DNA of 42,521 nt from Asterionella formosa. Taxonomy: Eukaryota. This document shows positions 1-42,521 of this stretch, piece after piece. Location of the stretch: contig NKIB01014584.1 of the NCBI GenBank assembly GCA_002256025.1, forward strand, positions 1-42,521, given 5' to 3'. The number at the start of each line of letters is the position of its first letter. Positions within the stretch are counted from its first letter, which is position 1. Below the pieces are notes generated by a model that was not told the DNA's origin, did not search any database, and saw only the letters and a program-made list of their open reading frames with translations. Both the position numbers and the translations under genes were made by a program.

Positions 1-2259
1 GCGGCATATATAATGCTGATTGTTACCATAATTTACAACCATTTTGTCTACTACTGCAGAGTATACTCTTGCCATCCAAGGATCGAGAAGCTCATCATCA
101 CTGCTCATCCTCAAAACCTGTTAAAAAGGGACAAAATCTCTTGTCTTGGTGATGGCCTTTAAACAACTAATATTTTCAACAGCTGCATTGAATTGACATA
201 AATACATTCCAAGTGCAAAGATTAGACAAATAACCATTGGATTGGGATAAGCAGGCCTTGAGAATCTTGACTGGTCACCTTTTAAATATTTATCCCTCAA
301 AAGTGCTTGTTTTTGGTCATCACAACGGCCATTGCAATGGCCATCACTTACCTTCTCTTATCTTTGTTCCTTAATGTGATCCTGTGGATTGCTTGTTCAC
401 TGCTGGTTCAAGAATTGGAACTATGAGATGATGGTTCCTCGAGGGCACTCATTCCAATTTAGTTTTGAGCGATTTTAACATTGGTTGTCAAGGCAAGGCA
501 AAGCAAAGCAAACATTTTGAAATTACAAAGCAAAATGCACAGGACATTTGGTCTGAGAAGGAGGAATGAACCATGACAAGTTTGATGAACCTCAAAACTG
601 CCAAGGAAGATAGTTAATGCTAGAATATTATTAATAACATACATTAGTAAGTGGAAAGGATTAATAAGTTCAATTATATCGCAGCATTATGAATCATATG
701 TGGTTGAGAACAAGTATGTTCATTGCTTTGGTCCATCTTTCTTTGTCTACTTCGCAACAATTATATTAAAGTATGTATGGCCGTTGGTTGAGACCAAAAT
801 GCAATGCATTCAAGATTTAGTTGCCTTTCTTTTTTCCTTCCTCCAAAGATGTTTACAAACAGAAATTATAGTGGTACATCAAATATGTTGAGCCCACTCA
901 ATTTCAGAAATGAATTTGCGTGGGTAAATGTTCCTGTTTCAACAAACAATAAAGGAGGACCCACATTCCCCATAACATCAATCTTGTATCCTTGATTGAT
1001 GCAAGGCATTCTCTTGTCACCACGAAAATCAATCCTCTCAATTCCAAGACTCTCTTATCAATTGCATCATTTTAAATTACTTCGAAATGGATCAAATCCT
1101 TCTTGTACTTTTCGTTGAAACCTGTAGATATCTTTCTCCTTTCCTTGTTTTTTGGTTGAAACTTGTAGACAGAATTCACCACAGCAAGCTTTTGGCAATT
1201 CTGAGAAATCGCCTCTTCATGTTCAGACATGGGCATTGGATTTATGCTGACGGGCAAGGATTACCTTCAGTGCCTTGCTTGTTAGTATTGTTACCATTTG
1301 TCGTGTTTCTTTCTATTCGTTCTCCCTTTATCACTGAAAATCAATTGCAAGTTTCCAACAAGCTCATGGAACATGGAACGAATGGTACTACCTGTCACCA
1401 AGAACATCTGAGACTCAATGAGGATGGCATTGCTGGTCGATCATAGTTATAGCAAGGAGTTGATGGTGAAGATCAAACAATGACAAACAGAGGTATCATC
1501 ATGGTGAGTGTAGCAATCAAGTGTGAGGCTGTGGCTCCTCAGTGTATGTGGCATGTATTTGTCAAGAGATTCATGATGGTTTATTATTAACAAGTGGTAT
1601 GTTCATTCATATATTTAATGAAGAGGAAATGAACGACATCAACTTGGACGACTCTACTTTTATGTATTCAAAACAAATATTAGGTTGTGCTAAAATTTAC
1701 AAAAGTAGAACCAGCTACTGGTACAATGGGCCGGTTTGTACCTGATGTACTTTGGGGGGGCCACCAAGCCATAATTTGGATCGAAGTGCTGTATACTACC
1801 GGTAGGTACATGGTATGGTATGGTACCAGGTACCAGGTACACAAGGGGCCCTATCGTGAGAGACCACGTATGTACCACAGCCAAGTCCTTGCCTTTTTGC
1901 TTGGTGACGCTGGTTCCTAAGATACCAGTGCGATAGTTGACAATTGCCCATTCACACATGATACTTACGTAATTTGCATCGAAGTGCATAAACACAGATT
2001 CCATCAAGACAACTACTACATATGTAAAATGCCACGAGAAAACAGCTACCAGAAAAAAACGGCCGTTCGTCCGGTATTTCCCTCAAATGATCAAACTTCA
2101 CTCCAAGTTCAACATAGTAGTACTAGATATACCGTGTTAAATTATGAAATGGGAATGAACGGAAGTTCAGACTTCGGCTGAAAAACCGGCCTACTGTCCG
2201 AACATTTCTACGAAAATCAGCGTAAGTGTCCGGTAGATGTCTGATGATGACTAACATTC

Positions 2260-2710
2260 GCTCATTTGCCACTGTTTTTAATCTTTTAGACACTGGTTGG
2301 AAACCAGTGTACTCTTCTTCTGTGTGATCCTTATTCTTGAGAAGCGAACAAACCCTTTTAAGGCGACAATCTGGAAGATCCATGCAGATGCCTTTCCCAA
2401 GTGAACCACAGAATGTCTTGACCAGAAACTTGTATATAAGTTTACTTCCTTAGCCTGGCGTGATAACACCTTCGTCAAGTCGAAGCTGAACCAAGTTTGT
2501 TTCCATGCATTGCTCAACTAGTAACTCCTCCATGTCTTCCCATTGACATTGACACTCTGGGCATGCGAAGTCACAGCATTTGCAGAAGATGCGATTCCCA
2601 CAGCCTGCAACTTCTGATTCAACAATGACACAATCAACTCAAGTAGGGCACGGAACGTGATGGTATGGAAAAGGATTGGCATTCACTAGGGGAGATCCAA
2701 CAGAAGACAT
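2260..2710 (-). pseudogene. Decayed Cys-rich ORF resembling the P2X7 C-terminal (ballast)/KolX-like family of transposon-associated proteins
   Basis: The frame from ATG 2710 reads ...FCKCCDFACPECQCQWEDMEE...LIYKFLVKTFCGSLGKGICMDLPDCRLKRVCSLLKNKDHTEEEYTGF. This fits the G.LGKG.R..LP.C....IR......Y.GF pattern. Two in-frame stops: TGA 2641-2639 and TAA 2452-2450. The 3' end is approximate. Confidence 0.5.
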
Positions 2711-3595
2711 GGTTGATTGTTGTGTTGTTCAACGTTATTTTGTTGCTCAAAGGAGAACCAATATTATATAGAAGCAGGATGACTATACAATATACTTGAG
2801 GTATATACTAGCTAGAGTCTATACATGTGTTCTGGAAGGGAGTAAAATTATATCTACATTGAGCAATGTGGATAACACATAAACGTCTTCATTCTTTTCT
2901 AAATGGAACTCTGTCAATGTGGCGCCATTTCTACTTACTTTAAATATTCAGACAGATACTTGCATCATGGGAATACACAGAAAAAAATTCCCTATTCCAC
3001 GTCAATTTTACAACCATATCGATTTTTTCTCCAAACTAGGGTTAAGCCGACGCCGCAACCTTAATGTAGACATAATTTTGCTCCACGCCAAAAACACATA
3101 GATAAATCAGGAGTATGATGCCAATATCTATACTCATGATAGAGAAAAATCAAACACGGTTTGGGGGGAAAATATATACATATACAGATAGAAAAATATG
3201 CACTGTAAGCCACCGCTATGCGAAAATCTTAGTGATTTTGGAAATTTATATCATCATGGCTAGATACACTGAATCAAAACTGATTCCTTAATAGTAGGCT
3301 ATAGCAGAGAGGATGATCGTTTAACATGCACTTTGTCCTTGCATCAAGTTTTGATCATTGTGTTACATAAATATTTTTAGTCGGAAGATAGAGAAGAAGA
3401 ATGGTGGCTTTTAGTTTCTAAGGGTTAGTACTGATTTTACGCACCGGTACGCAGTACATCTAATATGTGTGGTTCAAGAATGGCTGGCGTAATTTACGAG
3501 ACCGGGAAACTCCAGCCAATCTGGAGCAGGTGACTAAATTGAATTCAACCAATCAGAATATGTGTAGTACATTTCAGCAAAATGACTGCAACTTG

Positions 3596-3689
3596 CAGCA
3601 AGTTGCGGTCATTTTCCTTAAAAAAACAATTTAGTATGGGATAAAGATAGCTAAATCTGTAGCTTCAGCTCAATTACTGCAACTTGCAG
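3596..3689. mobile_element. MITE family A, copy 1 (~94 bp)
   Basis: TIRs CAGCAAGTTGCGGTCATTTT ... AATTACTGCAACTTGCAG. The internal GGATAAAGATAGCTAAA is shared with the copies at 12565 (reverse orientation) and 32646. Confidence 0.8.
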
Positions 3690-4917
3690 GTATGTATAAT
3701 ACTTACCAAGGCAATTTCCGGTACTGGTACCAGGTACCAAGGTACATAAATAGCTTTGTTATTATCACATTACCGGTACTGGTAGTATATTTTTCTGCAT
3801 AAATATTTCGTTATACTGTATATAATACTACTATGCGGGGGGTTGAGCATGTTCCTTTTGATCTGAAGTTGTGTGGTTCGATTCCCGCATTTCTTTCCTG
3901 TTGGGTTTGACTCCCACACTCCTTACCGTCCTGCATGCTGATAATGCCTGGAGTGCAAGAAATAGTGGGTCTGCCACCCTGCAAGCAGCTTGTGCCACCT
4001 TCCAGGAAGTCGGAGTTTCCCCTAATGCTGCGGCAAAGACGCTCACCTTTCGCAAAAGATGGTTTGGGACTCACCTATGCCAACAAAACTAGGAAGCACA
4101 GGTCTTCTTGGCGGGTAGCACAATGAATACTTGCCTTGAAAAAGGGGAGTATGAATGGGCTATAAAACAGATTATCATTTACTTGTTGGTGAGATGTAAT
4201 GCAAAAGCAAATGAGGACATATGTGCAGACAAGCACGCTCCAAACAAGCTAACGCTAGCAATTACTAGCTGTGCATGACATCCTAAGTCCTACAAGGAAG
4301 TGGTTGTGACGGGTGAAAGATTAGCCAAATGCAGATCAGGCTTGGATATGGTTATCTCATTGCTGTGCGGATTAGGCTATACAGAATTGGACCATGGGAA
4401 GGCCTCCTCGTAGCTGCCAAGGCCAATCTTTTCACAATTCGCACACCCAGCCAGGTCAGAACGCTAACTACTGTAGTACTGTATTTGAGTAATCATGGAA
4501 CACAAATACCGGTAGTTCTAATATTATTTACACTTTGTAACTTACCACCGGTTCTAGACTTATTACCACATTCGACAAATATATAGTCCGACGTTGTAAG
4601 AGTAATACTAAATGTTATACCATGCTAGTTATTATGCATGTCTGACCTCATTCACGCGGTTAATGATCACTGAGGCGGGACCAGGGAATCTTGATTCCGA
4701 TATTACGGGTACTTAAGTAGTCCTGAAGGCAATACACGCCCGAGGTGGTCTCATGCCTGCAAGTACTATACGTGTGTTCGAGGCTAGGTGGCGTGAGTAG
4801 GTTGACCATACGAGTGGCGCCCCCAGCACTGCAAGAAGGCCACCCTACAAGTGCCATCCCGGCCGAGTACACATGTGTACAAGAAGGCATGTAGCCACCG
4901 AGAAGGGTATTATTGAG

Positions 4918-6822
4918 GCAATTCACAAACTAGCTATTGTCGCGCCATTCGCTTACCTACTGCCCATTCATTGAGTGTAAATGTCAATTTTAGCTTGCTA
5001 TAGCCCATCATACAAAATATATTTCGTGTATTTCCTATCTTCACATCGAAAATTGCCAAAGGTCCGATATTGCCCATCATTAAAATATATTTTGTATATT
5101 TCCTATGTTCGCATTTAGGCATTACAATTTGTGCCCATTGCCCCTCGGTTTCCAGCCCTGGGATTGCCGAAATTGGCAAGGGGTCTACTTAAGGAAACCA
5201 TTTTATATACACTAAATATTTTAATAATTTATATCTGGAATGCACCTCGTTTTTTTCGTCTCCTGAAAAGTGGACTCCGGCAAATCACCTTTCACCATGC
5301 CAATCGTTGTCCATCATAACCGGTTTGAAGCGAAATCAGTTCAGTGATGACGCCAGTAGCGATTCGTTGTCTAACGGATGCGGTTGTTGGCTGTTGGATT
5401 GCTTGTCTTCTCGAGGGATTCATGTGGTGGCATCATCCATATTTCGTCGGACAAATTATGATACCGATAAATCTGATGTTGGTGGCAAGTTTTTGCTCCA
5501 GTCATGTATGTGATGATGCTTAATTGATATTCTAGTCATTTAGCCTACATATGTACGTGGTACTCAAAACAACCATGCATGGTTTAACCTAAACTTTAGC
5601 GCTTACTTGAACACGTTATAATATTATAGCTGTAGACTCGGTTTTATTTTTACAAGACCTGAATGTTAAATTATATCGTTCACATATTGATTGATTTTAT
5701 GTATGCCCGATTTCGTCCTCACAATGTTCCTTCTCACTCTATCCTGCCTGCCGTTGCTCAATTTGGATCTGCAAAAGGAACTTTCGACTTTCTTATGATC
5801 CCATCATCTACTGTGTGTTATTCTTGTTAGAGCGGATCGGTGAGTACAACAGTGAAACACTGAATGTGATTGTAGATAGTAGTACGATTGTAAAATTTCC
5901 GATTTGATTTCTTCCATGGTTCGTTTTGATTGCTTCCATCATTGTTTGCCGTTCCGCACTGTCGTTTTGATTCGATTGTAACTAACTACACAAGGGCCGA
6001 TGTATGTATCAATGCCTACTCTTTGAAGATGTATTGTGCCGTTGTTGATCTTCTTTGTTGATCTGTCTAGTCATTGACCATGATGTCAATATTCCCGCCA
6101 AGCAATGCTTTTCTTGTACTAACACGCTTTGCTACCTATCTACTGCGAGGTCGTATCACAAGCTATGTAACAATATTCAGCTAGAGAGAGTCAATAGTTC
6201 TGGGGAAGCCTGGCGATCATGCTTGCTCAGAATGGAATGATCAGGGTTGCTTGTTTGGTGGGAGGAATGACTGTGGCGGAAATACTGCTACTGGTGTCAG
6301 GCTACTACAGCGATGTGCATGGTTGCAGAAACCAGATCATTTACACTACATAACAATGCAGGTCTAAATTGGGTTCAGCTTTTTTCTTTTTCTTTCGGTC
6401 TTCATTGTGTGGTGATTGTCAGTTAATGTTGCCTGTGTAAGCACTAGAATAGTCACAATGCATATGTCTCCATTGAAACTCCTATTTTTTACTTCATTTC
6501 TAACCCAAAACAATTTTTTCTATTTCTCATTTGACGCTACTTTTTACTTCGCATTTCATACTTTGGTTGCTCCAAACATCATGTTCAATTTTCATTGATG
6601 TTGCATGTTACAATCATTCTCGTGGGTTTTATGCTTGTTGAACCATTTCCATGTATATTACCGTTCTGGCTGTCATGCTAAAATCGGCAATTTTAATGCC
6701 GAAAAATTCGATGTGCCCCATATTGCCCATTAATAAAAATTACTTAAGAAATTACTTAGAGCCCGAAAATTACTTAGAAGTACCCGAATGGCAAGACGAT
6801 AGCTGGAGTGGGAATTTTGCCG
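4918..6822. mobile_element. Candidate non-autonomous DNA transposon relic (~1.9 kb) bounded by imperfect inverted repeats
   Basis: AGCTATTGTCGCGCCATTCG (4932-4951) versus CGAATGGCAAGACGATAGCT (6785-6804) gives 17/20 inverted identity. Inverted subterminal motifs also match (ATTTTAGC, CACATCGAA). No TSD or transposase ORF was seen. Confidence 0.45.
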
Positions 6823-7026
6823 TAAATTATGCTTATTTTCGATCAAGACTCACGAGCGATGATGATGGCATTTTTGTTTTCTGGAAGAATTCATCGAGGA
6901 AGGAGATAACTTTTCTTCTTGCAAAATCATCAGCATTAGAAAGAAAGCAAATACAATTGCAAATACCGGTACATCAGGAAATTCAAGAATATTTTTTCAG
7001 TTTCTACCCAATTGAACTTTAAAACA

Positions 7027-8304
7027 ATGTCCAATCCAACCTCGTACGAAAGCAGCACCGAATCAGAAGGCGACAGGATACCTTCGGAGTGCGAGGTAGT
7101 CATTGTGGGCGCTGGAGTGTCAGGTGCTTCGGCTGCATATTATCTTGCTAGAGCCGGTGTGCGTGATATCATTGTCATTGATAGCGGGTCCTCGCCTGGA
7201 GAAGGCGGAGAACCAAAAAGTGGATCTGCTGTCATGGATTCCGCCCCGACGATAAAAATGATGGTCCAGGCCTATGCTGCCAGCTCCGCAAGCTTCATTG
7301 CGCACCATGGAAGAGAGGGCGCCAGGCGCTACCTGAGTCTCACCGCACAAGGCTTGAGGCAGCAGAAGAGATTGGCCAAAGAATTCTTGCCCGATCCTGA
7401 TGATCAGCTCCGAGAGCTGGGCTCCTTCTATGTAGCATATGCTGAAGACGAACCAGCGCTGCGAGAAGAGTTCGAGACCTTACAATCCTTGGGTTGTTGC
7501 CCGGATATAGTATGGTATGATAAGGCCATGCTTCAACTAGTGGATGGTTGTAGTCCAGACTTTCACTGTGCAATTTTCTTTCCTCAGGATGCCATCATCG
7601 ATTCTTCCTCCTACGCCAAGGCATTGTTGAATGCTGTAGAAGCAGAGCGATCAGTCAGACTATTGCTTGAAACGAAGGTTACCAAAGTTACCGAAGGAGA
7701 AGGAACACCATTGGTTTATCTCTCTTCAGGAGCAATAATCAAGTGCAAGTATGTGGTCATGGCCACCGGTGGACTCTTCCAGTTGCCAGAACTAAACGGA
7801 ATTTTGATGCCATGTTACTCCTATCTGGTGCATGTGCCCGTTGATCAAAGCCAAGGACACCCTTGTGAGTACTCAAGCAATTTTTTCACTTGGGGATTCA
7901 CTCACGACTGGAGTTTTACCAAAGGGAGGGTGCGGTGTTCTGGAGAAGACCACTATAGTGCCTACAAATCACCCTTGTCGCAAGAACGATGCACTAGTTT
8001 ATGGAATTGGACTCTTGACAGATACGGATGTAGCGATTCTGAAGTTCACGACATTCCAGCACAATATGGTGTGTACTCTGAAACTCCAGATATTACTCCC
8101 TTAATTGGATCACGAAATGAAAATAGTCATGTTTGCTATCTCCTCGGTTGTAACGCCTGGGGACAAGCAGTGCTTTCCTACTCGAGTTCGCTTGTTCCAG
8201 GTCTCCTTGGGTACAAACCATTGACGGCGGACGAAAGAGATCACCTACAACTCCTTTCCATTCGCAGATTCACTGAATTACCTCAGCGTCAATGTTCCCT
8301 CTGA
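7027..8304 (+). CDS. FAD-dependent oxidoreductase, DAO/glycine oxidase-like family (425 aa, intronless)
   Basis: Rossmann motif VVIVGAGVSGASAAYYLA, VVMATGG, and C-terminal YSETPDITPLIG...GCNAWG. First ATG at 7027, stop TGA at 8302-8304. Confidence 0.85.
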   Translation: MSNPTSYESSTESEGDRIPSECEVVIVGAGVSGASAAYYLARAGVRDIIVIDSGSSPGEGGEPKSGSAVMDSAPTIKMMVQAYAASSASFIAHHGREGARRYLSLTAQGLRQQKRLAKEFLPDPDDQLRELGSFYVAYAEDEPALREEFETLQSLGCCPDIVWYDKAMLQLVDGCSPDFHCAIFFPQDAIIDSSSYAKALLNAVEAERSVRLLLETKVTKVTEGEGTPLVYLSSGAIIKCKYVVMATGGLFQLPELNGILMPCYSYLVHVPVDQSQGHPCEYSSNFFTWGFTHDWSFTKGRVRCSGEDHYSAYKSPLSQERCTSLWNWTLDRYGCSDSEVHDIPAQYGVYSETPDITPLIGSRNENSHVCYLLGCNAWGQAVLSYSSSLVPGLLGYKPLTADERDHLQLLSIRRFTELPQRQCSL

Positions 8305-8581
8305 ACATAAGAAATCTTATAACTCAAAATAGTGTGCTCGTTTTCGTCACCGCAGCAGCAAGTCCAGCGAGATGAGAAATCACCAGCAAAGGTTGAATCC
8401 AGTCTATTGGATTGTGTTACTTCAGGTTCCATCGATTAGCTTACGCTCAACAATACGTAAGACTACCCTCGGGACAGTAAAATCGACTAATTATTGGTCT
8501 GTATTAAAGAATTTATGCGTTGAAAAGCAAGTGAGATGCGACAGAAAATAACCTAGATAACCCTCAACTATTTGGAGCATT

Positions 8582-11500
8582 TTATCGGCGCCGCTTGAAG
8601 CTATCGGCTGCCACCTTGTTCCACAATGATGAACTAGTTTGAGTAGATCGCTTGCGTTTGCAGACCGGAATGGTTCTCTTCATAGGACAGTTGGCAATAT
8701 TACTTTTCGAGGCCTGGCTATTCTCGCTGTGGAAAACGACATGACTGTAGACAACGCTTCGCTGCACTACACATAACTTGTCTTTGCTGGCGGCAGTACT
8801 TCCACCTAAGAAGCTGGTCTTTTGCTTCTTTTGGCGGCTTGCTTGAAGTGCAAGAGACAGACTGCTGTGCTGGCCGAAGATAATACTGCTACTCTGATTT
8901 TCGCGATTCTGAGAGTTGCTAGCCAGTTGAGAATCTCCACCACCGTTTGAGGTCGATCCCCTTGAAGAATTGATGGAAGTCTGACGACGGCGAGCAAATA
9001 GATCTTTCATTGTCTTGAGCTCGAGCTTCATACTTGCGTCCTCGTCAATGAGACGCATCTGAGAAAATTCCACGTCGTCACCATGCGATTCAAGAAGGCG
9101 GTGCATTCTGGCTCTCTTTGCAAATCGTTTGGCGAGTCGTTCTTGCTCGGCTTCTTCTGCATCATCTTCGTTCTGAAGCTTACCCGAGTTAGTTTCTTCT
9201 TCTGCATTTTCTTCATCGGAAAATTGCTCCTCTGCGTCAACCGAACTGCGATGCAAAAAGCGGTCCTTGAGCATCTTATCGAGCAAAGCATTTTCATCCT
9301 CAATCTCTCCATCATCCTTGGGGTCGTCCTCGCCTTCCGCGTCACTATCAAGCTCATCATCGTTCAAAAGTCCAAGACGCTTGGCATCTTCACGGTTGTC
9401 AGCAGCTACCAGCTGATCAAAACGGTGCAAACCGCGGGCCCCAATTCCTCCTCCAGCAATACCACCACGGCGACCGTCGTATCCATCACGCATCCGTCGA
9501 AGCATTTCCTTGTGCTTATCTTTTTCTTCTCGCTGGAGCATATCTATTCTGGCTGCTTCACCGGCCTTTTCATCCCCCTCGTCTTCAGAAATATCATCGA
9601 CGACATGCTTCAAGTCCTCTTCGTCAAGCTCATCGTCATCGTGATCTTCATCATCATCATGGTCGATCTTCTTTTTGTTCAACGAGAAACCAAAGTCTTC
9701 AAGTCCGACAATCTCCTCTTCCTCTTCTTCATCTGCCTCTGTTTCCACCAGTCCATTACCCTTGCGGTTCTTCAATTTCTTGGCGCGTTGGGCTTCACGT
9801 TGCAGCATTGCCCTCCAAACAGCATTACGATCCTTATCCGGCACCTCTCTTGATGGTTCGAGAGAGTCGATGAGAATGTTTTCGTTGATTTCCGCTTGAT
9901 GCTCGTCAGAGTCACTCGTGATTACGTCGGTTCCTTCTGTTGAATTTGTCACGCCGTTTTTCTTGGGCTCCGAAGTTTCGATATTAGCAGTTGGTTCATT
10001 TGAGGTTAAAAGGGCATTCTTGGCGGTCTTGAACGACCCCGACTCGAATTCGGCAAACTCGTCATCGTCACCGGAGTTGTTTGGAGTAGTTTCGATCCGT
10101 AATTTTCTGCCATTAGAGCATTCCATGGTAGAGGTCAGATCATCATCTTTATCTACACCGTCGGTGTCGATAACAGTGTCATCGTCGATTTCATCAAGCG
10201 ATACAGAAGCGTCATCGTCAATAGAATGTTTCAAAGCCATTGTGGTATCCTCCTCCAAAGGTTCCTCATTTACATTCAATTGGCCTGAAGTAGAAACAAA
10301 GCCATGATTGGACACAATCTTCCGATTCGCCTCTCCCTCGTACGCAATCTCCTCGGCAAGTGCCATTTCCTCGTCCTCTTCGGGGATGTACTCTTCATCT
10401 CCGACTTCTAATTCCTGCTCTTCGCTCTCCTCCATAAGGGTTTCCTGCATCAACATGCGCTCGCGCAATAGTTTGCGCTCATTATTCTTCTGGCGCTCCG
10501 CTTCAAGGGCTAGTACTACAACTCGTTTGCGTTCCTCCATCTTGCGGCAATCAACTAAATGGTCTTCTTCTGACTTGTAACCCAATTCGCGGGCAAGCCA
10601 AAGGTTGCCAAGATGGCGCTGCTTTTTTTGTAACATAGTTCGTAAGGCGGCACGTGATTTTCCAGGAGATGTCGTGGACGACCATGAAACACTATTCTTC
10701 TTCTGTTTAACCTTAGAAAACTTCTCCGTCAAGAGAGAGGCAGCCTTGGAGGTTTGCTTAATGATTGATTTGGAAGGAGTAGTAAGAAAGGAAGTTCCGA
10801 TTATTTCCAATTCATCGTCGGATTCATCCGTGTTTTCTTCTGTTAAGACTGCTTCAGGAACTTCCTCGTCCACTTTCTCGGCATTCACGGGGAGAACTTC
10901 GTCTTCTTCTTGCTTGGCGATAACTTGAATGCGTTTCTGATCCAGTTTTTCCAACAGATCCAATCGATCTTCCAACCTTTTTAACTTCAATTCATCAGTA
11001 TTGGTATCAAAAATCTTGGCAATGTCTTGGGCGCGTTCTTGGTCTTCCTTACTTTCTGCAGCTTGCAATTCTTCATTGCGTACGCGAAGTTCTTCGATTC
11101 GTCTTTGGCGCAACATGTCAGCATGGATGCGCTGTGCCGATGGTTTCTTCTTAGAGGACGCATTGCGTTTTGGTCGGGCACCATGTGGCTTCATGAATTT
11201 ATTAGCAGGTCGCTGTCGCTTCTTTGGTGCCTCGTCGTCGGAGGAGATTTCAGCCTCACTCTCTTCATCGCCTTGTTCACTCACTTGATCTTCGTCTCCC
11301 CCAAATTGATCCTCCCCCTCCACCGTCCCATCAATCAATTCCTTCAACCGATCGCGCACCAGATTTTTTGTTGCTCTCGTGAATTTGACATCGTATTCAG
11401 CTTCGAGGGAAATGACAATATCGCGAACTGTGACAGAATTCTTGTCTGCATGGACGAACAGCAAGTCGATCGAGGGTTCAAGAGAGTCCAAGTCTGGCTG

Positions 11501-12253
11501 TTCATCGGTTGTTTGAGTCATTGCTTGAGTCTGAGACAATTGGGATGCGAGGTGTAGTAGATCCGATAGAGGTGAATCGAGCTTGAGGTCGGGCTTGTTG
11601 AAGGCTTTGGTTTCAGGTATGTCGGCATTCTTGTAGATTGGAGTAGTAGATTCGACAGTCCTCACGGAATCAATATTTGAATTTCTTTCCTTTCTATCCC
11701 GAGGAGATTGTTCGCTCTCATTCGCCATTTCGAACTCGTCATCGACATCGGAGACTATTTGATTTTCAACATCATCGTCAGATGCAACTTCACTTTTGGC
11801 GGGAGAATTGATATTCATTGTCTTTGTACAAAATGAATTCACATTTTCTGTCACCGTTAGTTCGACCTCGTCGTCGTCATCATCGTCATTCTTATCGCAG
11901 TTACTGGGATATGTCGGTTCATCAATCGAATGAACATTGCAGTCATCAGGACATTCTGATGATTCATCCAGCTCCTCCTCAGGCGACGAACAAGAAGTAG
12001 AATGTGATGCGTCACAATCTTCCAGATTCTTCCACAGCGATTCTTCGTGGTGTGAATCTTTGCTCACGAGGGTGGACGATACCAGTACGCTGTTCTCTGG
12101 TTCATTCTTGGAGGCAATTACGGATCCGTAAACCTTTCGCACTCGTTTGCCCTTTGGAACATCAAAGAGTTCGAGAGATGTTTCAATGGCGATATCATTC
12201 TGTGTATCCAACAAGACACCATCGCCAACGCTCTTGCCAACTGAGGAGGACAT
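8582..12253 (-). CDS. Large acidic protein, probable Mrc1/Claspin-like replication checkpoint mediator with a DEK-C-like domain (1223 aa)
   Basis: Uninterrupted D/E-rich ORF from ATG 12253. The segment LVETEADEEEEEEIVGLEDFG...EDLKHVVDD...EMLRRMRDG resembles the MRC1-like domain. The segment IDLLFVHADKNSVTVRDIVISLEAEYDVKFTRATKNLVRDRLKELI resembles DEK-C. The ORF is secure; the function is inferred. Confidence 0.7.
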   Translation of the reverse strand: MSSSVGKSVGDGVLLDTQNDIAIETSLELFDVPKGKRVRKVYGSVIASKNEPENSVLVSSTLVSKDSHHEESLWKNLEDCDASHSTSCSSPEEELDESSECPDDCNVHSIDEPTYPSNCDKNDDDDDDEVELTVTENVNSFCTKTMNINSPAKSEVASDDDVENQIVSDVDDEFEMANESEQSPRDRKERNSNIDSVRTVESTTPIYKNADIPETKAFNKPDLKLDSPLSDLLHLASQLSQTQAMTQTTDEQPDLDSLEPSIDLLFVHADKNSVTVRDIVISLEAEYDVKFTRATKNLVRDRLKELIDGTVEGEDQFGGDEDQVSEQGDEESEAEISSDDEAPKKRQRPANKFMKPHGARPKRNASSKKKPSAQRIHADMLRQRRIEELRVRNEELQAAESKEDQERAQDIAKIFDTNTDELKLKRLEDRLDLLEKLDQKRIQVIAKQEEDEVLPVNAEKVDEEVPEAVLTEENTDESDDELEIIGTSFLTTPSKSIIKQTSKAASLLTEKFSKVKQKKNSVSWSSTTSPGKSRAALRTMLQKKQRHLGNLWLARELGYKSEEDHLVDCRKMEERKRVVVLALEAERQKNNERKLLRERMLMQETLMEESEEQELEVGDEEYIPEEDEEMALAEEIAYEGEANRKIVSNHGFVSTSGQLNVNEEPLEEDTTMALKHSIDDDASVSLDEIDDDTVIDTDGVDKDDDLTSTMECSNGRKLRIETTPNNSGDDDEFAEFESGSFKTAKNALLTSNEPTANIETSEPKKNGVTNSTEGTDVITSDSDEHQAEINENILIDSLEPSREVPDKDRNAVWRAMLQREAQRAKKLKNRKGNGLVETEADEEEEEEIVGLEDFGFSLNKKKIDHDDDEDHDDDELDEEDLKHVVDDISEDEGDEKAGEAARIDMLQREEKDKHKEMLRRMRDGYDGRRGGIAGGGIGARGLHRFDQLVAADNREDAKRLGLLNDDELDSDAEGEDDPKDDGEIEDENALLDKMLKDRFLHRSSVDAEEQFSDEENAEEETNSGKLQNEDDAEEAEQERLAKRFAKRARMHRLLESHGDDVEFSQMRLIDEDASMKLELKTMKDLFARRRQTSINSSRGSTSNGGGDSQLASNSQNRENQSSSIIFGQHSSLSLALQASRQKKQKTSFLGGSTAASKDKLCVVQRSVVYSHVVFHSENSQASKSNIANCPMKRTIPVCKRKRSTQTSSSLWNKVAADSFKRRR

Positions 12254-12564
12254 GGTGGTCCATAAACGACACAAATTCAAATGAGGTGAACCGTAATGGA
12301 ATTCTTACGTTGCTTTTTACATGGCTTTCTATTCTTCGGATGACCCGGATCTTGCTTTTTTGGCGCGCTGATGTGCTTAAAAAAAGTATGGTAAGCAATT
12401 CCGGTTGGTACGGGTATTGCTATCAATCAGTAACGGTACCGGTACCAGGTAGCTCGTAATTAATTCCTCAGCGTCCTTTGCTTAGCTACCGGTATACCGG
12501 TACTCTGCCTACATAGGTACAGTACGAGGTACGAGGTACCAGTACCAACCAGGTATAACGGTGC

Positions 12565-12656
12565 CAGCAAGTTGCGGTAATTTTGCTGAAACTTAGTTTA
12601 GCTATCTTTATCCCATATTAAATTGTTAGTTAAACCAAAATTACCGCAACTTGGAG
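12565..12656. mobile_element. MITE family A, copy 2 (reverse orientation)
   Basis: CAGCAAGTTGCGGTAATTTTG ... CAAAATTACCGCAACTTGGAG. The internal TTTAGCTATCTTTATCCCATA is the reverse complement of the copy-1 core. Confidence 0.8.
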
Positions 12657-13073
12657 GTACCCTGGTCCTCGTTGCCAGTACATAGAACTGGTACCGGGAC
12701 GGTCTGGTAAAACACTTTTTTATTTAGGACTTACGAAAAGATTCACCTAAATATCTGTCTTTTTACCGGACCTTCCTGGTACCCCTGTGCTGTAGCGTGG
12801 ATAAGCCATGAAAGCAACAGTTATATACCAGTTATACCTTATATCTTCTTTCTTTCAAATCTCCCAGAGCGAATGAAGGTGATGTCATACATATCGGTAC
12901 ATCATACCACCATTATGTAGTAAAAATATATATCAAATTGAACCACGACGCCCTGGAACCGTCGTTGATAGACAGCCAGACCATTGCTCTCGAGCGCCGC
13001 TAAAGCATCGGCCGCCGCCTCGGAATCAATTTTTGTTGTCACAATTTACGACGAGTTGTTCAATCCTTCCAAC

Positions 13074-14452
13074 ATGTAAGTATTGGTTGAAGGGATTCGC
13101 TCATGATTGTCGATCCACCATGGTGACCTGCGATTAAGTCCGAACGAGTGCGATTCTTGCTCTTCCCTTGCTCGAAATTGTCGGCAGCAAGCGTGATGAG
13201 TGCTGTCGTTCTCACTAGTTTACGTAGCGGACATACTAACCCCTACGTGCTTCTTACCCCTTACTAAAATGTGAAATTCAGGTCTCACCGTAAATTCGAA
13301 GCCCCCCGCCATGGTAACTTGGGATTCCTCCCCAAGAAGCGTACCAAGCACCACTTTGGTCGTATTCGTCACTTCCCAAAGGACGATGCCAGCAAGGACT
13401 GCCACTTGACTGCGTTCCGTGGATACAAGGCCGGAATGACCCACATTGTCCGTGGTGTTGACCGTCCTGGTGCCCTCATGCACAAGCGTGAAGTCGTCGA
13501 TGCCGTCTCTATCGTTGAGACTCCTCCTATGGTTGTTGTCGGAGTTGTTGGATACGTTGAAACCCCTAACGGTCTGCGATCGCTTACCACCGTATTTGCT
13601 GAGCATTTGTCCGAGGAGTTCAAGCGTCGCTGCTACAAGAATTGGTTCAGCTCCAAGAAAAAGGCATACACCAAGTATGCCACCAAATACCAGAAGGAGG
13701 GTGGAAAAGAAATTGAGGCTGAACTTGACCGCATTTCCAAGTTTTGCACCGTTGTCCGTGTAATTGCTCACACTCAAGTCAAGAAGCTCAACCTTAGAAT
13801 CAAGAAGGCCCACATTATGGAAATTCAGATCAACGGAGGAGCAGACGCTGCCGCCAAAGTGGCATTTGCAAAATCACTTTTTGAGAAGGAGGTTCCTGTT
13901 GACTCTGTCTTCAGCAAGGATGAGCAGATCGATGTCATCGGAGTCACCCGTGGTCACGGTTTCGAAGGAGTCGTCACTCGTTGGGGTGTCTCCCGTCTTC
14001 CTAGAAAGACGCATCGTGGTCTTCGTAAGGTTGCTTGTATTGGATCCTGGCATCCTGCCCGTGTGTCCACCACTGTTCCCCGTGCTGGTCAGAATGGATA
14101 CTTCCACCGTACCGAACTCAACAAGAAGGTTTACCGCATCGGGAAGAAGGGCGACAATGCCTCTTGTCAGACTCCTACCGACTTGACTGAAAAGTCCATT
14201 ACTCCCATGGGAGGTTTCGTTCACTATGGAGAAATCAATGAGGACTGGCTCATGCTCAAGGGAGCTGTTGTTGGAGTTAAGAAGCGTCCATTGGTCCTTC
14301 GTAAGTCAATGATGAACCACAGCAGTCGCAAACATTTGGAGGCAATTGACATCAAGTTTATCGATACTTCCTCCAAGAATGGACATGGACGTTTCCAGAC
14401 GGCAGAAGAAAAGGCTAAGTTTTTGGGTCCCCTCGCCTCCAAGCAAAAGTAA
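13074..14452 (+). CDS. RPL3: 60S ribosomal protein L3 (uL3), 390 aa; exons 13074-13075 and 13282-14452
   Basis: Splicing AT|GTAAGT...TTCAG|G restores [21 protein letters not shown]. Conserved motifs include [32 protein letters not shown] and [15 protein letters not shown]. Confidence 0.98.
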
Positions 14453-17031
14453 GTTATCTTTATTTCCCTATAGTCGAAGGGTTAACTTACATATAGTTTA
14501 TGTATGTATTCAATTGTTTGTAAACAGTCTCGCGTGATTATTCTATGATGTCTTGTTGGTACCATGATGCCATTAAACTAGGAGGAGCAACTTGTTTCAG
14601 GATGGTATGGGGATGCTCCTTTCAATGCTGTGAGCAACTGCTATGACTGAAAGATCTCCTTACGGTTAGCAAGTTGTGGTAATGTTGCCAACATACATGA
14701 TTGCTGAAACAATAGCTAGATTAAAAGTATATGCGTTTCTTTTTTGTATGTGGTTCACTTCTGTCCTTCATTGCAAAGCTCCTTTGTGACTGGAACTTGA
14801 TTTTGCCAAAACTTGCATTGGTAAAACTTTTTAAGAAAAACCCAAAACTTGTCACAATTTTTGATCAAATTAATGTATATTAACATTCAAGATTCCATCA
14901 TGCTGTTCAGTTTTACTGTATTAGTTGATAACCTAACCAATCGCTAGCTCAACCATTACCAACCATCCGTGATTTTGAGGCATTTCCATGTGACAAGGGA
15001 AGTAGGCAACAAAGGGCTTAAAAATTATACAGATTTAAATTAAATAAGTCTAGCCAGAATTTTGGGCGTAGCTACCAATCAGAAATTGTAGGGTTGTGCA
15101 TCATCCAACTGATTGTTATGTTTATATACTACTAAGAGCACATTATTTGGTGTTCCTGTTTGCATCAAACTCATTTAGAATGATGATAGAGGCTCAACAA
15201 GATCAAATCCCCTTCCCAGAGAATGCACAAACCAACAGTCACTTTTGATATGCATTGGTCTGTGATTGCATCCACGGGACAAATCAGAAGCAAACAGAAT
15301 GAAAATAAATTTGACCTGGCATGAAAATTCTTAATATTCTGAGATCCCTAAGAGTAGTTTTGAAAAGAAACTTGAGAATGCTTCAATAGAATATGAAACG
15401 TCAGAAAAAGCTTCCACTTGTAAGCTAATGATAAAGTGGCATTGCGTGGAAACAGTTCTTTTCTTTGTTGTAAAAATGCATTTCTTTGAGTTTTTCTATC
15501 GAATTGTCGTCTTTGGAAGGCAGTTGACCATCACCAAGTATGGAATCATTCCCCCAACGTCACAGTTGGCTGAATAGAGCGACATAAGTGTGAAATGTAC
15601 CACTACTAAGATTATACTAGTAGTCTATGCTGGGTGTGTATAGTTAACAAGGACATTAGCTATGTCCTGGTACATCAATATCTCTCCTTACTAGCTAGTA
15701 CTAAAACTGGCAAATTCTTCGTTTTTTCGTTTTTGCTAGTATCTCAACTCGTTGTTGCAATCATGCATGACAAAAATGATGGTTATGAAAGAAAATACAC
15801 CTATGATCTCATCCAGAAAAATCCAAAAGGTTCAATGCCTGCATTTGAATATCCTTGGTGCTGGCTGCTCAAGGAAAATGAACAGCCAAAAGAAGTTGGA
15901 CAGATACTAATGGAGCTGGCAGGCCTTTCTATTTTTTCTGCAGGCTATACTGACGATAGTATGATGAAGCTGGGACAGCCAAGGCAGCTCCTGTCTTGTG
16001 TACAAGAAGCCATCACTCAGATGATTGAGTCGCAAGAAGTACTTGGAACTAGAATTACCTCACCCTCACAGTAGTGGTAATTTCCATTAGATGAATCTGG
16101 AAAAGCAGTGGACACAAGGACGATTACAAACTTACAGTCGTTGCATGAAATGGTGCATGCTGCATTTGCTCATGAATTGGACAAGGATAATGAGCAAGGA
16201 TGAGAATTTTCTTGCAAGTACGACCAGTGGCAACTGAGGATTAAAAAATTGAACATTTTTGTCTTTTTGTTTAACACAACCAAAAAGCATCATCCTCAAC
16301 ATCACATTTGCCGTTCCTCCTCCTCATCAATCATCCATTGCTTTGTAAAGAAAAAAATTCCCAACTCACATCAAAAGGTTGATTGTGGTGCCATTTGGAT
16401 TCATATAGAGTCTCTTTGAGGACAGAGCTCTATAAACTTCCCTGACATGAGTAATGAAAGAGTATATACATTCCCTTTAAGAGTTGGAGGATTCAGGAGC
16501 AGGAACCAGCAACTCACTTTGTTAATACTATTACTCCTGCCTTTGCAAGAAGGTCACTGCTCACTCAGCAGCACTACATTGTTTCCATCTCTTGCTTCCC
16601 ATCCTTGTAGCCACATGCCACAATTGCAATTCCATGTGGATCAAAAGATTGTTGTGTAATTGAAGAGTGATGCTGGAACGCCAAAAAGTAAAGTTTAACC
16701 ACTAGGTACTGGCATTGTTACTGATGACAGTAAACTTTCCACGCTCAGACACACTCCATGGAATCTGGAATCCTACAGATCCTGCGAATTTCCGTCGTGC
16801 TGCAGTTCGGTTTTCCATTTTACTCCTCCTTGACCTCGTAATTTGCACCAGCATCAGGGAACATGGTCGACGACATGTGGATGCCAAAAGAGAAAATGGC
16901 CAAAGGGCTCCTTGAGCGACAAATCTTCTATCAGAGTTGCTTTGCTTTACGGTATTCTACAGTCACAGCGATACTACTGTTAGCCCGCAAATTGCATTAC
17001 TGACAACCCAGTACCCCAGAGCGCCAATAAA

Positions 17032-18000
17032 ATGAAACCTGGAAACCCTTCTATTGTCCACTACGTTCGCCAAACCATAGGTCGTGCCCTCCGAGAAACT
17101 GGCCAAGCCGTGGATCGAGCAGCCATTCGCATCGGGAACTGGGCTACCACTGAGATGGACATTGGTGATGAACCGGTGATTTACGACGATCATCTGAATC
17201 GACATCGGACGTATATGCCACTTCTGTATCGTGGGGAACCCATTGTGCACGACGAGGTGTCATACATTGCGCCTTGTAGCACGTTAATTGGAAGCGTGAG
17301 GGTTCATAAGGATGCGAGCATTTGGTATGGAGCCATCCTACGAGGAGACGTCATTCAAAATGGCAAGAGCTGGCAATATTCAAAGGAGGAGAACCTGTAT
17401 GCCATTCCTGAAATCGAGGATTTCAACAGGAAAGAAGTAGTTTTGCACCCCGTGAATCACATGGCCGAGGTTGGAGGGATCGTCATGATTGGCGAAGGCA
17501 GCAATGTACAGGATGGCTGCTTGATTGATGCCCATCATGGGCATTCCATTATCGGAAAGGGCGTCACTATTGGACATTTGGCCCATATCCATAGTGCATG
17601 TGTGGGTGATTATAGTTTGATCGGCATGGGCAGTGTCCTAAATAGTGGAGTTGTGGTCGAAACTGAGGCTTTTGTGGCGGCCGGTGCAGTCGTTCCGCGA
17701 GACACTCTGATTCAGAGTGGAGAGTTATGGGTAGGAAATCCGGCTAGGAAAATAAGAGATTTGACCGAGGCAGAGCGCGCCAAGTTGCACTATCAATCGG
17801 AAGAGTATGTCAAAGTGGCTCGCGGGCAACGTGGGATTATGGAATTGGGTGGGAATGTTGCTAGTTTGCTGAATATTCACAAGGATGTCATGCTGGAGGA
17901 CGGAACAGTGGTTCTTGCGCATTCAAATGAAGATAAGGCGAATGCAGAAACAGAGACCGATCCCAAGGCAGTTAATAAGTCTCCGTCATCATCATCATAG
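17032..18000 (+). CDS. Gamma carbonic anhydrase family protein (left-handed beta-helix; probably mitochondrial complex I-associated type), 322 aa
   Basis: Motifs IGRALRETGQAVDR, LNRHRT, IWYGAILRGD, IGEGSNVQDG, VTIGH...H, hexapeptide repeats, and LWVGNPARKIRDL. Confidence 0.9.
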   Translation: MKPGNPSIVHYVRQTIGRALRETGQAVDRAAIRIGNWATTEMDIGDEPVIYDDHLNRHRTYMPLLYRGEPIVHDEVSYIAPCSTLIGSVRVHKDASIWYGAILRGDVIQNGKSWQYSKEENLYAIPEIEDFNRKEVVLHPVNHMAEVGGIVMIGEGSNVQDGCLIDAHHGHSIIGKGVTIGHLAHIHSACVGDYSLIGMGSVLNSGVVVETEAFVAAGAVVPRDTLIQSGELWVGNPARKIRDLTEAERAKLHYQSEEYVKVARGQRGIMELGGNVASLLNIHKDVMLEDGTVVLAHSNEDKANAETETDPKAVNKSPSSSS

Positions 18001-18460
18001 TAACCACTCTCGCCATCATTGGAGTGTTCAATCAACAAGTGAGCATTGTTTTGGTGTTTAGGGCATTCAGTAGGACACGCACATACAGGTCGCAGAAGAT
18101 TCTAATGAAAAGATGCTTTCATAAGTAGATCTTGATTGTATTCAGGCAGATTGTGCTAGCTGATTAAAATCCCTACTGGATGTGAAATGGTGTTGGGCTT
18201 AGTCACTGCAGTATTCTTGAGTAGGGTGAGAGGTATGCAGCACATCGATCCAGCCACAATTTCAAAAAAGACTCACGGTAGATTAGATTAGAGTTGTGCA
18301 AACCTAAATGCTGCAATGTTATACATACGTTATATAATCGATCTCCCTTTTCCTCGTGAATCGTTCCTTCAAGAAACTAGAGCACTGGTTCGTCTTTCAT
18401 TCATGTCATCAACTAGCAAATGCCCTACAAAAGACTATTCATTTCTGATGAGGTACAAAT

Positions 18461-20146
18461 CTAGACACTTGCTGAGAATACACCATGACGAACAGTAATG
18501 ACGCTCCCATTCGCATCTCTGATGTAGTCCGGCAAATCATTGCCCCAACTCAATCCCATATCCATCATATGTCGGAATCCAGCCATGACGTCCGCACCTT
18601 GCATAGCCATACCAATCACAGACACTTCAGCGCAGCCAATGTTGGGATCCCAACATTCTGATGGAACTGAAGATGTTCCTGTCCACTGCCATGCCATTTG
18701 CGGAAATGGCACCCTTGTTGTATCACCAAGGTTATTGAGACGTTGACGTTTCCACTCTTGCACGAGATCTTCCGAGTGATCTAACATGGTACCCTTGCTA
18801 TTTATGGCGACCATGGCCGCACCAGTATCCTTTGAACATTGCATAGCAGCGGCAATCGCTCGACCATGCTTCTCCCCGAATTGCAATCGCTGCGCTTCAG
18901 ATGCCCGACCCATGAGACTGGCAGTTGCAACATTTTGCAGCTCAACCACTGGATCCTGAACTGTGTCTGTCTTTGCAAAGTGATCAAAGCGGCCTTCGGC
19001 AACACCTGTAGCATGAGCCGCCATAAGCAAATCGAGTGGTTCTGTACCCGACCAGTCTCCAACGCGTGCGGTTGTAATTGATTCAATGGCTTTGAGATAG
19101 ATCATAAAGTAGGTGTAAGTACAATGCAAGCGAGAACGAAAAATGCAAATAGGCGGCAAAATAGGGCAACAAATTAGGAACCCACCAGTTTGTTGGGGTT
19201 TGGCTCCCCCTGATAATACAATTTCCAAGGTTGCCAGGACGTAGTGAGTGAATCTCGAGCCACTTGGCGCCCGACTTGCTGTCACCGCCATTAAATCACT
19301 TCCCTCCTCGCATATAATCACAAATTCGTTGGCCTTTTTCTTCTTTTTCTCGCCCGTTATGCTGCGATTCCTCATGTCGGTATAATCATAAGGCTTTCCG
19401 ATACAAACCTGCAAATAAATTCTGCTTTCGTGCTCTTGACAATATACCCGGCACCCCGAATTTTCCTCTCCACCCCCGTGAAAAATGTTCCGAAACTCCT
19501 CGTTGACTATGTTAGCAATCTCATGACAAGATTTCCCCTGCACACGAACAGGTCCCCCACCAAGACGGTATACTTCATAAATTTTCTTTCTCCCCCATAG
19601 CTTCGTCGTCCGTGTGCACACTGCCAGGTGCAAGGACTCTAGTAATCTCGCCCAAATGGCCTTTGAGGTCACATTTGCAACTGTGCCTTTATGATGCTTG
19701 CCAATTTGGCGCAAGGAGGGGGCAGGTGTCTCTTCGGCCGACGACATGTCCGAGACCAGGGCTGCTGTTGTCTCAGCAGCAGCTTCTGTAGATGTTGGCT
19801 CCGTTGCTGCGGGTACATGGCTGTCACTATTGCTGGCATCACGGTCCCCTGCAGCAGCTGCAGCCTCGTCGACCATCGTTTGAATCGCCTGCTCTACGAG
19901 TAGTGCCAATCGATGTTCCATGATCCGAACGTCACCGTAATCATCACCTGCAAAGAAGGGCAAAAATTCGTTGATTTTGGCAAGAAGAGCGGCCTCGGCA
20001 ACACCCCGCAACAGGACCGTGCCCAATGGCAGGTCGTCCAGGTTGCGAATCGTTCGACTCAGCGCTCTCGCTTCGGCAGGAAGGGCGGCGCTGGCATGTC
20101 GTTTGCTCTTGTATGCGAAATCGCCAAGGACGGATATTCCAGGCAT
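18461..20146 (-). CDS. Probable CENP-N/Chl4/Mis15-like inner kinetochore protein (529 aa); exons 20146-19186 and 19089-18461
   Basis: Long ORF with accATG at 20146 and a 96-nt GT..AG intron at 19185-19090. Motifs KKIYEVYRL, RIYLQVCIGKPY, GRFDHFAKTDTVQDPV and C-terminal GADVMAGFRHMMDMG...LPDYI...VITVRHG are collinear with CENP-N/Chl4. The gene is secure; the identity is inferred. Confidence 0.6.
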   Translation of the reverse strand: MPGISVLGDFAYKSKRHASAALPAEARALSRTIRNLDDLPLGTVLLRGVAEAALLAKINEFLPFFAGDDYGDVRIMEHRLALLVEQAIQTMVDEAAAAAGDRDASNSDSHVPAATEPTSTEAAAETTAALVSDMSSAEETPAPSLRQIGKHHKGTVANVTSKAIWARLLESLHLAVCTRTTKLWGRKKIYEVYRLGGGPVRVQGKSCHEIANIVNEEFRNIFHGGGEENSGCRVYCQEHESRIYLQVCIGKPYDYTDMRNRSITGEKKKKKANEFVIICEEGSDLMAVTASRAPSGSRFTHYVLATLEIVLSGGAKPQQTGGFLICCPILPPICIFRSRLHCTYTYFMIYLKAIESITTARVGDWSGTEPLDLLMAAHATGVAEGRFDHFAKTDTVQDPVVELQNVATASLMGRASEAQRLQFGEKHGRAIAAAMQCSKDTGAAMVAINSKGTMLDHSEDLVQEWKRQRLNNLGDTTRVPFPQMAWQWTGTSSVPSECWDPNIGCAEVSVIGMAMQGADVMAGFRHMMDMGLSWGNDLPDYIRDANGSVITVRHGVFSASV

Positions 20147-21688
20147 GGTTGCTGCTGAATGAAGAGAAACTTGTTGTACGATAAGCAATATATGGACTGG
20201 GAGAGTCCTGTATATACCGGTAAATATGTTGCTTTCGACTGAAGCACAATATCGGAAAAAGGTTGAACGAACAGTCTTTTCTACAATTAATAAGCATTCT
20301 TCTATTAATTAAATGTGTATTTTTAGTTTATTGCTTCTTTGCTGGTTTCTTATTGAATATATGTGTCGGAGAAATTACCTTAGGAGACATCCCGGTTTGA
20401 AATTACATACATTCTCACATATGTATGTTGAATCGAAAGAATCAAAAAGAATCTGGTACCAAAATCAGAATTCGAAAATAATGTGCATCAACAGTAAGGG
20501 TAATTCAATTAAAACTTTTAGGAACGATTACAATGGATCGCTGCAACATCATTGTTCATATCTACAGCCTATTTGGTCCATGAAGTGTCCTTACAGGATA
20601 CAAGAAAGCAATAGAAGGCTTCAGGATCATGCAATTTCAATAATATGTGACACATCATTGACTTTGAACTGTACTGGGCAACCACTTACCACCAGTATGT
20701 ACGTGTTGCCCCCTTGTCCAGCATTCTTTATTTTAAGTATGTATGATATCATGAGTATGGCTGGATGCAAATTCCAGAATCTTCCCATCAGGTACCCTGG
20801 TAGTCACAGCCGCATTGTTGTGGATGGCAAAGAAGTGGTTCTTCTTTTTTCTGAAGATATGTTGAGAATATCATAGTATCTGTCTAATGAAGACAAAGCA
20901 CCAAAAATTTGGCGAACCAAAAAACAAAGCTAAGGAGCACATGATAGAATAACTAATGTTTGTTTCTGATGAAACAAGTCCCCATTTTGTCAACAACAAA
21001 GTGTGTGTGTTTAATGGTAAAATCGGTATTTGAATATTCATTCACTACCAATTGTTGGCGAGTAACTTAATGCACAAAAGAGTAGAAAAATGCACAATGA
21101 GTTATTTAGGGGAATTTGTGACGTTTTGATTTTCTAGTCACTTAAAGGAACAAGCATTGTTGTTGAATGCTGTATGTATACCAATATTCAAATTCGAAAT
21201 GATCTACTTAAGTTTCGCTCCATATAAATGTGAACCATGACATGAAGTAAATATGTAAAAATCAGTACAAATACTGTATAGTTCACTGTCCTGGACCCTC
21301 CCCTGTTGTTGCTGTTTTCTCGAGGTGGCACCAAACACCCAATAGTTTTCTAGACTTGGGCAAAGTAACATTCTATTATTCTGTTAGTCCCATCTGTTTG
21401 GATCTGATTTGGATGCATGACCATTGTCAAAAGCCTTACTCAATATAATAATGCTGTTTGATGGATTTTGGTAATCTTCGTCGATTTCCATTAGTTTCTT
21501 GTCAACTCTTGCTTGTGGTTCTTTCATCTGCTTGTTGTTTAGTGCATACTATTTAGGCACGGTGGGATGGACCACATTTGTTTTGTCATGCATGATTGAT
21601 ACAAGCTTTGTTTATTAATTCCCTTTACTAAGTAGTGCAGCTCCTTTTGTGATGATATTTCTCCAGCTCTTAAAATTTTGCAAATTCT

Positions 21689-21910
21689 GTGATCATTTCC
21701 GTATTCTATATGCAGGTGACACAAACTACTGGTAGTCATGTTATGATAATCCCTCAGGATGTCTATTTTTCTCAGTCTAGTGATCATTTACGTATTCTAT
21801 ATACAGGGCGGTGCAAACATGAATTCTCCTTTCAGTAGTACTCATATGACAATAATCCTAAAGAACTATTTTTTCTCAGCCAAGTGATCATTAGCATGTT
21901 CTATATTCTG
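21689..21910. repeat. Imperfect tandem repeat, ~90-105-bp unit, about 2.3 copies
   Basis: GTGATCATT...TTCTATAT recurs at 21689, 21780 and 21884. The last two are each preceded by CTATTTTT(T)CTCAG. Confidence 0.65.
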
Positions 21911-22216
21911 GTACACATGATATGAACATTACTTTCATGTGTGTTACCTTATCAATCTGTATTGTGTACTATGATGTCATCATGATCACATCGTAACTTT
22001 CATATCAATTTTCATTTGATCAAAGCAACAAGCATTGGCACAACGTTAGATATCGAACATGTTGCTTCCAAGAACATAGCACTATATTGTGCATGGGTAG
22101 TTCACGTTGAGAGACTTAATCTAAATTGGAACAATCATTAAATAGTATTGATAGAAAGTCAATAAGATTCTTTCCCGGTAGAAGTTATTTTCCTAACAAT
22201 TTTGGGAGAAGCTGTA

Positions 22217-22252
22217 TGCATGACTGCATGATTGCATGACTGCATGACTGCA
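22217..22252. repeat. 8-bp tandem repeat (TGCATGAC)x4.5
   Basis: tgcatgac tgcatgat tgcatgac tgcatgac tgca. Confidence 0.85.
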
Positions 22253-22442
22253 CCTGTTATGAATCACTGTCTTTTCATGAAGTTTATTCATCTGTCTGTC
22301 AGTTTGTTTGCAAACACCTGTCTCGTGTTCTCTCTCTGCTCTCTCTCTCTCGCTCTCTATTTGTACTCTAATTACTCTTTTAACATTCCCCCTTCCAAAC
22401 TCCTTTTGAGCTTGTCAGGTTTGTTAATTGACACACACTACT

Positions 22443-22487
22443 CTCCTCCTTCTCCTCCTCCTCCTCCTCCTCCTCCTCCTCCTCCTC
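22443..22487. repeat. (CCT)n microsatellite
   Basis: Directly visible run of CCT triplets with one interruption. Confidence 0.9.
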
Positions 22488-22890
22488 TTCCTTTGTCCTC
22501 ATTGTCATTCGCTATCATTCCCTCTTTCTCTACAGCACCTCATCTGGCACATTGCCACTGGGTTTTGGCCAGGGTGAATTTAAAAGGATTTTTTAGTGTG
22601 CTTTATTTTTTCAAACAATCGACACTAGTTTACAATGTAAAATACAACACCGGTATACGATTAATAGCTGCACTGTGCATACTTTGTGTTGGACAATTTT
22701 CGGGTGGTTCAAGAATAAGGCCAATTAATATAAATTATCTGAACAATATTTTGCAATGTAAATTTTTAGCAAGCCATTTTTACCGTTCAAAAAGATAATC
22801 ACATAATTTATGTCATCACAACCATTCAAATTGGATTGATGTTTTTCCTCTGAAAGGCAACCGAGTAAGAAAAGCATTGGTAATTGTTGG

Positions 22891-24041
22891 CTAATGTCGT
22901 CGTCGGTGTTTCAATGCTAAAATGATCAAGAGTATTCCAATCAGGGACACAAGGCACAAAATGCATTTCATAGGTCTGGCACTCTTTTGATGACGTTCTG
23001 CCTTTTCCAGCTGCTGAATGCCTGTCTTCGTGTGTTCTACCACAGCTTCCATGTTGTAATCAATTCGATCCAAAATGGTTCCTTGATCAATGACTAGCAC
23101 TGCCAACTCCTTGAAAATTTGTCCCAGCTCTTCAATTGACTGCGCAATTTTTTGAATTTCATGATCTCGGCTCTGGACTGCTTCAGTCAAGTCATCCACG
23201 ACTGCCAACTGTTGTGTATTAAAGAAATCTCCACCTTGACCCAATTCAATCCCAAATTTGTTGACTTCCCCTCCGCTTTTTTGCGCTTGCACTTCAGCCA
23301 AGTACTTGCGTTGCGACTGACGAAATTCCATGCTCATTTCCTGCAATCGCTTGGCCAGTGAGCGCTGAATATTGGCACCAACCGTGGCCTCTTCTCCTCC
23401 AGCACGACGCGTTGCTGCCCCCACTCGTTGCAAGTAGCGTTCAGCGGTCCTAAATCGGTCTGCCAGAAATATGCGGTGAGAAATTTTTTCCCTGGCATGG
23501 TGCTAATTGGGAATCCCGCATGCCCTATTCTCACCTGTAATGTCCCTTGTTAACTTTTCAATCTTGCCTTCCATATCGTCCAGGTCCTTTCCAAAGACGG
23601 ATCCTACACGAGAGCTATGCAGAGAGCGAAGTAACTCCATTTGTCTGGTGATGTCGGTGAGTTCCGAATTGACCGCATCCACATCATCGACCCATTGGGG
23701 TGGAAGCGTCGAAGAGTGGTTGGACATGGTTGACAGTTGGATTCCCCCTTCCTGTTGACACGCATGAGTTGAGAATGCAATAAGGGTGAACTAAATCATG
23801 CGCCATTATCCGACACTCACCTCCATGAACATGGAATCATCAGTACCACCAGCTACGATCCGCATAGGAGTGGAGCCTGATAAGGAGGAACGCAAAGAGT
23901 GAGCTCAGCTGTCGATGAGCGCCGCTGAGGGTCATTGGTTCACCGATTCAGTTTTCTGCACTCACCCTTGTCGTTGCGACGCCGCATGTTGGCAGCCGAG
24001 CGCTTTTCTAGAAAGGCGCTGGTGAGATCACGAGACGCCAT
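22891..24041 (-). CDS. STX16: Syntaxin-16/Tlg2/SYP4-type Qa-SNARE (305 aa); exons 24041-23966, 23876-23821, 23751-23535, 23459-22891
   Basis: N-peptide MASRDLTSAFLEKR, LPPQWVD, SNARE motif IAQSIEELGQIFKELAVLVIDQGTILDRIDYNME, and a C-terminal TM helix. Three GT-AG introns keep the frame. Confidence 0.92.
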
Positions 24042-26393
24042 GGTAAACGAGACGTTGTGGATTCGCTTTGGGTCGACCTGTCGTTTCGAACTTCGCTGTG
24101 CTGTATCCACGTTTGCCCATGGTGGGGTTTGTCTCTGGAAGGCTATTATTACGGTACCTGGTACCTGGTACTGGTACTAACGGTTATGGTCTTGCCTTGC
24201 CATTCGGCCATGATTCGTACATCATACGAACGGCATTACCTTATAACTGGAGTACCAAATACGTACGTACATGGGACTGCGAAGGACGAGCTATTTTATA
24301 ATATTATTCTGGAATCTGTCAATGATACAACATATTTCGTACAACAATGCATGATACTTTTAAAAAGGGCCATCGTTGTTATCATTCTGTCATTGGTGTA
24401 TCATATCCAGGTTTTGCTTCGAAAATTGCGTTGGCTTGGTATCATAATTTTGTTTCACGAATGGGCTTTTGGGTCTGATCACTGGTGTTCTTTCATGGGC
24501 ATATCACCGATAAAGTTTTTGGATCCTGGACCAATGCTGTATCAGTGATACAGCTATTAGTTGCTGTTTATCACATTTGTTGCTTGTCACTGATATAATA
24601 TCTGTTAACATGGTGCCAGCACCACCACCTACATGATTTATTTTGTTGATGGGAAAATCAACATCAGCATCACAGCGCAACATGAAAACACAACTGGTGT
24701 AATCGATTGATCCTAATGGCATGCATCTATAATTCAAATTATAGCCTCACACCACTTTTGCAAGCCCTAATGTCATATCTTAGTATTGTTTTAGTCGGAT
24801 TAGTAGTCATAGCTTTAGTTGTTGCTGGAACAAATCAATAGTTCTAGCTATTTGCATTCCTATAAATTGACGAATATTCTTTTACATCGTAGATTCGTAA
24901 GTTCTTACGCAATTTTGAAGATGTATCTATATTTCTTTCTCTATTGCATCGTTCATACAATGATATATTAGACCTCCAAGGCGCAGCGACTCGTTTGCCA
25001 TTTTGATGAAGAAATGGCCGATTATCAACATGGTGGTCAATGCAACAACAACGACAATGTTGACGAGTCTCCCACCAGTACTGCCTGGTACCAGCAGGGT
25101 ACCTGGTGGCTGTAGCATGTGTACACAGGATCCGTCACATGATATGATATTTGTTATTATATTCCGGTTATTTTTATTTAGGCTACTCATATGCATATCA
25201 CTGATCAGATATATTTAGATGCTTGTAGCTGGCGTGTCATTTCTAATGATCTATGTTACTCCAGCCATGATACACTGTGATCAGTTCCAATCTTGAATTT
25301 CAAATTAAGTGATACACGATGAAAACTGATAAGAATGGCCCCAAGAATATCCGGTATATTGGAATCTGGTATAGTATACCAGTAGTATTATATATTTGTT
25401 CTAATACACCAATCAGGACTTTTCACAGTAGCTACCAGGTAGTAGAATATAATACCAGTAGTATACTCCAGGAAGGTCTGGTAGTGCACGTTTTCTGCAC
25501 ACCTTTTCAACTACAATTCACTCCCAATGATTCATCCCATGCCTGTCGGACGAGATAGGCCAGTTTTCACTTTCACGGCATGCAACACTCTACACTACGG
25601 TAATCTGTAGGTCTAACCATATTTTGTTTGATTCTCTATCTAACCATATGTCAATTAACAGTCCATTGATATTTTCAAAATGACTCTTTTGTTTACGAGT
25701 ACTGATCCAGTTGATGACTATATATGACTGGAAATTCGCTGACAATGACTAGATCTGCTGACTACAAATTGAATTTACTGACCCTGCCTGAATAGAATTT
25801 GCTGACCATGACTAGCTAGAAGTTACTGAGTGATCTGTGAATTCTATAACCAAATGGTCTATCACCTGTAGAAGTATTTGAACATGATTTTGATGATCAG
25901 ATGATGAGGATTTACTGAATGATAATTTAACAGCATAGAAATTTACTTTAGAGAATTTGGAATGGAAAGCCAGCCTAACCCTTCCAGTAGGCATGGGATG
26001 AATCATTGGGAGTGTGCAGTCGAAACTGAAAAAGTGCAAATAAAACATGCTCTACTGGACCTTCCAGTACATATAAGTGCGTCCCTCATTGCTTGTATAC
26101 AAGTAAAGGAGGGCTGTGCATTTGGGGGTGCAAAAGAGTTTTTTCAGTTAGTGAGTGTTCAGCATGATGATTTCAAATCCTCTGCTGCCGTCACAAATCG
26201 GCCCCATCAGCCATGTTCGCGCCAAAAAATGTTATTGGCTATGATGTAAACATTCATACCGGTAGATCTGAGTATATCTGCATAATGAGAATGCATGCAT
26301 GCAATCATTAGCAATTGCCACCTTCGTGCACTCTCAAAGATTCATTTCATTTCACAGATACAGACACTGACACTGACCCTCTCTCCCCTGATC

Positions 26394-27243
26394 ATGCACA
26401 TTCCATCCCCCACCAACATCCCACGAGGAGCGTTTATCGTGTTGGAAGGCGTCGACCGCTGCGGGAAGACGACACAGTGCGGTTTGTTGTTGAAACACCT
26501 CACGTCCACCCTGGCATTGTCGGCTACGGCAATGCGCTTTCCCGACCGTACCACAGCTGTAGGTACCTTGATTGACGGATACCTTCAATCCAGTCAGAAT
26601 CTAGAAGATAGAGCCATTCATTTGTTATTCTCCGCCAATCGATGGGAGGCAGTCGAATCCTTGACCAGCCAAATAGCAACCGGCAAAACAATTGTCTGCG
26701 ATCGATATGCCCATTCGGGAGTGGCATTTTCATCGGCCAAGAACGCCGAGGACCCATTAACGGTGGAATGGTGCAAGTCTCCAGATAAGGGACTACCTGC
26801 TCCAGATGCTGTGATTTTCTTGACTTTGTCACAAGTCGAAGCGGAGCAGCGTGGAGGGTGAGATTTATTTTTCCTTTGTTTTGTGACGCTTGTGACAGAA
26901 ATCGTTCTACTCGAGATTTGATTATTTTTCTCAAACATGCCATCTAACCTATATCACTTTAATTAATTTTTCCAGCTATGGTGGTGAACGATACGAAAAG
27001 CGCGACCTTCAGCTTCGTGTACGAAATCGTTTTGACGAGTTAAGGGCAGCGGACGAAGGCAGCGCCATCAACTGGTATATGATTGATGCAGCCCAGTCTG
27101 TCGAAGACGTCCAAAAAGATATCAACTCGGTTGTGATGAAAACTATTGAGCATGTCAAGTCTGGAAAGCCCCTGGGAAAATTATGGATGGAGGGCGACTA
27201 TGACTTGTCCAAGACATCCGCGTTTGAGGATAAGGAGAATTAA
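26394..27243 (+). CDS. tmk: Thymidylate kinase (dTMP kinase), 243 aa; exons 26394-26857 and 26976-27243
   Basis: RGAFIVLEGVDRCGKTTQ P-loop, RFPDRTT, HLLFSANRWE, CDRYAHSGVAFS. Intron 26858-26975 restores RGGYGGERYE. Confidence 0.95.
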
Positions 27244-27251
27244 ATGCAATG

Positions 27252-28595
27252 TTACATTTCTCCATCCGAACCAGCAGTTGTGAAATGCTCTTCCGCAGAT
27301 TCTTTTGGACTTGATATTACATTGTCAATGCCTGATGATTCTGGTTCAACTGAATTCGACTCATCCACTTCGTCTAGGGTTGCATGTTCGTCGTTTCGAA
27401 GTGAACGCCTTGCCTCCTGCTCTGCCAGTATTTTTTCCAACCGTTCCTTTGCCAAACTCCCTGAATACAGCATAGGTGGTGTCATATCGTCGAAAACATG
27501 CATCGTCCTCTTTGTTGTAACTATTAGTTTGTTGTTGTCTTGCGCAATGGCATGAATCGCGTACGGGAGGACACACTTCCAGACAAGCTTGCCCGCTCCA
27601 TGCGTTACGACATACAACCATCCAGCGAAGGTACCAATGGCAATGCGATGCCGCGTCATGCTACAAACAGCTAGCACAGCGTCGTCGGATTCACCATGCC
27701 ATAATCCTTGCAATATCAAGTCTGGTCCCTGCCATGACATGGCGGTTGCAGTAGTCATTCGACATACGAAACCGCACATGCTCCCACAAAGAACTTGCAA
27801 TTCTTTATTTTCCATGAAGCACAAATGAAGACTTATGATAGGACCATCCACAATAACTGTATGGGACGTGGCATTTTCGATATCAGCCACACTGCTGTAT
27901 TCCAACAGTCGAATCGTGCCGTCTTGACACCCGACTGCCAAACATTGCAGTCCACCGGGCAATGTTATCGATGTCAGTCTCATAATGGGAGATGTGAAGG
28001 AAAACGCGGAAATCTTCTCGAAATTAAGCTTCAAAATCTCTCGTTCAGTTCGTCTATAACATTTCAAGAGACAGTCATCGGCACTACCGATCCAGAGTAA
28101 ACCATCTGATGTCAAGTGTGGTGATAAGGGTCTGGTTTGGAGGGGTAATTTGAGTTCGTTTTGGTCGAGCCGCTGCCAAACTAGGGCAGCCTTGAATGTT
28201 CTTGTAATTGTGTTCGAATCGTCCGACATGACATTGGAAGTGGATTCTGTGTTGGCCAATGTCGCAGATGTGGTGGGTTGACGCCGATTAATTGTGGCTG
28301 TGGATTCGTTGGCGACCGAGTCTATTGTGAGTCCGTCGGACTCCTCTGCAATTAATGTTGCATCTTCTTGTTCCAAAATACAATGCACTTGCTCTTCTTT
28401 CGAGCAAGTGAAGCCTACGCAAACGAATCTGTCAGACGGAAACGATATGGGAGTTGCCAAAACATGTTGCCGAGATTCGTCGATTTCGACAAAGTGAGTG
28501 GTACTGGCGAGTTTACTTTGCAATCCGCTTGTTAGGCCTGAGAAGCACGTTGTCGGGCTGCTTAATTGAATCACATGGCTTTCTTGAATGGTCAT
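27252..28595 (-). CDS. Beta-propeller protein, Kaptin (KICSTOR subunit)-like, 447 aa
   Basis: Intronless ORF. Motifs AVGCQDGTIRL, VDGPIISLHL, DDAVLAV, IAIGTFAGWLYV, LVWKCVLPYAIHAI and LIVTTKRTMHVF occur in the same order as in the Kaptin C-terminal half. Confidence 0.65.
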   Translation of the reverse strand: MTIQESHVIQLSSPTTCFSGLTSGLQSKLASTTHFVEIDESRQHVLATPISFPSDRFVCVGFTCSKEEQVHCILEQEDATLIAEESDGLTIDSVANESTATINRRQPTTSATLANTESTSNVMSDDSNTITRTFKAALVWQRLDQNELKLPLQTRPLSPHLTSDGLLWIGSADDCLLKCYRRTEREILKLNFEKISAFSFTSPIMRLTSITLPGGLQCLAVGCQDGTIRLLEYSSVADIENATSHTVIVDGPIISLHLCFMENKELQVLCGSMCGFVCRMTTATAMSWQGPDLILQGLWHGESDDAVLAVCSMTRHRIAIGTFAGWLYVVTHGAGKLVWKCVLPYAIHAIAQDNNKLIVTTKRTMHVFDDMTPPMLYSGSLAKERLEKILAEQEARRSLRNDEHATLDEVDESNSVEPESSGIDNVISSPKESAEEHFTTAGSDGEM

Positions 28596-28844
28596 GTTTC
28601 ATAGCTACTAGATAAGTATAACCGGTGGACGGGTACAAAAAGTGAACGACCATCGGTGGACCTGGGCTTTCCTTGTTCCTTCGTCACACACTGAATTTTA
28701 TGTCAAACAACAATCCGCCTGGTACGTAAATATTTAGGTCGATGGCTGAGGAAATAAGAACGCACAGCCACTTGCAGCTCGGGCAAATCACACGACCCAT
28801 GAACACCTACTATACTACCGTATACGTGATAACCATCATTCAGA

Positions 28845-29200
28845 AGGTACCTGGTACCTGCTACCTGGTCCTGATGGAATTCCTCATCAAGCATCCCAAT
28901 ACTACCCCGTAATTTAGTACGGAGTACCAGGTACCAGGGTAACTGGTAGCTGGTACCCTGGTACCAGTACCTGGTAGTCTCGAAGTGTTACCGGTACCTG
29001 TTACCAGGTACCAGGTACCTGGTACCAGGTACCTTGTCGTGGATATAGGAGTGCTGCTGTATAAACACTCCCAGTACCAGGGGTACCAGGTACCGGTACC
29101 AGGTGCCTACCGGTAGGTACCTAATCGTCATGCACGGATATTTTATGTTCAGAACTTGTTCCTCTTCTCGGTTTTGACCTACGGTACCATACCGGTAAGC
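28845..29200. repeat. Low-complexity palindromic (GGTACCW)n / TACCGGTA tract; similar tracts near 1790-1845, 3715-3790, 12430-12790, 24150-24180, 25075-25110, 32520-33030, 34660-34690, 37290-37330
   Basis: For example ttaccggtacctgttaccaggtaccaggtacctggtaccaggtacc. Seen only in non-coding DNA. Confidence 0.85.
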
Positions 29201-29266
29201 TAATTTCAAAATTAAACCCCGTTACGGCTCGTTGTCGTACATGTTTCAAACCTCATGACATAAAAA

Positions 29267-30056
29267 ATGGCGATACAAAAGAAGGACACTGACACCATCA
29301 TGGAATGGATCTGCCAATGCTTAAGCTTGAATGTAGAGAAGAGGTCGAAACTCTCTGAGAGTGGATTGATGAGCTTGACAGGTATGCTGTTGGCGGTTAT
29401 GCATGGTGTATGCCTTTTTTTCGTCGTCATGGATCACAGGTTGTTATGACAGTTTGCTTGAAAATAAAAACTGAAACATTAATGTCGTTTATATCCCAGT
29501 CCGACAGCTGAAATTTCTTTGGACGATCTTGGGCGATGACGATCCAGATCGAACCTTCCGATTGAACATTTTGGAAGGCGAAAAAATGTCACCTATAAGT
29601 GAGCCGGTTCGAAAGGAACACTGGACGATCGCAATATGGGAGATACTTCAAGACCCTCGCAAGATGGATTCATTTGGATTCTCGCTTGACTACGACAAAC
29701 CCAAGGACTGGGAAGATTCGCCATTGGATACGGTCATGACATGCACAGGGAATCATTTTGTTATGTCAGACCCCTCCAACTTTTGTGTCAGCGTTGACCT
29801 GTTGAGCCGACCAGATGGAGACCCTACCTTGATATTGAGCGCTATATGTTACTATGGACACGAGTACAAGGAAATGGCAACCAGTGCTCAATGGAGAAAT
29901 GCTACAACATCTAAGCATACTCCAAAGGTGAACAATGTACATTTCATGAGCAGCATGTTCAGGTTGGTGACCGATGAGTCATTTGACAACAACGAGGAAA
30001 CTATGATAAGCTGGACTTCAGATTTGGCAATTTGTCATCCCCTTCGAGTTGTATGA
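29267..30056 (+). CDS. Hypothetical protein (223 aa); exons 29267-29381 and 29500-30056
   Basis: Intron G|GTATGC...CCCAG| joins ORF 29267 in frame to ORF 29529-30056 with no stops. No recognisable family. Confidence 0.6.
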
Positions 30057-32645
30057 ATATTTAAAATATTTGCAAGCAAGATACAAGCATCTATGAATGG
30101 ACACAAAGTTCTCACATGGTTCCAATTTGTGACTTATCTTGTTCTGATGAGATTATCCTGGTAGGTTTGTAAGTACAACTTGTTTATGAAAAATATTCCT
30201 ACTTTAAGCAAATTTTATGAAAGCAAATTGCCATAAATACTAACGGATTTGTCTCAGTATTTTTGGCTGCATCAGAGTAAAGCCAAAGAAATAATCTGGA
30301 ACAACAAGCCAGCCAGGCCAGGTGGTTGATAAAATGAGTATCAAAGAGATGTAAACATGTACCAGTTTGGAATTGGAATCACTTTTGGGGGCACACAAAT
30401 GTACAACGAACAAGATATATCAAAATTACCACAACTTGCTTTTACCATCATGCACAGTATGTGAAAATGAACCAGTATAGAAGGTCTGATAACAAAGATT
30501 GCACCAAACTACATGCTCCTACATGATAGTAAAATATGCTAAATTTCTTAATTTGACCATCTTCTGTCAGGAAGTGGAGGATGCAAAGTCCAAAATCTTG
30601 TTGTCATTCATTCATAGATCCCAATAGATAACCCCCCCCCCCTACCTGGTACTTGTATCTAGTCTAGTGTATTATGTGGGTCTCCTCTGTTAGTACGGTA
30701 CAGTTGCAACCAAACCTTAGGTTGCTGCCTCTCATGAAGATTCTCCGGCTAATAGCCCCTCCTATAAAAAGTTATTCCAAATCGAATGGTGTACATAATA
30801 CATGTTCTAAGTATTCAAGAAATAGGTGAACCTGACCTCGATTTTTTGGCGTGTTTTTCATAGAATCATGCTCCAATATAATTATTGCTGTGAACCCTCC
30901 CCCCCTCCTTTCATTGACCCTTCGCTAACCAATAGACACAAGAGGGAGGATTTGACACCATAATGATAGTGACAATACATCGTCAATTGCTGGCTTTCCA
31001 ACCTCAAAAGGCAGGGATGATGATGGAAATGATGAAATGGACGGCCGGCTTGTTGTAGTAAAACCGGATATTCGCCTTCAAGGTTCATTGAAGTTGGTTC
31101 TAGTATGGGATGTAATATTTCCCTAACTTCGCCACCATCAAACTCTTCTGATTTGAATGCGAATTATCTTTTCGTGCTTTGCAGGCTTGTCAATAGCCCT
31201 TAGCCCTAACCAATCCACATGTACCGCTATTTAACTTTATACTCGCCTAAAAAGAGATTCATCTAACCACGCACCGTACTCATTGCCTGCATTGTCTCGC
31301 ATAGAAAATGCATATTACTTCTACAGAGGGCTTCTTAAAAGGATGTGAATTGAGCCACGTTCTTTGGTGAACATGTTGCAACTATATGAGAACAGATTGA
31401 GTAGTATAAGACAGATGGAGGAATGGTGGTACCAGTAAAAAACTGCTTTGACCCAATGAGAATTTTGTACTGCTCTGACCCATTGAATGCAGAATATCAT
31501 GTTTTGTTATCAAAACATATATAAATGCAATTCTGAGAAAATTGTGTTGTTCCTGAGCATGTAGGCTAGTAAATCATGTAATTAGTTTGAGATTTAGAGT
31601 CAGTTGTTTATCTTGATAGATAGCCTGGCTGAAATAGTCAATCGACCAAGAAACCTGGAGAACACGGATAAGTGTAAGTTTGGAGTTCTCATCATAATTT
31701 GATGCATAACAATATTTAAACAAATATTTCGAAATCTATTTAATTATTGTTTGAACATTCAGCACATTTACGACAATATATACTTTGTTGTCATACTACT
31801 GACCTCTGCAGCGATGGCAAATGATATGGGCACTCCTTTATTGCATTGGGGATTCTTATATTATGTATCTGTCAGTCCACAAAATATTAAAAACAGTCCA
31901 AAGCAACCACCACCATACTGAAGACAAGGAGGAACTGAACTTCCAATATCAAGGAAGCACTGCACCAGTCCCAAATACAAGGCAACAGCTGTTTCAAAGG
32001 TACATCGACACTTGTCATCATTGCAGGGAACAGATTCCACGAAATACGCTTGCTGCAGCACAACTACCTGATCCTCAACATGCTTCTGAAGATGCAGGTG
32101 ATGTTGTGGTCAATGGTCAGACTGCAATGATCTGACCACTGGACTTGAAAGTTGGGGGAACAACATGACTGATGATGGAGCAGGGTGCGGCATCATGAAT
32201 ATATATGTAGTTGCATTAACACATGATCTAAACTGTCCTCGAAAAAATATATGAATTTATCTAGAAAAAAGTATTCTAGGCTGTGACCCATTGAAATCAC
32301 TTTTTAGCTGTTCTAATGTTTCTGTATCTTTTTACGTAAGCCTTCAATCAGAATTCAAACACAAGCAACATCCAGCTTGCTTCATCGACGTGCGCAGCTC
32401 TGTTGCTACAAAACAAGTGGGTCTGAAATTGTTGGATGTAATTTACCTCTAGTCGGAGGAGTCAAACAAACAAACTACCTGAAACTCCAAAAAATTACTT
32501 GTCCGTACACACATACACCCTGGTCCAGTACTCCTACCACGTGCTAGGTATCTGGTACCAGGTACCAGTACCCTGGTTACCTGGTAGGAGTTACAGGTAC
32601 CAGGTATCTGGTACCGTGATACTGCATATGTGATGGAGCGGTATA

Positions 32646-32739
32646 CTGCAAGTTGCGGTCATTTTGCTTAAATAAAATATTTAATATCGGATAAAGAAAG
32701 CTAAATGTTTATTTTCATCACAATTACCGCAACTTGCTG
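32646..32739. mobile_element. MITE family A, copy 3
   Basis: CTGCAAGTTGCGGTCATTTTG ... CAATTACCGCAACTTGCTG, with internal GGATAAAGAAAGCTAAAT; same length as copy 1. Confidence 0.8.
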
Positions 32740-33188
32740 GTTGTTGGGGGTCTCCTGTGAAAGGTCTGTCAATCGAGATGTTTAGCTTACTTTTTTCTTA
32801 GAACACAAAACGTGTTTACCTGACCTTCCTTGTACTCCTGTAAATGTATTTCTTCGTTCAATATCTACTGATGGTTCTCAGGGTACCAGGTACCTAGATA
32901 CCAGGTACAAGGGTACTCCTAACGGTACGTGGTAGTACCCTGGTACCACCACTACCAGATAAATGTAGGCTCGCTGTATTTGCCTTTTGGCAAATGCATC
33001 ACCGAAGATACTACTACCTGGTACCGGAGTATGAATTATCGTTGCACTACTGAGATGATTGCATTTACATTGTTCGCTGATTCTTCTTCAGCTTCTTCCT
33101 CACCTCAATCATTGAACCTGCATTCGATTTCGCTCCCTTTGGATTAACGAAATTCCAGTCGCTTTTTCCCATCACACAAATATTCAGA

Positions 33189-34396
33189 ATGCCTCGGTTT
33201 TCTTGTGCCACATTTCTCTTGTTGACCGGCGTTGCTGCCTTCAGTCCGGCTTTCACAACCAGATCTTCCTCGACGCTCCTAGCTAAAAAGAAGGTCTTTA
33301 TTGATGGTGAAGCCGGAACCACTGGTATTCAAGTCCGAGGCCGCCTCGAAGCTCGCGATGACCTCGAAATCATCTCTCCTCCAGATGAACTTCGTAAGGA
33401 TGAAGCGACTCGCAAGGCCCTCATTAACGAAGCCGATGCTGTGATTTTGTGCCTTCCGGATGCTGCTTCCATCGAAGCGGCATCATGGGTTACGTCTGAT
33501 AACGACCGCACCGTCTTAATCGACGCGTCCACGGCCTTCCGCACAGACAGTACTTGGGATTATGGATTTCCAGGTATGTTTGTGAGGTTTTGTTACTTCG
33601 GGACGTGAACCTTGTCAATGTCTGTTTTAACATTATCTTCACTTATTTCAGAACTAAATGCTGCCCAAAAGGAAGCCATAAAGAAAAGTAAGAGGATTTC
33701 TAACCCAGGATGCTATCCAACTGGATTTATTAGCTTGACGAGACCGCTTGTTGATGCCGGCATTCTGGCCAAGGGAACCCCTCTCACAGTCAATGCCATT
33801 TCTGGATATTCGGGAGGAGGCAAGGCCCTAATGGAAATCTTTGAAGCTGGAAAAGCAGAGCCGTGGGGAGCTTATGGATATGGCTTGGTACGCTTTAGTT
33901 CTCTTGCCTTGTTGTTGTCTCAAGATTTTATTTGTACGTAATCTGACGAGTATCTTTTTCCTTGTAGAAACATAAACACATTCCAGAAATGGCTAAATAC
34001 AGCGGATTGGCAGAACCCATCTTTCAGCCCCAAGTCGGCTCTTTTCCTCAAGGTATGGTCGTCTCTGTCCCAATACACTATACTTGGATGGCCGAAGGCA
34101 CCACTGGCGAAAAGATTCACAAGGCTCTTTCGGACCACTATGAGGGCTCTACATTTGTCACAGTCATGCCCAAAGGTGAGGTGAATGTTAAGGACATGTT
34201 GGAGAGAGGCGCCTTCCTCCGACCGGATACTTTGGCAAACACGAATCAAATGCAATTATTTGTCTTTGACAATGATGCTGCTGGGCAAGTGGTCTTATGC
34301 GCTCGATTGGACAATTTAGGAAAGGGAGCCAGTGGTGCTGCAGTGCAGAACTTGAATTTGGCGTTGGGTATCGAAGAGACGACTGGTCTGCTCTAA
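33189..34396 (+). CDS. argC: N-acetyl-gamma-glutamyl-phosphate reductase (type 2 ArgC), plastid-targeted, 349 aa; exons 33189-33573, 33652-33887, 33968-34396
   Basis: Motifs KVFIDGEAGTTG, IDASTAFR, ISNPGCYPTG, SGYSGGGK, HKHIPEM, LDNLGKGASGAAVQNLN. Signal peptide plus VAA-FSP motif plus S/T-rich transit peptide. Confidence 0.95.
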
Positions 34397-34923
34397 TAAC
34401 GGCTGCCACATTACGCTAAGATTTTATTTCGTAGAGAATAATAGACACGGATTTGAGTAAACGAACTTTTTGATAATTTTATTAAGAGGATTATTCACAT
34501 GAGGCCCAGCATATGATGGAAAAATCTGAGAGCAGTTGCTTGTTTCTGATCTTAACAAAGCTATGGTAAGATCCCAAAGGAGGAGTCTTAGCAATTGGAC
34601 GGCTCGTTGTTCGCTTCCCCAGTCAACCATATTGTGAAATAGATAAGAGATAATTTGAACGGAGTACCTGGTAACAGGGTACCATCACCCAGAAACTAGC
34701 TTGAGGTCGCACACGGGCTAGCATATGACAAATGAACCCTGTAGTAGTGGAGGTTAATTAAACCATGCTTGCATCATTAGGATGTGACAGTAAGAAAATA
34801 AGATTTTCCAATCTACTTTGATGCTATGTGTAAATTGATGTTTCGTTTGTTAAAGTGAAAAAATACAGGATATAGTCTGCCGAATATGAGGATACAAAAA
34901 GATTCAATTTTTTCCAGCATAGC

Positions 34924-37063
34924 CTAACGTTGAATTTTGATAAGCCCTCTTAGAAGCTTTTTGACAGTCAAGGTGAGGCGGGTTCGGTTGTACAAATCGC
35001 CAGCCTGACGAAGTGTTTCGGCTGCGGTGGGGTAAGGATGAATGACTGCTGCCAGCTTACCCAATCCAGTATCAGACTGCATAGCAAATGTAACCTCACT
35101 AATCATGTTCCCGGCGTTGGGACCAACAATAGATGCTCCCAAAATCTTGTCGGTCTTCGCATCGACACGGAAGCGGACAAATCCAATAGTTTCATCATCA
35201 CATATGGCACGGTCGTTGCTTTCAAAGTGCTTGTCGAAGATACGGTATTCAATACCTCGTTCCTTGAGATCCTTTTCATATAGACCAACACTCGCAATTT
35301 CTGGCGATGTAAAAGTGGCATAAGGGATCAATAATTTTGACATTTTGTCATTTCCCAAAAATAAAGCATTACGAATCACAGCACGAGCCATGAAATCTGC
35401 TGCATGTGTAAACTTGTATTGCGAACAGCAATCTCCGACACCATACACCTTGGGGTTGGTTGTTTGGAGCTTGTCATTGACAGTAAGCCCAAGGTTGACA
35501 TCGTACTCAACGCCTGCTTTTTCCAAGTCACAACCGGTGACATTAGGACGACGTCCTGCAGCAACCAATAAAGCATCACAGATTAAAACGGTTGGAGTGG
35601 AAAAAGATTTCTCTTGGATAGTAACCTTCATTTCTGGAAGTCCATTTTCACCAACGTTTCCAGTCAATGAGATGCCCTCGTATTTGTCCACAGAAAGGAG
35701 GAAGGTGACTCCATCTTCACTCATTTGGTCCTTAACTATTTTCGCCATGTCCTGGTCCTCCTTTGGTAAAATTTCTCCAGATCTTCCCAAGACGGTTACA
35801 GAGGTTCCAAGACGCTGCATAGCTTGTGCCAATTCCAGTCCTATGACACCGGCACCAATGACAATCATATTTTTTGGTTGACTGGTCAGGTTGAACACAG
35901 TCTCATTAGTCATGACCATCGGAGATGAGTTACCAGATTTCTTTGTTGAAGTAGTTTTTTCAAATAGTTCCTTCAAGCCAGGCATGTCAATCAAGGTAGG
36001 ATATCCACCAGTGGCAATAACGGCACGCTTGAAGGTTAAGGTCCTTCCATTGACTGATATAGTCTTTTCACTAGTAAACTTTCCACGTCCTATAAAGACG
36101 TCAACACCGAGTTCCTTTGTATAACGCTCAGCAGAGTCGTGATGGGAAATCTCGGCACGAACCTTGCGAATACGTTCCATCACCTTGGCGAAGTTTACTT
36201 TTACAGCGGTTGGTCCACCGTCAATCGAGATACCAGCTGCCTCTAATTTTTTCATGTCACCCCGAAGTGCATGCGCCAAATTGGCAGAATGAATCATAGC
36301 TTTGGATGGAACACAACCTACATTAAGGCTTATTATAAGAATCAGCTTTGAGAAAGGAAAATATGATTGTGATTGTTTCGTCGCTTATCCATACTTACCA
36401 ATCCCCTCCAAGCATGTGCTCCTCAATCAATGCAACTTTGGCGCCCACTCCAGCAGCACCAGCAGATGTAACCAAACCACCTGCACCGGCACCAATAACG
36501 ACCATGTCATAGAATGACGAATCCTTACCTGCGTTTGCAGCAGGATCTTTCCAGTTGGGAGGGTGAACATGGTCTAGTAAAGTAGTGTTGTGCTCATCCA
36601 ATGGCCATACAAGAGCTGCAATATGTTCATCCTTCGTATAGATAGCGCCAAAATCAGGCTGCCGAAACTTTGGTTGAAGACTCTGGTTTTCCTTAGATTG
36701 AAGCGAGACAGGGGCCAAAAAATCTCCCCATCCAAGTTTCTTGCCAGTGGCTACATTGATAGCATGTGATCCGCGCTCTTGGCCAGTGAGCAAACGATAA
36801 AACTTGAAATCATCTGCAAATTCATGATCTCTAGTCACGTGTTCCAAAAGATTGTATTCTGTTGCCAACGTCTTGCCAAGCCAGACAGCATCAGCACGCG
36901 ATTCTGCCATACCAGAAGATACCATGAAGTCGACGGCTTCTGATCCAACAAAACACTGCTTGTAAGTCTTGAGTCGATATTTTCTGTCTTGAATCTGGAC
37001 ACCTTCCTTGAATGCCTTGGCAACCTCGTCGAGAATGTTGGGTTCTGTCTCTGGTAGACTCAT
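34924..37063 (-). CDS. DEP-domain + class I pyridine nucleotide-disulfide oxidoreductase (MerA/LPD-like) fusion, 689 aa; exons 37063-36399 and 36328-34924
   Basis: N-terminal DEP signature IQDRKYRLKTYKQCFVGSEAVDFM...HVTRDHEFADDFKFYRL. Also GAGAGG, GAGVIGLE and IHPYPTAAE. The 70-nt intron 36398-36329 restores GGDCLNVGCVPSK. Confidence 0.9.
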
Positions 37064-37336
37064 TTGTCTTCTTGAATTGTTGTTATAAGTAATTGGTGGT
37101 GATGATAACAATTCATGCTCTTTCAATTCATTTTCTGTTATGAAGTGCTTTTGATTTGTAAAGGAGCAACTAGAGTTGCTCTACTGGTAGTATTTTGAAG
37201 TACCTACAGCGATATTAAACATGCGAGCCAGTCCAACCAAGTCCACAAAGATCCTGACTATCGGAACACGGACCAAGTCACGCCAAGGCCACCTACCGGT
37301 ACTAGGTACCAGGTAGGAGTACTTGGTACTTGGTTC

Positions 37337-37528
37337 TGTTCGAATTATTAATAACTCACACAGAAAACAACTGTTGTGGAAATCGATGAACTAATAAATT
37401 TATGAGTGGTTCAGCACAATTACTTGCAAGGTCAGCAAAGGTCAGGAGTTGAGGTGGCTTTGCTGGAGTGATGACGTTCTGGGTTGCTTGGCGGGAAAAA
37501 CCTGGATATTCCCTTGGGTTTCTCAACA
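37337..37528 (-). repeat. Putative 3' LTR (192 bp) of the Copia fragment
   Basis: The minus strand begins TGTTGAGAAA (37528) directly after the PPT and ends TTCGAACA (37337), giving TGTT...AACA inverted termini. Confidence 0.65.
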
Positions 37529-38080
37529 CACCCTTGCCCAGAATGGGAAGAATGGAAGAATTGGCAGAAATACGTGAAACTGTTGGTGGAGTGAGTGCAG
37601 GAGGCAGACACTGGGGCTCGGCTAGGTTGTGGGAGCGCATGACTCGATGGTGAGCTGGGGAATGATGTTTGGTGAAGTAGTCAGCCAAATTTTCAGCACT
37701 GTGGCGCCATTGTACAAGAAATTGGCCTTGGCGGACTCTGTCTCTCAACCAATAGAAATGCATGTCGATGGCTTTAGAGCGGCGCTGTTTGACAGTATCG
37801 TTGAGGATGCCAGTGGCACAGGCATTGTCGGTTTGGATAGGGGTGGGTGGTTGTGGGTGGCCCGCCAGGTTGGCCAAGGTTGTACAGAGCCAAGCAGCAT
37901 CCTTTGCATTGTAGAAAAGGGCACCCAATTCAGCTTCAGTGGCGGAGGAGAGGACACGCGCATGATGGAACATGGCATATGGATAGGACCATTGAGTGGC
38001 GGGGGGAAAGCGTCTAGGGGTGGGGGTGCAGTTGGGTCTTGGGGGCGTTGACTGAGATAGAAGTAGCCACCAGCATCTGC
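37337..38080 (-). mobile_element. 5'-truncated Ty1/Copia LTR retrotransposon (diatom CoDi-type): frameshifted RNase H, PPT and 3' LTR
   Basis: AGGYFYLS...NGPIH / VLSSATEAELGALFYNAK...TPIQTDN...KQRRSKAIDMHFYWLRDR...NLADYFTKHH. On the minus strand, PPT-like GGGCAAGGGTG is immediately followed by TGTTG. Confidence 0.9.
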
Positions 38081-38756
38081 AAATAAAAACAATCATATTT
38101 CCATGATGCATCATAGGATTGTGATCATCTGATCATGATTTTTCGTTATATCATCTAATAATTTTGATAAATGCCCTTGTAATTTAAATAATAACCCCTT
38201 TGACTACATATATTTAATTATTATATGTATTGTTTCCATTAGATTCCTGTATTCGAATTTCTTGGTAGGATAATGTACCAGCTGAAGTAATGTAATTTGG
38301 CTCGTCATTTCGATCCGTCATCACTCTGATTTTTGCAACAACAACGAAATACTAGCGATGACAAGTGGTATGATTGTTTGCGATAACGACATCTTCAATT
38401 GTTGGTCAAGTGCTCATTATATCTTTGAGTAATCGTCATGTGCAGTGAACCATTGTTCATAATCATTCAATTAAGAGTTTACAGAGAAGAAATCATTCGA
38501 ACTCAAAATGTTTCCGCACACAGCGCACATTGTAAATCCATTTCGTCGACCACCAGCATTACAATCTCGCCAATCAATCCATAAACAAACACATTCTACT
38601 TGTTCTCGTTGACATTTTCAATTCTCACATGATACTGCATCTACTATTGAGATTCAGAATAGAAGGAGATACGAAAATGTAACAGACTACTGTCCACATA
38701 GCTATTGTTATAGAATGATTCTGACTACAATTTCTTTTTCATATCTCTCATTTCTG

Positions 38757-39232
38757 CATTTGGCATGCTGTAATTGTATTTACTATTGAACTTGTCCGCA
38801 TCTTTGATACCATCAAGAGAGCGAAAGCAAGTGGCTTCTCTTCATTGTTGTTTGCTTGTAGGAAATATTTGATATCCGTATTGTCATTTGCTTGTTGGAA
38901 GTGTCCGTTGCCTCAAACCTGCTTGGCGTGTGCATACACACACTGCCGACTTGTTTTCATTGGTATGTTGTTCTTGTATTCACTGTTGAACTTGTCCGCA
39001 TCTTTGTTACCATCAATAGAGCGACAAGTGGGTTTCTTCATTGTTGTTTGCTCCTGGAAAATTCGGTGTCCGTGTAATCCTCATCAATAGAGGGACAAGT
39101 GTTCTTCATCATTGCGATTTGCCGCTGGAAAAATTGGTACCCGTGGTATCGTCATTTGCTCGTTGAAACCACTGTCCGTTGCCTCAAACCTGATTAGCGT
39201 GTGTGTATGTGCACTGTCGACTTGTTTACATT
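38757..39232. repeat. Degenerate ~200-bp tandem duplication with internal sub-repeats
   Basis: TTGAACTTGTCCGCATCTTTG.TACCATCAA at ~38786 and ~38986; TGTCCGTTGCCTCAAACCTG at ~38903 and ~39173. Confidence 0.75.
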
Positions 39233-40005
39233 ACAGGAGTGACTTAGCTACTAAAGTGCGTGTTATAATATCATACTCCATAGAACGATGCAGAATACTA
39301 CAGTTCCCAATCATCTCATCATGATTGATAAGATGATAATGTGATATCACGATAGGTTTACATCGATACATACATCACCAAAGTATGATACGTAATATTG
39401 AATAAAGTATATCACATAGCTATGATGCATTGATCATAGAATTGTGATGATTTCTTAAAATGTTAATGATATATTTTTAATCAAAATATGATCATGTTAA
39501 AATAATACAATGACAATAAAATACCATAAAATATGTACGCAAGTGTTATCGATACATCACAGAAAATAAATAAATAGATCATAATTATGTTACTTAATAT
39601 ATAAATTCGACTTTAAATGTATACAGTAAATGCCAACAGTTAATATGATAGTATTATACAGTGGATATTATCTAAGTATACGGATGCGTTGATATGTACA
39701 TCACTATAATATGATTTGTGATATGGATTGATGCATATCACATACTGGTATCCTCAACAACCAGCCATCACGTTCATTTTCGTGTCGTTTTTCCTTGTTA
39801 TGGCTATATATATGCCAGCATGTGTATTGTGAAAACACTACGCTGGCGGAACATGCATATTACACTGCTGTGCTCTGTTCAACAATTACTACCCTTGGTT
39901 ACCATCACACCAGCTGCACCTCCAAAAGCGCAGCAAAAAGCTCCGCATTTCCCTTCCACTGTTTTACATCATAGTCTTCTGGCCCTTTGACAACTTGCTT
40001 TCCAA

Positions 40006-41940
40006 ATGGCATTTCATGGATTTCATGCAAAGGATCAGTCAAACAAGAAACGTGACTTACTTCCATTGTTTACACTACACGACTTTATGTTTTCGGAAAA
40101 GAAGATGAAGAAACTTATGAAATCAATCGAAGATTCATTTGAATACACTCAAATAACAAATGAATTTGAACAGATTCATAATAATCCAGAAAAAATAATG
40201 AAGCTAGTATGCCGATACAATAGTGGCAGAGATTGAAAAGAAGGAAAGATTGCTTTCGAAGAGGAAACCCAAACAGTAGTTCTTTGTGGATGAAGGCTCT
40301 ATTCCTACAGAGTCACAGTGGTTCCAATCAGTGTCGTATTTCGCTCATTCTCCTGAAATTGCTGATAATGAAGAAGAACTCAGTGATTCTCATTCATTTG
40401 ATGAACAAATTCATGCGATGAATGAAAATACCGGCGGAAATGGCTGTGGGAGACATCACTTCTGAAGTAGAAATGGTTGAAAAGTTGCAAAACCAAGAAA
40501 TATGCTGTCTCACTATTCGTCCAGAACATCAAGATTAACATCATGAAAGCAGAGCAGAGAAACTATTGCATTTCTAAAAGAAAAGCAATGTATTCAAGAA
40601 AAATTCCGAGCTAGATCAAGACCTTGAATTCAAGAAGATCAATGCAGACAGAGATGTGATCCTGGCTAAGGCAGTTGATGCACTGAGTCGGGAACGAAGT
40701 TTGAAGAAAAAAAATTGAATCTGTTTCCAAATCATACATGGAAGAAAAAGAATTTCTTTGTAAAATCATTGAAAACAATCCTGAAGGCAGCTAGCTACTT
40801 TTGTGAAGAGTCAGCATGTGAAATGTGTAGAGTTATTATGCCAAAGCAAACGGCAGCCATTTTCCTTGAGTTTGCCGAAAACGCATGGAAAACTAAAATT
40901 GTGGAAAGATTTGTACACCTGGACGCACCCCACAAGAAATATGCAATTACGCCTCTATATTTTATGGAGTCAAAGATATCAAAAAATCATCTTCAGATTT
41001 TAAAGATCTTGCATATTGGGATGGCACCTTGAAACAAGTACCTTCCGCTATGATTCATTATTTAATTCATGAAATTCATCCAACTGATGTAAAGGTTATA
41101 TTTGATCTGGATGAGAACCCAGAAAAGGGTAATAACAACCCGTATATATGACATACCAAGGTGATTGTCATCCACTTCATCATGACAGTAACTATGTGCT
41201 AATTGATTATTGCAAAAGATCAGATGAGGAGGAAAACAATCATTTTGTGCATTATCTTTTTGTTATAAATGATGGATTATGTCAAGTCCGTGATCCAGGA
41301 AAAGATGCAAGTTTGGATGAACATTATGATCAAGTATTTCACTTGCCCGAAAGTACTGCATCATCCCTGGATGCAAGAAACAATTGGAATTGTTTCGCAC
41401 CGATACAGGATATCTTCCACAAGAATACCATGCACCTGAAGAAATTGGTTTATCGGAATCTTTCTATACTGGCACCAGAGCACCATTGCAGATCATTATG
41501 GCCACTGAACATGATTCCATGTTATTTCAACCAGAAGATTATAGTGGATGGTCATGTGGACCATTTTCAATTGTGAAAGTATTGGAAAATCTATTGCAAC
41601 TAGAAAGGAATGGCGAAACCAAATTTTTGGCAGCCGGGCACAATTCCGTTTGGAGACGGAGTCCTGGAAAGTTTTAAAACGTCAGGTGGTAGCAACTGAT
41701 CGAACAGACGATTTGTTATCTGTTACATCTGACCCACCAACCAAGTCAACATACATTAATCTTGAAACATTTTGGCCTCAAATGACAACGATAAACATTC
41801 GTGAGGATATGTTTCAGTTGGAAATAACTATTCTTCAATTTTGTATCGACAAAATTTTGAGCTGCCTCCTATTTAGATTTAAAAATGTTGAACGAAGTAT
41901 TTGGACGACTTCCTTGCAATTAATCTTTCAAGAACGATGA
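40006..41940 (+). pseudogene. Fragmented coding relic, including a possible Ulp1/C48-like cysteine protease remnant; probably part of a decayed large transposon
   Basis: A chain of short same-strand ORFs broken by stops and frameshifts. CHPLHHDSNYVLID ... VINDG ... QPEDYSGWSCGPFSI resembles the H-D-Q-C order of C48 proteases. Confidence 0.35.
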
Positions 41941-42521
41941 TGTTGTCAAGGTGAAATCCATGATCCAACAAATGAATGAAAAAGTTGCTCCCTTCAGATG
42001 GCATAATCATGCACCTCTTGGCCAAATTTCTGGGTGCATCAAAATTGACAAAAAGTTGAAAACATATTTTTAAGTGATGATAGCCCTTCTGGAATCAAAT
42101 TGAAAAAATTTACAGACTCATGTCGAACTGCAGCCAGTTGAAAAGTGGAGAAGAAAAATTTCGGACGAAACGAGAAGGACCATCTTAGGTTCTTTGGGAG
42201 TGAAAAAGAACAAATAATGGGCGGACCATTGGGATCATCCAATCTCATCATTCCTCAAGACATTTTAGTTTGTGAAAACCTTCTAATAACTTAACTAGTA
42301 TGTGAAACTATATTATCACTATTATTTATATTATTCTTGTGTATTTATCAACATTCGCTTGACAGTTTTTGGTCCCACCCGATTGATTTCCATGAATGAC
42401 GTGGAGGCATGGCAACATAAAAATTATCTTTCCGTATCCGTTCCAAACTTCTTGCGGTTTCAGAGATTTCCTTGGCTTGATTCCTATGGTTTCAAAGCAG
42501 GAACAACAAATGCTGCCGAAA

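Follow-up and report, generated by a model that had tools for sequence, protein, structure and literature searches.

The gene on the reverse strand at positions 18461..20146 of the window (the whole stretch of 42,521 nucleotides of Asterionella formosa DNA that was analysed) very probably encodes an orthologue of CENP-N/Chl4/Mis15, a subunit of the inner kinetochore (CCAN). It is a nuclear diatom gene with two exons and is transcribed. As the same family was already given as CenpN in another diatom in 2017, the assignment is a well-supported annotation and not a discovery. The diatom host named in the first-pass annotation agrees with the ribosomal protein L3 gene of the window, which shares 85-86% identity with MMETSP proteins of two Bacillariophyta.

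Taken from the ORF list and its translation, 18461..20146 (reverse strand) is an ATG-to-stop ORF of 561 codons. Concealed within it is a phase-1, stop-free, in-frame intron of 96 nt (19090..19185, GT..AG on the reverse strand), which is supported by the sequence, by RNA joints and by a database protein. RNA contigs covered the gene in all four runs, from three studies, of which one is a polyA transcriptome, and the joint 19089|19186 (skipping 96 nt, with CT..AC ends) was spliced in each of the four. Since the intron was removed in all RNA runs, the mature protein has 529 aa. The database protein P0002 (529 aa) equals this spliced product save for one V/I allele at 19003; it is devoid of the 32 residues GGFLICC...FMIYLK, which in the raw ORF are intron read-through. 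The coordinates implied by the earlier single-exon reading were thus right, but its uninterrupted coding was not, as the intron had been missed. Coding exon 1 (19186..20146, reverse strand; start codon 20146-20144) specifies aa 1-320 and the first base of codon 321. Its N-terminus, MPGISVLGD, aligns to the MPGxxxIGD N-termini of homologues, and RNA contig coverage at this end extends to 20200-20280. Coding exon 2 (18461..19089, reverse strand) specifies aa 321-529 and closes with a TAG stop at 18463-18461. The reading frame is preserved across the intron.

All motifs on which the first-pass annotation had based its proposal were found in the ORF translation and in the order given, namely KKIYEVYRL, IVNEEFRNIF, RIYLQVCIGKPY, EFVIICEEGSDLMAV, HYVLATLEIVL, EPLDLLMAA...GRFDHFAKTDTVQDPV, RQRLNNLGDTTRVPFPQMAW, and MQGADVMAGFRHMMDMG...LPDYI...VITVRHG; none of them lies in the read-through segment. 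The human counterparts that it had cited fared less evenly. KVWEVFQM is present in the human CenpN sequence, but AVWIRIAWGTQY was not found among the sequences examined; for a further one, the near-identical TFGTYPQPQLEFAQY was found in a sequence taken as the mouse CenpN entry.

The window protein belongs to a broad family. Database searches returned 41 proteins matching it at E <= 0.01, and a profile search of 1.84 billion proteins returned 196 family representatives at E <= 1e-3. Direct Pfam scans gave no family for the raw ORF even at E <= 10 and none for the spliced form P0002 at E <= 1 or at E <= 1e-3, an outcome that reflects how sensitive a single-sequence scan is. Among the 41 close homologues, nine match PF05238 (Pfam name "Kinetochore protein CHL4 like") at E <= 1e-3, and four of these exceed Pfam's cut-off of 25 bits; relatives 34-40% identical to the window protein score 27-29 bits. 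PF05238 is also matched by 32 of 142 family representatives (best E = 1.3e-28), and apart from it only HMG-box families were matched in this set. The profile check suggested earlier therefore came out positive for the relatives but not for the window protein itself.

A link to canonical CENP-N was obtained with the diatom family profile, which retrieves P0179 (eukprot Nk52_evm10s327), a protein that does not belong to the diatom family, at E = 8.7e-8. P0179 scores 100.9 bits against PF05238, covering profile positions 68-406 of 410; among the 141 representatives listed, no other is a canonical full-length PF05238 protein. In hhalign, the 11-sequence family alignment A2 and P0179 were aligned over 114 columns (probability 96.4%, E = 1e-9). 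These columns fall in the C-terminal domain, and sequence-level alignment of P0179 with the diatom family covers only the last ~115-130 residues. Several further searches were uninformative: phmmer of the ORF against the PDB gave only two irrelevant matches, low-complexity Snf5 (E = 0.066) and JetC (E = 0.88); the A2 profile against the PDB gave FadA2 (E = 1.1) and Chl4 (4je3_B, E = 2.8), neither significant; a homologue search with P0179 as query returned P0179 alone; and an ESM Atlas look-up of P0002 gave no usable match. At the level of sequence, demonstrated homology to canonical CENP-N is confined to the C-terminal ~115-200 residues.

This region, the C-terminal domain (18464..19000, reverse strand; aa 351-529), includes MQGADVMAGFRHMMDMG...LPDYI, and alignments show that it shares homology with the C-terminal part of CENP-N/Chl4 that binds CENP-L/Iml3. 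Its counterpart in homologues matches PF05238 positions ~240-390 of 410. When modelled separately (pLDDT 74.3), the best three of 48,161 chains were 6qlf_N (Z 6.0), Chl4 in 4je3_B (Z 5.7) and 7xhn_N (Z 4.3), all aligned to the correct C-terminal ranges at modest Z values that are weak in absolute terms. Foldseek returned no match at E <= 0.001 for the C-terminal model alone; ranks 1-6 were CENP-N/Chl4 entries with E values of 0.09-1.5.

For the remainder of the protein, predicted structure provides the main evidence. The full-length AF2 model, built from the 11-sequence alignment, has a mean pLDDT of 59.1 (70-87 in the core) and a pTM of 0.50. In the VIA comparison its best match was human CENP-N (6eqt_A; Z 13.4, rmsd 4.0, 197 of 207 residues), model residues 22..350 being aligned to chain residues 1..210. 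The top 11 rows were all CENP-N/Chl4 entries (Z 10.4-13.4), followed by Iml3 (Z 6.8); the weaker matches to Iml3, TBP (Z 6.0) and CENP-L (Z 5.3) involve the TBP-like part only. In these assignments, CENP-N/Chl4 identity is explicit for 6eqt (by title) and 4je3_B (named CHL4) only, while chain N of the multi-chain cryo-EM entries was equated with CENP-N/Chl4 by chain-letter convention and chain length. CENP-N structures were already public when AlphaFold2 was trained, and the fold match is therefore not fully independent of them. The check by AlphaFold and Foldseek proposed in the first-pass annotation gave a consistent outcome, as every row listed among the 12 Foldseek matches of the full-length model at E <= 0.001, and also the next row (E = 1.1e-3), is a CENP-N/Chl4 entry. 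Lower VIA matches comprised TBP, adaptin appendages, SAM decarboxylase and Mediator, which are described as TBP-like relatives of CenpL/N in passages of Tromer et al. (2019; PMC6601020). Overall, the predicted fold supports a CENP-N-type N-terminal architecture of pyrin-like helices followed by a TBP-like domain. The first-pass proposal of a CENP-N/Chl4 homologue was to be abandoned if neither a profile nor a structural match appeared; both were obtained.

Within this predicted architecture, the N-terminal helical subdomain (19844..20089, reverse strand; aa ~20-101) is the counterpart of the pyrin-like CENP-N helices and opens with an LPxEAR helix conserved in the family; an LPxEAR-like motif occurs in 44 of the 57 family proteins that bear the core motif. 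The model places helices at residues 18-104 (pLDDT 61-83). The CENP-L/N homology (TBP-like) domain (19001..19684, reverse strand; aa ~155-350) is interrupted by the intron and contains the strand WGRKKIYEVYRL and the motif TASRAPSGSRF; its predicted strands (residues 189-194, 232-249, 274-289 and 328-334) reach pLDDT values of 78-87. Between the two subdomains lies a low-complexity insert (19685..19843, reverse strand; aa 102-154), an Ala/Ser/Thr/Glu-rich segment that is predicted to be disordered (pLDDT below 50). It carries a conserved A-x-V-S-D-x-S motif (ALVSDMSS; consensus AxVSDxSxxG in alignments A1 and A2). Some family members have an HMG box in this insert (HMG_box_2 in four and HMG_box in two of 142 representatives; e.g. 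P0046, P0146 and P0173), but Pfam scans of the raw ORF and the spliced form gave none for the window protein.

The TBP-like domain also contains a basic loop, E-K-K-K-K-K-A (19331..19351, reverse strand; aa 266-272). In A2, K269 and K270 do not vary and E266, K267 and K268 are nearly invariant, and in 54 of the 57 family proteins a run of at least four K/R residues lies no more than 140 aa from the core strand. By its conservation, the EKKKKK loop is a candidate DNA contact. Likewise, the conserved basic residues K187, K188, R233, R261, K267-K270, R292, R329 and R354 are suggestive of a DNA-binding role.

Comparison with human CENP-N (6eqt, 6c0w and 7bxt, and chain N of 7pkn, 7qoo, 7r5v, 7xhn and 7xho) revealed similarity mainly at the level of fold. 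The predicted fold spans the whole N-terminal domain of 6eqt_A, the part of 7xhn_N aligned with the C-terminal model is residues 234-332, and a K-[VI]-[WY]-E-V-[FY] strand motif is shared; aligned identity, however, is only 12-16%, and a direct sequence match was not obtained. The human protein has 339 aa, compared with 529 aa in the diatom. In the diatom, a ~20-residue N-terminal extension (MPGxxxIGD...) precedes helix 1, and between its helical and TBP-like subdomains the family carries 80-180 residues more than animal CENP-N, so that the LPxEAR motif and the core strand are 160-260 aa apart, in contrast to about 80 aa in human CENP-N. For budding-yeast Chl4 (4je3 chain B, and chain N of 6qld, 6qlf, 8ow1 and 8ovw), the full model gave Z values of 10.4-11.3, and the C-terminal model was aligned to residues 262-451 of 6qlf_N and to residues 375-450 of 4je3_B (72 of 77 residues). 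A G.DV..G...L pattern is also shared, as aligned by HMMER to 4je3_B within the non-significant profile match mentioned above. Aligned identity to Chl4 amounts to 7-17%.

A diatom CenpN has been recorded before. Van Hooff et al. (2017; EMBO Rep, PMC5579357, Dataset EV1) list PHATR_46853 as CenpN of Phaeodactylum, and for P. tricornutum the same dataset also lists CenpA, CenpC, CenpH, CenpL (PHATR_46777) and CenpS; CenpI, K, M, O, P, Q, R, T, U, W and X are not entered for this species. The database protein P0046 is the PHATR_46853 protein without its eight N-terminal residues, and its cluster includes XP_002185750.1 (P. tricornutum). BLASTP of P0002 against P0046 gave 33% identity over 449 columns (E = 8e-56), showing by sequence that the window protein belongs to the diatom family containing the published Phaeodactylum CenpN. 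Shared segments are FW..LE..HLQV.SRTT..WG.KK.YE.Y, SG.KK.K..EF, LTASR.PS.S.F, GTEP..LL, AVGR and FKC...QG..V.AG..EL. The Phaeodactylum protein is longer (607 aa), with an HMG-box-like segment in the insert of P0046 (residues 137-168; HMG_box E = 2.3e-4, under Pfam's cut-off), whereas the window protein has a shorter, predicted-disordered insert. In general databases the Phaeodactylum orthologue is called "predicted protein" or, in UniRef, "HMG box domain-containing protein", and the named close relatives of the window protein are "hypothetical protein". The suggestion of an overlooked diatom CCAN thus holds for the general databases, which lack the name, but not for the 2017 dataset.

The proposed function draws on well-studied relatives. 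In human and yeast, CENP-N uses its N-terminal domain to sit on the centromeric CENP-A nucleosome and the DNA of that nucleosome, and its C-terminal beta-sheet domain to pair with CENP-L. Together, CENP-L and CENP-N create a basic channel in which DNA is gripped, and anchor the other CCAN subunits; the structures concerned are 6eqt, 6c0w, 4je3, 6qld, 7qoo and 7r5s. By analogy, we infer a kinetochore function for the diatom protein: its N-terminal domain would sit on the centromeric CENH3/CENP-A nucleosome and DNA, its C-terminal beta-sheet domain would pair with CENP-L, and the diatom CENP-L/N pair may form a DNA-gripping basic channel and anchor other CCAN subunits.

Three other explanations were weighed against this assignment. 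Other frames of the region hold overlapping ORFs of 60-117 codons, as might fit a chance ORF or a pseudogene without product. Such an origin is scarcely conceivable, and we rejected it: the gene is abundant and spliced in the RNA contigs of every run, its frame is maintained through the intron, and it has 41 homologues and 54 invariant columns in A2. That the protein is instead the paralogue CENP-L/Iml3, which has the TBP-like CENP-L/N homology domain in common with CENP-N, appears very improbable. Iml3 (4kr1) and CENP-L (7r5s_L) do match model residues ~181-350, but at Z values of 6.8 and 5.3, while CENP-N/Chl4 entries reach 10.4-13.4 over residues 22-350, helical subdomain included. CENP-L is not known to have the N-terminal pyrin-like helical subdomain. 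A CENP-L/Iml3 protein is expected to show a TBP-like domain without the helical bundle and its best fold match in CENP-L/Iml3; the best match of the model was instead CENP-N over 22-350. In addition, the relatives match PF05238 and, besides it, only HMG-box families, the C-terminal model fits Chl4 (4je3_B) in its dimer with Iml3, and Phaeodactylum has a separate CenpL, PHATR_46777, in the list of van Hooff et al. (PMC5579357).

A less remote alternative, which we still consider unlikely, is a CENP-N descendant that has left the kinetochore, binds chromatin or DNA in general, is joined to an HMG box in some species and has ceased to mark centromeres. The HMG boxes in the inserts of some members and the UniRef name of the Phaeodactylum protein point in this direction, and literature searches found no localisation data. 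Furthermore, CenpI, K, M, O, P, Q, R, T, U, W and X are all unlisted for P. tricornutum (PMC5579357), so that the usual partners may be missing. Against this, CenpL and CenpH are listed for the same species (PMC5579357), the window protein is without an HMG box, and the nucleosome-binding type of N-terminal architecture is conserved family-wide together with the CENP-L-binding type of C-terminal domain. An orthologue acting in the CCAN thus remains the preferred reading.

For such a kinetochore orthologue, we also considered that the diatom family may be remodelled to read DNA composition instead of, or besides, the L1 loop of CENH3, an idea that is speculative and rather improbable. In human CENP-N, the helix 1 region contacts CENP-A, and in the diatom family the conserved N-terminal extension would precede the equivalent helix. 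The 80-180-residue insert, which has the conserved VSDxS motif and holds an HMG box in Phaeodactylum and some other species, could form a further element. Diatom centromeres are reportedly low in GC. Possibly, extension, insert and the near-invariant EKKKKK loop could jointly target CENP-L/N to these short, low-GC centromeres.

The field's picture is unchanged, because CenpN, CenpL, CenpH, CenpC and CenpS had already been scored in a diatom by van Hooff et al. (2017). At the level of the locus, a gene that was missed by Pfam and left blank by automatic annotation now has a structure-backed name, and its gene model has been corrected by excision of the in-frame intron. Alignment A2 can serve for annotating CENP-N in further diatom genomes. 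The assignment supports the view that the part of the CCAN retained in diatoms includes at least the CENP-L/N core.

The open reading frame that the first-pass annotation had read as a CENP-N/Chl4 homologue, 18461..20146 on the minus strand, was recovered with exactly the same ends in the ORF listing and its translation (561 codons, ATG to TAG), and all the motifs described for it were found in the translated ORF in the claimed order. Inspection of the DNA revealed a non-coding-looking stretch, GGFLICCPILPPICIFRSRLHCTYTYFMIYLK, inside this frame. Logan RNA contigs from four runs of three studies were mapped onto 18300-20400: one polyA transcriptome (X1), two metatranscriptomes from a single study (X2 and X3), and X7 from a further study. 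Each run displayed a single joint, 19089|19186 ('skips 96, ends CT..AC'), and the corresponding intron (19090-19185) is bordered by GT at 19185-19184 and AG at 19091-19090. Its length of 96 nt keeps the reading frame. Given the splice joint in 4/4 runs, the mature window protein has 529 residues. It equals the database protein P0002 apart from one V/I allele: C>T at 19003, replacing Val350 by Ile in this minus-strand gene, was seen in the contigs of X2, X3, and X7, not in those of X1, and also in P0002; it is interpreted as allelic or strain-level variation. The original ORF observation is confirmed, and the gene model was corrected by removal of the intron.

Along the gene, RNA contig coverage extended from 18300 to ~20200-20280. 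A search with the stretch 18400-20250 detected nearly identical transcripts of the gene in runs X1-X11 (word shares 0.21-0.90), labeled as lake-water or freshwater metatranscriptomes of several studies, with one algae metagenome. The X2 and X3 contigs, 3.2-3.3 kb long, extended beyond 18300, the low end of the mapped region, towards the neighbouring hexapeptide-repeat gene.

The window protein alone matched no Pfam family at E ≤ 10, and a phmmer search against the PDB gave no CENP-N match. A protein database search returned 41 relatives at E ≤ 0.01, nine of which matched the Pfam family PF05238 (CENP-N / 'Kinetochore protein CHL4 like') at E ≤ 1e-3, always at profile positions ~240-390 of 410. 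Four relatives exceeded the 25-bit cut-off, i.e. P0009 (29.0), P0012 (29.2), P0014 (27.0), and P0024 (27.5). A profile of 11 full-length members (alignment A2), searched against 1.84 billion representatives, detected 196 proteins at E ≤ 1e-3. P0002 and 141 representatives among the matches listed, excluding the scanned set of 41 relatives, were then scanned with Pfam; PF05238 was matched by 32 of these 142, and the sole other families were HMG boxes. The same profile reached P0179, a canonical CENP-N from outside the diatom family (100.9 bits to PF05238, profile positions 68-406), at E=8.7e-8, and hhalign aligned the diatom family with P0179 over 114 C-terminal columns (96.4% probability, E=1e-9). 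These profile comparisons establish statistically that the C-terminal domain is homologous to CENP-N. The PF05238 comparison proposed in the first-pass annotation gave matches for the relatives and, through the profile link, for P0179; the window protein itself falls below the detection level of Pfam.

Many relatives are half-length gene models that start or end near the counterpart of the window intron, or carry junk there (family alignment A1, columns ~650-700); in the representative search, their matched ranges were 1-320 or 324-553. The intron position thus seems to be conserved in the family and mishandled by gene callers. Owing to these broken gene models, the family is represented in databases mainly by N-terminal halves of ~330-350 aa and C-terminal halves of ~170-260 aa, which also accounts for the few Pfam matches among its members.

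The full-length AF2 model built from A2 was mediocre overall (mean pLDDT 59.1, pTM 0.50), with two confident blocks (helices at 18-104 and an alpha/beta domain at ~160-350, pLDDT 70-87) and a disordered segment (102-154) between them. Foldseek against the PDB yielded 12 matches at E ≤ 0.001; those listed, as well as the next one at 1.1e-3, were all CENP-N/Chl4. In VIA-align re-scoring, only CENP-N/Chl4 structures occupied ranks 1-11 (Z 10.4-13.4), so the proposed structural comparison bore out the assignment at the level of the predicted fold. The human CENP-N crystal structure 6eqt_A scored Z 13.4 (rmsd 4.0, 197/207 residues aligned), residues 22..350 of the model corresponding to 1..210 of the chain. 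Below rank 11 followed Iml3 (Z 6.8), TBP (Z 6.0), and CENP-L (Z 5.3), over the 181-350 block only; such proteins are described as TBP-like relatives of CenpL/N (Tromer et al. 2019, PMC6601020).

Because the C-terminal half was poor in this model, exon 2 (208 aa) was folded separately from a 48-sequence alignment (pLDDT 74.3). A scan of 48,161 chains, independent of Foldseek, ranked Chl4 6qlf_N highest (Z 6.0, chain residues 262-451), followed by Chl4 of the Iml3-Chl4 dimer, 4je3_B (Z 5.7, 72/77 residues), and human CENP-N 7xhn_N (Z 4.3, residues 234-332); the next row had Z 3.4. CENP-N/Chl4 entries also led in Foldseek, with non-significant E of 0.09-1.5. The Z values are modest; it is the ranking, the collinearity, and the concordance with the profile comparison that give these predicted-fold matches their weight.

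No paper devoted to the CCAN of diatoms turned up in a full-text literature search. The CenpN file of van Hooff et al. (2017, PMC5579357) contains, however, Phaeodactylum_tricornutum_PTRI004732_PHATR_46853, whose sequence as printed in the supplement carries the motifs of the window protein. In the representative search, P0046 corresponds to PHATR_46853 minus its first 8 residues, with a few substitutions, and its cluster includes XP_002185750.1 of P. tricornutum; BLASTP of P0002 against P0046 gave 33% identity over 449 columns (E=8e-56). P. tricornutum entries in the archive also comprise CenpA, CenpC (two), CenpH, CenpL, and CenpS, while none for CenpI, K, M, O, P, Q, R, T, U, W, or X stands among alphabetical entries 1-30 of 51, and none of the 35 'CenpN' places is from Thalassiosira. 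The same study places the CCAN in three of five supergroups and probably already in LECA. Retention of CENP-N in a diatom has consequently been on record since 2017, and the first-pass description of it as overlooked applies only to general databases, where the Phaeodactylum protein is named 'predicted protein' or 'HMG box domain-containing protein', and named members among the family clusters looked up are 'hypothetical protein'.

C-terminal profile homology, predicted fold, and kinship with the listed Phaeodactylum CenpN together bear out the CENP-N interpretation, and the window protein joins a family of which a diatom member had already been classed as CENP-N. A CENP-L paralogue is rejected on the fold scores and the helical bundle, and a chance ORF on splicing and conservation. 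That the protein descends from CENP-N and no longer works at kinetochores appears improbable.

The Pfam-annotated neighbours in the window include no kinetochore gene. Genes for a FAD-dependent oxidoreductase (DAO, 7027-8304), ribosomal protein L3 (13436-14452), thymidylate kinase (26295-26861), a pyridine-nucleotide disulphide oxidoreductase with dimerisation domain (34924-36297), and a DEP-domain protein (36395-37063) are ordinary housekeeping genes. Among relatives whose names state an organism, L3 was 85-86% identical to two MMETSP proteins (taxids 420782 and 2839, both Bacillariophyta) and 65-67% to the two others, from a plant and a fission yeast; these sequence identities fit a diatom host. 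A hexapeptide-repeat (left-handed beta-helix) protein gene (17032-18000, plus strand; Hexapep E=1.3e-11) is convergent with the CENP-N gene and ends ~460 nt from its stop codon. A 1223-codon ORF (8582-12253, minus strand) matched no Pfam family at E ≤ 1e-3 and lies in a region of strongly negative GC and AT skew.

The window protein shows the two-domain CENP-N architecture, its N-terminal domain by predicted fold. In humans and yeast, the N-terminal domain of CENP-N touches the CENP-A nucleosome and nucleosomal DNA, its C-terminal sheet partners CENP-L, and the resulting CENP-L/N pair grips DNA in a basic channel at the CCAN base. By analogy, the N-terminal domain of the window protein would contact the CENP-A nucleosome and its DNA, its C-terminal sheet would pair with CENP-L, and both proteins together may form such a channel. 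Basic residues K187, K188, R233, R261, K267-K270, R292, R329, and R354 are fully or almost fully conserved in A2.

Further features mark the diatom family. A conserved MPGxxxIGD extension precedes the first helix, which begins with LPxEAR. This helix and the core strand (WGxKKxYE[IV]Y) are 160-260 residues apart in the 44 of 57 core-bearing proteins that also have LPxEAR, compared with ~80 in human CENP-N; the window protein, with 162, is close to the family minimum of 160. A VSDxS-like motif is conserved in the insert of 31 of the 57 proteins, and a K/R run of at least four follows the core strand in 54. Some members (matches to HMG_box_2 in four and to HMG_box in two of the 142 scanned proteins) carry an HMG box within the insert that separates the helical subdomain at the N-terminus from the TBP-like domain, e.g. 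at residues 137-168 of P0046, 191-254 of P0146, and 188-245 of P0173. In contrast to P0046, the window protein has no HMG box in the Pfam scan; a disordered linker alone occupies this place. An adaptation of CENP-N to the low-GC DNA of centromeres through the diatom-specific insert, the HMG box, and the basic loop is conceivable, though doubtful. The value of the analysis lies in a corrected and better-supported annotation, which provides a starting point for experiments.
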